Source: Cyanophora paradoxa CCMP329 (Eukaryota; Plantae; Glaucophyta). Taken from it: 64,000 nucleotides of DNA. The stretch is taken from the NCBI GenBank assembly GCA_004431415.1, contig QPMI01000416.1, forward strand, positions 806,001-870,000, in the 5' to 3' direction. Below the pieces are notes generated by a model. It made no database searches. It saw only the letters and a program-made list of their open reading frames with translations, and was not told where the DNA came from. A program made the translations under genes and the position numbers. This document shows, one piece after another, positions 1 through 64,000 of the stretch; within the stretch, counting starts at the first letter, position 1, and each line of letters starts with the position of its first letter.

Positions 1-999
1 CGAGATCGCCAGCGTGTACGCGTTCGGCTCCGCCGCCTGCCGCACGTACAGCTGCCTGCCCCCGCCGCCGCCTCGGAGGCCGCGGCGGAGGCGGGGGCGA
101 GGCGGGGCGGGGCGGCGGGGCGCACGGGGGCGGCATGTCCAGGATGGTGCACGCCTCGATCAGCAGCCTGCGCCGGCCGCCGCGGGGCGCGCGTTGGGCG
201 CGGCGGGTGGGGAGCGGGGGGAAAGCGGGGCCGACCTGTGCAGGTTGGGGAGCTGCTGCTCGCTGACGAGCAGCCCTGAGCCGATGTTGTCTACCCCCCG
301 CCGCATCGGTCAGCTGCAGGCGGCCCCGGCGGCCGGCGGGCGGGCACACCCAGGTACATGATCTGAGAGGTCATGTTGCCCAGCACGTCCCTCACGAACT
401 GCGGCGACGCGTCGGCGCTCAACGAAGGGATCGGAACGGCAGGCAGCGGCCGCGGCCGGACTCGGTCGTTCAGCGCCCGCGTACACGTATGTTTGCTCAA
501 TTCGCATCTATATGCTCTCCTTCGTCTATACTCGAGCCGGGGAACGACGCGGCGCAGGCGGTGCCGTGCATGCGCGGCGCGTGCCGCATGATGGGACGAG
601 AGCCCGAGCGCTGTTTCGTGGAGGGCGGGAAGCTCGCACCTCTTTGATGCCCGGGAGCGCTTCTAGCACACGGGTGGCTTCCAGATCGAGCGGGTGCCGG
701 ATCTCTTCGGCGCGAAGCCTTTCCCAGCGCAGGCGGGGGGGCTTGTGCTGTTGAGGCTTGCTGGAGGCCGGCACGGGCTGGATGGGCGGCGACGTCGACT
801 CCGAGCTCTCGCAGCTGACATAAAAGCGGACAGGGCGGACAGGCCGAGGGGACAGACTGGACGGCGCGAACCGAGCCGACGGGCACGGCGCGCCCCGAGC
901 CCGAGCTTTTTGCGGACATATCGACGTCGGCTGCGCGAGTACATATGCTCGCGCCGAGAGGGCCGCCGGGGGCGCGCTGCAGAACGCTGGCGGTGCCAT
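1..999 (-). CDS. Plastid M48-family zinc metallopeptidase (PGM48-like), 3' end runs off the window
   Basis: Spliced exons give LRAEEIRHPLDLEATRVLEALPGI / VRDVLGNMTSQIMYL / DNIGSGLLVSEQQLPNLHR / LLIEACTILDM / QLYVRQAAEPNAYTLAIS, matching the cyanobacterial/plastid M48 N-terminal region. ATG at 999 starts a transit-peptide-like MAPPAFCSAPP. Confidence 0.85.
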
Positions 1000-1262
1000 T
1001 AATCTCTCTTCTGGATTCGAACCGGTGTCCGAAGGGACCAAGCAGAACTTCGAACAGCAGCAGCAGCCCCGGAACATCTGCGAAACGCGTACTGAAGCGG
1101 CTCCGGAGCTTCGCGTCGCAGCTGCCCGCTTGGCGCTCAACCCGCTGTCCGCTCGGCGCCCCGCTAGGACAGCCGCTCTCGCGGCGATGCAGAGTGGCCG
1201 GTAGCGCTTGGGAGGGCAGCAGTTGCCCTTTTTAGCCGCGGAACGCTCTGCTAGGCCGCACG

Positions 1263-2906
1263 ATGGAGTTCAAGATTGTGTCGACGGGGCTTGTCATGCT
1301 GGCGGCGGCAGTGTTCATAACCATCCCATACGCTCTCCCAGCGTGGAGTGTCTTCCAGCAGCGCGTGCAGGTCAATCGGGACTAGCCGCGCAGGACGCTT
1401 AGCTATAGATCGCTCGGGGGTGGCAAGCTTCGGTGCTCCATTCAACGTAGAAGCGGGGCGGCTGACGCGCTGCGGGACAGGTGAACGTGGCGTTCTACGT
1501 GGGGGACCCGGGCGCGCCGCCCGGGAGCATCGCGTGCGGGGACACGTACTTCGGGAAGGCGCGCGCCCCCGCCGCCCCCGCCGCCCTGCCCGGCGCGGGC
1601 CGAGGCGGGGCGGGGGCGGCGCAGGCGTGCGTGAACGGGACGCTGGAGGTGCTGGGGACGGTGGCCTTCGAGTACGCCCCGCGGGGCTTCTCGGCGCTCC
1701 TCCGCGGCGACTCGACCCGCCTCCGCACCTTCGACGCCGCCGGCGCCCCCCGCAACGAGACCCGAGCCAAAGTCGAGATCTCGGCGGGGTCCGCGCGCCC
1801 CCGACGCGCCTTTCCGGCGGGCGGCGGCCGGCCTGACGGCGGGGGCAGGGACTGGAACTACTACAGCGTGTGCCGGGAGTACCCTGCGCAGCACGCGCCG
1901 GCGGGGATGCGGGTGGAGCTGGAGAGGCTGGTGTGCCGGGCCTGGTTCGACGTCGGCCTCACCGTCCAGCTCTTCCTCGGCGTCTCCCTCGCCCTCCTCT
2001 ACAACGGTCCGCCCCCGCCCCAACTCGCCCCCGCCCCGCCCCGCCCCGCCCCGCCCCGCCCCGACGCCGCGCCGCGCCCCCCGCAGGCGCCTTCGTGAGC
2101 CTGGTCGTGCTGCGGGGCAAGCCGTGGCTGCGCGGCGTGCGCCCCGCCCGGGCCGGGGGCGGCGGGGCGGGGGCCCGGGGCCGACGGGGCGCCGCAGGCG
2201 ACGTTCGGGCGGACGTTCTACGCGGGGGCGGCGGTGGTGGCGTGGGGCCTGGGCCTCATCGCGTGCGCCTGCTGGACGTGGCTCCACGAGCGCGCCCCCG
2301 TCATGCCGGGCCGCGTCGTCCCGGACCTCCCCGCCGTCGCCGCGGGGGACCCCGCGCTGCCCCTGCCCCTCCCCTGCTTCCGCACCCTCTCGGGCCTCGC
2401 GGAGGACGTCAAGGACCGCGTCAAGGCCGCCGCCGCCCCGCTCCCCGTCACCTTCTTCGGCCAGCGTGCGCCGCCCCGCCCGCCCCCGCCCCCGCCCCCG
2501 CCCGGGGCCTCCCTGAGGGCGGGGGCGCAGACGCCGACTTCCAGCGGAACAAGGAGGGCGAACCCGTCGACTCCTTCGACTACGGTTACGGTGCCCGGGC
2601 CCCACCCCCCGGGGCCCGCCCCGCGCCCCGCCGACCTCGCGGGGGGCGGCAGCGTTCCCGATTGCGTGGTCGGCGTGGGGCATCATGACCCTCGCCGCCG
2701 CCCTCGCCGTCATCTTCGCCCTCGACGAGGCCCGCCCCCGCCGCCCCGCCCCCGCCGCCCCCGCCCGACGCCCCCCGCAGGGCCCCTGGATGGAGGAGGA
2801 GGACCCGCGCGAGTACGAGAGCCTCGTGGCGGGGGGCGCCCGCCCGCCCTCCCGCCGCATGTCCGCCATCGGCGGCACCCGCCGCGGCCGCGTCGGGCCC
2901 CTCTAG
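1263..2906 (+). CDS. Four-TM claudin/PMP22/SUR7-like membrane protein
   Basis: Exons MEFKIVSTGLVMLAAAVFITIPYALPAWSVF (TM1 then W), Cys-containing loop, GLTVQLFLGVSLALLYNGAFVSLVVL, AAVVAWGLGLIACACWTWL, GYAFPIAWSAWGIMTLAAALAVIFAL; stop at 2906. Family inferred from topology only. Confidence 0.6.
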
Positions 2907-3583
2907 ATCCAGACTCCCGGCCCCGGGGCCGGCGCCCCCTCCCCGCCCCACCCCTCTCCGCATCCCCGTCACCGCCCCGGCCCCCGTGATCTCTCCCGGC
3001 CCTCCCAACCCTCGCTTCTTCGTCCGTGCCCGGCGCCCCTCGCTCTCTCCGTTGTACCGCTGCCCGTTTCAAGAACCGACGTCGACTTCTTTAGCTGCAG
3101 GCGCTAGGCTCAGCTAGCTATAGCCCGCGGCTCTTCAACACTGAATTCGGTATCCCCGGGATCCGGAAGCTGGCTGAATAGTACGGCCTAAAGGAGCTGG
3201 GCCTCGAAAGGCACCTCTAGCGCCAGATCTAGAGCGACGTACAGGTGCGAACTTGCCAGCTCGGCACGTCCTAGGCCTGAAGTTCGCGCGCGCGCGAATT
3301 CGAACGTTGACCTCCGAAATCGCCAGCGCCAGCCGGGCTCGGGGAGCTATCAGCAAAGCTATCAGCTAGAGAGTTTATCCGCGTGTAGAAGCGCAGCTTC
3401 TCTCCGCGGCGGAGGGCGTCCGACGGTCAGAGAGTGTCCAGCTAAGGCCACCTGGCTTGCGCCGAGCCTTCCAACGCGTGCTTGCGAACTACCGAACGAG
3501 GTGACTCCGCGTGCTGGCGCATGCGTACTCGGCCGAGTGCATGCCGCGAGCGGCCGCGCGCGGTCTGAAGCGGCGCGGCAGAC

Positions 3584-4740
3584 ATGCGGGTCGTGTTCCT
3601 GCTCAGCGGGGAGGAGGATCGGCAGTCGGCGGAGGACCTGGAGACGTATTATTACAACCCGACACTGTTCGACCCGGAGGGGGTGCACGAGTGGACGCGC
3701 GTGCTCGTGAGTAAGCGGGCGGCGGTGCAGGAGGTGGTGGAGGCGGTGAGGAAGCACCCGGCCGACGTCTACTACAACCTCTGCGACGGCAGTGCGCCCC
3801 GCCGCCCCCGCTCGCCGGCACCGCCGGGGCCGCCGCTAGCGCTGGGCGATGCACGCGTACGGGGCGGCCTGGGGGCTCGCTCTGAGGGGCGGGGGCGGGG
3901 CAGCGTTCGACGAGCCGGGGCGGGCAGGCCCGGAGGTGGTGCAGGCCCTCGAGATGCTCGGCGTCGCCTACACCGGCGGTGACCCGCCGCCCCGCCCGCC
4001 CCGCCCCGCCCCCGTCCCCGCACCCGACACCCGCTGCCCCCCGCCCCCAGCGACCCCCGAGTTCTACACGATGACCAAGCAGATGAGTGCGCGCCGGCCC
4101 GCCGCCTTCGGCCTCGGCCGGCAGCGTCTCTGGATCTCGCGCCGCGCGCGCGCGGGGCCGAGCGGCGGGGCGGGGCGCAGTGAAGCTGGCGGCGGTGCAG
4201 GCGGGGATCGCGACGGCGCCGTTCGTGTTCGCGGCGGAGGCGGCGGACGTGGAGGAGGCGGCCCGCCTGCTCCGCTTCCCCACCATCGTCAAGCACGTCG
4301 ACTCCGGCTCATCCATCGGCATGACCAGGCCCGCCCCAACCCGCCCCCCTCCCCCCCCCCCCCCACCCCCCCCACCCCACCCCCCCCCCCCCCCCACCTC
4401 CCCCCTCCCCTTCCGGTGGGGGAGCTCGAGCGGGGCGCAGGCGGAGCAAGTGCGCGGACGCCGAGGAGCTGCGCGAGGAGGCCGGCCGCTTCCTCCGCGA
4501 GTTCGGAGCCGTCCTCATCGAGGAGTACATCCCCGGCCGGTGCGCTACCGAGGGGGGGGGGTACACGCCGGGCGCAGGGGAGGGGGGCGAGAAGGGGAGG
4601 GGGTAGGGGCCCTCCGCTCTGAGCGCTCCCCCCAGGGAGTTCACGGTGCTGGCGGTGGAGAATGCGGCCGACCCGTCGCGCCCGCACGTCTACTGGCCCG
4701 CCGAGTGCTGCTTCGCCCCCGGCGCGCCCCGCTCGCCCCC

Positions 4741-4776
<36 letters not shown>

Positions 4777-5991
4777 TATATCCCCTTTCCCCCGCCCCTC
4801 CCCAACCCCAACCCCTTACTCCAACCCCACCCCCGCCGGCCGGCGGGGCGCTAACAGGGCGCTGCAGGGGAGGAGTTCAAGCACTACGACGGGACGGACT
4901 TTGTGAACGTGGGGTTCCGGTGGCGGGGGGCGGGGCGGGAGGGGCCGGACGGGGCGCTGGCGGGACGGCTGATGGAGGTGACGGCGCGGGCCTTCGCCGC
5001 CCTCCGCTGCAACTCCTACGGCCGCTGCGACCTCCGCGTCGACCCCGAGGCGCCCCCCTCCCTCCCCCACGCCCCGCCCCCGCCGCCCCCGCCGCCCCCG
5101 TGAACCCCGCCGGCGGGGCGGATGCGCAGGGCAACATCGTCTTCCTGGAGATGAACGCGAACTGCGCGATGTTCTACGCCACGCGCGACGGCGCCTCGGA
5201 CATCATCGTCGACTCCGACGGCGGTGCCCCCGCCCCTCTCCTCCGCTGCTCCCGCCCCGCGCGGGCGGCGACGGGGCGCAGGGCACCTGCTCTTCGTGGA
5301 GCGCGTGCTGGCGGCGGCGCTGGCGGCGCGCGAGCGGAGGGTGCCCAAGTGCCGCGTGCGGCTGCGGGGGCGCGAGGGGCCGCTCGGCCTCTTCGCCGCC
5401 GCCGACCTCCGCCCCGGGGAGCCCGTCCTCTGCGCCGAGGGCCTCCCCGCCCCCTCCTCTCCCGCGTGCGCCCACCCGCCCCGCCCCGCCCCGCCCCGCC
5501 CCGCCCCGCCCCGCCCCGCCCGCTGACGCCCCGCGCGCGCGCAGGGGCGGGCGGAGCGGGGGCCGGGGGCGTGCCTGCGGGTGAGCGTGGACGGGCCGGG
5601 GGCGGGGCCCGTGCACCTCGAGTTGGGGCCGCGGGCCCCGCAATGGCAGTGCGCGCCGCGCGCCGCCCTGGGCCGGCTGCCGGGGTCGGCTGGAGCGGGG
5701 CGGGGCGGGGGGCAGGTACGTGCAGGGGGACGGGGAGCGGCACAACGCGCGCTTCGAGGGGCTCACCCTCGTCGCCTCCCGCCCCATCGCCCGGGGAGAA
5801 GGTCCCACCCGCCCCCCGCCCCGCACCCGCCGCCCCCTCATCGCCCCGCAGAGATCCTCGTCCCCCCCGAGTGCCTGCACGCGTGCGGGGCCGGCGCGGG
5901 GGCCCAGGGCGCCGCCGCACCCAAGGCGCGCGCCGGGGACTTCGGGGCAGGCGCTCCAGCCGCTGTCCCCGCTCAGGTCGTCAGCTTGTGA
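3584..5991 (+). CDS. D-Ala-D-Ala-ligase-like ATP-grasp protein fused to a degenerate C-terminal SET domain
   Basis: YNLCDG, VVQALEMLGVAYTG, FPTIVKHVDSGSSIGM, VLIEEYIPGREFTVL, YGRCDLRVD, FLEMNANC (ATP-grasp). Then GLFAAADLRPGEPV ... HNARFEGLTLVASRPIARGEEIL (SET-like). Confidence 0.8.
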
Positions 5992-6813
5992 CGAGCCGCG
6001 CGATTTCTAGTCCGACTGCTGTTGTATTGAGACCATGCTCTTTTCATATATCATGTAGTTTTCGAGTCACTGGGTAGCGTATATATATACACGAATTCGT
6101 GGTTTATTCGGCTTAATTAACCTACCAGCTTCTTCGATTGCAATCATGATCATTCCTGCACATATTTGATTTATTTCTGTCGTAGTGTTTGCAAATTTCA
6201 ATGATTATGTCTAGATCTGTGATATCATGCATATGTCACTAGCTGATCATGATCATGAGTCAGTGAGCTCGAGTACCAGTCATGATCATGATCGTTATCA
6301 GTCAAAGTATACGTAAGATGCGTGCACATGGCGGCTGCCGCAGTGCCAATTGCAATATCATAGTATTAACTGCAAGGCTTTATGTCTTTCTGTCCCTCCC
6401 TCCAAGGCTCGTTGCAATTTCTTGAGCCGGCGCGCATGCACCGTGGCACGTGCACGTGCACGCATAATTAGCTTTCAATTTAACTTTGAAGCTCCAAGCT
6501 TAAGCATGATTTCGAAGGCTCCGAGGCTCTGGATCCGAGGGCTCTAGACCTAGATCTGCCTGCCAGGCTCTTTGGGTATACGTAGCTTTAGTATACTTCG
6601 ATTTCTGATGACGATCATGATAATGAGTTGTACTATTTACATGGAAACGTCATGAGAAATGAGAAAATTACAGCGCTAGCCGCTGAGCGAAAGCGGCTTG
6701 GGCTTGCATTGGCAATCGGGCATGGGGCCGCGGACTCCGGGACCGCGGGGTCGATCGCGACGTTGACGTCGACATCGAATATTTCGGGCGCGGTGGGGGG
6801 CGCGAGCTCGAGG

Positions 6814-9800
6814 CTACTCCTCGGCGGGGGCGCGGGAGGCGAGGGCGCGGGAGAGGGCGTCGACGCGGGGGCCGTAGCGCTTGAGCAGCTCGCTGCGCCG
6901 CAGCTTCATCGTCGTCGTCACCTGCAGGAGCCGGCGTGAGGAGCTCGACCCTCGCGGTGGGCGCCCCTTGGCCAGCGCCCTTGCGCGGCGCCCCGGGCTC
7001 CGGCGCACGAGGCCGTTCTCGACGGTGAAGGCCATCCCCTGCCCCCGACCCCCCGCGTGAGCCCCGATCGCGATCCCGAGCTTGAGCGCCCGGGGCGGCG
7101 GGGGCGGCAGGGGCGGGGGCGGGGGCCTGGGGATCGGAGGGCGGTTCGAGGAGAAGGCGCGCGGGGAGCTCGAAGCCGCGCAGGCCCTCCCCGCGCCCCG
7201 CCCGCCCAAGCTCCGCCACCGCCGCCTGCGAGCCACACGTTGCAGCTCGCCCGCCTCGAAGCACGGAACTGCAGCTGCAGGGGATGGGCAGCGGGGGCGG
7301 GGGCGTGGACCTTGGCGAGGCGTTCGTCGGCGCAGAGGGCGGCGAGGTCGGCATTGGGGTCCGCCCCCGCGCCCCGCGCCAGCTCCCGCAGCGCCCGCCT
7401 GCGCCCCGCGGCCGCCCGCCGGTCCCCCGCTGGGCCCTTCGGGCGCGGGCCGGGGCCGGGGGGCGGGGCGCGTGCGGACTCGTTGGGGACGACGACGGCG
7501 ACGGGGGCTCGGGCCTCCGGGGCGCCGTGCAGCCAGACCTGCGCCGGAGCCCCGGGCCCGCGTCAGGGTCGAGGCGGGGCCGGGGCCGGGGCGGGGGCGG
7601 GGGCGGGGCCTGGGCGACGAGGGGCACTTGGCGAGGACGGCCTCCACGCGCTCCGGCGCCACGTACTCCCCTGCGCCAGCTGCGCCCCGCCCCGCCCCCG
7701 CCCGATCGCCCCCGCCCCGCACGCGCCCCGTCCCCCTGCGCTCGAGGGGCCGCCTGCGCGCCTTGAAGAGCGTCTTCCGCCGGTCCACGATGCTCAGAGT
7801 CCCGTCCCCGTTCCTGCCCCGCGCCCCGCCGCCCCCGCATCACCCGCCCCCGCCAGAGGCGCAAAATACTTGTTTCATTCCTTCGAATTCCTCCTTCCAT
7901 TGCCCTCCCCCCTCCCCCTCTCCCCTCCCTTCTCGCCACTGGCCCTAGCCTCTCTCATCTGAACACCGGATCCACTATATATAGCTAAGCCTGCCCCTCC
8001 CTTCCATTGATTGGGGCGTACCAAGCGCCGATGTCGCCGGTGTGGAACCAGCCCTCCTCGTCCTTCTCCTCCCTCGTCTTCTCCGGCATGCTGCCGGCCC
8101 CGCCCCGCCCCGCCCAGTCATCGTTTCGATCACGGGGCCAGACCGGGGGGCTCGGGGGCGGGCGCGGGAGACGCGCTTGCGGTAGGCGCGGAAGACGAGG
8201 GGACCGCGGATGAGGACCTCGCCCCGCGGCCGCGGCTTGTCCTCCGACGTGAACTGCCACCGCCTCAGCTTCAACTTGCATATTGCACGCGGCACGGAGC
8301 GGGGGGCCGCGGCCGCGGCCGGGGCGGCTTGGGGCGGGGCTCGGGGAGGGCCTGCGCATGCCTGCATCGATATCTCGGGGACGTCGAGGAGCTTGACCTC
8401 GCAGCCCTCGAGCGGGCGCCCCACGCTCCCGAACCCTGCCCGAAATTAATCAAACCCCCGCGTCGCCCCCGCAGCTGCAGAATCAGTCCTGCCGGGCCGG
8501 GGCGCACCAGTGTAGCCGAGGGGCGTGACGCAGGCGGCCCCCGTCGTCTCCGTGAGCCCGTACCCCTCAAACACTGCCGCCGTGCACGCGCGCGGATCCC
8601 CGGAGGGCGTCCGATATCGATATCGAATCGATCCAGCGCGGGATCCGGAGCTCGAGCTCGAGCTCGGGGGCCGGAGCGGGCTTAAAGCTTCGAGAGGATC
8701 CGGAGGCGCACCGAAGGCGGAGGGGAAGCAGACGCGGAGGAAGTCGAGCAGGTAGTCCGGCAGCGGCGCCCCTGCCCCCCCCGCCCCCTCAAAACACTTC
8801 GAGGAGCCCTTTCGAAGTGCACGCGCAAAAACTTTAAAGCTTTAATGCATCATGCTATTGAACTCGCGATCGGGGGGCGCGAGATCGATGCCGCGCGCCG
8901 CATGCGCACCGCCCGAGGCGATGAACCGCACGCGGCCCCCGAGCCTTCAAATCGAGCGGAGTCGCCGGCGATGCGCACGCGCACGCGTCAGGCGAGTTTC
9001 GGTTCAACTTGAAAGGGGAGGGGCGGGGGCGGGGGCGGGGGCGGGGCGCGCCGGGCCTGGACGGGGCGGAGGGGGAGGTCGACGAGGGGCAGGCGCCGGC
9101 CGAGGAGGCGCAGGGCGCGGGACTGGAGGCCCCACGCGCCCCAGAAGGCGGCGCGCAGGAGCGGGTTGCGGCGGGCGGCGGCGCGGGTGGCGGCCTCGTA
9201 GAGGCGGTGGAAGACGCGGGGCACGCCGACCAGCACCGTGGCCTCGGCCGCCGCCAGCTCCTCCGCCACCCGCCGCGTGTCGCCTGAGGTCCCCAGCTCA
9301 CCCCGGCCCGCCCCGCGCCCTAGCTATATATATAGGCCTCCCGGCGCGCTCGCGACCGGGGCCCTATAGCTAGCCGCATAGCTACGTGCACGTATACATA
9401 TACATGTACAGGACCGGAGCTCGAGGAGCTCGAGGCGCCGGCGCGGTCGCTGTTATTCGCGCGCATGCGCAGGGCGGGCACCGGAGTAGTAGGCGATGGA
9501 GGCGCCGAGGGAGAGGACGGAGAAGTGGATGGCGACCTCGAAGCTGTGCGCCAGCGGCACTGCGCGCGGGACCGGCGCCCCGACCATGGCCACGATCAGC
9601 GAGGCTTCACAAGGGAAACGCCTGCAGTTAGTCGAAGTGTGCCGCCGGCTCGTGGCCATATGCATGGGCTGAATTCGAATTCGAAGAGAGCGGACGGAAA
9701 GAGAACTGCGCACGCGGATGCATTGGGAATAAGGTCGGCGGAGGTCGATCTCGAGCAGGGCGAGGGCCGGGGGCGCTATGCATATGGGTATGGGTGTGGA

Positions 9801-11276
9801 TGGCGGGGGCGGGGGCGGACGTGGCGGTCGTCGGGGGTGACGGGGACGAGGGAGAGGAGGCCGTGCACCTCCGCCGCCAGGTTCCCGTGCGTCAGCTCCA
9901 CCCCTGCCCCCGGCCCGCGCGCCCCGCCCTCCTCAGCCGAAGTTTGTAGGGCCGGGCACCTTAGGACATTTATTCGCGGGGAAATAATTAATGTAATTAA
10001 ATCTAAACACTTCAGGCTGCAGCGCTAATTATATAATAATATAATGTATATAAATAGCAGCAGCCTCTAGCTATAGCTTGCAGCTGGGCATGCTGGCTCT
10101 AGCTATAGCTAGATATAGATTAAAATTAAAGCGCAGACGTCGACGTCGCGATCGACACTGATCATGATTACGAATCTCGCGCCTTTAGGGGTGCCTGTCG
10201 TGCCGGAAGTGTAAAGCACGAGTGCCTTGCGAAGATGTGAGCGTTAACTGTGAATCACAGAAAGGGCCGGGGATCTGGAGAAAGAGCGATTAGCGGGTAA
10301 TTACATGACGCACCAGGTCGTCCAGCGTTGGCTTCTCCGCCTGCACGACCCCGACCGCCGCCATCTCCTCCAGGCTCCTGATCCGCAGGACACGGAGCCC
10401 GTCCTGCTTGCGATTCCCGAGCGCGAGTCGATCGAATATATTTTTTAAATGAAGCGTCCGCATCGTGTGTTTTTATTTTCAAAAAGTTTTCGGTCAATTC
10501 AATTTCAGCTTTAGCCACTCATAATTTAATTCGTATATATACGTATCGATAACACGCACGCGAAGGCTGACGTCCGGCATCGGGTCTTCCTCCTCATCCT
10601 CCGATTCAAGAAGGATAATGGTCTTCAGCCGTTTCGCTGCCGGCCCAGTTTCCGCAGCCGCCGCAAGCTGCGCATGCGCGAATATTGCAAATTTTGCATG
10701 CCAACGTTAACGTCGCGCTGCGATCGCGAGCTCCGGTACGGATCCGGCGCGCGCACGCTCGGAAGTTTCGCGCGGGAGCAGAAGGCGATTTCCGTCTGCG
10801 CATCCTCAATACAATGTGAAATTGTGTCCTTCCCCAGTGTGTCGTAGAGCGGCACGGCCGCCGCACTGCGGATCGGAGTCGCGGATCGATAATTCACGAT
10901 CAGGCGCCGCGGCGCGCGCGCGCTCGCGCTTGCACACAAGCGCGCGCAGGATCGCGCACCGTAAAGAGAAGGCGGCAAGGATGGAAATAGCATACTCGAC
11001 GCTGTTCATACCGTACAGGGCAATGCAGTCGCCGGCACGAATTCCGAGCTTGTGAAGACCGCTTGCGACCCGCTCCACGCGAGTGAGGACGCCCGCGTAG
11101 GTCTCGAACTCGTGCTGCCCGCAATGAATCGAGAACCGAAGCCGGACGTCCGGCCGCCTCCGTGGGTCGCGCATGCGCACCCGCTTTCCTGTAACAGGCC
11201 TCCCGAGGCACGGGCGCCCCGGCCAGTTGGCGGCGCGCGTCGAGAACGCGTCGAATACCGTCGCTCGTGGCTCCAT
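6814..11276 (-). CDS. Long-chain acyl-CoA synthetase (AMP-binding)
   Basis: VPLYDTLG, LYTSGTTGTPK, PLAHSFE, VGVPRVF, EGYGLTETTG, GEVLIRGPLVF, GWFHTGDIG, IVDRRKTLFKLAQGEYVAPERVE, MKLRR. Start codon uncertain. Confidence 0.9.
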
Positions 11277-11733
11277 ATGAATGCTCTGTGCGCGCGCCGC
11301 GATGGATTCTAGCGCGCGCTAGCTGATTGCAATTGCTTTGCAATTTGATTTGCATGATCCCCTCCCGTTTCGAATCAACGCTCTAGCTCTATACATGATA
11401 GCTAGATCTACTAGGCTAGCTAGATCTTCCCTAGATCTCCGATCGATCCGGGTCCCGGGATACCTCCTATATATAGCTAGTGCCGCAGTGCGGCGCGCCG
11501 CGCCAGCGCTATATATAGCTAGCGCTAGCGCGGTGAATGGAATTCGGCCCGCGGCCCGGCGGATCGTTGCAATACAGTATACGTATATATATATATTGGG
11601 ATGGCCGATCGTGCCGCCGGCCGCGGGCCGGCCGGCGCCGCCGCGCCGAGCGCCGGGGCCGGCGCCGGCCGAGGCCTCGCGATCGAGATCAATTTAATTT
11701 TGCGATCAATTCAATTTTGCGATTAATTATATA

Positions 11734-12053
11734 TTTTTTTTTTTGAGAGACTACGGTGGGGCGAACCCCCCGTAGGTAGTGATATTAAAGACAACAAAGC
11801 AATCACAAATCAAATTTTTTTTTTTTTGGTGAATTACCGGCCACAGCCTCTAGTCTACTCCAGCACTGTGGGGGCGTGTACAGGCAAGGTGGGGCATGAT
11901 CGATCGGAATTATGTGGAACGGGCGGGATTTGAAGGCGTGATTCTCATCGCAGGGCGATTCGAACACGGAAGGCATGCATCGGAAAGCGTGTATGATAAC
12001 CACACCGCTATGAGCGGGGGAATCACAAATCAAAGATACAGTAAACTAGCACA
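11734..12053 (-). mobile_element. Short poly(A)-tailed retroposon (5'-truncated LINE or SINE 3' end) hosting a nested SINE
   Basis: T11 at 11734-11744. Flanking direct repeat GATTAATTATATA at 11721-11733 and 12054-12066 (TSD). Minus-strand hairpin CTACGGGGGG-TTCG-CCCCACCGTAG just before the A-tail. Confidence 0.75.
11815..12020 (-). mobile_element. tRNA-derived SINE (~206 bp)
   Basis: T13 at 11815-11827. Perfect 14-bp TSD AATCACAAATCAAA at 11801-11814 and 12021-12034. Minus-strand head has an A-box-like TAGCGGTGTGG and a B-box GTTCGAATC. Confidence 0.85.
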
Positions 12054-12186
12054 GATTAATTATATATAAGTACTAGTTCTTTATTTTGCGCGAATATATA
12101 TTCGAATTCCGCTTTTCGCGAAACAGGGGGAAGAGGTCAGCGAGGGGTACGACCCTCGAGCTTACGACCCCGCCGATCAGACGGTG

Positions 12187-15100
12187 ATGAGCGAATCCCA
12201 ACGTAGCTTCTCTCAGCGCGGACCGCGCACTGACGGGCAGTCGCCTCGGGAGGGGGGCCGCTCGAGTGGAGGTGGATACAACAGCCCGCGCTCCCACGGC
12301 GGCGAAGGAGGAGGAGGAGGCCGCTATAACAGCCCGCGCGGCGGGTACGATCGGCGCCCCGGCGGGGATTCGCGCGGAGGTGCGTACGCTGGCCGCGCGG
12401 CGCGGGTGGCGCGCTGCGTTCTTTCGTCGCTGAACCGCTCATTCCCTTGATTGCGTAGCGTCGCCCAGGCCGCCTCTCGACCCCTCGTATGCGTGCTCCG
12501 ATCTCCTATCCTGCGCGCGATCCCAACACCTGCTCGACAGGCGGGCCCCAGGCGGCTCCCGACATGGGCCCGAAGGCGGTGCGGAAGGGCCGACATCGGC
12601 TGATGATGGCGAGGGAGGCGGCGCCCCGGGTGCGCCACTCTGGTTCTGCGATCAGATCGGGCCGCCCTTGCTCACTGAGTGATCGGTCCGATCGGTGCAG
12701 TTCGGAAGGATCTTCGACGCGTAATGGGCGGCGACCCGAGCAGCATGCGCCGCGTCTCCTCAACCGCGCAGCTCGAGAAGGGTTCGCCGATGTCGAATCG
12801 CCGAAAACTGCCTCTGATCTCTCTGACTCATTCCGCAGCTGGAAGTATGCACCGCGTTGGATCATGGGATATGATGGCAGACGCGAGCCGCGGCGACAGT
12901 GCGAAAGACCGCCCCCGTGTTTCGAGCGAATGCGTGACGGGTCCGCGCACGGCAGGCATGCGGCGCGTGTCCTCTATGGAAGGAAACATGGACAAGCACG
13001 GGGGGGGTGGCGGGACCGGAGGTGGCGGAATGTCTCGCAGGCGAGCGCCCCGCGCTCTCTTCCTTCCTTTCCTTCCTTTTCTGACGGAAGGGGCAGCTCA
13101 AGCAGGAACCGCATCGCCCCGCCGGCGACCGTCTGGGCGAAATGGGCACCCGCGGAGAGCGTCATCAAGCTCACGCCCCAGGCGAGCCGGCAGCACACCC
13201 AGCCGGCGGCGACAGCCCGCCCCGCCCCCGAGACGCTGAAGCGGAGCCGTGGCGCAGGAGGTGGAGGAGATACGCAAGTCGCGCAACATAAGCGTCTCCG
13301 GTGCGGGGGGGGTGGGGGGCGGGGTGCGCCTCGCGGGGCTCACGGGTCCGCGGGGGCGGGGGCGCAGGAGAGGAGCCGGTGCCGAACCCCGTGCAGTACT
13401 TCGACGAGCTGAACGTGGACGACCGCATCCTCGCCGACATCGCCTCGCACAAGCGCGCCCCGCCCCGCCGCCCCCGCCGCCGCCCCTCTCCGAGCCCCTC
13501 GCCCCGCAGGTACATCAAGCCGACCCCAATCCAGTGCCAGGCCCTCCCGGCCGCCCTCTCCGGCCGCGACATCCTCGGCTTTGCAGAGACCGGCTCCGGT
13601 CCGCCCCGCCCCGCCCCGCCCCGCCCCGCCCCGCCCCGCCCCGCCCGGCTGGCGCCGAGGCGGCGGCGGCAGGCAAGACGGCGGCGTTCTGCATCCCCAT
13701 GATCGCCCACATCCTCCACCAGGTCGGCGCCGCCCCCGCCTCCGTAGCGCAGCGGCTGACGCCGGCGCAGTCGCCGATCCAGCGCGGGGACGGCCCGATC
13801 GCCCTCGTGCTGGCCCCGACCCGCGAGCTCGCCCAGCAGATCGACAAGGCGCGCAGCCCGCCGCGCCGCCGCCGCCGCGCCGCGCACGAGCCGGGGCGCA
13901 GGAGGCGAAGATGTTCTCCATCTCGTCCCGCATCAAGGGCACCATCGTGGTGGGCGGGGCGGAGAACATGGGCAGCAGGCGCGGCGGCCCCGCCCCCGGG
14001 GGCTGGGGCGCTGACGGCGGGGCAGCGGGGGGACCTGCGGGCGGGGTGGACTTCGTCGTGGCGACCCCGGGGCGCTTCATCCAGCACCTCCAGCAGGCGC
14101 GCCGCCCCCGCCGCCTCCCGGCACGGGGCGCGCGGGGGCCGAGGCGGGGCGTGGGGCGCGCGGGCGGGCAGGGGAACACGGCGCTCTCGCGGTGCTCGTT
14201 CCTGGTGCTGGACGAGGCCGACCGCATGCTCGACATGGGCTTCGAGGACCAGATCCACGACATCGTCGCCCGCATCGCCAAGGCCCGCCACGCCCCGCCC
14301 CGCCCCCGCCCCGCCCCGGGCCCCGCCCCAGGCCACGGGCCGCCGCGGCGGGGCCTCGTGACGCGGGGCGGGCAGGAGCGGCAGACGCTGCTCTTCTCGG
14401 CGACGATGCCCGAGGAGATCGAGGCCCTCGCAGAGGCGCGCCGCGCCGGCCCGTGCGCCGGCAAGCCGCCGCGCGGGGGCCGACGGGGCGGGCGGGGGGG
14501 CGCAGGCCTTCCTCAAGAACCCCATCCGCATCTCCATCGGGACGGTCAACAAGCCGACGAAGAACGTCACGCAGGCCCGCCCCGCCCGCCCCGCCCGCCC
14601 CGCGCCCCCGCGGGGGCGAGCGTGTGCGGGGCGCAGTTCCTGGAGTACACGCCGGAGGAGCGCAAGAAGCAGCGGCTCATCGAGATCATCCGCGTGGACG
14701 AAGAGGAGGCGATGGAGCGGGGCAAGGACCAGCCGCAGGCGCCCCCTTCCCCGCCCCCGCCGCGCGCGCCGGCGAGCCGGCGGCCGGGGCGCAGATCCTG
14801 GTCTTCGTGGAGACGAAGATCAAGTGCGAGGAGCTCTGCGTCGCCCTCCTCCAGGCCCGCCCCGCCGCCCCGCCGCCCCGCCCCCTCGGCGCCGCTGACG
14901 GGGCGGGGCGGGCGCAGGAGGGCCACCACGCCGACCGCCTGCACGCCGACCGCACGCAGCCGCAGCGCGAGGCCGCGCTCCAGGCGAGCCGCGCCCCCGC
15001 GCCCCGCGCCCGCCCCCGGGGCCCCGCCGGCCCGCCCTGAGGCCGCGGGGCAGTCGTACCGGGACGGGATGATCAACGTGCTGATCGCCACGGACCTCGC

Positions 15101-15771
15101 CTCCCGCGGCCTCGACGTCACGGCGCGCTGCCCCGCCCCGCCCCGCCCGCGCGGCCCGGCGCTGAGGGGCCGGCCGCAGGGCATCACCCACGTGATCAAC
15201 TACGACCTGCCGAAGAAGATGGAGGACTACGTGCACCGCATCGGGCGCACGGGGCGGGCCGGCACCTGGGGCAAGGCCACCTCCTTCTACGACGACCGCG
15301 ACGCCGACATCGCGCGCCCCCGCCGCCGTCCCCGCCCCCGCCCCTCGCTGACCCCCCGCCCCGCCCCCGCCCCGCAGGTGCTCTCGATCCGGCGGGCGAT
15401 CGCGGACGCGCACCGGCCGGAGTCGGGGGGCGGGGAGGCGGTGTTCGCGGCCGGCAAGGCGGCGCGGCGGCGGGAGAAGGCGGAGAAGGAGGAGCAGCGG
15501 CTGCGGCGCAAGGAGCTCGAGGAGCAGGTCGCCGCGATGAACGTCGACGACAAGTACAAGCACATGCTCCTCCAGGCCCGCCACCCACCCTGCCCCACGC
15601 CCCGCTCCGCTCCCGGCCCCCGGCCCCCCTCACGCGCCCCCGCCCCGCCTGCAGCCACTCTCGGACCGGACGGAGAGCCCGACGCCCCCGAGCGGGGCGG
15701 CGCCCTCGGCGGGGCCGGCGGGGAACGTGCTGCCCCCCCGCGAGAGCATCCCCGACGCGTGGGACGACTGA
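12187..15771 (+). CDS. DEAD-box RNA helicase, DBP2/DDX5-like, with Gly/Arg/Ser-rich N-terminus
   Basis: Q motif [63 protein letters not shown]; ~20 introns; ends PDAWDD* at 15771. Confidence 0.92.
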
Positions 15772-16414
15772 GCGCCGCCCCGCCCGCCCTTCCCGAGGGC
15801 GGCGCGCCCCGCCCGCCCTCGCCGAGGGCGGCGCGCCTGGCACGGCGTGGCTGCAGGCGGCCCTCGAGCACTCATTGGAGCCTAGCGAGTGCTTTCTTGC
15901 GAGCGTCGTAGACGCCTCTCTCGCGTTTCGGTGGCCCAATCCCGGGCCCTGGCTGACTTCTTTTTGAATCTGTTTCTCTTCTCTACGGTTAGCGCTTTCA
16001 TTTTATGCAATCGTCAGCTGCCAGCTGCACATGCATAACGGCCGTGTTGCGGGACCTCGAGCTCGCGTGTACATGCCGCGATCAGTGCCACAGTGTCCGC
16101 AATGCCCTCGCGAGCTCACGTGTGCACTCATGCCTATATATGCATATGCGGTAGCGCCGGAGATCTCGATCGATCGCGAGCGCTATAGCTAGCTCATTGC
16201 TGTTCGCCATGGCCATGGCCATGGGCATGCGTGCCACCTCAAGGCGGATCCGGACCCCAATCATTGAGTCTATATTAATTAATTCACTATAGCAATAGCA
16301 CTCGTGGGGCAATCGCTCGCAGCGCGAGGGGAGGGTCTGGCGCTGGCCATGCGATGTGGACGACGAGTCATCGGACGAGGGCGTCGGCACTCGAGGCGGG
16401 CAGCAGCGGAGGGC

Positions 16415-17313
16415 CTACACGCGGGACTTCACTCCAGTGGCGGCGGCCGAGACGGCGGCGTGGGCGGCGCCGGCGGCGGCCCCCGCGGCGCCCCGGGCGC
16501 CCGAGGAGAACTCACGCTTGAGGTCGGACCAGAGCTCGGCGTCCAGGCGCGCCTGACCCCTCTGCACCGCCGAGATCGCAAAGCCAAGGGCCTGCACGCA
16601 AGGCGCCCCCGCGTGGGCCGCGGCGCGGCGCGCTCCGGCGGCGCGGCGCGGAGGGGCGGGGCCGGGCGGCAGCGGGCGGACCACAAGGGAGGCTGCAGTG
16701 CGGACCGCGTGCTGATTGTTCCAGAGAGCCAGGAGGCGCCGCGCCTCGGCCTCGGAAAGCTCCTGCGCCGTGTCCAGCAGCGGCCTGTACATGTATGATT
16801 GCGACGAGCGGCTTATCTCCCGAAAGCGGGGCCAAGCGCCCCCCAGCGACGCACTTCAGGGTCGTTGGCCGCATTACACCCACGGTCCAAGGGACGACGG
16901 AACCGAGGCTTAGGCCGGCTACAAGCATTCGCTTGTTGCCTACGGCCGCGAGTTGGGTTCACGAGCGGTGAGAGGCAGGGCGCGTGGAGCCACATACGCA
17001 TATGCATACACGGACGTACCAGCAATGGCCCAAGCGGCGATGGCTGCCGCCGAACCGACGACGGCGAAGCCGAGCTGCATCTTCGCAACGCGCCAGAACT
17101 CGTCTCTCCATAGGCGCACGGCAGTCGCGGCGTCAAGACTCTGCGCAGGCGAACTCGTCACATCGATCAGAGACGCTGCGTCGACGACCCGAAGCGAACC
17201 TTCTTGGCCGGCTGCCCCACCACATTGATCGAAAGTGCTGTGCCGGCAAACAGCCCGGTCGTTGCAACAGCAACGCCCTCGCATACCAGGAGCTCGGCAA
17301 GGCCGACAGGCAT
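16415..17313 (-). CDS. DUF1772/anthrone-oxygenase-like membrane protein
   Basis: MPVGLAELLVCEGVAVATTGLFAGTALSINVVGQPA, AVRLWRDEF, VVPWTVGVMRPT, EARRLLALWNNQHAVRT. Confidence 0.75.
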
Positions 17314-17581
17314 CTCGTCACGCAGCGTGAGTGCGCCCTGACGTTTTGGAGGCTCAAACGTCAGCTCCTTGTACGGGTTCGTTCAACTTCGTTGTATGCC
17401 CCCCTCCGAAAAGGATTCGTTGTACCCCCTCGAGAAGGACCTATCGTTGCAATCTGGCCCAACGACAATTTTTCTGTAGCTAGATCTAGATCTAGATCTA
17501 GAGCTCGGCCGCGGAGCTCGATCGAGGCTCCCCCTCCCCCCCGACCCCCCCCTCCAGCAACTTTCTGAGGTTGGCGGCTCT

Positions 17582-17641
17582 AGGGCACGCTCCGGATCCC
17601 CCCTACTAGGCTAGGCACGCTCCGGATCCCCCCTAGGCACG
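17582..17641. repeat. Short tandem duplication (~30 bp unit)
   Basis: GGCACGCTCCGGATCCCCCCTA occurs twice, followed by a partial GGCACGC. Confidence 0.7.
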
Positions 17642-18104
17642 CATGCCCCTCCATCACACCTCTACATATATATAGCTAGGCACGTTCCTGACGAGCATGC
17701 GCAAACCTCCAACCCCGCGCCCGCCGTGTACGTGCAGGCGACACGACGGGCCGTTCCTCTCAGCTGCAGAGGCATATATAGCTACTGTAGTAGTACTGCT
17801 GCAGTTCGTTTAGCCGTTCTTTCTCTTCCCCACTTATAATTAGAGCCTTGGGAAGTCTTTCCCTTCCTCGAGTAGGATCATCTCCCTTATAATTATATTG
17901 CAGCTTATATTTTGTCCCTGGTCCGGGGTAGCCTTTCCAGCTAGTTACACATCAGAGCTCTCAAGTCCGGCTGTCAAGCGGACCGAAGAATTCACAAGTG
18001 AGAGCGGGGACACGCGTTCGAAATACAGCGAATGAGTTGGCGTGGGGGATAGTCGGGGCAGGGCGGGGCAGCAGTGGGGGACCAGAAGCTGGTGGAAGGT
18101 GGCC

Positions 18105-19461
18105 CTACAAGAAGTAGGAAACAGTGCTCCGGGTCGGGATCATCTCGTGCGCCTCGGACACTTCCCTGAAGATCTGCGCCGGACCACGTTAGCTGGCGAA
18201 ATTGGCTCGCAGGTTGACCCGCGGACCTTGAACTCGCGCTCAAGGTTGTCCTTGAAGGCCAGGATGGCGGCAACGTTGCCACAGCGGTAGCAGTAGTTGG
18301 GGGCCGACCAAACTGTCACAAGGCTCTTGTCTGGGAACATGTACTTGTACCCCTCTTGAACCAGCTGATGCGCCCGGCAGATCAGCTCCAGCTTGTTCAA
18401 ATGGTTGAACTGCGTAGCTCCATGACGTCAATCGCGGCCAAGGCAGCGCGGGGCCCAGAACGAGCCGCCCGCACCTCTGCCGTCACTTTGGCGCCGAAGA
18501 GCCATCCGGCACCTCGCGGGCTGACCGCCCACGTCTCGATCTCCTCCGGGTCGCTCCACATAAGGTCTTCGCGGGCGGAGCACTCAGGGGGGACATCACG
18601 GGCACAGGAAGGGGCAGGGCTAACCGCAGAAGGAGCCCTCGTGAGGGATCTCCTGTCTCCGGTTGATAGTGCGGATCTGGTCCAGCGTCCGGATGTCGGG
18701 GGACAAGCCGCCGTGCACGCAGAGGATACGGCCGTCGATGACCTACGACCGCGGCCGGTTCGCACCGATGTACGCAGCGGCGGGACGCAATGCGAACAGC
18801 GGCGCACGGCGGCGAGCGTCAGGTAATCGACGACATCTGTACAGTACTTCCACGCGTTCGCGTTGCCGTACTTGCGCTGGCACTCGTCGTAAAAACCGTA
18901 CACCTGCGTGATTTGCCGCGACTCGTGGTTCCCGCGGAGTAGTGTGATGTTCGCTGGATACCTGCGAGTAGACGGTGAGGATGCCAGACAGAAGGAAAGA
19001 AGAGAGAAGAAGTCGACGGGATCGGTCGGCTCACCTCGCCTTCAAGCAGAGCAGCAGCGTGAATGTTTCAAGGCTGTTGTATCCACGGTCGACGAAGTCA
19101 CCCTGTAAACACAAACGCACGCGGTGAGCTGCAAACGGACGCGCACGCGGGGAGCTAGCCCCGGCAGCGATTCACCATGAAGATGTAGTTCGTGTCGGGG
19201 ATCTCGCCTCCTGCGGAATAGCTCCAGCAGATCGTGGAACTGGCCGTGGATGTCTCCGCACACTGTGACGGGGCTGCTAACGGGCTGCACATTGCTCTCC
19301 TCGAGCAGCAGCTCCTTAACCTGCCATCGAACGCGTCGAAACCAGAGGGCCGCTCGACGAGGAGGGATGCGAACCCCCTCGCAGAGCTTCTTCAGATCGT
19401 TTTCTGAAAGATACTCGCACTTCCTGACCTGCTCAATCCTGTGACCCTGGGTGGTGAGCAC
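18105..19461 (-). pseudogene. 5'-truncated duplicate of the PP6 catalytic subunit gene
   Basis: Near-identical to 23873-25231 (offset ~5768). Lacks the ATG exon and the 8-nt micro-exon, has a 2-bp deletion near 19210 (frameshift in RTGGEIP) and DVFDY>DVVDY. Confidence 0.85.
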
Positions 19462-19915
19462 GCTCGCAGCGGGAGATATACACATCATTCGAACGTAGCA
19501 GCGCATCCAAATACGGCATCTCCGCGCGGCCCAATTCCAGCCGGGGGCGAAAGACGCCGAATATGTTGCGTGGAGGCAGGCAGGGGAACATGGCGCTCTC
19601 GCGTAGCTCGTTTTCGGTGCTGGACGAGGCTGACCGCATGCTCGCGAGACATGGGCTTCGCGGACCAGATCAACGACAACCCCGGGTGGTGAGCACGCTT
19701 GCAGCGGGAGATACACACAGCATTTGAACGTAGCAGCGCAACAAAAACGGCATCTCTGCGCGGCCGAATTCCAGCAGTGGGCGAGAGCCGCCGCATATGT
19801 TGCGCGGGGGCGGGCAGGGAAACACGGCGCTCTCGCGGTGCTCATTTTTGTTGCTGGACGAGGCTGACCGCATGCGAGCTCGACATGGGCTTCGAGGATC
19901 AGATCCACGACATCG
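19449..19915 (+). repeat. Diverged ~235-bp tandem duplication of a chimeric PP6-intron/helicase-exon junction
   Basis: GGTGGTGAGCACGCT..GCAGCGGGAGATA...CTGGACGAGGCTGACCGCATG...ATGGGCTTCG occurs twice, starting ~19449 and ~19684. Confidence 0.8.
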
Positions 19916-20408
19916 TCGCCCGCATCGCCAAGGCCCGCCACGCCCCGCCCCGCTCCCGCCCCAGGCCACGGGACGCCGCGGCGGGGCCTCGTGACGCGGG
20001 GGCGGGCAGGAGCGGCAGACGCTGCTCTTCTCGGCGACGATGCCCGAGGAGATCGAGGCCCTCGCAGAGGCGCGCCGCGCCGGCCCATGCGCCGGCAAGC
20101 CGCCGCGCGGGGGCCGACGGGGCGGGCGGGGGGGCGCAGGCCTTCCTCAAGAACCCCATCCGCATCTCCATCGGGACGGTCAACAAGCCGACGAAGAACG
20201 TCACGCAGGCGCGCCGCGGCCCGGGCGCAGATCCTGGTCTTCCTGGAGACGAATATCAAGTGCGAGGAGCTCTGCGTCGCCCTCCTCCAGGCCCGCCCCG
20301 CCGCCCCGCCGCCCCACGCCCCGCCCCCTCGGCGCCGCTGACGGGGCGGGGCGGGCGCAGGAGGGCCACCACGCCGACCGCCTGCACGCCGATCGCACGC
20401 AGCCGCAG
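19805..20408 (+). pseudogene. Internal fragment of the DEAD-box helicase (direct copy of ~14160-14965 with one exon deleted)
   Basis: LDEADRM...[12 protein letters not shown]...KNPIRISIG...ILVFLET. The [11 protein letters not shown] exon is missing and there is a small insertion after DRM. Confidence 0.85.
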
Positions 20409-20427
20409 CTCGAGAGACCCCGGCATC

Positions 20428-23033
20428 GTGCGCTTACGCCCTCGTCGTCCACATCGCATGGCCAGCGCCAGACCCTCCCCTCGCGCTGCGAGCGATTGAC
20501 CCACGAGTGCTATTGCTATAGTGAATTAATTTATATAGACTCAATGATTGGGGTCCGGATCCGCCTTGAGGTGGCACGCATGCCCATGGCCATGACCATG
20601 GCGAACAGCAATGAGCTAGCTATAGCGCTCGCGATCGATCGAGATCTCCGGCGCTACCGCATATGCATATATATGCATGAGTGCACACGTGAGCTCGCGA
20701 GGGCATTGCGGACACTGTGGCACTGATCGCGGCATGTACACGCGAGCTCGAGGTCCCGCAACACGGCCGTTATGCATGTGCAGCTGGCAGCTGACGATTG
20801 CATAAAATGAAAGCGCTAACCGTAGAGAAGAGAAACAGATTCAAAAAGAAGTCAGCCAGGGCCCGGGATTGGGCCACCGAAACGCGAGAGAGGCGTCTAC
20901 GACGCTCGCAAGAAAGCACTCGCTAGGCTCCAATGAGTGCTCGAGGGCCGCCTGCAGCCACGCCGTGCCAGGCGCGCCGCCCTCGGCGAGGGCGGGCGGG
21001 GCGCGCCGCCCTCGGGAGGGCGGGCGGGCGGCGCTCAGTCGTCCCACGCGTCGGGGATGCTCTCGCGGGGGGGCAGCACGTTCCCCGCCGGCCCCGCCGA
21101 GGGCGCCGCCCCGCTCGGGGGCGTCGGGCTCTCCGTCCGGTCCGAGAGTGGCTGCAGGCGGGGCGGGGCGCGTGAGGGGGGCCGGGGGCCGGGAGCGGAG
21201 CGGGGCGTGGGCAGGGTGGGTGGCGGGCCTGGAGGAGCATGTGCTTGTACTTGTCGTCGACGTTCATCGCGGCGACCTGCTCCTCGAGCTCCTTGCGCCG
21301 CAGCCGCTGCTCCTCCTTCTCCGCCTTCTCCCGCCGCCGCGCCGCCTTGCCGGCCGCGAACACCGCCTCCCCGCCCCCGACTCCGGCCGGTGCGCGTCCG
21401 CGATCGCCCGCCGGATCGAGAGCACCTGCGGGGCGGGGGCGGGGCGGGGGGTCAGCGAGGGGCGGGGGCGGGGACGGCGGCGGGGGCGCGCGATGTCGGC
21501 GTCGCGGTCGTCGTAGAAGGAGGTGGCCTTGCCCCAGGTGCCGGCCCGCCCCGTGCGCCCGATGCGGTGCACGTAGTCCTCCATCTTCTTCGGCAGGTCG
21601 TAGTTGATCACGTGGGTGATGCCCTGCGGCCGGCCCCTCAGCGCCGGGCCGCGCGGGGCGGGGCGGGGCGGGGCAGCGCGCCGTGACGTCGAGGCCGCGG
21701 GAGGCGAGGTCCGTGGCGATCAGCACGTTGATCATCCCGTCCCGGTACGACTGCCCCGCGGCCTCAGGGCGGGCCGGCGGGGCCCGGGGGCGGGCGCGGG
21801 GGCGCGGGGCGCGGCTCGCCTGGAGCGCGGCCTCGCGCTGCGGCTGCGTGCGGTCGGCGTGCAGGCGGTCGGCGTGGTGGCCCTCCTGCGCCCGCCCCGC
21901 CCCGTCAGCGGCGCCGAGGGGGCGGGGCGGCGGGGCGGCGGGGCGGGCCTGGAGGAGGGCGACGCAGAGCTCCTCGCACTTGATCTTCGTCTCCACGAAG
22001 ACCAGGATCTGCGCCCCGGCCGCCGGCTCGCCGGCGCGCGCGGCGGGGCGGGAAGGGGGCGCCTGCGGCTGGTCCTTGCCCCGCTCCATCGCCTCCTCTT
22101 CGTCCACGCGGATGATCTCGATGAGCCGCTGCTTCTTGCGCTCCTCCGGCGTGTACTCCAGGAACTGCGCCCCGCACACGCTCGCCCCCGCGGGGGCGCG
22201 GGGCGGGCGGGGCGGGCGGGGCGGGCCTGCGTGACGTTCTTCGTCGGCTTGTTGACCGTCCCGATGGAGATGCGGATGGGGTTCTTGAGGAAGGCCTGCG
22301 CCCCCCCGCCCGCCCCGTCGGCCCCCGCGCGGCGGCTTGCCGGCGCATGGGCCGGCGCGGCGCGCCTCTGCGAGGGCCTCGATCTCCTCGGGCATCGTCG
22401 CCGAGAAGAGCAGCGTCTGCCGCTCCTGCCCGCCCCCGCGTCACGAGGCCCCGCCGCGGCGGCCCGTGGCCTGGGGCGGGGCCCGGGCGGGGGCGGGGCG
22501 GGGCGGGGCGTGGCGGGCCTTGGCGATGCGGGCGACGATGTCGTGGATCTGGTCCTCGAAGCCCATGTCGAGCATGCGGTCGGCCTCGTCCAGCACCAGG
22601 AACGAGCACCGCGAGAGCGCCGTGTTCCCCTGCCCGCCCGCGCGCCCCACGCCCCGCCTCGGCCCCCGCGCGCCCCGTGCCGGGAGGCGGCGGGGGCGGC
22701 GCGCCTGCTGGAGGTGCTGGATGAAGCGCCCCGGGGTCGCCACGACGAAGTCCACCCCCGCCCGCAGGTCCCCCCGCTGCCCCGCCGTCAGCGCCCCAGC
22801 CCCCCGGGGGGCGGGGCCGCCGCGCCTGCTGCCCCATGTTCTCCGCCCCGCCCACCACGATGGTGCCCTTGATGCGGGACGAGATGGAGAACATCTTCGC
22901 CTCCTGCGCCCCGGCTCGTGCGCGGCGCGGCGGCGGCGGCGCGGCGGGCTGCGCGCCTTGTCGATCTGCTGGGCGAGCTCGCGGGTCGGGGCCAGCACGA
23001 GGGCGATCGGGCCGTCCCCACGCTGGATCGGCG
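20428..23033 (-). pseudogene. Inverted, 5'-truncated copy of the helicase 3' part plus downstream DNA (copy of ~13772-16390)
   Basis: Reverse complement of 13772-16390 with scattered SNPs and indels; lacks the N-terminus, Q motif and motif I. Confidence 0.9.
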
Positions 23034-23039
23034 GTCAGG

Positions 23040-23242
23040 GTCGGGGGTTGGGGGTGGGGGCGGGGCGGGCGGGGCGGGGTGGAGCGGGGCGGGGCGGGGC
23101 GGGGCGGGGCGAGGCGGGGCGGGCGGGGCGGGGCGGGGCGGGGCGGGGCGGGGCGGGGCGGCCGGGGGGGGGGGGGGGGGGGGGGGGGGGGCGGGGCGGG
23201 GCGGGCGGGGCGGGGCGGGGCGGCCGGGGGGGTGGGGGGGGC
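23040..23242 (+). repeat. (GGGGC)n / poly-G tract at the end of the inverted copy
   Basis: ~200 bp of GGGGC units with a long pure G run. Confidence 0.9.
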
Positions 23243-23872
23243 GTTGAGGTGGGGCGAGCTCGAGGCGGGTCTTGCAAATTGGCGATGCGCATGCATATGG
23301 AGGCGACGATCATCGGATATTGATGATATCGTGAATATCGATCTGGCCGGCACTGAGGCATGTGGGTGATGCATGCATGTGGGTGCACGTGATGCTGGAT
23401 GAATTTTCGAACAGACCGGATGTGGAGGATGTTGGTGTGTTTTCTGGGTGGGTTCCGAAACCTCAGGGGAGCCTCGGAGGGGCAGGTGTATTGTGAGGGG
23501 CAAGAGGGCCGGGGCGCCCGACAGCATCGCGTGCAGACCACAACATGTACAGGTCACCGGGTGCCGGAGGATCAAGCTTCGACGTCAGCTTTCCCCCACC
23601 CTCGAGCTCGCTCCGAGATCTTACAAGCTTCAGGTCCTGTTGTACCCCTGCTGCCTCGTTGCGATCTGGCCCAGCTTCCATTCTAGATTAAAATGAAGTG
23701 CTGATAGGGGTTGAGTGAGGCGAAGTCCGGCTTTCAAGCTGAATAAAAGAAGTCACTAGAGGGAACGGGGACCTAATGTACGCGTTCGAAATACAGCGAA
23801 TGAGTTGGCGTGGGGGATAGTCGGGGCAGGGCGGGGCAGCAGTGGGGGACCAGAAGCTGGTGGAAGGTGGCC

Positions 23873-25388
23873 CTACAAGAAGTAGGAAACAGTGCTCCGG
23901 GTCGGGATCATCTCGTGCGCCTCGGACACTTCCCTGAAGATCTGCGCCGGACCACGTAAGCTGGCGAAAGTGGCTCGCAGGTTGACCCGCGGACCTTGAA
24001 CTCGCGCTCAAGGTTGTCCTTGAAGGCCAGGATGGCGGCAACGTTGCCACAGCGGTAGCAGTAGTTGGGGGCCGACCAAACTGTCACAAGGCTCTTGTCT
24101 GGGAACATGTACTTGTACCCCTCTTGAACCAGCTGATGCGCCCGGCAGATCAGCTCCAGCTTGTTCAAATGGTTGAACTGCGTAGCTCCATGACGTCAAT
24201 CGCGGCCAAGGCAGCGCGGGGCCCAGAACGAGCCGCCCGCACCTCTGCCGTCACTTTGGCGCCGAAGAGCCATCCGGCACCTCGCGGGCTGACCGCCCAC
24301 GTCTCGATCTCCTCCGGGTCGCTCCACATAAGGTCTTCGCGGGCGGAGCACTCAGGGGGGACATCACGGGCACAGGAAGGGGCAGGGCTAACCGCAGAAG
24401 GAGCCCTCGTGAGGGATCTCCTGTCTCCGGTTGATAGTGCGGATCTGGTCCAGCGTCCGGATGTCGGGGGACAAGCCGCCGTGCACGCAGAGGATACGGC
24501 CGTCGATGACCTACGACCGCGGCCGGTTCGCACCGATGTACGCAGCGGCGGGACGCAATGCGAACAGCGGCGCACGGCGGCGAGCGTCAGGTAATCGAAG
24601 ACATCTGTACAGTACTTCCACGCGTTCGCGTTGCCGTACTTGCGCTGGCACTCGTCGTAAAAACCGTACACCTGCGTGATTTGCCGCGACTCGTGGTTCC
24701 CGCGGAGTAGTGTGATGTTCGCTGGATACCTGCGAGTAGACGGTGAGGATGCCAGACAGAAGGAAAGAAGAGAGAAGAAGTCGACGGGATCGGTCGGCTC
24801 ACCTCGCCTTCAAGCAGAGCAGCAGCGTGAATGTTTCAAGGCTGTTGTATCCACGGTCGACGAAGTCACCCTGTAAACGCAAAAGCACGCGGTGAGCTGC
24901 AAACGGACGCGCACGCGGGGAGCTAGCCCCGGCAGCGATTCACCATGAAGATGTAGTTCGTGTCGGGGATCTCGCCTCCCGTGCGGAATAGCTCCAGCAG
25001 ATCGTGGAACTGGCCGTGGATGTCTCCGCACACTGTGACGGGGCTGCTAACGGGCTGCACATTGCTCTCCTCGAGCAGCAGCTCCTTAACCTGCCATCGA
25101 ACGCGTCGAAACCAGAGGGCCGCTCGACGAGGAGGGATGCGAACCCCCTCGCAGAGCTTCTTCAGATCGTTTTCTGAAAGATACTCGCACTTCCTGACCT
25201 GCTCAATCCTGTGACCCTGGGTGGTGAGCACAGGGCCGGGCAGGCGAAGATCGGCGAGGAATGGCACCATTTGTCCTGTTTCCGGTCGAATCACGGAAGG
25301 CACAGTCGCGGGCGAGAGGGGACAAGCGTCAGACGCAGGCAGCGGGAGACACACACGGCATTCAAACGGGCCGCGAGCTCACCAACAT
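23873..25388 (-). CDS. PPP6C: Ser/Thr protein phosphatase 6 catalytic subunit (PP6/Sit4/FyPP)
   Basis: [88 protein letters not shown]-terminal YFL*. Confidence 0.93.
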
Positions 25389-25649
25389 CGTGCCTGTTCG
25401 GATGCTGTTTCGCACTACGCGAACTCAACGGGTCTACGACACGGCTGGCCCCTCTGCTATTCGCGCGGCGGTGTGCCCAGGGCGCTGGGGTTCGGGATAA
25501 CCGCTGGCTTCCTTCCACGAACACACAACCCGAGCCTTCGTCGGCGCTGCAGTCCGGTGCGGCTGGCCGACTTCCTGGATCGCTGCGTGGGGGTACGCCC
25601 GGTACTGCGGCAGGGGGGTACACGGAGAGAAGCTAGGCACTTTCGAGCG

Positions 25650-27694
25650 ATGGTGGCCATGGAGGCCGTGCAGCATGTGCTTTCGCCGGTAGGAGAGTCG
25701 GTGCAATCCAGCGAGGCCGCCGTCGAGCGTGCGTACGAGTGCCCGATATGCCACGAGGTTCTCTTTGATCCAGTGACGACACATTGCGCCCATTCGTGCG
25801 CTGTTTCTACCATGCCCCCGCCCTTCGGCACTGAGGCGCAGCGGGTCCTAGGTTTTGCAGACGCTGCATCGCGGCGGCGTTGCGGCGGGACCCCCGCTGC
25901 CCCTGCTGCAGGGCCGTACAGGTCCCGGACCTCCTACAGCCGAACGCGGAGCTGCGCGCGGCGGTGGCGAGGGACTGCCCCAACGCGTACGACGAGCGCG
26001 CGCGCGCCAACGCGAGCTCCGTCCTTTTCGTGGGATCGACCGGTTCTGGGTGCGTTAGCCGGGTCCGGCCTCGGCGCGCCGCGCGGCCGCCGCCGAGACG
26101 CGCAATTCATGCGCAGGAAGAGCGCGGCGATCAACTACCTGTGCGGGGAGCGGGTGTGCGGGACGAACGCCTTCGAGCGGGAGACGCAGGACGTGGCTTG
26201 GCACGCGCGGACGCTCCCGGCGGCGGGGACAGAGGACGGGCTTGACACGGGCGGTGCGGGCCACGAGCTCCTGGCCTTCCGCCTCATCGACACCCCGGGG
26301 CTCCTCCCGCACGGTGCCCGCGCCCCGCCCCGCCCCGCCGTCCCGCGGGATGAGCGCGCTGCAGCCGAGGGGCGCGCGGAGCGGGAGGAGGACACGCGGG
26401 AGAACCGATGCGCGCTCGACAAGGCGCGCGGGGCAGGCGGGGCGCCGCCCGGGCCCGGAGCCCACATGACGCCGTCGCAGATTGTGCGCTTCGTGACCAA
26501 GGGCGCCGAGGAGGGGCGGGCGGGCGGTGCGCGCGGGACCCCGGCCTGGACGCTTGCGGCGTTCTTCTAGGACGCGAGCGGGCGCGGGGCGCACTGCGGC
26601 AGAGACGCACGCGCACTGCGTGGCGTGGGTCGAGCGGGCCGACCTGCTTCGCCCCGAGGTGCCGTCCCCTGAAGTGTCTGCCGGCCGGCGGCGCGCTGAG
26701 ACGCAGCGGGGAGCGGCGCAGGGGGACCGGAGGACGGCGCGGGCGCTGACGGAGCGGCTCGGGGCGGGGGTCTGGCGGCGGGCGGCCCTGCTGCTGACCC
26801 ACGCCGAGGGGACCCCCGACGCCGCCCTCGCCGCCCGCCTCCGCTCCATGCGGGCCCGCCCCGCCCCGCCCCGCTCCCCCGCCCCGGCGCACGCGCCGAG
26901 GCCGGGGCGGCGCGCGCAGGAGGCGATACGCGAGGCGAGCGGGGACGCGGGGGCGCCGGCGCCCCCGCACGCGCTCCTCTCATGCCTGCGGGGGCGCCCC
27001 CTTCCCCCGGGCTGCTGCTCGCCCGCCGAGGCGGCCGGTGTGCTGGCGCGCGTGGCGCGGGCCGCAGAGGCCGACCCACGCGCCGCCGCCGCTTCTGCAG
27101 CTTCCCTCGCCCGCGGCGGGCCGCCCTTTCCCATCCCGGGTCCGACCAAACGCTTGGCTGTTCGCCTCCCCGCGCTGCCGGCGCTGACGCTGCGGCGCAG
27201 CTGCTGCGGAGGAGGACGGGGAGCGGGGCGGGTGGCTGGCGTCGGAAGAGAGCGGGGCGGGGTGGGAGGTCGTCGTCGTCCGAACTCCCGAGCCCTGGCC
27301 CGTGACCGCCCTCAAGGCGCGCCCTCTCAAACGTTCTCCCCCTCTCGCCTCCCCCCGACCCCCCTCCCCCTGGCGCCTCTCTTCCCGTCTTATCGGAGAG
27401 GTAAATCTGCAAGGCTTTCGCGGTGGGGCAGCACCTCTGGACGAGCAGGTACCCCCTCTGGCTGAAGCTTTTTCAGGCGAGGGACACGTCCCCCCACACC
27501 CAACCCCCCGTCCCCTTCCCCCCGTTGAGCCGGAGATTGTGCAGGGGGCGCTAGCGCTGCTCTGGCTGTCCGGCTTCTCTTCGGTGAGCGTGCGCAGTGG
27601 ACGGGGTGGCAGCGCGGCGACCCTCGAGTCTTTACAGGGGACGCGCTCCTACCGGCACCGCCTGGGGCCCCGCCGCGCCGTCATCAACGGTTAG
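25650..27694 (+). CDS. RING-finger (C3HC4) / Toc34-like GTPase fusion with probable C-terminal hydrophobic tail
   Basis: CPICHEVLFDPVTTHCAHSFCRRC...CPCC, then VLFVGSTGSGKSAAINYLCGERV...IDTPGL...VAWVERADLLR...DRRTARALTERLGAGVWRRAALLLTHA. 3' exons give WPVTALK/GALALLWLSGFSS/GTRSYRHRLGPRRAVING* (3' exon model less certain). Confidence 0.8.
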
Positions 27695-27811
27695 CCGCCG
27701 CGCGCCAGCTGCAACGTGTGAAGCTCTCAGTCAAAGTGAATAGCTAGCGTCCTACGGTAGTAGCGCTAAATCTTACATATCCACTGCTGACTAAGTGAGT
27801 CGTACTACGGT

Positions 27812-27841
27812 AGTTACTAAGTTACTAGTAACTTAGTAACT
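27812..27841. repeat. Perfect 30-bp palindrome
   Basis: AGTTACTAAGTTACTAGTAACTTAGTAACT equals its own reverse complement. Confidence 0.95.
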
Positions 27842-28203
27842 GTGACAGAAGTCTCCAGCGGGGCCGGCGCCGCTGGCACTGCGGCATAATACTATGATCA
27901 TTGGATATCCGATGATCGATTCGACTTTCAAGTTTAATATGCCATGATGCCATGCAAATGAGAGCATACGAATGGCAAAAAAGTTTAACTTCGGAACGTC
28001 GGAAGCCCTTGAAGTGCATCACATAGCGGTGATGGCGTGGCCCCAGCGACAGACTAACTGGCCGGGCCGCGGCAGGCTCGCGACGCCTCGCGTTCGGCAT
28101 CATCGTCAAACAACGCCGTGACGTGCTCGAGTATGTACTTATATGCAGAAATAGTAAACATGAGGAACACTGGGGCCGGTGCGGGGCTGGCGGGCCGGCG
28201 GGG

Positions 28204-31200
28204 CTAGACGGCGATCTTGCTGAGGGCGAGCTCGGAGGCAAGCAGGTCGGAGTCCTTAAGGCCGCACAACTGCGCCCGCCCCGACGTCAGCCGCCGCCGC
28301 CGCCCGGCGCGCAACGCGGGCCCCGCTGCTGCGCACCTCGCGGACGTGCTGCGTGCAGGCGCGGCACTGGATGCTGCCCGGGCGCGCCCCGGTCGGCACC
28401 TCCTGCCTGCCCCGCGAGACCCGCTTCATCGGCGGGCTCTGGCCGGCCCCCGTCGGGCTTGACGCCGGCGCTGCCTCATGCGGCGACGAGGGCGCTTGCT
28501 GCACGGGCGCCTGCGGCTGAGGCGGCGGCGGGTGCGCCTCGGGCTCGCCGGCAGCGGCGGCGGCGGCGGCGGCGGCAGCGCCGGCGCCGGCGGCGGCGTC
28601 CGGGGCGAGGGGGAGGTCGAGGAGGAGGAGGTCGGGGTCGTCGCGCGGGAGGTGCGCATCACAGAAGGCCGTCGGGCACGTGCGGCACTTGTGCCGCGGC
28701 TCGCCCAGCGTCTCGGCCGCCACGAAGCAGAGGCCGCAGTGGTGCCAGGGGCAGTGCCACTTGCCCTGGGGCACGGCGGCGAGGCCGACGCAGGCGGAGT
28801 GGTAGACCTTGCCGCAGCGGGGGAAGTCGCAGATGATGAGGGTACCGCCGTCCTTGCAGACGAAGCAGGCCCCCTCGGGCTCCGGGTCGGGGAGCTCTTC
28901 CCGCTGGTTCGCCCCCAGCACGTAGTTCAGGTGGAAGGCCGCCGCCACCGAGATGTGCGCGGGGCCGACCCCACCGTGCGCCCCCGCCCGCCCCGCCCCC
29001 ACCGCCCCCGGGCCTCCCGCCGCCGGCGACGCGTTCGACGCCCGGCTGCCGCGCCCCGTCAGACAACAGCGGCGCCAGAAAGAAGAGCGCAGGGCGCACT
29101 TGACGCATATAGGGCACTTGTAGGTGCCGTCGGCGGCAGCCGCCGCCGCGCGGGCGGCCTCGCGGGGGCCGTAGAGGAAGCGGATGCAGGGGGCGCAGAG
29201 GACGCGGGGGCAGGCGCTGCAGGGGCGGGCCTCGGCCTCGCGGAGGGCGCAGCAGCAGCAGAGGGCGTCGCGGGCGGCGCCCGGCTCGGCGGGGCGCGCG
29301 TCGGGGGCGGCGAGCGCCGTCGTCGCGAGGCGCCCCAGCGGGAGCTGCGGGATGGCCCCCGCCGCCGCGTCCTCCGCCCCCTCCCGCCCCGCCCCGCCTC
29401 CCCGCTGCCGGCCCCGCCGCCTCCGCCTCCACGCGGGCGGGGGCGGGCGCCGGCGCGGGCGGGCGGGGCGGGTGGAGCGGAGGGCGGGGGCCCGCGGTAG
29501 TCCTCCTCGCGGGTGAGGCCGCAGGCGGCGGCGCGGGCGACGCGGGCCTCGACGCGAGCCGCGCAGCCGATGCAGAGCCAGAAGTTGAGCTCGCCCAGCG
29601 CCCCGTGCCGCCGGAAGCGCGCCCCGTGCTGCGCGCAGCCGCGCAGGCAGCACGCGACGCTGTGGTCCACCACCGTCTCGCTGATCGGGCGCCCGCCCTC
29701 CATCGCCGGGGGCGCCTGCGCGACGCGCGCAACCTCTGCGCCGTGGCCCTCCGCAGCGGCGGCCGCCTCGTCGCGGCGGCGTGGGGCGACGGCGGGGAGT
29801 GGGGCGGGGGAGGCGGTGGCGGAGCGCTCGGCGGGGGGCGGCGGGGGCGGGGCGCCCTGGACGAGGTGGGTGTGGAGGCGGCGGAGGCCGAAGACGCCTG
29901 GGGCGACCTTGATGAACTCCGAGGCGGGGCCCTTGGAGGAGATGTCGAAGTTGAGCGTCGCCGCGAGGTTCTGCGTCGGGTCCTTGGCCCGCGAGCCCGA
30001 GCGCAGCATCTCTTCCCGGAGGGCGATCTCGCAGAGCTCGTCGGCCCGCATCGGGCGGTCGTGCTCGGCGAGGATGCGCGCCGCCGCCGCCTTCACCCGG
30101 AACCCGATCGAGTTCTCCGACTCGGCCCGCCCCGCCTTCGCCTTCCCGGGCCCCGCCCCCGCCCCTGCCGACCCTGCCGCCGCTGCAGCCGCCGCCTCCT
30201 CCGCCCCGCAAGCCTCCGCTGCTGGCGCCAGCGCGTTCGACTCCTCGCCGGCTGCCGTGCCGACCGGCGACGGCTCCGGCGCCGCCTGCTCAATTGCCGC
30301 CACCCCCGGTCCTGTGGCTGTTGTCGCGGCCGCCGCCGCCGCCGCGGCTGCTGCGGCTGCTGCGGCTGCAGAGCGGCGGGAGGAGCGAGTGCCGAATTCA
30401 GCGGGGGACGGGAGCGCCGAAGCGGTGGGTGTGCCGCGCGTGTTGTACCGCCCCGGGGGCGCCCTGCGCATGCGCGGCGGCGTCGGTAAAAGAAGAAGCT
30501 GGCGGGGTGGGGCTGGGGGGGCGGCGGGCACGTATGGAGGGGGCACTTCCAGTCGGTGCCGGGGAGGGTGACGGCGTGGAGGCAGCCGGCGTGGTAGCTC
30601 TTGGCGCAGGCGGGGTCGGCGCAGGGGATGAGGAAGCCGTCCTCCTTGCAGACGTCGCAGACGGCCTCGTTGAGGGTGCCCGTCCCCGCCTCGGGCCCCT
30701 CGGGCGGGGCGGGGCCCTCGTGTGCCGCCTCCCGCGTCGAGTGCGCGCGCAGGCGCTCCTTGACGGCGGCCTCGGAGAGGGGCGCGGCGCGCGGCTGCGG
30801 GCCCCCGGCCTCGGGCGAGATCGCGTAGCAGCTCCCGTCCTCCGTGTTCCCGAAGATCTGGACGAGGCTCGCGGGGAGGCCCAGCACCGCCAGCAGGCCG
30901 CCCTTGTGCCCCTGGTGCACCGACTTCAGGTGCTGCACCCGGTCCGCGTAGATCGCGAAGCTGCCGCGCGCCGTCAGCGTCGCACGCGCCCCGCCGGCAG
31001 CGCCGGGCGCACTCGCGGCCGTTGCCCTTGACGATGAGGTTGGTGTCCTTGTAGGGCATGCGGTCGCCCGGGAACCAGGGCTTGACCTGGGGCAGCTTGT
31101 AGGCGAGGATGTCGATGCCGCGGCTGGGCGGGGCGGGGTGAGCGGGGCGACGGGCGCGTGGGGCGGGGGGGCGGGCGCGGACACGACGAGCTCGACGGCG

Positions 31201-34200
31201 CGGAGCTCATCGAGGATGGCGCGGTAGAGGTCCGAGACTGCGCGCGCCCGCAGCGTCCGCTGCAGCTTGCACTTCTCCACCCGCTCCAGCTTCGCCGCGT
31301 GCCCCGCCGCCACCCGCCAGTTCACCCGCGCCTCGTAGCTGCGCCCCGCCGTCTCAGCCACCCCGCGGGGGTGCGAAGGCGCCGCCGCCGCACTTGACGA
31401 AGCGGACGCCGGGGCCCGGGGCCGAGAGGCCGCCGCGGAGGGCGGGCGCGGGGGCGCCGGGCCGCTCGGAGCGGGCCGAGGCGGGGGCGGGGTCCGACTC
31501 GTGGAAGGGGCACCACCAGTCGCCGTCGGGGACGGCGGCGAGGCCGAGGCATGCGAGGTGGTGGGCCTTGGGGCAGCCGGCCGGGTGGTCGCAGTAGAGG
31601 AGCTCCCCCCCGTCGTGGCACAGCGCGCACTCCAGCTCGTACACCGGCTCCTTCCGCATCTTTCCCGCCCCCGCCCGCGCCCCAGTCCCCGTCTGCGCCG
31701 CCCCCGCCCCGCCCTCCAGCTCGTGGAACGTGTAGTAGTCCGCGTGCCGCGCCGGCGCTGAGGCGCGGGCGCGCCCGCCGCGGGCCCGCGTGCTGACCAC
31801 GGCCTGGCTGGGGACGTGCTGGAGCTTGGGGCCCGGAGCTGGCACGGAGGCCCGTCCCAGCGAGGCGGTGCGCGTGAGGGAGGGCGGCGGCTTGATGTCG
31901 TGCCCGGCGATCCGCTCTTTCTGCCCGTCGGCTGCGCGAGGCGGGGCGTGGGCGGGGGCGGGGCAGAGGGCCGGGGCGGGGGCGAGGGCGCACCGCGGAC
32001 GCCGAAGACCTCGACGAGGCGGGGGTCGAGGGCGAGGAGGGCGAGGAGGCCGCCGTCCGCCCCCGAGTGGATGTGGAAGACGTGCTCCATGCGGTCCGCG
32101 TAGCAGTAGAACTGCCGCCCCTGCCCGTCCTCGAACACCTTGCCCCGCGGGTTGCCCCGCCCCTCCTGCTTCGACGCCTGCCGCACGTGCGGCAGCCGCT
32201 CCACCTCCAGGATCTCCCGCTTCCGGCTGCGCCCCGCGCCGCCCCGCTCGTCCCGCGCCGCCGTGCGAGGGCGGGCGGGCGGCGCCGCACTGCTCCAGCT
32301 CGGTGTTGCGGAGCGACTCGACGAGGGCGTTGTACATGTCCGTGATGTTCCGGCACCTCACCAGCAGGTCTGCCGCCGCAGCGTTGGGTGCGGGAGGCTG
32401 AGGGGGCGAGAGGCGGGCGGACCCTCGAGCTTCTTCTCGGAGTAGGGGTAGTGGTGATGGTAGTGGATGACGAGCTCGTAGGAGGAGAAGGCCTTGGAAG
32501 AGGGGCCCGAGGAGCGGCGCTCCGGCCACTCGTCGCCCCCGCCCTCCGACTCGCTCCCGCTGTCCAGCTCGTCCAGATCGTCCAGCTCCTCATCCGCCTC
32601 CTCCTCCTCCACCGCCACCGCCCCCCGCCGCCCCGCCCCCGGGCCCCCCGCCGCCGCCGCCGCCGCCGCCATGGGGGTCGTCAGGGGGGCAGCCGAGCCG
32701 GTGGAGGCCTGCCGGGCGATGGCGGCAACGCGCGCGCTCCCGCCGCTCTGGGGGAGGACCTCCTCGCCGTCCGAGTCTGGGGCAGGGTCGGGCGTGCGCC
32801 GGCGAGGGCGGGGCGGGGAGTGCGCACTGAGGTCGAGGTCGTCGTCCTCGTCGTCCATCATCGCGTCACCCAGCTCTACCTCGATGCCTCCCGGGAGCTG
32901 CCCGCCCCGCCCGAACCCCGGCCCAACAGCCCCCGCCCGCCCCGCAAAGGCTGCAGGTCGTGGCCCTCCGCTGGGCGCCCGTGGGAGGGCCGCCTGCAAG
33001 TGCTGCGGACACCAGAACTCGCGACCGCCGCCAAGCTTGCGGGCGCAGCGCTTGTGCATGAAGTTGAGGCAGCCAGGGTACTCGCACGGCTGCACGTTCT
33101 CCTGCACCCCGCAGATGATGCACGTGTCCTCCTCCTCCTGCAGTGACGCCGGGCGGTTCGGCCGCCGTGACCGCCGCACGCCGGCACCTTCCGCCGGCGT
33201 CGAGGCCTCGCTGGCGACGGCGGATGGCGGGCCGGAGCCGAGTGCCACGGGGGCCATGATGCTGAGCTTGGCGACCTTGGGGCCGCGGGCGGCGGCGAGG
33301 CGGGAGGCGGCGCCGGGGTCCGCCCCCGCGGCGGCGGCTGCCGGGTCGCCCTCCTCCGACTCGCTCGCCCCGCGCTTGCGCTTCATCTTCGCGGCGCGCA
33401 CCGCGTCGTCCGCCAGTAGCGGCGACGGCTGCCGGCGCTCGGGCGGGGCGGTGGCGGGGCCGGGGCGGCGGGGGGGCACCTCGTGGGGGAGGCGGTTGGT
33501 GGCGGCCTGGATCCACACCTGGTCGGGCTGCCGCATGCGCACCGAGACCTGCGCCGGCGTCGCGCTCGCCGCACCCCGCGTGCAGGCGGCCGAGGGGCGC
33601 ACCACGTCGCGGGGGAAGCCCATCGTCGCAACGATGTCGCCGAGGTCCTGCCGCGCCATCAGAGGCCGGCGGCGGACGGCAAATGAGAAGAAAAGAGCGC
33701 GGGCGCACCTGGACGTCGTCAACGCGGTCGGCGGAGACGATGAAGCGCGGGAGGCCCGGCACGGTGGAGGAGGCCGGGTGCGCCTCCGCCATGTCGCTCT
33801 CCGCCTCCGGAAGACGCACATGCTTCATCCGAGCCCCGAAGACCACGTCCTGTCCGCTGCGCGCACAGCTCCGCTCTCGGAAAAAGGAAATGGAAAGGAA
33901 ATGGGCGAGGCGGTTCAAACGAGCCTGCGGCGGTACTCGAACTCGCGGAGCCTGCGAATCACCTCGCGGATGATTCCGGAGACGGAGCGCTCATAGAACA
34001 CCTCCGGTTCGTCCTGCGGACCGCCGGGCACGTTCTCCCAATGCAGTGTGGCCTCGTACCTGCGCCCCGGCGCGTCGGCTTCCGAGACCCCAGGCGATCT
34101 ATGGCGCTCCGATGAAACATTGTCTAAAAGACGCATAGCTAATGTTGCGATGGCGCCGCGTTGACGCTTAGAGAGGGCGAGTGCTCACTTCCCTGGCTTC

Positions 34201-34703
34201 TTGACGCGGGGAGAGGCTGGAGCGGGTGGCGCCGCAGTCTTTACCAGAGTCGCTCGAGTCTTCAGCTCAGTCTGCAGCTCGGGCCCAATCTTGGGCAGCG
34301 GCGCTGGCGCCGCGCACGCCTGGCACCGCCAGTTGCCGATGGGCCGCTGCGAGAGGCCCAGACAGCGGTAGTGGAACATGTCGTTGCACTGAGCGCAGAT
34401 AGTGTCCTGCCCAGTTCTGTCGCAGATCGGGCAGGGTTCGTCCTCTTCGTCCTCGTCCAGCGGCGCATCGGGCGCCATCATGGGAATCTGAGGACGGAGG
34501 CACGCTGAGTGGTCGTTAAAGTGCTAAGCTAAGTACTCCGAAGGTACCGGGAACGTGTCAACAACGTGGTGGCCGCCGTGCAACGCCTGTTCTGGCGAGA
34601 TGTTCAGAAACAGGGTCGGGTCGTCCGGCGGCATGAGGCCGTGTAGCCCGAGGGGATCGATGTGGGCCACATGCTCATGGAGGGCAAGGATCTCGTCCTC
34701 CAT
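28204..34703 (-). CDS. Large chromatin reader: 5 PHD fingers, 3 copies of an unrecognised domain, HARE-HTH, ADD-like finger, C5HCH
   Basis: PHDs (CPICDRT..; CIICGVQ..; [14 protein letters not shown]..; CDVCKEDG..; [27 protein letters not shown]). [27 protein letters not shown]...[11 protein letters not shown]...[14 protein letters not shown]-like [23 protein letters not shown]. Could be more than one gene, but splicing looks continuous. Confidence 0.8.
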
Positions 34704-34912
34704 GGCGCGTCCCTACGCGCAGACGCCAGGCTCGCCGGATGGCTCGGGAAGCGGCACCGGGCGCCTACGCACACCGATAACGACAGCTGTTGCCTATGCG
34801 AACCGGCTACAACCTTAGAGGCTATACATGCGCAGCAAACTGCTTTTGCCGCGAGCGCCGTTGAAAGCAAAAAAAAGAGGGGACAACGTTGCGGGGGGGT
34901 ATCATCATCACG

Positions 34913-36670
34913 ATGGCCTTCGCGTCGCCGCCGTGCAGTCCACAGCCCACCGTGCAGTGCACAAGCGGTTCGCTTCATCAGCTCCGCTGCACGTGCGCGC
35001 TCGCAGCCGCACCGCAGACAAGACGCCATGTCCAATGCTCGTCGCTCCTCGCTCCGGTGGACAGCCGCTCCAGTTTGCGGCGCAAGCGCGGCCCCTCGCT
35101 CCGGTGGACTGCCGCTCCAATGCATGACACGGCGTTGGGCTTTCGACGGCAACGGGTTCTCGTCTGCAGCGCGGCGGACGACGCCGGCCTCGCGACGCCG
35201 CCTTGGAGATCGCTGGTCAACGAGCAGAGCTTCGTCGATGACGATCTTTGCAGCGTAGCCCCGCGGCACATGTTCGCGCGGGAGGCTCACATGTTGGAGC
35301 TGGACGAACTCGAAGCCGACGACAGCTCACCTTCAGCCCTCGTTCGGGCCCTCGTGCACGTTTCAGAGGAGGAGAGCGCGGGATCTGTTGGCCAGCAGGA
35401 ATTCGTCGATCGCACCATCGCCGACATAGCCGCGGCCGTGAGTCGCCTGATCAAGGAAGCGCTTGCCACCGCCGCCGCCGCCGCCCACCATACGCCTTCG
35501 GCAGGCCGCGCGCTCGCTAGCAGAGGGGGGTGGCAAGGACGCGGCGGCGGCGGTGCGGGCGGCGGCGGCTGAGCTCTTCGGGGCGCGGGGCTTCGTGGCC
35601 CTCTCAGCGGCGCCCTCGGAGTACGGGCTCGACGCCGGCGACGTGCTCATCGACCAGGCACGCCGTGCTGGCGCCGGCCGCTCCGCCGGGGAGGTGACGG
35701 GGCGAGGCAGGTGCTGCGGCGGGGCCAGGGCTTGGCGCTGGCGGCGGCGGTGCTGCTGCGAGAGGTCTGCCGCCGCCTGGGGGCGCCCCTGCGGCCGGCC
35801 TGCGACGCCGTGCCCCACCTGCTTTTCTGCGAGGCCGCCCCGGAGCCCTTCTTCGTCGACCCCCTGCGTGCCGGCGCCATCGTGCCCCGCGCCGACCTCG
35901 ACGCCCACCGCGCCGCCCACTACCCCCCGCCCGGCCCCGACGCCCCGCACCCCCTCCCCGGGCTCGCCCCGCCGGCCCCGCCCGACAGCCCCGCGACGGA
36001 GCGCGACCGCTGCGTCGAGTGCAGGGAGTGAGCGGGCGTCCCCCGTTAGCCGGCCCGGCGCCTTCGCGCTCGCCCCTGCGTCCACTCTGATCCCGCACGC
36101 ACCCAGCTTCTCGCCCCCCGGGGGATACTGCGGGGCGGCGCTCGGGGCTCGCGCCCTCCTTGCCCGCGTCCTCTGCTCGCTGAAGGTCGCAGCGCCGACG
36201 CTGCGCCGCGCCGCGCCCCGGACCGGCTGACCCTTCCCCGCAGCTGATCCATGTGCGGCGGAGGGACTACCTGCGCGCGCTCGCCGCCTCGGACCGCCTG
36301 CTGCTGCTGTACCCCCGCTCCCTGCCAGAGCTCCGCGATCGCGGCCTCATCCTCTACCAGGCCCGTAACCCTCCCCCTCCAACCCCGTCGCCCGCCCCCC
36401 GCCAACTTCTCACGCCGCGCAGCTGGGGCGCCACCAGGAATCCCAGCGGGCCCTGCAGGACTACCTGGTGCGCGACCCGGCGGCCTACGACGGGAACTCC
36501 GTCCGCCGCCTCGTCCTCAAAATCAAGATGGAGCGGTGCGAGCGCCGGCGCTCTCAATCTTGAGCTCGAGTTTGCTCAGCGGCCGCGCCGCTGGCGCTGT
36601 TTGGGGATGCGTGCGCTGACGCCCGCTTTTCGCGCGGCTGCGCAGACAGCTCCGGTCCCGTGTACAGTAG
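34913..36670 (+). CDS. Plastid-targeted SirB1-like protein (transglutaminase-like core + TPR)
   Basis: MAFASPP transit peptide; LIDQVLRRGQGLALAAAVLLREVCRRLG, FFVDP, RALAASDRLLLLYP..ELRDRGLILYQLG. Confidence 0.75.
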
Positions 36671-36907
36671 GCTTGACGTTTGTTGTACAGTGCGAGACAT
36701 GCGAGACAAGGTTGGTCTGAACTGGCTCTGAAGTTCTCTGCAGCTGAACGGGTCAATCCGTGGGGGTAGAGGCGGAACTCAGACGGGAGCACTAGCTTGC
36801 ACTTCGACCAGCACATGTACAGCCACGCATAGCTAGCAATACGATCGTTAGCTATACGACCGTTTCAGCAGGCGACCTAGATCGCGATCGCTCGTCAGCG
36901 CGTTGGG

Positions 36908-37949
36908 ATGACGCAGGACAGTATACGTACTCCTGAGCTCCCGACGCGGTTCCCAGCCCCCGAGGAGCGCTACTTTGCGCGAGCGTACTACCTTAACGAG
37001 AAGAACCAGGAGGGCGCCGACCAGTACGTTCACCAGCACACCAACACGTCCGCCACGCACCCGCGCCGTCGAGATCGGCGCCCGCTGATCGTCCGCCAGG
37101 CTCTGCGTAATCGGCCTCGCGCCCTCGCACGCGGCGCTGAAGCGGAGGCCGGTGAAGGTCGAGTACAGGGAGGGCCGCAACGCAAAATGCACGGGCAAGC
37201 GGAAGCGCGGCTCGTTCTACGTGCAGGAACACACGTGCGCGCTCCTGCAAAGCTGCATATCGTCGTCTACACTGATCTCTACATGCAGACCTGTCTGCGA
37301 TGTGCGTGCGGGGCGCGCGGTGCGATCGGGGCCGCCGGCGATGAGATCGCAGGTGGTGTGCGAGGACGGGTCGCGCTGGACGGTCCTGGCCCGCCTCCGC
37401 GGCCACCTCGTTGAGGTGCCTCTGTGCTGGCGCCTGCGCCGCGCGCCGGGGGCCCTGCGCGGAGAGGGCTTGCCGGGGCAGGTGAACGAGCGGCTCTTGA
37501 GCGAGCCGGGCCTCCTGTGCTCCCACGTGCGCCCTCCTGAAGCCCGCAGCGCCCTCTCACACGCGCACCTGACCCAGCAACGCGCGCCTCGCAGCCCGAG
37601 ACGCAGGGCTACGTCGGTGCCTGCGCCCCGCGGCGCGCGCCAGGGGCGGCCGCCCACCGCGGCGGGGCGCAGGGATCATCGCCCCGAAGTTCGCGGACCG
37701 GAAGCAGGCGGTGGCGGCCGGCCTCGACCGCGCACAGTACTGTGCCGCCAGGCGCGCGAGGCGCCGCGGACGGGCGGAGGGGGCTCTGAGGGCGGGGGCG
37801 GCAGGGGGGTGGAGGAGGCGGGGCGGGCGGCCCCCAAGTGGTGCGTCATGGACGAGGAGGCGGAGGGCGCCGGGGAGGACCCCGCCGAGGCCCCCGCCGG
37901 CGACCCCGCACCCGGCACCCCGGGCCCCGCCTCCGAGGCCGGCGACTAG
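36908..37949 (+). CDS. ABITRAM: Abitram/FAM206A (Simiate)-like protein
   Basis: ERYFARAY, DQYVHQHTN, CVIGLAPSH, TGKRKRG, LRGHLVEVNERLLSEP, GYVGII. Confidence 0.8.
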
Positions 37950-38064
37950 CCTCCAGCGCTGCCCCTCTCACGCTACCCAAGCCCCTCGCTCACCCGTAGA
38001 GTCTCGCCTTCGAAGAGATCGACTATTTTGAGAGGGAGTAGAGCGACGAGTGCGGCGAGGGGTC

Positions 38065-40136
38065 CTAAGGGAGGAGGTCGTCGAGGGGGCTGCGGTGGGC
38101 GGCGCCCCGGGCGGCACGGAGCCAGTCGCGGAGCAGGGCGCGCTCGCCTTCCACCACCGTCTCCGCGAGCCCCGCCCGCCCCGCGTCCACACCATCCCCC
38201 TCCGCCTGCCCCCGCCCCGCCCCATTGGCGGGGGCGGAGCGCGGGGCGGGAGGCGGGGGCACCGGGGGCGGTGCGGGGGGCGGGTAGGCGGCGAGGGCGG
38301 CCTCCACGAGGGCGGCGAGGATCTCGGCGGCGGGGCGCGGCAGCGCGGCGGCCTCGCCGGCGCGCTGCTCGGGGCCGGGGCGGGGCGCTCGGGCTCGCGG
38401 GGCGCGGAGAAGGCGGCGACAGCGGCGGCGAGCTCCTCCGCCGAGGCCGCCGCCGCCACCGCGAGGTACGCCTTCAGCTCCTGCCGCCCCCTCGCGCCCC
38501 AGCCCCCGCACCGCTCCCCGGGGCCGCCGGCGCACGTGCGGCAGGCTCTTGCGCGCCCAGAGGAGGAGCTCGTAGCGGCCCCCGCGGGGGTCGAACCCGA
38601 GCGCCCGCAGCGCCTCCCCGCGCGCCGCGCGCAGCCCGTCCTCGTCCCCCGCGGGGCCGGCGGGCGGCGGGAAGGCCGGTGCGGGGAGGATGGCGGCGTC
38701 GTGCGCGTTCCCCTCCACGGCAAACCCGAACCCTGCCGCCCTGGAGGTCACGGGCGGGAGGGGGAGGAGGCGTGGGGGGGGGGGGGGGGCACCGGGGAGG
38801 AGCTGGAAGTTGGGGAGGTCGCCGTAGCAGAGCAGCACCTGCGCGCCCCGCAGCCCGCTCGCCCCGCCCCACTCCCACCCCCCGTGCCGGGGCCGGGCGG
38901 CGCGGGGGGCGCCTCGGAGCCGGCGGGGATGTCGCGCGTCGCCTCGATTGCCACGAGCGGGCGCAGCGGGTCCCCGTCCCCCTCCCCATCCTGCAGCCAC
39001 GCCACCGCCGCGTTCCCGCCCTCGGGCCCCGCCCTGCCGCCGGCGGGGCGGGTGAGAGGGGAGGGGGAGGGGGGCTGGGGCGGGGCGGGGCGCGCGAGTG
39101 GTTGAGCAGGTCCATGCCGGCGACGAGGGCCTTGTCGGTGCGGTCCCAGCGCACCTCCCCCTTCCGCCGCGTCGCCCGCGTCTGCTGCACCCCCATCGCC
39201 TGCCCGCACCACCCCTCAGCCCCCCGTCACCGCTCCCTGCGAGCGCCGGCAGGGCGGCGCGCCCACGCGAAGGAGTGCGCGGTGAGGGCTCCGGGGGCGG
39301 CGAGCAGGGGGGGGCAGCGGGGGTGGCGGAGGAGGGGCGGGGCGAGGCGGTCGTGGGCGTAGCGGTAGGCGAAGCGCTGCTGGAGGACGAGGTCGCGGGC
39401 GGGGGAGCCCCGCAGCCGCTCCACCTCCGCCTCGCCCCAGCCCAGCGCCGGGAAGCCGCCGAGGTCGGGCAGCGACTCGAGGTAGGGCGCCCAGGCGCCC
39501 CCGGCGCCCCGCGCGCGCTCGAGCAGCAGGAAGAGCGCGAGCGCTTCGTCCCCGTCGACCTGGCAAAGCCGGAGCTCGCTCAGGCGGCCGCGGCGGCGGT
39601 GAAGCAGCGCGCGCGCCCCCGGCGCGGGGCGCACGCGGGAGAGGCCGGAGCAGCGAAAGCCAAGCTCCGCGCTCCCCGCGACGGTCCCGTATGTGATCAC
39701 GCGGCCCCGCGGGATGCGCGCCTGCCCGCGCGTTAGCTGCCGTCGCCGTGCGAGCGTCGCGATAAGTGTGCAGGCGCACGATCTGGGATCCAGCGGCGAT
39801 GTCCTCGACGGCTAGCGCGCCCCGCACGCCGGTCGCCGGGTCCGTGGCGACCCGTAGCGGGAAGTGCGCCCCGCCGAGCTCCAGCCATTGCAGTAGCCGC
39901 ACGTCGCGCTCGTTATCTGAGTGAGCTCCGACTGGCCGCGCAAAATTGCCGGCGCCGGGGCCTTGCTCTGCAGCCGCGCAGCGGGGCACGAACGGCTGCC
40001 GGCGCCGGACGGCTTTCTGGAGATGTCGGCAGCCCCTTCGACGGCAGGGCGGGCTCTGGCTGTGGTGCGGCGAAGGGATCGAGGGACCGGAATGCGGTTG
40101 GCATCGCCAGACCGCGGGCGCAGCGAATGTTGCCAT
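38065..40136 (-). CDS. Plastid-targeted Rubisco-LSMT-like SET methyltransferase
   Basis: MATFAAP transit peptide; LLQWLELGG, GVRGALAVEDI, LALFLLLER..WAPYLESLP, FAWA, LVAGMDLLNH, ATRDIPAGSEVLLCYGDLPN. Confidence 0.85.
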
Positions 40137-40444
40137 ACGGCCAAGATCGCTAAGCTTCTAGTGCTCCTCGCCGGCCTTGCGCAGCAGCGATCGAAAGCCG
40201 AGCGCTCGGGCCGGGCGCGGGAGCTGTCCGCTGAAATGCCGCGCGGCGGGCGTGCGGACTCGGCGCGCTACGTGCGGCTGCGCATACCCTAGGCCTAAAT
40301 CCCGGAGCGTGAGAGGGTCGCGCCAGTGAAGTCCGCCACGCCCAACGAGCGGTATCCCCGAGATGGGGCGGTGCGCATCAGCTCTATAGCTAGCCAGCGT
40401 ACAGCTGCAGCTACAGGCGCGTCCCTGCGACGATCGAGCGTGGC

Positions 40445-42039
40445 ATGAAGCAGTATCAGGCGGCGGCGGCGGGCGCGTCGCTACTGGACCTGCCCGACGA
40501 CATCCTCGTTCACACCCTGCAGCTCGTCGGCTTCGCGTCTGCGTGGGCCGCGCGGCGCGCTTGCCGCCGCCTCCGCGACGCCGTGGAGCGCGGCGTGCGT
40601 GCTGGCGAGCTGCGGGCAGCGGCGGACGACCCGGCCGCGCTGGAGCTGCTGGCGGCGCTGGTGCGGGCGGGGCGCGTGCGGGCGGACGCGGTGAGCATCA
40701 GGCTGAAACAGATACCTAGACCAGCGTTGGAAGGCGCGATGTTGCGTCTCTTCCGTGGAGCGGCGGCGGTGATGGAGGCCTGTTCGACAGCAGCGCTAGC
40801 GGGCGCGGAAGAGAGCTTCGAGGCGTCGCTCACTGTTGAAGACAAGCTGATGACGGCCGATGTGCTTCAGGAGGCGCTGCGGGACTCGCCGGCCCTGGGG
40901 CGCCTCACGGGCCTGCGCCTTCCGGTGTCGGTGCCGCTGCACCAGGGGGCGGCCAGGAGCATCGCGGCAAAGTGCCGGCGGCTGCGGCGGCTCAGCTTCG
41001 GCGTCGTCGCCTACGCGAGCAGCTCGGCGCAGTTCCAGTACCTGAGCGGCGTGCTTGGCAGCGTCAGCGGGCTGCCCCTGGAGGAGCTCGCCGTGGGCGC
41101 CGGCAGCGGCAGGCGCTTCGAGGGGAGGAGCGCCGCCATCCTCGCCCCCAGCCCCGCCGCCCGCTCTCTCCGCTCCCTCCAGCTCGGGCGAGCCGCCGCC
41201 CCCCGCCGCCGCCCGCGTCAGCCGCCGACCCCGCCCCTCGCCGGCAGGGAGAAGCTCGAGGTGAGCCCAGAGGCCGTGGAGGCCATCTTCTCGCTCCCCC
41301 GCCTCGAGCGCCTCTCGTCCGAGCTCGCCGTCTCGTGCGCCGCCGGCGGTGTGGCGGGGCGGGGCGGGGCGGGGCGGTGAGTGGGGGGCGGGGCGGGTGG
41401 GGCAGCTCGGACGGGGAGCTGGCGCTGGTGGAGGGCCTCCTGCAGCACCGCAGCCTCCGCGAGGCGAGCCTTCGCCTCACCCGCCCCGCCCCCGCCACCG
41501 GCCCCCGCCTCGCCGCCGCCCTCCGCGCCTCCTCCCTCGCCGCCCTCCACCTCGCCCTCGACCCCCGTGCGAGGGCCCCCCGCGTGCCCACCCCCGCGCC
41601 CGCCGCCCACCGGCGCGCAGCCTTCAGCGAGGGAGCGCTCGTGGCGCTGCTCGACGGGGCGGGGGCGGCGGTGCGCAGCCTTCGCGTGAGCGCGGGGGGG
41701 GCGCTCTCGCTGCCCGAGCTCGCGGCGCTCGCCGCCTGCGGGCCCCGCCTCGAGGCCCTCTGCCTCTGCCAGCGCATCGAGGAGGAGGTGCCGGCCGCGT
41801 ACGCCCTCCTCGCCCCCCTCGGCCCCCGCCTCGAGGTCCGCCCCGCTCCCCGGGGGCCGGGGGCCCGGGCCGCATCGCGCCCGCCAACGAGCGCCGTGGG
41901 CCCCCCGCAGATGCGCCTCGTCTCGGGGCTCTCCACGCGCTCCAGCCTCGTCACGAAGCAGCTGCAGGGCAGGGCCCTTGCCTCCGCCCGCCGCCTCCTC
42001 CCCGCCGCCCGCCTCCACCTCCACCCAAGCGCCCTCTGA
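40445..42039 (+). CDS. F-box protein with degenerate LRR-like region
   Basis: SLLDLPDDILVHTLQLV..ARRACRRLR F-box, followed by repeated LxxLxL motifs. Confidence 0.7.
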
Positions 42040-42523
42040 GACTACGAAATCATGTCCATGATCATCCGAGTTCAATGAACGGTAATTATATCCTAGTACA
42101 AGCTTCATTATAAGAGTGATGGAGAAGTCATCGCTGAGTCGAACACTGTACATGTGTGTGAACTACGAGTCTACGACCCGGTGACCGCCGGACCGTGACG
42201 GTCAACGAAAACTGAATCATTGAATTTCGACCGGCCGGCGCCATGCCATGATGGCAGTGATGGCACCGGACCGCCGGGCCGCGGAGTTCATCATCATGCA
42301 CCCGTGACCGATATCGATCCAGCCTGGCAGCCTGCCGCAGCGCGCATGCCGCTGGCAGCTCATCATGATCATGGCATGGCATGCATATGGCATCCCAAGG
42401 CCTGAGGGCAGCCTGGCAGGCTAGGCCGCCCCGCCCTTGGGCCCCGGCCCGGCGGGGAGCCTCAAAGGATCATCGGATCCCCAGTCGGGTGCGGGCGACT
42501 TAGTGGGCACGAGTCACGATCAA

Positions 42524-44858
42524 TCACTGAGTTGATTGCAAGTTGCAGCCGAGGCGCTTGCTTCGGAAAGCTCTCTCGAGCTCAGTTTTCTCTTCGAAGG
42601 GGGGCGCGTGGGCGAGGGGCGCTACAGTATGGGGCTCTCGGTGGAGGGGGCCATATGCATGGCGAGGACGCCGGCCCCGAGGTCCGCGGGCGGCCCCTCG
42701 TCCGACGCGCGCCGGAAGACAGACGGCGGGTTTGTCTGCAGCTGCCGCCCCGAGCTGCCGCCCCCGGCGCCGCCGGCCGGGGCGACGCCGGCGCCGGGGG
42801 AGGCGGGGGGCGCGGCCTCGTCGGAGGGGCGGCGGGGGTCGCGGGCGGAGAGCGGGGAGGGTGCGGGGGCCGGCGGCGGGCGAACATGTCCCGCAGCTCG
42901 TCGATGTCGTCGTCATTCACCGACACCGAGCTCCGCAGCGGGTCCGAGCGCCCCGGCCCGGCCGCCGGCGCCGACACGGCACGCAGTGCACGTGGCGAGG
43001 CGGCGCCGGCCTCGGCCGCCCCGCGCGCGGCCGCGAGCTCGGCCTCCAGCGCCGCCACGCGCGTCCTCGAGTCGCCGAGCTCCTCCTGCGGCGGCCGGCG
43101 CTCAGGGCCGGGGACGGGGGCGGGGCGGGGGCGCGGACGGCGAGGCGACGCCAGCCGGCCTCGAGGCGGGCCGACTCGTCCCGCCAGCGCGCCGCCTCCT
43201 CCCGCGCAAACGCCGCCTCCACCCGCGCCTGCCGCCCCGCACCCATCGGGCGGGGCGGTGCGGGCGGGGCGGGGCGGCGGGGGCGGCGAGGCGCACGTGC
43301 TTGAGCTCGGCGAGGAGGGTGCGCTTGCGGCACCACTGGTGCATGCGGGCGATGACGCGCGCGCGGTGGTGGTGCGCCTGCGCCCGCCGCTCGGCCCCCG
43401 CCGCCGCAGGGCGAGCGGGGTGCGGGGCCGGCACCTCCCGGTACTGCATGTGGCCCCGCAGGTCGGTCACCGTGTCCCCCTCCTCCGCCACCGCCTCCTC
43501 CTCCTCCTCCCCCGGCCCGCCCTCTCCGCGCGCGGCGCGGGGCGGGTGGGGGAGCGGGGCGTGCTGGTGGGGCGGGGGCGGGGGCAGGGCGGTGGGGGCC
43601 TGCTGGGCGGGGACGGTCTGGGGGCCGGGCCCGTAACGCCAGTAGATCTCGCCGGAGGGCCGGGCGACGGGGAGGCCGCCCCCGTCGTCCCCGTCGCCGT
43701 CGGCGACGTGCAGCGGGAGGCAGGCGTCGAAGGAGCCGCCCGCCTCGTCCGCCGGCGGCGCCCGCGGCACCAGCAGGTCGAAGCGCCCGTCCCGCACCAC
43801 CACCGACAGGCCCTTGTTCACCGCGTCCTGCGCGCAGCGCTCGGCGGCCGCGGCAGCAGGCCGGGGCGCGGGGGGCGGGGGCGCGCCTGGCGAAGGCGCC
43901 AGGCCTCGAGCTCGTCGGCGAGGTCCTGGGTCTTGCAGTTCGCTTCCCGCAGCGCGTCGATCAGCTGCTGCACCTGCTGGTCCTTCGCCTCCCGCTCGTA
44001 CCGCAGCAGCGCCACCTGCCGGCCCGCGCCCCCGGGTCGGCGCCCGCGGGGCGGCCCCGGCGGCGGGCGGCGCGCTCGCCTCTCGCCGCAGCGCGTCGGC
44101 CTCCTCCTCGCTCGAGTCGCCGCCGAGGACGCGCTTGAGGCTCCCAAAGAGGCCCTCGTCGGGGGGCGCCGCGGGGGCCGCCCCGGGCCCCGCCGTCGCC
44201 AGCAGCGACATGATCCCGTCCCCCTCGAAGTCGATCGCCGGCATCCCCTCCCCGTCCGAGTCCGAGTCCTCCCCCTCCCCCTCTTTCCTCCGTTGCCCTC
44301 CAGCACCCTCCGCGTGCCCGCTCCCGGCCGCCTCCTTGCCCTGCGACGCGCGCGCCGCGGAGAGCCCCTTGAGGCGGCGCCGCGCGTCCGCGAGCGCGCG
44401 GCGGGCCCACCGCTTTCGGCGAGCGCTTGAAAGATTGTCCTGGTATTACCGGCTGCGGTTTCTTCCCAGCTCTGTAAATTCCACGCGTTAGCTGGCCGCG
44501 GCAACCAGAATCCGAACTGGTCTAAACGAAACTGACATGCGCAGCGGCTCTCGTACCTTCGGTAAAGCATCTCTAGCGCCTCCGTGAGGCTCACGATGTG
44601 CTGCATTTTGGACTTGAGGACCTGCGGGCGCCAGTTAGCGCTCGCGGTTGATTCCCTTCCGGCGGCGTTGCTGTCGCGGACCTCTTCGAGTGATGAAAGT
44701 ATCTTCTTTTGCATGTCCATGCGCGACTGGTAGTCCTTCTGCAGCATCGCCATCTCGCGCTCGTATTTCAACCGGAGCTCGGCATCGTCAGGCGGCTCCG
44801 GTTGAAGGTCGCGCGGAAAGGGCTCAGGCGCCGCTCCGCGAGGTGAGCGCACGTCCAT
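42524..44858 (-). CDS. Uncharacterised coiled-coil protein
   Basis: Spliceable exons with heptad character (LRLKYEREMAMLQKDYQSRM, LRYEREAKDQQVQQLIDALRE). Start and end approximate. Confidence 0.5.
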
Positions 44859-44925
44859 ACCGCCGCGAACCAGACCGAAGGCGCCAAGCGGGGGTACGCG
44901 CGTCAGTCCTCCCCCGACCAAAGCG

Positions 44926-46555
44926 ATGGGGTTCGCGGCCGCTTCAGCTCCCGTTACTTGGTCGCGAGCTCACTTCGCTCTTCGCAGTGTCGTTCAGAGC
45001 ATCGTCGCCTCGATCAAGACCCTCCAGTTCGGTGGTGCGTCCAGGCGGCAGTTTCTCTGCACTTTCGCCCCTTAGCAGGCGATCGAATGTACACACATTG
45101 ACGCTTGGACGAAATACCGGCACCTCCTCCCGGCCGGAAAACTGGCGGCTAACTGAAACGGTTGCGCTCCAGGCGAGTCGGCGGACTCCGTCGACGCCGC
45201 GCTCCAGCTGCTCGACTACGCTAAGGACGGTGAGTTCGACTCTGCTGCGCCCAGTCTGTCCGCCAGCGTGGTCGAACCGACCAGCGTGGTCCTGTTTGAT
45301 TTGTCACCGACTCCGGCCGGCAGACGATGTCCGCCACCTCATCATCGAGCAGGGTGGCCTGCCGGGTGCGTTGATTCGTTTGCGAATGCAGCAAAGGGCG
45401 CCGCCGACGGTCTGGGCCCCTCGGCAGTCATCGTGAACAAGCTGGGAAGCTCGAGCCCCGAGCTGCAGTCGCTGGCCGCCTCCATCATCCTCAACCTCGC
45501 CATCGACCGTGCGCCGCGGCCCGCTTCGTGCCCCTCCCGGCGCCCCCCGAGACGCCCCGCAGCGCACCTCCGCGACATCGTCGGCGAGGAGGCCGGCTGC
45601 ATCCCGCGCCTCTCCGAGCGTCCGTCCCGCCCGCCCGCGGCGCCACGCCTTCGCTCATCGTGATCCGGCCCCGCCTGCAGTGCTGGACACCCGCTACAGC
45701 CAGCTCCACTCGGAGCTCGACCTGCCCCCGATCCTCGAGGCGTCGGTCCGTCCGCCCGGCCCCCGCTTCCTTTTCCGTCCTCTCTCTGCAACTCACCCTT
45801 CGTTCGCAGACGGGTGCCATCCAGAACCTCGCTGCCACCGACCCGACCCAGAAGAGTGCGCCTTCCCCGCGGCGGGGGGCGCGGCGGGGCTGGCCGCGGC
45901 CGACGGCGGCGCAGACGTCCGCAAGGACCGGCGCCTGGCGATCGCGGACGCGGGTGCGGTGCCGAAGCTGGCGGCGGTGCTCTCCTCGCCGGCCGTCACC
46001 GCCGACGTCAAGAAGTCCGCCCTCTGGGGCCTCTGCAACCTCGCCACCAACGGTTCCGCCCCGCCCCCGCCCCGCCGCCCGCCGCCGGACGATGCCGAAG
46101 GGGCGCTGCAGAGCGCATCGCGCGGACGATCGAGGACCGGTACCTGGACCCGATCATGAAGATCCTGGGGGGCGACGTCGGCTCCTCGGAGGGCGCGATG
46201 CTCGACCGCCGCGAGGTCCAGAACATCCAGTCCGTCGCCCTCTTCGCCGTGCGCCCCGCCCCCCCCCGCCCCGCCCCGCCACGGCCGAGCCGAGCCGAGC
46301 CGAGCCGGGGCGGCGGGCGGCAGGTGAACAACGCGCTCTCTGGCGGCTCGCGCGGCGGGCGCCTCCGCCAGAACGCCCGCGCCTACGCGGCCGTCCAGGA
46401 GCTCTCCCAGTCCCCGCTCGAGAACGTCCGCAAGGGTGCGGCCCGCCCACGCCCTCGCCTCCCTGCCCCGTCGCCTGCCCGTCCCCTTCGTGGCCTGGAG
46501 GCAGCTGATGCCGCCCTCCGCAGTCGCCTTTGACGTCATCCGCAAGTCCGGCTAA
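44926..46555 (+). CDS. Armadillo-repeat protein
   Basis: LIIEQGGLP.VIVNKLGSSSPELQSLAASIILNLA, AIQNLA, IADAGAVPKLAAVLSS..KKSALWGLCNLA. Start uncertain. Confidence 0.75.
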
Positions 46556-46860
46556 GCTCGCCCAGCACGCGGGGCCGCGGGGTCGGCCCGCCGTGCGCGA
46601 CCATCCTGTAGAGTGTAGCGTGTCGCACGTTTGCAATGTGCGGAATCAAGCTGTAGTACTGGAATTTCTTGCTCGTCAGCGTGGGCTTTGGGTCGCCGGG
46701 ATCTATTGACGGCCTACTTGACGGCGCTTAGTCGGTCAGAGGTACACGTTCAAAAGTCGGCTGCCGCTGCCGGCCGCGCTCGCATTCGAGGCGCGTCAGG
46801 CGAGCATCTTAGAAGAGGGACAGTCGTTGACGATTGCACGCGCCAGCGCGCGGAACGAGA

Positions 46861-49800
46861 ATGGCAGCGCCGGGCGGCTGGCCGGCGCCCGCTGTCTCGG
46901 ACGGCGACTCTCAAGGTGAGCGCGTGAATCAACTGCACATGTTCTTCCGCGCGCGTTTAAAGCTGCCCACTTGACGTGAGCGGCGCTGACTGCTGCGCCG
47001 CCGACGTCCACGCAGACCTGAGCGAGGATTCGGAGGCGAGCGAGGCTTCTGAGGACCTGTCTGACGACGAGAAGTTACTCGCCGCGGCGCGTGCTCGCGC
47101 CGCCGGACAGGCGGCGGCAGCAGTTCGGCCCCTTCCGCCGGCCTTGGCACGGACCGCGCCGGCAGCTGCTGCCCCGGCGATTGCCCCGCCATCTCTCGGT
47201 CTCCCCACCGCTTTCCACGGCTTCGGCGCGGACTTGCCCGTGAGCGGCCCGTCGGCCGGACGAGGCGCTCAGAAGAAGCGTCGCGGCGGCGCAGCCGGTG
47301 GCGCGGCAGGCGCAGCGCCGCGCGTCCGCGCCCCTAAGAAGCCTCGGGTCGCGGCGAGCACCGCGGCCGCGTCGGGCGTGGCGGCTGTTTCTGCGGGCGC
47401 GCCCTCCTCGGGGCCCAGCTCCCTCATTCGCCAGATGCCGGCCGACCACGGCCCCACGGCCGCCTCCTCCTCCTCCGCCACCATACCGCCTCCCATCTCT
47501 GGCTTCGGTTCGTCCGCAGGGGCCGCCCATGCGAAGCCGGGGGCGAAGGCGAAGGCGACGACGGGGAGCGAGGAGAGCGACGAGGAGGAGAGCTCTGGCG
47601 GACTGGAGATCGACGAGGGCGACGCCGGCCAGGACGGGGCGCCCTCCCACCACGCCGACGCATCCGCCGCTACCGCCGCCGCCGCCGCCGCCGGCGCGGC
47701 TTTCGAGGAGGAAGAGGAGGTGGTCGACGAGGGCGCGGTGGCCGCCGTGCAGGTCCCCCCCCGCCCTCTCCCCTCTTTCCATTTCTTTTCTGACGTGCTC
47801 TTGCAGGGCCTCTTCAGCGCCGCCGACGCCGGCGCGCCGGCCGCTGCCGGTGCCGGTGCGCCCCCGCCGGCGAAGAAGAAGCGCGTGCGGCCGCCCGGGG
47901 GCAAGCTCAGCGAGGAGGCCAAGCTCGCGAAGCAGGTGCCGAGGGGCGGGCGGCGGGTGAGGGAGCGGGGCGCTGAGGGCGGCGGGCAGATCGCGCGTGA
48001 GGAGGAGCGGCTGCGGAAGGCGCACGAGGCGGAGCGGCAGAAGGAGGAGCGCCGCCTCGCCCGCGAGCTCGAGCGGGCGCGCTCCCCGCCCCCCGCCGGC
48101 CCCCCGCCGGCCCGCTGCCGCCCGACGCGGCCCCGCAGGAGCGCCTCCGGGCGGAGAAGGCGGCGGAGAAGGAGAGGATGAGGCTCGCCCCGTCGCCGCG
48201 CTGCCCGCGGGGCCGCCGCTGAGCCGGCCGCGCAGGGCGGAGAAGAAGGCCGAGCTCGAGCGCCTCAAGGCGGAGAAGGCGGCGGAGAAGGCGGCGCGGG
48301 ACGCCGAGAAGGGCGGCAAGAGCAAGAAGCGGGCGTCGGCGGGGCGTCGGGGGGCGAGGGGAGGGGCCGGCGGCGGCGGCGGGCCCGTCGCGGTCGTCGA
48401 GCCGGCCGCGGGCGCCCAAGGCGCGGCCCGACGCGGCCGGGGAGGAGGAGCTCGAGGAGCGCCCCGCCGCCCCGCGCGCCCCCAAGCTTCCCAAGCACGC
48501 CAAGCCCAAGCCGCCAAGGCCCCCGCCGAGGCTGCCGACGCGGCCGAGGGCGGGGCGGAGGCGGAGGGCGGGGAGGGAAGGCGCCTGCGCCGGTGCGGGC
48601 GGCGAAGCGGGCGCTGGAGGCGGAGGAGGTGGAGGCCCTGCCGGGGCGGCCGCCCCTCGAGCGCGACTTCGCCCTCCCGACGAGCTCGTCGGTCCGCCGG
48701 CCCCCGCCCGCCCCGCCTCGCCACGCCTCCCCGGCCCACCGCGGGGGCGCGGCGCAGGGGACGCCCTCCTCATCCACGACTTCGTCGCCTCGTTCGCCGC
48801 CACGCTGCCCCTCCCCAAGTCCGCCCCGCCCCGCGCCGCCCCTCGCGCGGCCGGGCTTAGGGCGGGGCAGCCCGCCGTCGTTCGGGGCGCTGCAGCGGGC
48901 GCTGCTGTCGCCGGCGGAGTGGGAGGCGGAGGGGGCGCTGGGGCGGCTGCACGTGGCGCTGCTGGCGCGGGTGCAGGTGGAGGAGCGGCAGGCGAGCAAG
49001 GAGTCGGAGGAGGCCGGCACCGGCGCCTTCCACGCCCTCGTGCCCCACGCCTTCCGCGTCCCCGCCGCGTGGACCACGGAGGCGCGCCGCGACATCACCG
49101 GCAGCTTCGTCGGACACACCCTCGTCGCCCCCGACGCCTCCCGCTTCCGCACCCTCGAGGCGCGCGCACCGCCGCCCCGCCCCGCCCGCCGCCCCCGACG
49201 GCCGCGCAGCTCGCCTTCGAGTACATGTACCCCATCCTGCCGCGGGAGCCGGCGCCGCAGCCGATCTTCGCGAACAAGGACGAGGAGCTGACCCTCCTCC
49301 GCTGGATGCACAAGCTCTTCCGCGTCCGCCCCGCCCCGCCCCGCCCCGCCCCGCCCCGCACTGAGGCCCCGCCCCGGGCCGCAGCTGACGCCGGTGGACG
49401 AGGAGAACTGGCCCGAGATCCTCCGCTACCACCTCCTCCTCTCCTCGTCCGCCCCCGCCCCGCCCCCCGCCCCCTCCCCTCGCCCCTTCCCACGCCCCCG
49501 CCCAGGCGCTGGCAGATGGGCGCCCCCGGGCGCCGGCGGCACCACTCGGGGAAGCGGGACCGCCGCCGCAAGGCGCCCCGCCCCACCGTCTACCAGGGGC
49601 CGGCCCCTGCCCTCCCCCCGGCCCCCGCCCTCCCGCCCGCACCCGCCCTCCCTCCGCCAGCGCCCCGACCGCGCCGGGGACGCCGATGGGCCCGCCGCCG
49701 CCGCGCTCGCCGCGGGTCTCGGGCGGAGGGACGCCCCGGGGCTCCCCCTCGCCTCCCTCCCCGGCGGCGACGCCCTCGGCCGGGGCGGGCAGGCGGGGAG

Positions 49801-52267
49801 CCCGCCGGGGCGCAAGCCCCCGGCGCGGGGACGCCCGGAGAGACCGCCGCCGAGCAGCGCGCGGAGGAGGCGGCGGCCGAGTGGGAGGGCGAGGCGGCGG
49901 CGTCGGGGCGGCTGGCGGAGGCGGCGCGGGCGCTGGGGGCGGGGGGATACGCGGGGGTGGGCCCGGGGGAGCGGGTGGCGTGCCTGCGGCACCTGCTCGA
50001 CGAGGCGCTGGAGCTCGAGTCGTTCCGGAGCCACGCGGAGAGCCTGCAGGGGCTCGAGAAGGGCCTCCGGCACGCCGTCGCGGAGGAGGGCCGGCGGCGC
50101 CGCGACCTCCTCCGCCTCAAGCAGCAGGCCAAGGAGACCCTCCGCGCCATCCAGGCCCGCCCCCGCACCCCGCGCCCCGCCACCGCGCCCCCCGCCCTCA
50201 CCCCGCCCCGCGCAGGCGCGGGACGCGAACCCGGGGGAGGGCGCCCCCGCCCCGGAGCTTGTCATCCCACCCGACGTCACGGGTGTGCCCCCGCCCTCCC
50301 CGCCCCGCCGGCCCCGGGGCGCTGCGGTGACGGGGCCGGCAGCGGAGTCGGTGCAGGGGGAGATCGAGGGGTACGAGCGTGAGATGGCGGAGTGCGGGCG
50401 GCGGCAGCGGGAGGCGGCGGAGCAGGCGGAGCGCTGCGTGCCCCGCACGGAGCCCCTCGGCACCGACCGCCGCCACGCCCGCTACTGGCTCCTCCACGGC
50501 TGGGCCGGCGGCGGCCTCTTCCCCCTCTCCCACCCCGCCGCCCTCCCCGCCGTCCACGACTCCTTCGCCCGCGCCGGCGCCTCCGGCCGCTGCATCCTCT
50601 ACGTGCAGGCGCGCCCCCCCCCGGCCCCGCGCGGCGGCCCTGAGGCGCTGGCGCAGGAGGTGCTGGCGGACGGCGGAGAGCGCTGGAGCTACGTCGCCGA
50701 TTCCGAGCAGTTCGCCGCCCTCCTGGCGCGCCGCCCCGCCCCGCCCGCCCCGCCCTGCCCGCTTCCCGCCCCGCCTAACGGGGCGCAGGCGTGGCTGCAC
50801 CCGCGCATCCCCTGCGAGGCGCGCCTGCGGGAGGCCCTCCGCGCCTCCAAGCCGGCCATCACGCAGGGCCTCGAGGCGCGCCCCCGCCCGCCCCGCCCCG
50901 CCCTGCCCCGCCGCGCCCGAGCGCGGGGCAGGGGATCGAGGCGGCGCGGCGGGCGCTGATCGCGCACGCCGAGGCGCGCGCGGCGGGCGGGGTGGAGGCG
51001 CCCGAGGGCGACGAGCCGGCGAAGAAGTCGAAGGCCTCGCGGCCGCCGCTGGAGCGGCTGCGGGCGCGCCTTCTCGCCCTCGAGAAGCGCCTCTGCGGGG
51101 GCAAGGGCCGCCCCGACGCCGCCCGCTTCTGGACCGTCTCAGACGGCGCCGCCTGGGTGCGCCGGCCGGCCCCCCGCAGCGGCGCCACCTTCCCGGGGGC
51201 GGCTCACGCTGGGCAGAGCGCGGGGGTGAAGGGGGCGGGGACGGCGGAGCAGCTGGCGGGGAGCCTGCTCGTCCTCGAGCACCAGATCGCCGTGGGCGAC
51301 CTGGTGCGCCGCCCCCGCCCCGCCCGCCCGCACTGCCCCGCGCGGCCTGACGCGGGGTGGGCGGGGCGGGCAGCGGGGCGACGAGCGGTCGCAGATGTCG
51401 TGGGCGCCCGTGCAGGCGGACCTCTGGCGGCGCGCCGCGCACAAGGCCCGCACCGTCGCCCAGGTCGCCCTCTTCCTCGCCGCCCTCGAGGCCGGCATGG
51501 TCCGCCCCGCGCCGCGCCGCGCCGCGCCGCCCGGCTGCGCTGCGGGGAGCACGTGGCCGGCCTCACGCCGGCGCAGGTCTCCTCGTCGAGCGCGAAGAAG
51601 GCGCGGCCCTCGGGGCGCCCGGCGCGGGGGCCGCCGCGGGGCCCGCCCTGCGCCGCTCGGAGCGCTCCCGCCACGACGCCCCCGTGCCGCTTGCGCACGG
51701 GGCCCCGGCTCCGACCCTCCCCCCCGCCTCCTCCTCCCGCCTCTCGTCGGGGGCCGCCGAGGCGAGCGCCCCGAAAGCGGCGAAGGGGGCGACAGCGGGG
51801 GCGGGCGCGCCGCCCCTGATGGTGAGCCTCCCCGACGGCTCCCAGGTCCAGGTCAAGGCGCGCACGGCGCACGCAGAGCCGCCCGCCTCCCGCCCGCCCC
51901 GACGCCCCTCCCAGGTGGGCGACCTCGTCGCCATCTCGGGCTACGGCCGCGGCGGCCAGTGGCGCTCCCAGGAGTACGAGCTGAAGGCGCGAGCGCCGTA
52001 CCGCGTTCGGCCGCGTCGCGGGGCGGAGCGGCGCCTGACGCTGCGGCGCGCCGCGGGCAGGTGACCAAGGTGCACGGCTCGCTCGGAACATTCGATGCGG
52101 CGGCCTTACCGAAATACGGCAAGGTCCGCCCCGCCCCCGCCCCCGCCCCGGCCCCGGGCGCCGACGCCTCCCCTTCGCTCCCGCCGGCGCAGTGGTACAT
52201 GGAGCAGGAGCCGGTGGTGAACATCGTGCGCGTGGGGCCCAAGAAGGCCGCCCCCGCTCAGGAGTGA
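46861..52267 (+). CDS. DDT-WHIM1-WHIM2/3 protein (BAZ/RLT/Ioc3-like ISWI partner)
   Basis: DDT GDALLIHDFVASF...LGRLHVALL; DEENWPEILR; WHIM1 ERVACLRHLLDEAL; WHIM2 RTEPLGTDRRHARYW; WHIM3 WSYVADSEQFAALLAWLHPRIPCEARLREAL. Confidence 0.8.
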
Positions 52268-52634
52268 CTCGGGCGCTCTAGTCCCACGGCCTCGTCAATG
52301 AAATCGATTATCGGATCGCTGCGCTTCGACGGTGGGCCCCAGGTGGGATCTGGGTTGCAAGTGTGCCCAGCTGCAGGGAAATGGGACGAGCCGGGCATGG
52401 CAGAAGAGATGGCCACTGTACTGAAGTCACACCCAGACAACCCCAAAATGAACAGAAACGAACAGAAAGTTACACAAGCACGGGAAGCATTAGCGCGCAA
52501 TCGCGCGACGGCATTCTGGGCCGGTGGACTCGAGGGCGTCCGGCCCGCGGATCCGGCTGTGACTCGGATCCCGCATGGAGGGAGGAGAAATAGGAAGCGA
52601 AAGAAGGAGAAAGAGAGGCTCTACATCGACAAAT

Positions 52635-53592
52635 CTACATGTGGGTCTTGAGGTGGGTCATGAGGGTCTCCTTGGTGGTCCCTGCCAGGCGCCGAGCAGG
52701 TCAGCGCGACCGCTGGGGGAACGGCGCACGTCAGCGACGAGGACGGCCTCGCACCGCCAACGACAGTCTCCTTAACCTCGGCGTCCTTGAAGATGCCGAT
52801 CCACGGGATGGAGCGCACGTTGTACCGGCTCGCCACGGACGGGCACTGCGAGACGCCGTGAGGCCGCGGCGGGTAGGAAAACACAGAAAAGAGGCACCTC
52901 GTCGAGGTCAAGCTTAACAATCTGTGGCGCGGGGACAACCGCCGCTCAGGACCGCAGCTGAAAACCAGAACGAGAACGCTCGGACCTTGAGCTTGTCAGC
53001 GGGGATCTCGCCGGCAATCTCGTCAACGATCGCGGTCACGATCTTGCAAGGGCCTGCTCGCAGGGCCCGCTGTCAGATGGCGAAACGGTCCTGCAACCTC
53101 GTGTGATTGCGCACCACACCACTTAGCGGACTGCGGGCGACGAGGGCGTACGTTAGCGGAATCGAAACTGGACGTAGATACTGAGGCGTACCATGTACAC
53201 GAGGTGGGCCTTGCCGCCCATGCTGCCGCCAAGGACCGTCTCTGCAAAATCGCAATCATCGATGATCAGCCAGTGCGAGGGGCATTCCTGGCGCGCAGGG
53301 AGGCTTCCAAAAACTCTTTGAATAAATCCTACGTATACGCACCGTCGAAGTCAGCCTCGCTGACCTCGGTGATGGCAGCGAAGACGGCGGGAACGGCGGG
53401 CGCCGTCGCCGAGGCCGCCGTCACGAACTTCCGCGAGGAAACGAACGAGGGAGCGACGGCCGAGCCGAGGAACTCGGCGCGCTGAACGCGGCCGCTGCGG
53501 GCCTGTGCGGGCACCTGGCTGGACGACGCGACTCGGGGAGCGACGGGAGCCCGAGCGGCGGTGAAAACAGGTGCAGAGCAGACGTACGCCAT
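52635..53592 (-). CDS. Plastid thioredoxin (WCGPC)
   Basis: MAYVCSAP transit peptide; spliced SAKWCGPCKIV...IVKLDLDECPSVASRYNVRSIP...ETVVG. Confidence 0.92.
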
Positions 53593-54254
53593 GGCTAAGG
53601 CTGGTGTTTCGAATTCGCGTCGAGCTCGAGGCGGCCGACTCCTAATTGCTTGGGGGTACGCACGGCGATCCCTTTTTAACGGGAGGGGGGAAGAAGCCGG
53701 CACACGCTCGCCCCGGCGGACTCCCGAGTCTCGATCTCGCGATCGACCCAATCCGATGATCTAGATCTAGAGTCCGAAGCTAAGCCTAATACTACTAGTA
53801 GGCGTATCGCTCAGCGGCTAGCGCTCATAAGCTAGCTCGGACAGATCTAGATCTTGACGGACTTGGTCCGCGCGCGTGCACTGGTACTAGTAGTACTAGT
53901 ACTGCGGCTACTGCACTGCGGCTACCACGTTGGCAGCTCAAAAGAAACCCTCGATTGCGACATGTACAGCTACGAACGCGCTCGAGGCCTTTCTCACATG
54001 TACACGGAACTATGGCGAGCTCGAGCTCCGCCGCAATCTCGGGCTTGGATGGGATAGGACGGCAAAGGGGAAGGGGCGACGAGGACAAGGGATCAGGGCG
54101 CCGGGCCGGAGGGCGGGGCGGGCCGGGCGGGTCGGCGGGCGGGGGGATGTGCGGCCGGGTGTAAAGGGGGGGCGGTTCGGGAGGGGACGGGGGAGGCGGG
54201 GCGCGCGGTGGAGGAGACGGTCGGCGTCCGGGTCCCGAAGGGGCCCGCAGCCGT

Positions 54255-57200
54255 CTAGGGCATGTAGATGTAGACCTGCGCGCGCGGGGCGAGTCAGCGA
54301 GGCGCCTGCGGGAGCGGGGCGGGGCGGGGCGGACCTGTGGGTTGTCCTTGTCGCGCTGGAGGTACTCGCGCTCGATGAGGGACTCGATGCGCTTCTTGAT
54401 GTCGGCCGGCTTGAAGGGGAACTTGAGCTGGTTGTAGATCTCGGAGACGAGCAGCGTGTGGCTCAGCGTCTTCCGCGTCTTCATGATCCGCACGATCGCC
54501 GCGTCGATCTGCGCCACGCGCCCGGCGTCACGCCGAGGGCGGCGCAGGGGCGCATGGCGAGGCGGGCCTGGTACTGGCGGTCCTGGAAGACGCGCTTGTT
54601 GGTCTGCTGGTTCTCCTCCTGCGTCTCCTTCATCTGGATGGAGTTGACCTTGATGCGGTACATCTTAGCCGTGAACTCCGTGTTGAACGAGAAGACGTCG
54701 TCGTCCTTCAGCTCCTTCGTCTGCCTCCCCCGTCAGCGGCAGCCGCGCCACCGGCGGCAGCGCGGAGAGGGGCGCCGGGGCGCACGTTGGGGCTCTTGTT
54801 GAGGAGCTTGACCTTGGACATGGTCATGCCGATCATGTTCCGCTTCAGTTCCTTCTCGTCTGCGGGGCGCGCGTGAGGCAGGGGAAAGGAGGGGAAGGAA
54901 GGGGGCGGGGGCGGACCCATGCCGGTCTGCTCGGAGAGGTCCTTGAGGGAGAGGGTGTCGGTGTCGTTGAAGAGGAGCAGGATGACCGCCTGGTAGAGCG
55001 AGACCTGCAGCTCCCTCCGCCCCTTCGGGTAGTTCGCCTTCAGCATGCAGATCGACCACGCGTAGTGCCACGTCAGCTTCCGCCCGCTGTGCTTCCCCAG
55101 GTAGTACGTCTTGAACATCTCCTGGAACTCGCCAAGCTGCGCCCAGGCAGTCAGCGGCGGGGCGGGCCGGCGGGGCGGCGGGGCGGGCGGGCCTCCTTGG
55201 GGAGTTTGAGGTCCATGGGGGTGACGTTGGGCCAGAAGCCGGTGGTGAGGACCTGCACGTTGAGCTCCACGTCGCCCGCCTTCGCCTGGTTCTTCGCGTG
55301 CTGCGCGCGCCTCGGCGCCGGCCCGGCCGCCTGACGCGAGGCGGGGGCGGACCTGGCGGAAGTTGGTGGTGATGTCCTTGGAGAGGTCGAGGTCGCGCAG
55401 CATGACCTCCAGCTTGTTCGTGAACTGCGACCCGCATTCTGCCCGTCCCCACCCCCCGCCCCCGTCAGCGGCGCCCCCGGCGCGGCGGCGGCGGCGGCGA
55501 AGCGCACCGGTCTTGAGCTTGGAAATCATCGACTTCTCGATGTCCTGGGAGATGCTCTTCTGCATGATGAGCCGGCGCGCCAGGTCCTGCGCCAGCGTTA
55601 GCCCCCCAGGCCCCGTGGCTGGCGAGGGGAGGGCGCGCATTCTTGTAGAAGGCCTCGAAGACGTCGGTGCCGAGGATGTAGCGGAGCAGTTGGACGACCT
55701 TGTCCAGGATCTGGTCCCGCTCCTCCTCCGGGTGGTCCTGCCCGCGCCCCGCCTCAGCGAGGCCACCGGCGGCGGCCGGCAGGCGACGGCCTCGCCTTCT
55801 CGGTGCCCTTCTTCAGCATGTTGTCGCAGAAGGACGCAAGCAGCTCCGCCGTGCTCTTCTTGCCCACGCCCTCCTTGTTCACGAATACGATGAACGCCTG
55901 CCGGCGACGCGGGTCACCGGCCGTGCTTTGGTGCCGGCGGGGGGCTCGCGTGCGGGCTCGCCTCGGAAAGGGCCTTGTGGAACACGGGGTTTGATGCGAA
56001 GCACTTGTTAACGAGGCCGTTGTACTTGTCGTGCATCGCGATGAGCTTCATGATGTACGCTGCGCGCGCGGCGACTCAGGGCGCGCGTGCGTGGGAAGGA
56101 GCGCACGGGCCGCGGCTGCGCACCCTGCGTGTCTTCGCTATTCTGCTGCGACTCGACGAGCGCCAGTCCCTCATCCGAAATGTGCTTCTTGAATATGCGG
56201 GCGATCGGCTGCAGGCCGCTCTGCAGGCGGGAGAAGAGCCGGAACATGCGGGAGAGGTCTACGGCCCATCGCGGTCAGCGCGCAGCTGACGCGCTGGAGG
56301 CGGATCCCAGACCGTCGGTCTTATTGTCCCGGAGGAGGGCCTCGCAGCCGCTGTTCTCCATCTCCAGAAGCTTTTCCTCGGTACGCTCCAGGAGCTGATC
56401 CTCGCACACCTGGCACCGCCGCCTTAGGCACACCGGAAGGGAGGACCTGCCGCCCTGAAATCACCTTCATAAGCTTCGTCTCCGAGCTTTGGTTGAGGTA
56501 GTGGCCGATGCGACCCTTCTCCTCCTCGAGGCATGCCTCCGCCTGAGGGCGAAAGTTTGAGCGCCCTGCGCACAGCAGGACAGGGAGACTACGCTAATTG
56601 CTCACCTTGCGCATGTACTCAGGGCAGCTGCACTCCTCAATCCAGCGGGCGCTCTCGCGGGAGTAGAATTCGGCGGTTTCTTGGAGGAACTGCGCGTCGA
56701 ACCCGGATCACGTCCACCCCATACGAGTCGCAAGGGCGCGGAATGACGCACCGCCTCCTCAAAGTCCGAGGCGTAGGTGGACATGTTGTTCGCGTCCATG
56801 TCCACGAAGATCTGGCAGCGCCGCCCTGTCAGGTGGGCACGAAAGCGCGGCGATATCGAAGCGGCAAACCTGGATGGTATTCTTCATGAGGGTGCGGTCA
56901 ACGCGCTCGCCATCCCGCTCTTTCCGGACCATGCCTAGCAGCACGAGCCGCACATCCTTCTTGACCGCATCGAAGACGGTCTCGTGGAACAAGTGCGTGC
57001 CTGCGAAGTGGTCAGAGTGCACAGGAACGCACAGGTCAAGCAGTCACACCAAGGTCATTCAGGGGCTTGAGTTTCTCACGGGGGATGTGGAAGCGGTCCT
57101 GCGGGTGGGCAGAGTTAAGAAGGGCGCAGATGAAAGCCATACATGCGCGCTGACCAGGTACGCGAAGAACTTGAGGTACCACTTGACCATCACCTTGTGG

Positions 57201-57638
57201 TTATCCCACCGCTTCACGAACTCCTCGAGCAGATAGGAGTCGTGCTTGTCGCGCACAGCTGGAAGAACGCGCTCGACAAGGTATGCGTTCACGGCTTCCT
57301 TGTAGCGATCGTACAGTTCCTGGGAGTTCTTCTTCCCTTCCTCGCCAGGCTTCGCGCAGAGGTTGTAGACGAGCCTGCCAGGAGCAGAGCAAGCGCTCTC
57401 GATCAGACATGCGCGAAATGGCCGGCCGGCGGCGCGGGGTGAGCGTAGAAGGCGATGTTCATCTGACATACGTGTAAAGCGCCATGAACTCGGCAGATGT
57501 CAGCGTAGCGGTGAAACCGCTGTCCACCACTTCCTGCAGCTTGACGATACCGCCATTCTTGATCTTGTTCCAGTCCTCCTCGATGTTGGTGGTCGAAGGC
57601 ATGTTCGTCCCCTTGGCACGCTTCGAGGCGTGACTCAT
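54255..57638 (-). CDS. Cullin (CUL1-like N-terminus, CUL4-like C-terminus)
   Basis: [30 protein letters not shown]; [15 protein letters not shown]; VLTTGFWP; neddylation region [13 protein letters not shown]. Confidence 0.93.
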
Positions 57639-59088
57639 TGCCTGCGAATGCGCGCATACATTCGTGAGACGGGGCGATGCATGGCCAACGCCCACAGCGC
57701 GGCGCCCACAGGCGGGACGAGCAATGGAGAGAAATCCAGCGACCGGGCCACTGGATCCGGTACTTCGCGCACTCCGACCTCTAAGGCGTGCCGCGCTCAC
57801 CTCGGGGGCCGTCAAGCCGGACAACCGGCGGGCGAAGGCGGCGGGCTACGGGGACGGAGCGATGCCTGGGTACACTGTCTACTCAGGTTGAGGGATTGAC
57901 GAGCAACTTGCACGCGCGTCATTAGCTCAGCGCGTGCAGCATTGGCACAGCGTTTTGAAACGAACCACCCGCGGGCTCGCCGGAAATCGCACTCGGAGCC
58001 TCTTTGGGTCCACCTGTCAAGCAGCACACTCGCGATTTCGGACCGTCTTCTACCTCTTGCGATGGACCGCACGCAGTCCAGCTCAAAGTAAGTTGGTCCC
58101 GTGAGCGTGGGGTTAGGCGCTAGCTGCTGACGCTTTCGCAGCAGCGGACCTTTGGGAAGCACGGCCTCCAGCACGAGCAGCGTGCGGTAAGCTCAACATG
58201 AGTTTTAGTACAGACGCGCGTGCGTTGACGTCTTGCGGTTTACCTCTCAGCACGCTGCCCCCGTTCGAGAGCACGGCAATGGCGCTGCGATCGACCTCTG
58301 GTCACAGCGACCCCCTTGAGCGCTCGTTCCAGTGCGTATTTTGCGGAGATCTTGCTGGTCTTTATGTGCTTAAAGAGGACCGACACCGCTTTCGCGGATT
58401 CCCTTTTCTGTGCTTTACTCCGGCACCCGCAGCACATGGAAACACGTGAATGCCGGCTATGTCACCACGCCCTCTCAGAAGATGACGGAAACCCAACAGG
58501 CCTACCTTTGGTGCGCCGCACCTGCCGTAACGCGACTGGAAAGGGAAACGAGACTGTCGTTTTTGAGTGAAGGCTAGGATCGGTGGGAGCTGACACTTTT
58601 ACTAATTATGGGGCATGGCTCAGGGATCCCGAAGCGGTGGCCACGTCACCTACAACGAAGGAGCACCGTCGCGTCCGTGGGATTTTCTCCTCGTACCTGA
58701 AAGAGAGCCTCACGAAGGGCGGTACGCGAAGTCAGCCATTGCGCACATGGCACTTGAAGCTGATACCTCTGGCAGTTGACCTCAAGCGGACTGCCCATTA
58801 AGCGGAAACGACCTCGATCCAGAGCGATTCTCCAGAACGATCACCAGTGCTGCAGGTAGCCTAGGCGTATTCCTCCTTTTTTTCTTTTTTCTAGAGCGGA
58901 CAGCTCGACAGGCGCACGCTCTCGGCACGCCGACCCTCGTTTTTCATGCAGTTTTTCTCCCACGTTCGGTTTTTTTCTTGTACTGTACAGCACATGCTGC
59001 TGCGTTCTGCAGGCATTAATTTCTTTTTCTGAGTGCAGTTCGAGTGTGTACGTAGCACCGCCGGGCCGCGTTGTGTCTTCACCCCTTT

Positions 59089-59215
59089 TATACCTTACTA
59101 AGTAAGAAAAACATTTTGCTCGGATAGGTCCGGCCAGGCAGGGAGGGGGTTGCCCCCCTCCCCACGCGCCGCTGTTTCCAGCGGCTCGGCCGTACCCTAT
59201 ACCTTACTAAGTAAG
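59089..59215. repeat. 127-bp unit bounded by 18-bp direct repeats with internal hairpins
   Basis: TATACCTTACTAAGTAAG at 59089-59106 and 59198-59215; hairpins GGGAGGGGG-TTGC-CCCCCTCCC and GCCGCTG-TTTC-CAGCGGC. Confidence 0.8.
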
Positions 59216-59513
59216 TCATCAAACTCAACATCTATGGGCATCGGTGTCCTTCGTTCCACACGTAGAAACCCAGAAACCTCGTGCAATTGCAGCTGCCAAT
59301 CGAAGAAATGGAAGCTGAATATTAAATTATAAAGTGCCAATAACTGCCAGGCTTTGCAAGGTGCTTATCGTTCGCACCCTGGGCCCATCTATAGCAATGC
59401 ACGCCATTGGTGAAATGGCCGCCGATGTGTTTTGGCACAGGCAGATAACACCTACAGAACTGTAATCCTACCTAGACCTGCCCTGAGAAAGCAAAAAGCA
59501 GATGTGCAGCGTC

Positions 59514-60085
59514 TTACAGGACGCGGCCCTCCCGCACCTGCACAGGGCACACAAAGATCAGGAACCGGATCGGCAAGGGCGCGAGGCGCGCAGGGGATGG
59601 CTTTGACCTCGAGCTTGTTGAAGATGGACGACAGGAAGTCCTGCTTGCGCTGCTCGTGGTCCGCAGCCGCCTTGCGGTAGCCGCCAGCGCTCGCCTTGCC
59701 CTTGGCACGCTGCGGGCGGAGGTCAGGAGGTGCCGCGGTCTCGATCACGCGCACAGGGATGCTATTGCATGCTAGCTGCTGTGCTCGCGCCCAGTCACGG
59801 GGAGGGCCGTGCCCGGCATTGCGCACCTCCGCCTTGAACGCCTTCGCGTTCATCCGGTTGCGCACGCGCTTCTCCTTCTTCAGGTTACGACGGCAGCCCA
59901 TGGTAGTGCCCTGCAAGAGCGTCAGAGCCCGGCCGTCGCGGCAGCGTGGCTGGGGACATCGGCACCTCCTGCTGGCCGGCGGCGGACTGCAGGCGCTGCT
60001 CGAACGAGACCGGAGTCACCTTGCGGGCGCCCGGGAACAGGGACACCGCCTGGAACGCAGCCGAAGCCTCAAACACGCGCGACAT
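59514..60085 (-). CDS. Small basic protein, probably plastid-targeted
   Basis: Exons MSRVFEASAAFQAVSLFPGARK.. / GTTMGCRRNLKKEKRVRNRMNAKAFKAE / ..DHEQRKQDFLSSIFNKLE / VREGRVL*. Confidence 0.6.
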
Positions 60086-60152
60086 GTTTCCTGCAAAGAT
60101 CCACGAACGGGGTACGAGATTCGGCACAAGAGAAAGCTGTACCCCGTGCAAT

Positions 60153-61347
60153 ATGGCCTTCCTTGCCACCGCGCCAGTCTCTGCACCGGTCCTCGCACCG
60201 GTCCTTGCACCGGTCCTCGATCCGGTCGCGCCTTCCGCGCGCCCTGGGCGGACCCCGCGCCCTTCGCTTGAAGGCGCGTTCACCGGACGAGCGCTTCGCA
60301 TTCCCCGTCGTGCGTGCAGCGCTGCTGAGGTCGACGGCTCTCACTTATGCTTTGCAGGATGTTCGTTCGGCGGTCCCTCGTTCGCGCAGCCTCGCGCGCA
60401 GCTGTCGCCTTTCGAATTCCCGCGGGCGGGCCCGTCCGTCTCGTGGCGTCCCGAAATCGCGCCGCTTCTCGCGGAGGAGATGCGCGAGCTGCTCTCGGGG
60501 CGCCTGGCCGCCGTTGCTCGGCCCGCGCTGCTCTCGTCCCGCGCCTTGCGGGCGGTTGGCGACGCCGTCAGAAGCTATGGTGCGGACGCGTACGGGGCGG
60601 TGCGGCTCGAGGACTACGGAGGGGAGGGTGGCGCGCTCGATGCTTACCTCGAGGCCGTGCGCGGCCCGGGCGGCGAGCTTCTCCACGCCCTCGAAAGCAG
60701 CGGCGTGGACCCCGCTGGCGCGGCGCTGGCGGCCCTCCGCACTGCGTCGCCGCCCCTCGCCCGCGTCGACGTCACCATGCTCCCCGATGGCCGCCGATTC
60801 GGCCCCGCGACCGTCGAAGACCTCTCCGCGGGTTTGTACGCGTCCGCCGTTCGATTCGTGACCCCTAACCGGCGGGCACTACGGCAGGCTTCGGCCCGCG
60901 CTGCGCACCGCCTGTAGACTGCCCCGCGATCGGAACCCTTGTCGCCCAGGCGCGCCGCCAGCCCGGCCCCGCCCCCCCGCGCGCACGAGCCATCCGGCCC
61001 GGTGCAGCTCGAGGCGCTGCTGTGGCTGCGGCACGGGGGACCGGGGGGCGAGGTCGTCCTACACTCTGTGCGATGCGGGGGCCGGCGCGGGGCGGCGCTC
61101 CTCACCGCACTGCGCGGGCCCCACGCGCGCTCCGCCGCCTTCGCGCCCCACGCGGGGGACCTCCTCCTCTTCGACCCCCTCCGCGCCCACGAGGCGCGCC
61201 CGCTCCTTCCCGCGCCGCCCCCCCCAGCGCTCTCACCGACTGCGGCTGGGCGCCGACGGACAGGTGCGGGCGGCGGAGGGCGGGGCGCTGGCGCTGCGCT
61301 TCTTCGTCGGAGTAAGGGCAGACGGCGACTGGGTCGTCTGGGCCTAG
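60153..61347 (+). CDS. Plastid-targeted 2OG-Fe(II) oxygenase-like protein, apparently degenerate
   Basis: MAFLATAP transit peptide; QLEALLWL..GGEVVL..FAPHAGDLLLFDPLRAHEV..LRFFVG..VVWA*. Confidence 0.55.
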
Positions 61348-61476
61348 CCCCGCAGAACCCCCCTTGTCCTTGCCGCTGGCGCCCCGGACAGGCCCTGTGT
61401 GTGCAGAGCTGAACTCTGTCTGCTTCAGAGCCGAACTCTAAATCTGTCTGTTTAGCTAGCGTCACGGGTGGCGGGG

Positions 61477-64000
61477 TCACGAGATGATACAGCTGCCGCA
61501 TTGCCGGGAGGGCCCGGCGGTGGGGGCCCCTGGGGCGGCGGTGGAGGGGGGGAGGGAGGCGACAGGCGAGCCGGCGGCGGCGTTGGGGGGCGAGGAGGCG
61601 TCGGAGCGTGGCGAGGCCTCGTCGAGGAGCTTCTGGCGGGGCCCGCGCGCCGCTTCCTCGCGCGCCGCCGCCAGGTCAGCCCGCAGCGCCGCCGTCTCCG
61701 AGTCGTACCGGCGCTGCAGGGCCTCGCGCGCCTGCTCGGACATCGCCAGGCGCGACTGGGCCTGCGAGAGCTGCGAGCGGAGCTCCGTCTTAAGCTCGTC
61801 GAGGCCGGCGCAGGCGACGCGGACGGCCTCCTCCTTCTCCCGCTTCGCCTCCCGGCGCTCCTCGTCCGCCTGCGCCCGCGCCTGCGCCCCGCGGCTCTCA
61901 GCGCGGCCGCCAGCACCGCGGCCGCGGGGGCGGGCGGGGCGGACGGCGGAGAGCTTGGCCTCCCACTCGGCATTGAGCGCCGCCTTCTCCTCCGCAAACC
62001 GCGCCTTGAGCTTCTCGATCTGGGGCGGGGGTGAGGGCCGGGGCCGGCGGCGCGGGGCGGGCGGGGCGGGCCTTGGCGGTCTCGGCGGCGGAGGCGGCCT
62101 GCTTGGAGGCCTTGGAGGGCGGCTCCTCGCGGCGCTTGCCCTTGAAGACGTCGACCTGCGCCTGCAGCTGGATCGCCCGCAGCTGCGCCTCCTCCAGCTG
62201 CTTCCGCAGCTCCTCCGCCCCCGCCGCGCCCGGCGACCCGGGGCCCGCCGCCAGCGCCTGCTCCCGCAGCTGCAACTGCAGGCGGAGTGAGGGGGGCCGG
62301 CCGGGGGCGGGGCGAGGCGGGGGCGGGGCGGGCCTTCTCGCGCTCGAACTCGAAGCGTGCCTCGACGAGGCGGCGCTCGGCCTCGACGAGGCGCTCCTGC
62401 ACACCCTCCAGCCGCCGCTGCAGCTCCCGCTTCTCCCCGTCCGACCGCTCCAGCAGGCCCCGCCAGTCCGCCGCCCCCGCCTCCTGCTGTCGCCGCGCCT
62501 CCGCCAGCGCCTCCCGCGCCGCCGCCTCCTTCCCCGCCGCCTCCGCGAGGCGCCGCTCGACGGCCTCGCGCTCCTCCTTCAGCGCCGCCTTCTCCCGCTC
62601 GAAGGCGATCGTCGCGTCCAGCAGCCGCCGCTCCGCCCCCTCCGCCGCCTCCCGCAGCCGCGTCCGCTCCGCCACCGTCGCCGCCTCGGCCTGCAGGGAG
62701 AGCTGCCCGCCGGGCGGGGTCGGCTCGAGTGGGGGGCGGGGCCCGGGGCGCGGGGGGCCACCTTGAGGGCGGCCTCGGACATCTTCGGCTCCACCCAGTC
62801 CCCGTACGCCACGTACTTGGCGGGGCCCCGCGCCCTGCCCCCCGTCACCGCCCCGCCCCGCGCCCAGGCGGCGGCGGGGCCGGCGGGGCGGGGGGAGGCA
62901 CTGGGCGAGGTAGAGCTCCCGGAGGGCGAGGCGGTCGGCGTCGAACTGGGCGTACGACTCGTAGCTGGCGGCCGCGAGGCGCTGCTCGAGGGCCCCCGAG
63001 AGCTCGGTCAGGAGCCGCTTGCAGAGGCGGATGCTGTCGTCCTCGTTCTGCGAGACGAACACGTCGTACTCCTCCGCGTACCGCGCCTGCCCGCAGCGCG
63101 CCGGCGTCAGCCGCGCGCGCCGGGGCGGAGCCCGGGGCGGCGGGGGTGCGGGCCTTGAGGGTGCCGCGGTGGCGGTCGAGGTCGGCCTCGCCGCCGACGG
63201 CGTGCTGGGCGAAGGCGCGGTTGCCGGCCTGCTTCCCCTGCACGTGCGCGGCGTGCAGCTCGGGGGGGTCGACGGGGAGGCGGCCCCCGACGGCGGCCTC
63301 CATGGCGGCGCGGTAGGCCTTGACGGCGGCGCCGACGGCCCCCTGGCACTCGATCTCGACGACGGCCTCCCAGGCGCCCTGGATGGAGGGCGTCGCCCCC
63401 CGGTTGATCGCCTCCACGTACGCCCGCACCAGCGCCGCCAGCACTGCCCGCCCCGCCTCAGCCCCCCGCCCCCGGGGCAGGGGCGGGGGGTGCGCGCTGG
63501 GCCCGGAGAGGAGGCGCCCGTGGACGGCCTTGGGGCGGACGGAGGCGAAGACCTTGGCCTTGAGGGCCTCCATCCCCTGCCGGAACTCCGGCCGCAGCTT
63601 CTCGTACGGCAGCGAGTCCATCCGCTGCAGCGCGTCCTCCTGCTCCAGCGGCCGCACCAGCGCCACGCTGCCCCGAGCGCTGAGCAGGCGCCCCGCAGAG
63701 CGGCGGGGCACGAGGGAGGGCACCAGTCGCGCTCGCGGAAGAACGAGGTGAGCATCGTTCGGATCTGGTTCTTCGTGATGAGCCGCTCGCTGAAGCCTGC
63801 GCCCCCGCCCTCAGCGCCGCCCCGGCGGGATCCTGCCGTACGGGAGGGCCCGCGGACCGCTCTGGTGCTTCAGGGAGTTCTCGAGGTACTCCTTGCTGCG
63901 CGGGCGGGTGGCGTCGCGGGGAGGAGGGGTGGGTGCAGTGGCGGGGCGGGCCGGGGCACCTTGTGATGGGCCGGCCCTCGTGCTTGAGCTCGAGGCCGAA
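61477..64000 (-). CDS. Guanylate-binding protein (GBP) family GTPase with long coiled coil and CaaX end; 5' part outside window
   Basis: KEYLENSL, NQIRTMLTSFFRERD, LVRP..LRPEF, LVRAYVEAINRGATPSIQGAWEAV; ends CGSCIIS*. Confidence 0.88.

What the first reader, a model, noticed from the sequence alone, without database searches (positions are those of the whole stretch)
25650..27694. RING E3-ligase domain fused to a Toc34-type plastid-import GTPase with a probable tail anchor
Seen: an N-terminal C3HC4 RING (~25740-25915) is spliced in frame to a G-domain with GSTGSGKS, DTPG, ERADLLR and LLLTHA, and 3' exons give a hydrophobic stretch plus basic tail. Established: LTHA (His in G4), GERV..xF after the P-loop, and DRLDxYR..D....AIT..FG..IW are hallmarks of TOC GTPases. 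The Arg in DLLR aligns by eye with the Toc34 dimerisation Arg (pea R133). In land plants TOC turnover uses a separate RING ligase, SP1 (CHLORAD). Inference: this protein could dock on TOC receptors by G-domain heterodimerisation and ubiquitinate them or incoming precursors, an independent ubiquitin-TOC control system. I know of no described RING-Toc34 fusion.
Basis: partly seen in the sequence, partly recalled or inferred. Interest (0 to 1): 0.85.

Follow-up and report, generated by a model that had tools for sequence, protein, structure and literature searches.

The report
RING ligase fused to TOC-family GTPase
A nuclear gene of the glaucophyte alga Cyanophora paradoxa encodes one protein that joins a ubiquitin-ligase RING finger to a GTPase of the chloroplast-import (TOC) receptor family and a hydrophobic C-terminus; the same fusion sits on a single transcript in a second glaucophyte genus, so it is real and conserved, but where it sits in the cell and what it ubiquitinates remain untested.

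Summary
Window 25650-27694 (+) is the Cyanophora paradoxa gene tig00020563_g11382 (11 exons, 457 aa). One exon (25852-26049) encodes both the second half of a C3HC4 RING and the start of the GTPase P-loop, so the fusion does not depend on gene modelling. The orthologue in Gloeochaete wittrockiana lies on one transcript as an uninterrupted ORF (RING, G domain, hydrophobic C-terminus).

By sequence and by predicted fold the G domain is closest to Toc34/Toc33, then Toc159-type, and far from GIMAP and septins. It has the [DE]R.D..R...G..W...LTH block and an Arg aligned with pea Toc34 R133. In a tree it falls inside the eukaryotic TOC clade but outside the green Toc34 and Toc159 groups. It is a TOC-family GTPase, not a Toc34 orthologue.

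The C-terminal hydrophobic helices are conserved but only moderately hydrophobic. The basic tail is not conserved.

An unexpected sibling turned up: glaucophytes, including Cyanophora, also have TOC-like GTPases fused to two B-boxes. No canonical glaucophyte Toc34 or Toc159 surfaced.

Function is inferred only: a GTP/dimerisation-gated E3 ligase at the plastid surface. I found no published description. This is a new variant of a known kind.

The parts
25650..25795 (+). Exon 1. Start codon at 25659 in the annotation; an alternative in-frame ATG lies at 25650. Encodes an N-terminal helix and the first half of the RING (C28, C31, C43, H45; first Cys codon at 25740).
25796..25851 (+). Intron 1 (56 nt, GT-AG). 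It splits the RING between H45/S46 and F47/C48.
   Evidence: the two flanking exons match complementary halves of the RING profile
25852..26049 (+). Exon 2, the fusion exon. Encodes the second half of the RING (C48, C51, C62, C65, R66; to about 25912), a helical linker (LLQPNAELRAAVARD...) and the first strand plus P-loop start of the G domain (VLFVGSTGSG).
26117..26313 (+). Exon 3. Encodes the P-loop Lys-Ser (KSAAINYLCGERVCGTNAF), switch I (ET135) and G3 DTPG (26289-26300).
26365..26526 (+). Exons 4 and 5 (26365-26423, 26481-26526), separated by a GC-AG intron. They encode a charged insert after switch II and the helix IVRFVTKG. Their length matches the Gloeochaete transcript only if introns 3 and 4 are removed.
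26603..26658 (+). Exon 6. Encodes HCVAWVERADLLRPE, the TOC-type [DE]R.D..R block. R229 (26650-26652) aligns with pea Toc34 position 133, the dimerisation Arg finger.
26722..26853 (+). Exon 7. Encodes ...ALTERLGAGVWRRAALLLTHAEG: the TOC-type G..W block and G4 with His (T257-H258, 26797-26802).
26920..27139 (+). Exon 8. Encodes the end of the G-domain fold (last strand and two helices, residues 276-348). The ENS(G)RC motif of Toc34 is not conserved here.
27201..27476 (+). Exons 9 and 10 (27201-27316, 27414-27476). They encode an acidic/Gly linker, then the first moderately hydrophobic helix (residues 383-395) and the start of the second (PLWLKLFQ).
27545..27694 (+). Exon 11. Encodes the hydrophobic core GALALLWLSGFSSVSV (to 27592), an Arg-rich 33-residue tail (27593-27691) and the stop codon (27692-27694).

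Best explanation
Shown: this is a genuine, conserved glaucophyte nuclear gene for a three-part protein.
1. An N-terminal RING-HC finger. All eight zinc ligands are kept. So are the Ile after the first Cys pair, the Pro before the last Cys pair and the Arg after the last Cys; I read these three as E2-contact and linchpin positions from general knowledge. The finger is flanked by helices, as in the TRIM, BRCA1 and RAD18-type RINGs that were its best matches.
2. A G domain of the TOC (Toc34/Toc159) family. G1, G3, the His-containing G4 and the dimerisation Arg are intact.
3. Two conserved, moderately hydrophobic C-terminal helices.

Inferred mechanism:
- The C-terminus holds the protein on a membrane, most likely the outer envelope of the muroplast (cyanelle), with the RING and G domain in the cytosol.
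- As in Toc34/Toc33, the G domain dimerises through the Arg-finger face in a nucleotide-dependent way. The partner is either itself or the B-box-fused TOC-like GTPase that Cyanophora also encodes.
- Dimerisation brings RING domains together and switches on E2-dependent ubiquitination of itself, of its partner or of stalled precursors.
- GTPase state would then be coupled directly to turnover or quality control at the import site. In land plants this job falls to the separate RING ligase SP1 (CHLORAD).

The protein is a lineage-specific TOC-family branch, not an orthologue of green Toc34.
For: - One gene, one mRNA. Exon 2 alone carries the RING half and the P-loop start. The exon coordinates reproduce the annotated protein exactly. 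The Gloeochaete transcript L001 has an uninterrupted 438-aa ORF with the same order of parts and an upstream in-frame stop.
- Conservation. All RING ligands, I30, P63, R66, the P-loop, T135, DTPG, R224, D226, R229, G245, W249, LTH and the PLWL...GF.S.SV C-terminus are identical in the two genera at 42% overall identity.
- TOC family by profile and sequence. TIGR00991 E 7e-10 and TIGR00993 E 3.7e-8. PDB phmmer ranks Toc34/33, then Toc120/90, then septin and GIMAP, for both orthologues.
- TOC family by fold. The AF2 G domain has pLDDT above 90, and Foldseek's best matches are pea Toc34 and atToc33 (E 1e-12, TM 0.64-0.68) against GIMAP at 4.5e-9.
- TOC family by tree. The protein sits inside the eukaryotic TOC clade (100/99), separate from prokaryotic relatives.
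- Arg finger. HMMER aligns R229 to pea Toc34 position 133.
- RING type. The best PDB matches are active E3 RINGs: TRIM5, RING1B, RNF125, BRCA1, TRAF, COP1 and RNF8.
- Possible partner. The Cyanophora B-box + TOC-like GTPase P0123 and its relatives P0012/P0074, which have a C-terminal TM, exist. In the best tree they are sister to the RING pair, with weak support of 52/38.
- Precedent for ubiquitin control of TOC: SP1/CHLORAD (PMC7054747, PMC11913770).
- Precedent for a RING E3 coupled to a GTPase domain in one chain: TRIM23 (PMC12075517).
Against: - There is no localisation, expression or biochemical data for this protein.
- C-terminal hydrophobicity is marginal: KD 1.48-1.49 over 19 residues, against 1.9-2.3 for most of the Toc34 TMDs scanned and 1.3 for one of them. 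The basic tail is not conserved.
- The Toc34 ENS(G)RC motif after the last strand is not kept, so guanine binding may differ.
- Scores against the curated TOC models are far below their cut-offs.
- The RING has low pLDDT in the model because its alignment is shallow.
- In C. merolae the Toc34-like proteins were not recovered with importing preproteins and bound them weakly (PMC9407449). Non-green TOC-like GTPases may therefore not work in import at all.
- The tree had no GIMAP, AIG1 or septin outgroup rows. None reached E 1e-3 in the search, and none could be brought in by reference.
- The AF2 model was built on a TOC-rich alignment, which biases it towards the TOC fold.
Confidence: 0.45

Rival explanations
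1. The protein is the same, but it works away from the plastid. It would be a membrane-associated or cytosolic RING-GTPase in cell-autonomous defence, autophagy or endomembrane quality control, in the manner of TRIM23 or GIMAP/AIG1 proteins. The TOC-like G domain would serve simply as a dimerising switch.
For: - RING and B-box are TRIM modules, and TRIM23 couples E3 and GTPase activities in antiviral autophagy (PMC12075517).
- The nearest prokaryotic relatives of this G domain are often fused to TIR domains, and one sits next to an integrase.
- C. merolae Toc34-like proteins were not found on importing preproteins.
- The C-terminal anchor is weak.
Against: - The G domain is specifically nearer to plastid TOC GTPases than to GIMAP or septins.
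- It lies in the same clade as Toc34/Toc159.
- The family was detected only in plastid-bearing Archaeplastida among 1.84 billion representatives.
Confidence: 0.25
2. The protein is an accessory regulator that docks by G-domain heterodimerisation on separate, canonical Toc34/Toc159 receptors of the glaucophyte. It ubiquitinates them or incoming precursors, as an independent analogue of CHLORAD.
For: - The Arg finger and the TOC-type interface motifs are conserved.
- Toc34-Toc159 heterodimerisation and SP1-mediated TOC turnover are established in the green lineage.
Against: - No canonical glaucophyte Toc34 or Toc159 was among the 81 relatives of this G domain, as far as sources could be read.
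- A 2026 preprint lists a single Cyanophora TOC protein.
- The only other TOC-like GTPase found in Cyanophora is itself a zinc-finger (B-box) fusion.
Confidence: 0.15
3. The G domain is a degenerate pseudo-GTPase that serves only as a scaffold or dimerisation module for the RING ligase, without nucleotide-dependent regulation.
For: - The Toc34 ENS(G)RC region is not conserved.
- There are large charged inserts after switch II.
- Family-model scores are low: AIG1 27.6 bits against a cut-off of 27, and TIGR00991 38.5 bits against 421.
Against: G1 (GxxGxGKS), the switch I Thr, G3 (DTPG), G4 (TH) and the Arg finger are all intact and identical in two genera that share only 42% identity.
Confidence: 0.1
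4. This is a gene-model artefact: two neighbouring genes, a small RING protein and a GTPase, have been merged by the predictor or by the reader.
For: The authors of the Cyanophora assembly warn that the automated models need curation (PMC6704402). Four of the ten introns are GC-AG.
Against: - The second half of the RING and the P-loop start are in one stop-free exon.
- The Gloeochaete transcript encodes the same fusion in one ORF.
- Loop lengths match the orthologue only with the annotated introns removed.
Confidence: 0.02

Closest known systems
Toc34/Toc33 (pea Toc34, Arabidopsis Toc33, Chlamydomonas Toc34): tail-anchored GTPase receptors of the chloroplast outer-envelope translocon
   Same: - They are the best sequence and fold matches of the G domain.
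- Shared motifs: GxxGxGKS, GERV...F, DTPG, [DE]R.D..R with the Arg at the pea R133 position, G..W, and LTH with His in G4.
- Both have a hydrophobic segment near the C-terminus.
   Different: - Toc34 has no RING.
- The glaucophyte protein branches outside the green Toc34+Toc159 group and scores 38.5 bits against the 421-bit cut-off of TIGR00991.
- It has charged inserts after switch II and lacks the ENS(G)RC motif.
- Its C-terminal segment is less hydrophobic than most of the Toc34 proteins scanned.
- Its location is unknown.
Glaucophyte B-box + TOC-like GTPases (P0012 and P0074 from MMETSP transcripts; Cyanophora tig00000113_g5611.t1 = P0123)
   Same: - They have the same TOC-family G domain: ERFDSHR...G..VW...LTHG.
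- They have the same design: an N-terminal TRIM-type zinc module, a G domain and a C-terminal hydrophobic segment.
- They are sister to the RING pair in the best tree, with weak support.
   Different: - They carry two B-boxes instead of a RING, so no E3 catalytic module is evident.
- They keep the VAVIEN(D) motif.
- Their TM is stronger (KD 1.6-1.9).
- As far as I could find they are also undescribed.
SP1 (SUPPRESSOR OF PPI1 LOCUS 1) of the CHLORAD pathway in land plants
   Same: It is a RING-type E3 at the plastid outer envelope that ubiquitinates TOC components (PMC7054747, PMC11913770). This is what the glaucophyte protein might work like.
   Different: From general knowledge, SP1 is a separate membrane protein with no GTPase domain, and it reaches TOC through its own transmembrane and intermembrane-space parts. 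Here the RING is covalently part of a TOC-family GTPase.
TRIM23 (ARD1) of animals
   Same: It is one chain that combines a RING E3 with a GTPase domain, and both activities are needed for its function (PMC12075517). It is a precedent for coupling a nucleotide switch to ubiquitination.
   Different: - The domain order is RING-B-box-coiled coil-ARF, so the GTPase is C-terminal.
- The GTPase is of the ARF family, not the TOC/paraseptin family.
- It has no membrane anchor.
- It functions in animal innate immunity.
AIG1/GIMAP (IAN) GTPases
   Same: They belong to the same broad paraseptin group and the same Pfam family (PF04548, 27.6 bits). Many have C-terminal anchors.
   Different: They are much more distant: GIMAP7/5 score E 0.4-0.8 against 1e-9 for Toc34, and the Foldseek E-value is about 1000-fold weaker with a lower TM-score for most GIMAP chains. 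The TOC-specific RxD..R / G..W / LTH block is present here; that it differs from the GIMAP motifs is my recollection, since no GIMAP sequence was aligned.
Cyanidioschyzon merolae 'similar to Toc34' protein (BAM81885.1 = P0078)
   Same: It is another non-green TOC-family GTPase that branches as its own deep lineage in the same polytomy.
   Different: It has no zinc-finger module by Pfam. A paper on C. merolae found that the two proteins annotated there as Toc34 homologues (CMP284C, CMQ137C) were not associated with importing preproteins (PMC9407449). I did not map P0078 to either locus tag.

Membership tests
TOC GTPase family (Toc34/Toc159; TIGR00991/TIGR00993; part of Pfam AIG1 PF04548) | Intact G1 (GxxGxGKS) and G3 (DTPG) motifs | tested here: met
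   GSTGSGKS and DTPG are in the window translation and in P0001. They are invariant or nearly so in the alignment of 81 relatives.
TOC GTPase family (Toc34/Toc159; TIGR00991/TIGR00993; part of Pfam AIG1 PF04548) | TOC-specific block [DE]R.D..R ... (I/L)T..(F/L)G..(I/V)W ... LTH (His in G4) | tested here: met
   ERADLLR...LTERLGAGVW...LLLTHA aligns column by column to pea Toc34 DRLDAYR...ITDSFGKGIW...ALTHA. R224, D226, G245, W249, L256, T257 and H258 are invariant in alignment A2.
TOC GTPase family (Toc34/Toc159; TIGR00991/TIGR00993; part of Pfam AIG1 PF04548) | Dimerisation/catalytic Arg finger (pea Toc34 R133, atToc33 R130) | tested here: met
   HMMER aligns P0001 R229 with position 133 of chain 1h65_A. 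The Arg is conserved in Gloeochaete. Its function is not tested.
TOC GTPase family (Toc34/Toc159; TIGR00991/TIGR00993; part of Pfam AIG1 PF04548) | Closer to TOC GTPases than to GIMAP/AIG1 or septins, and placed inside the TOC clade | tested here: met
   PDB phmmer gives Toc34/33 at 1e-9 to 4e-6, Toc120/90 at 1e-4, Cdc11 at 0.02 and GIMAP at 0.4-0.8; the ranking is the same for the Gloeochaete orthologue. Foldseek ranks Toc34/33 first. In the tree it lies inside the eukaryotic TOC clade at 100/99. Caveat: the tree contains no GIMAP or septin rows.
TOC GTPase family (Toc34/Toc159; TIGR00991/TIGR00993; part of Pfam AIG1 PF04548) | Reaches the curated cut-off of the Toc34 (TIGR00991) or Toc159 (TIGR00993) model | tested here: not met
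   38.5 bits against 421.55, and 32 bits against 660.7.
Toc34 proper (orthologue of green-lineage Toc34/Toc33) | Branches within the Toc34 clade | tested here: not met
   The RING pair is a separate lineage in a polytomy with the B-box pair, C. merolae P0078 and a weakly supported (83/63) green Toc34+Toc159 group.
Toc34 proper (orthologue of green-lineage Toc34/Toc33) | Single C-terminal transmembrane tail anchor | tested here: inconclusive
   There are two conserved C-terminal helices (AF2 residues 383-395 and 402-416). The best 19-residue KD window is 1.48, against 1.9-2.3 in most of the Toc34 proteins scanned and 1.3 in one of them. The basic tail is present in Cyanophora only.
Toc34 proper (orthologue of green-lineage Toc34/Toc33) | Resides in the plastid outer envelope in a complex with the Omp85/Toc75 channel, and binds transit peptides | not testable with these tools
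   No localisation or interaction data were found.
RING-HC (C3HC4) E3 ubiquitin ligases | Eight zinc ligands in C-x2-C-x(9-39)-C-x(1-3)-H-x(2-3)-C-x2-C-x(4-48)-C-x2-C spacing, and a Pfam RING score above the gathering cut-off | tested here: met
   The spacing is C28-x2-C31-x11-C43-x-H45-x2-C48-x2-C51-x10-C62-x2-C65. zf-C3HC4_2 scores 40.2 bits against 27, and zf-C3HC4 scores 29.4 against 21. All ligands are identical in Gloeochaete.
RING-HC (C3HC4) E3 ubiquitin ligases | E2-contact and linchpin residues: a hydrophobic residue after the first Cys pair, a Pro in the last CPxC, and a basic residue after the last Cys | tested here: met
   I30, P63 and R66 are present and conserved in both genera. 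They align with TRIM5, RING1B and RNF125. Their role is inferred from general knowledge of RING E3s.
RING-HC (C3HC4) E3 ubiquitin ligases | E2-dependent ubiquitin transfer | not testable with these tools
   This needs an in-vitro ubiquitination assay.
AIG1/GIMAP (IAN) GTPases | G domain closest to GIMAP/AIG1 members | tested here: not met
   Pfam AIG1 is just above its cut-off (27.6 against 27), but that family also covers TOC G domains. GIMAP chains score E 0.39-0.81 against 1e-9 for Toc34 and rank below all Toc34/33 chains in Foldseek.
TRIM (RING-B-box-coiled coil) proteins | RING followed by B-box(es) and a coiled coil in one chain | tested here: not met
   There is no B-box hit in P0001 or P0082. 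B-boxes occur on the separate sibling GTPases.
SP1-type CHLORAD ligases | Sequence homology and architecture of SP1: two TMDs, an intermembrane-space domain and a C-terminal RING | not tested
   No SP1 sequence was available by reference. The architecture differs, judged from general knowledge.

The most novel reading that the evidence does not exclude
Glaucophytes run their plastid-surface GTPase receptors as a 'split TRIM'. The RING-fused and the B-box-fused TOC-family GTPases would heterodimerise through their G domains, as Toc34 and Toc159 do, in a GTP-dependent way on the muroplast outer envelope. That would assemble a nucleotide-gated E3 ligase which ubiquitinates stalled precursors or the receptors themselves. 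On this reading, ubiquitin control was built into the earliest TOC-type GTPases and was later handed to separate ligases such as SP1 in the green lineage.
Probability: 0.12. Interest if true: 0.9.

Novelty: new variant of a known kind. Interest (0 to 1): 0.68.

Why it matters
Little is known about how glaucophytes and red algae recognise and police proteins entering their plastids. The role of their Toc34-like GTPases is openly questioned (PMC9407449).

A conserved protein that hard-wires a ubiquitin-ligase module to a TOC-family GTPase, together with a B-box sibling, gives a concrete handle that can be cloned and tested. It bears on three questions:
- whether ubiquitin-dependent control of plastid import is ancient or arose more than once;
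- what non-green TOC-like GTPases actually do;
- whether GTPase dimerisation can gate an E3 ligase.

There is also a practical point. Domain surveys that use only G-domain extracts, or the frame-shifted database representative of the Gloeochaete orthologue, would miss the RING.

Tried and rejected
- Word-index homologue searches were almost blank. Exon 3 found only the locus's own annotated protein. The profile of the two RING orthologues found only P0001 and missed even the Gloeochaete cluster. I take this as a limit of the method with this Ala/Arg/Gly-rich sequence, not as absence.
- Exon-by-exon family scans gave only sub-threshold hits. The clear family calls came from the database's own spliced record.
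- Two DNA-pattern scans of metagenome contigs added no member. The B-box profile found nothing. The RING profile found one locus, L005, which is an unrelated SNF2/RAD5-like RING helicase.
- A look-up of the contig for P0002 found nothing. The longer cluster member P0082 gave the transcript instead.
- Literature and supplements. I found no mention of a RING-TOC fusion, of this gene id in the supplements of the Cyanophora assembly paper (one search found no supplements held for the other paper), or of envelope proteomics that lists it.
- A 2026 preprint lists one Cyanophora 'CpTOC' (PhycoCosm id 21024). I could not map that id to this gene.
- The organism of the B-box transcripts P0012 and P0074 could not be identified. 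JGI sample 3300017186 differs from the Gloeochaete sample, and GC content is not decisive.
- GIMAP, AIG1 and septin sequences could not be added to the tree as outgroups, because none was available by reference. The comparison with them rests on PDB sequence and fold searches.
- Considered and rejected: a merged gene model (and the transcript); contamination or recent transfer (the gene has ten short spliceosomal introns and host-like GC, with GC3 of 0.88); and an RNA element in the region (no Rfam hit).
Full report
**Source and gene model**

The window is GC-rich eukaryotic DNA (about 0.55-0.82 GC) with short introns. I do not take it for human.

A homologue search with exon 3, given by reference, returned a single protein, P0001 (457 aa). 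Its record is EukProt EP00741 Cyanophora paradoxa, gene tig00020563_g11382.t1. So the window is nuclear DNA of the glaucophyte Cyanophora paradoxa, and the finding coincides with an automatically annotated, unnamed gene.

Mapping P0001 back gives 11 exons on the + strand: 25659-25795, 25852-26049, 26117-26313, 26365-26423, 26481-26526, 26603-26658, 26722-26853, 26920-27139, 27201-27316, 27414-27476 and 27545-27694. The ten introns are 51-97 nt long. Six are GT-AG and four are GC-AG.

This fits the published description of the assembly: BRAKER1/Augustus models trained on RNA-seq, a mean of 9.2 introns per gene, a mean intron length of 86 bp, and a warning that models need curation (PMC6704402).

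**How the spliced model was handled**

I searched my own reading of the gene exon by exon, by reference. I ran no search with a self-joined model. From then on, the spliced protein used is the database's own record P0001.

One script did join the exons, only to check that their translation equals P0001. It does. Nothing was searched with that string, and it was neither printed nor saved.

- Exon 1 ends ...ECPICHEVLFDPVTTHCAH(S), and exon 2 begins FCRRCIAAALRRDPRCPCCRA.
- Separately, the two pieces match complementary halves of the C3HC4 RING profile. Together they score 40.2 bits against a cut-off of 27.
- The spacing is C28-x2-C31-x11-C43-x-H45-x2-C48-x2-C51-x10-C62-x2-C65.
- The best solved-structure matches are active RING E3s: TRIM5, RING1B, RNF125, BRCA1, TRAF3/6, COP1 and RNF8.

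The decisive point for the fusion is that exon 2 (25852-26049) is one stop-free stretch. It carries the second RING half, a helical linker and VLFVGSTGSG, which is the first strand and the start of the P-loop of the G domain. No splicing decision can separate the two domains.

**Independent support from a second genus**

I ran an exhaustive HMMER search of the G domain (P0001:95-300) against 1.84 billion representative proteins. It gave only 81 hits at E ≤ 1e-3. The nearest is P0002 from Gloeochaete wittrockiana (MMETSP0308), at 46% identity and E 4e-29.

A longer member of that cluster, P0082 (438 aa), has a RING at residues 7-45, the same G domain and a hydrophobic C-terminus. It is encoded as one uninterrupted ORF (95-1411) on a 2215-nt transcript contig, L001, with an in-frame TAG just upstream of the ATG.

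The two proteins share 42% identity. All functional positions are identical:
- the eight RING ligands, plus I30, P63 and R66;
- the P-loop, T135 and DTPG;
- R224, D226, R229, G245, W249 and L256-T257-H258;
- a C-terminal PLWL...GF.S.SV segment.

Loop lengths in the G domain match only if the annotated in-frame introns 3, 4 and 6 are removed. The conserved C-terminal segment runs across the exon 10/11 junction. Both points support the 3' part of the model.

The shorter database representative, P0002, begins with an out-of-frame read of the RING coding sequence. This hides the RING from surveys that use that representative.

**What kind of GTPase it is**

- Pfam places it only just in the AIG1 family (27.6 bits against 27), a family that also covers TOC G domains.
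- NCBIfam gives the Toc34 model TIGR00991 (E 7e-10) and the Toc159 model TIGR00993 (E 3.7e-8) as the best G-domain hits. Both are far below their curated cut-offs.
- Against solved structures, by sequence, the order is pea Toc34 and Arabidopsis Toc33 (1.4e-9 to 2.4e-7), Chlamydomonas Toc34 (4e-6), Chlamydomonas Toc120/Toc90 (1.3e-4), yeast septin Cdc11 (0.02), GIMAP7 (0.39) and GIMAP5 (0.81).
- The Gloeochaete orthologue gives the same order with a smaller margin.
- The HMMER alignment lays VAWVERADLLRPEG-DRRTARALTERLGAGVWRRAALLLTHAEG on pea LLYVDRLDAYRVDNLDKLVAKAITDSFGKGIWNKAIVALTHAQ.
- An AlphaFold2 model was built on an alignment of 77 relatives. Mean pLDDT is 69.5, with the G domain mostly above 90 and the RING low because its alignment is shallow.
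- Foldseek places that model nearest to pea Toc34 and atToc33 (E about 1e-12, target TM 0.64-0.68). GIMAP7/2/5/1 come next (4.5e-9 and weaker) and septins after that. The alignment was TOC-rich, so this is supportive rather than independent evidence.

**Tree**

I built a careful maximum-likelihood tree of 55 G domains (160 columns).

- It separates a prokaryotic group from a eukaryotic TOC group at 100/99. The prokaryotic nature was checked for one member: compact genes, with an integrase, KfrA and ribonucleotide reductase as neighbours. Seven of the 81 hits carry TIR domains.
- Inside the eukaryotic group there is a polytomy of four lineages: the RING pair (100/98), a B-box pair (100/99), the C. 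merolae 'similar to Toc34' protein, and a weakly supported (83/63) green-lineage group. The green group holds Toc34-type proteins (Chlorokybus, Mesostigma and others) and a 100/100 Toc159 clade.
- In the best tree the RING and B-box pairs are sisters, at only 52/38 support.

The protein is therefore a TOC-family GTPase but not an orthologue of green Toc34. No GIMAP, AIG1 or septin sequence reached the search threshold, and none could be added by reference, so the tree has no such outgroup.

**The sibling family**

P0012 and P0074 (MMETSP transcripts, organism not identified) have two B-box zinc fingers, then a TOC-like G domain (ERFDSHR...VW...LTHG...VAVIEND), then a C-terminal TM.

A search with P0012 found the Cyanophora protein tig00000113_g5611.t1 (P0123), which has two B-boxes and the same G-domain motifs. 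Its model lacks the switch I-DTPG block and the TM, probably because exons were missed.

So Cyanophora encodes at least two TOC-like GTPases, each with a TRIM-type zinc module at its N-terminus. Among the relatives whose source could be read, none was a canonical, RING-less glaucophyte Toc34 or Toc159. A 2026 preprint lists a single Cyanophora TOC protein; I could not map its id to this gene.

**C-terminus**

- The model predicts two helices, at residues 383-395 and 402-416.
- The best 19-residue Kyte-Doolittle window is 1.48 in Cyanophora and 1.49 in Gloeochaete. Most of the Toc34 proteins scanned reach 1.9-2.3 (one, P0009, only 1.3), and the B-box proteins reach 1.6-1.9.
- The hydrophobic segment is conserved. 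The Arg-rich 33-residue tail is not: Gloeochaete ends seven residues after the segment, and no alternative frame supplies a tail.

A membrane anchor is plausible but not shown.

**Mechanism**

Shown: the architecture, the integrity and conservation of the catalytic and interface motifs, and the family placement.

Inferred: a membrane-held protein, probably on the muroplast outer envelope and facing the cytosol. Its TOC-type G domain dimerises through the Arg-finger face, with itself or with the B-box GTPase. Dimerisation brings RING domains together and activates ubiquitination of itself, its partner or precursors.

Two precedents exist. SP1/CHLORAD shows ubiquitin control of TOC. TRIM23 shows a RING E3 joined to a GTPase in one chain.

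Four things weigh against an import role:
- the C. merolae result that Toc34-like proteins were not recovered with importing preproteins;
- the weak anchor;
- the loss of the ENS(G)RC motif;
- the TIR-fused prokaryotic relatives, which keep a defence or quality-control role away from the plastid alive as the main rival.

**Novelty**

Full-text searches combining Cyanophora or glaucophyte terms with Toc34, Toc159 and Toc75, and RING with Toc34 and fusion, found no description of this architecture.

The gene itself is in a public annotation, and its G domain may already have been used in a phylogeny. RING-GTPase fusions of other families are known, for example TRIM23.

I therefore rate it a new variant of a known kind. 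It is of real interest to people who study the evolution of plastid import, but it rests on sequence inference only.

Noticed in passing
P0123 (Cyanophora tig00000113_g5611.t1, not in this window); P0012 = L002:174-1499; P0074: There is a second, apparently undescribed family: TOC-like GTPases with two N-terminal B-box zinc fingers and a C-terminal TM. It is present in Cyanophora and in two MMETSP transcriptomes of unidentified organisms. The Cyanophora model lacks the switch I-DTPG block and the TM, so exons were probably missed.
   Followed up: partly
window 26314-26364, 26424-26480, 26659-26721, 26854-26919: Four of the ten annotated introns are in frame and stop-free (51, 57, 63 and 66 nt). 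Retaining them would insert Pro/Arg/Ala-rich loops into the G domain without breaking the reading frame. Four introns (I4, I7, I9, I10) use GC-AG.
   Followed up: partly
L001:160-225 (Gloeochaete transcript) and protein P0002: The EukProt/MMETSP version of the Gloeochaete orthologue, which is the 50%-identity representative, starts with an out-of-frame read of the RING coding sequence. Its RING is therefore invisible to domain scans. Only 1 of the 81 representatives showed a RING.
   Followed up: yes
L003:5877-6959 and the 34-row prokaryotic group of the tree: Prokaryotic relatives of TOC GTPases form a clade of their own. Seven of the 81 hits are fused to TIR domains (Thoeris/retron-like matches), and one sits beside a phage-type integrase and a KfrA_N gene. 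This suggests a defence-island context.
   Followed up: partly
window 24926-25354 (- strand): An exon of a PPP-type Ser/Thr phosphatase (Metallophos, GDIHGQ motif) is transcribed divergently from the RING-GTPase gene. Only about 300 bp lie between the two 5' ends.
   Followed up: partly
window 28259-30211 (- strand): A long GC-rich ORF with an NSD-like PHD zinc finger lies convergent with the RING-GTPase gene. It also has a Cys-rich stretch that gave weak RING-like tblastn matches.
   Followed up: no
window 27700-28120: The intergenic stretch just after the stop codon looks AT-rich by eye in a window that is 55-82% GC. It contains short direct repeats of the type agtaact/tagtaac.
   Followed up: no
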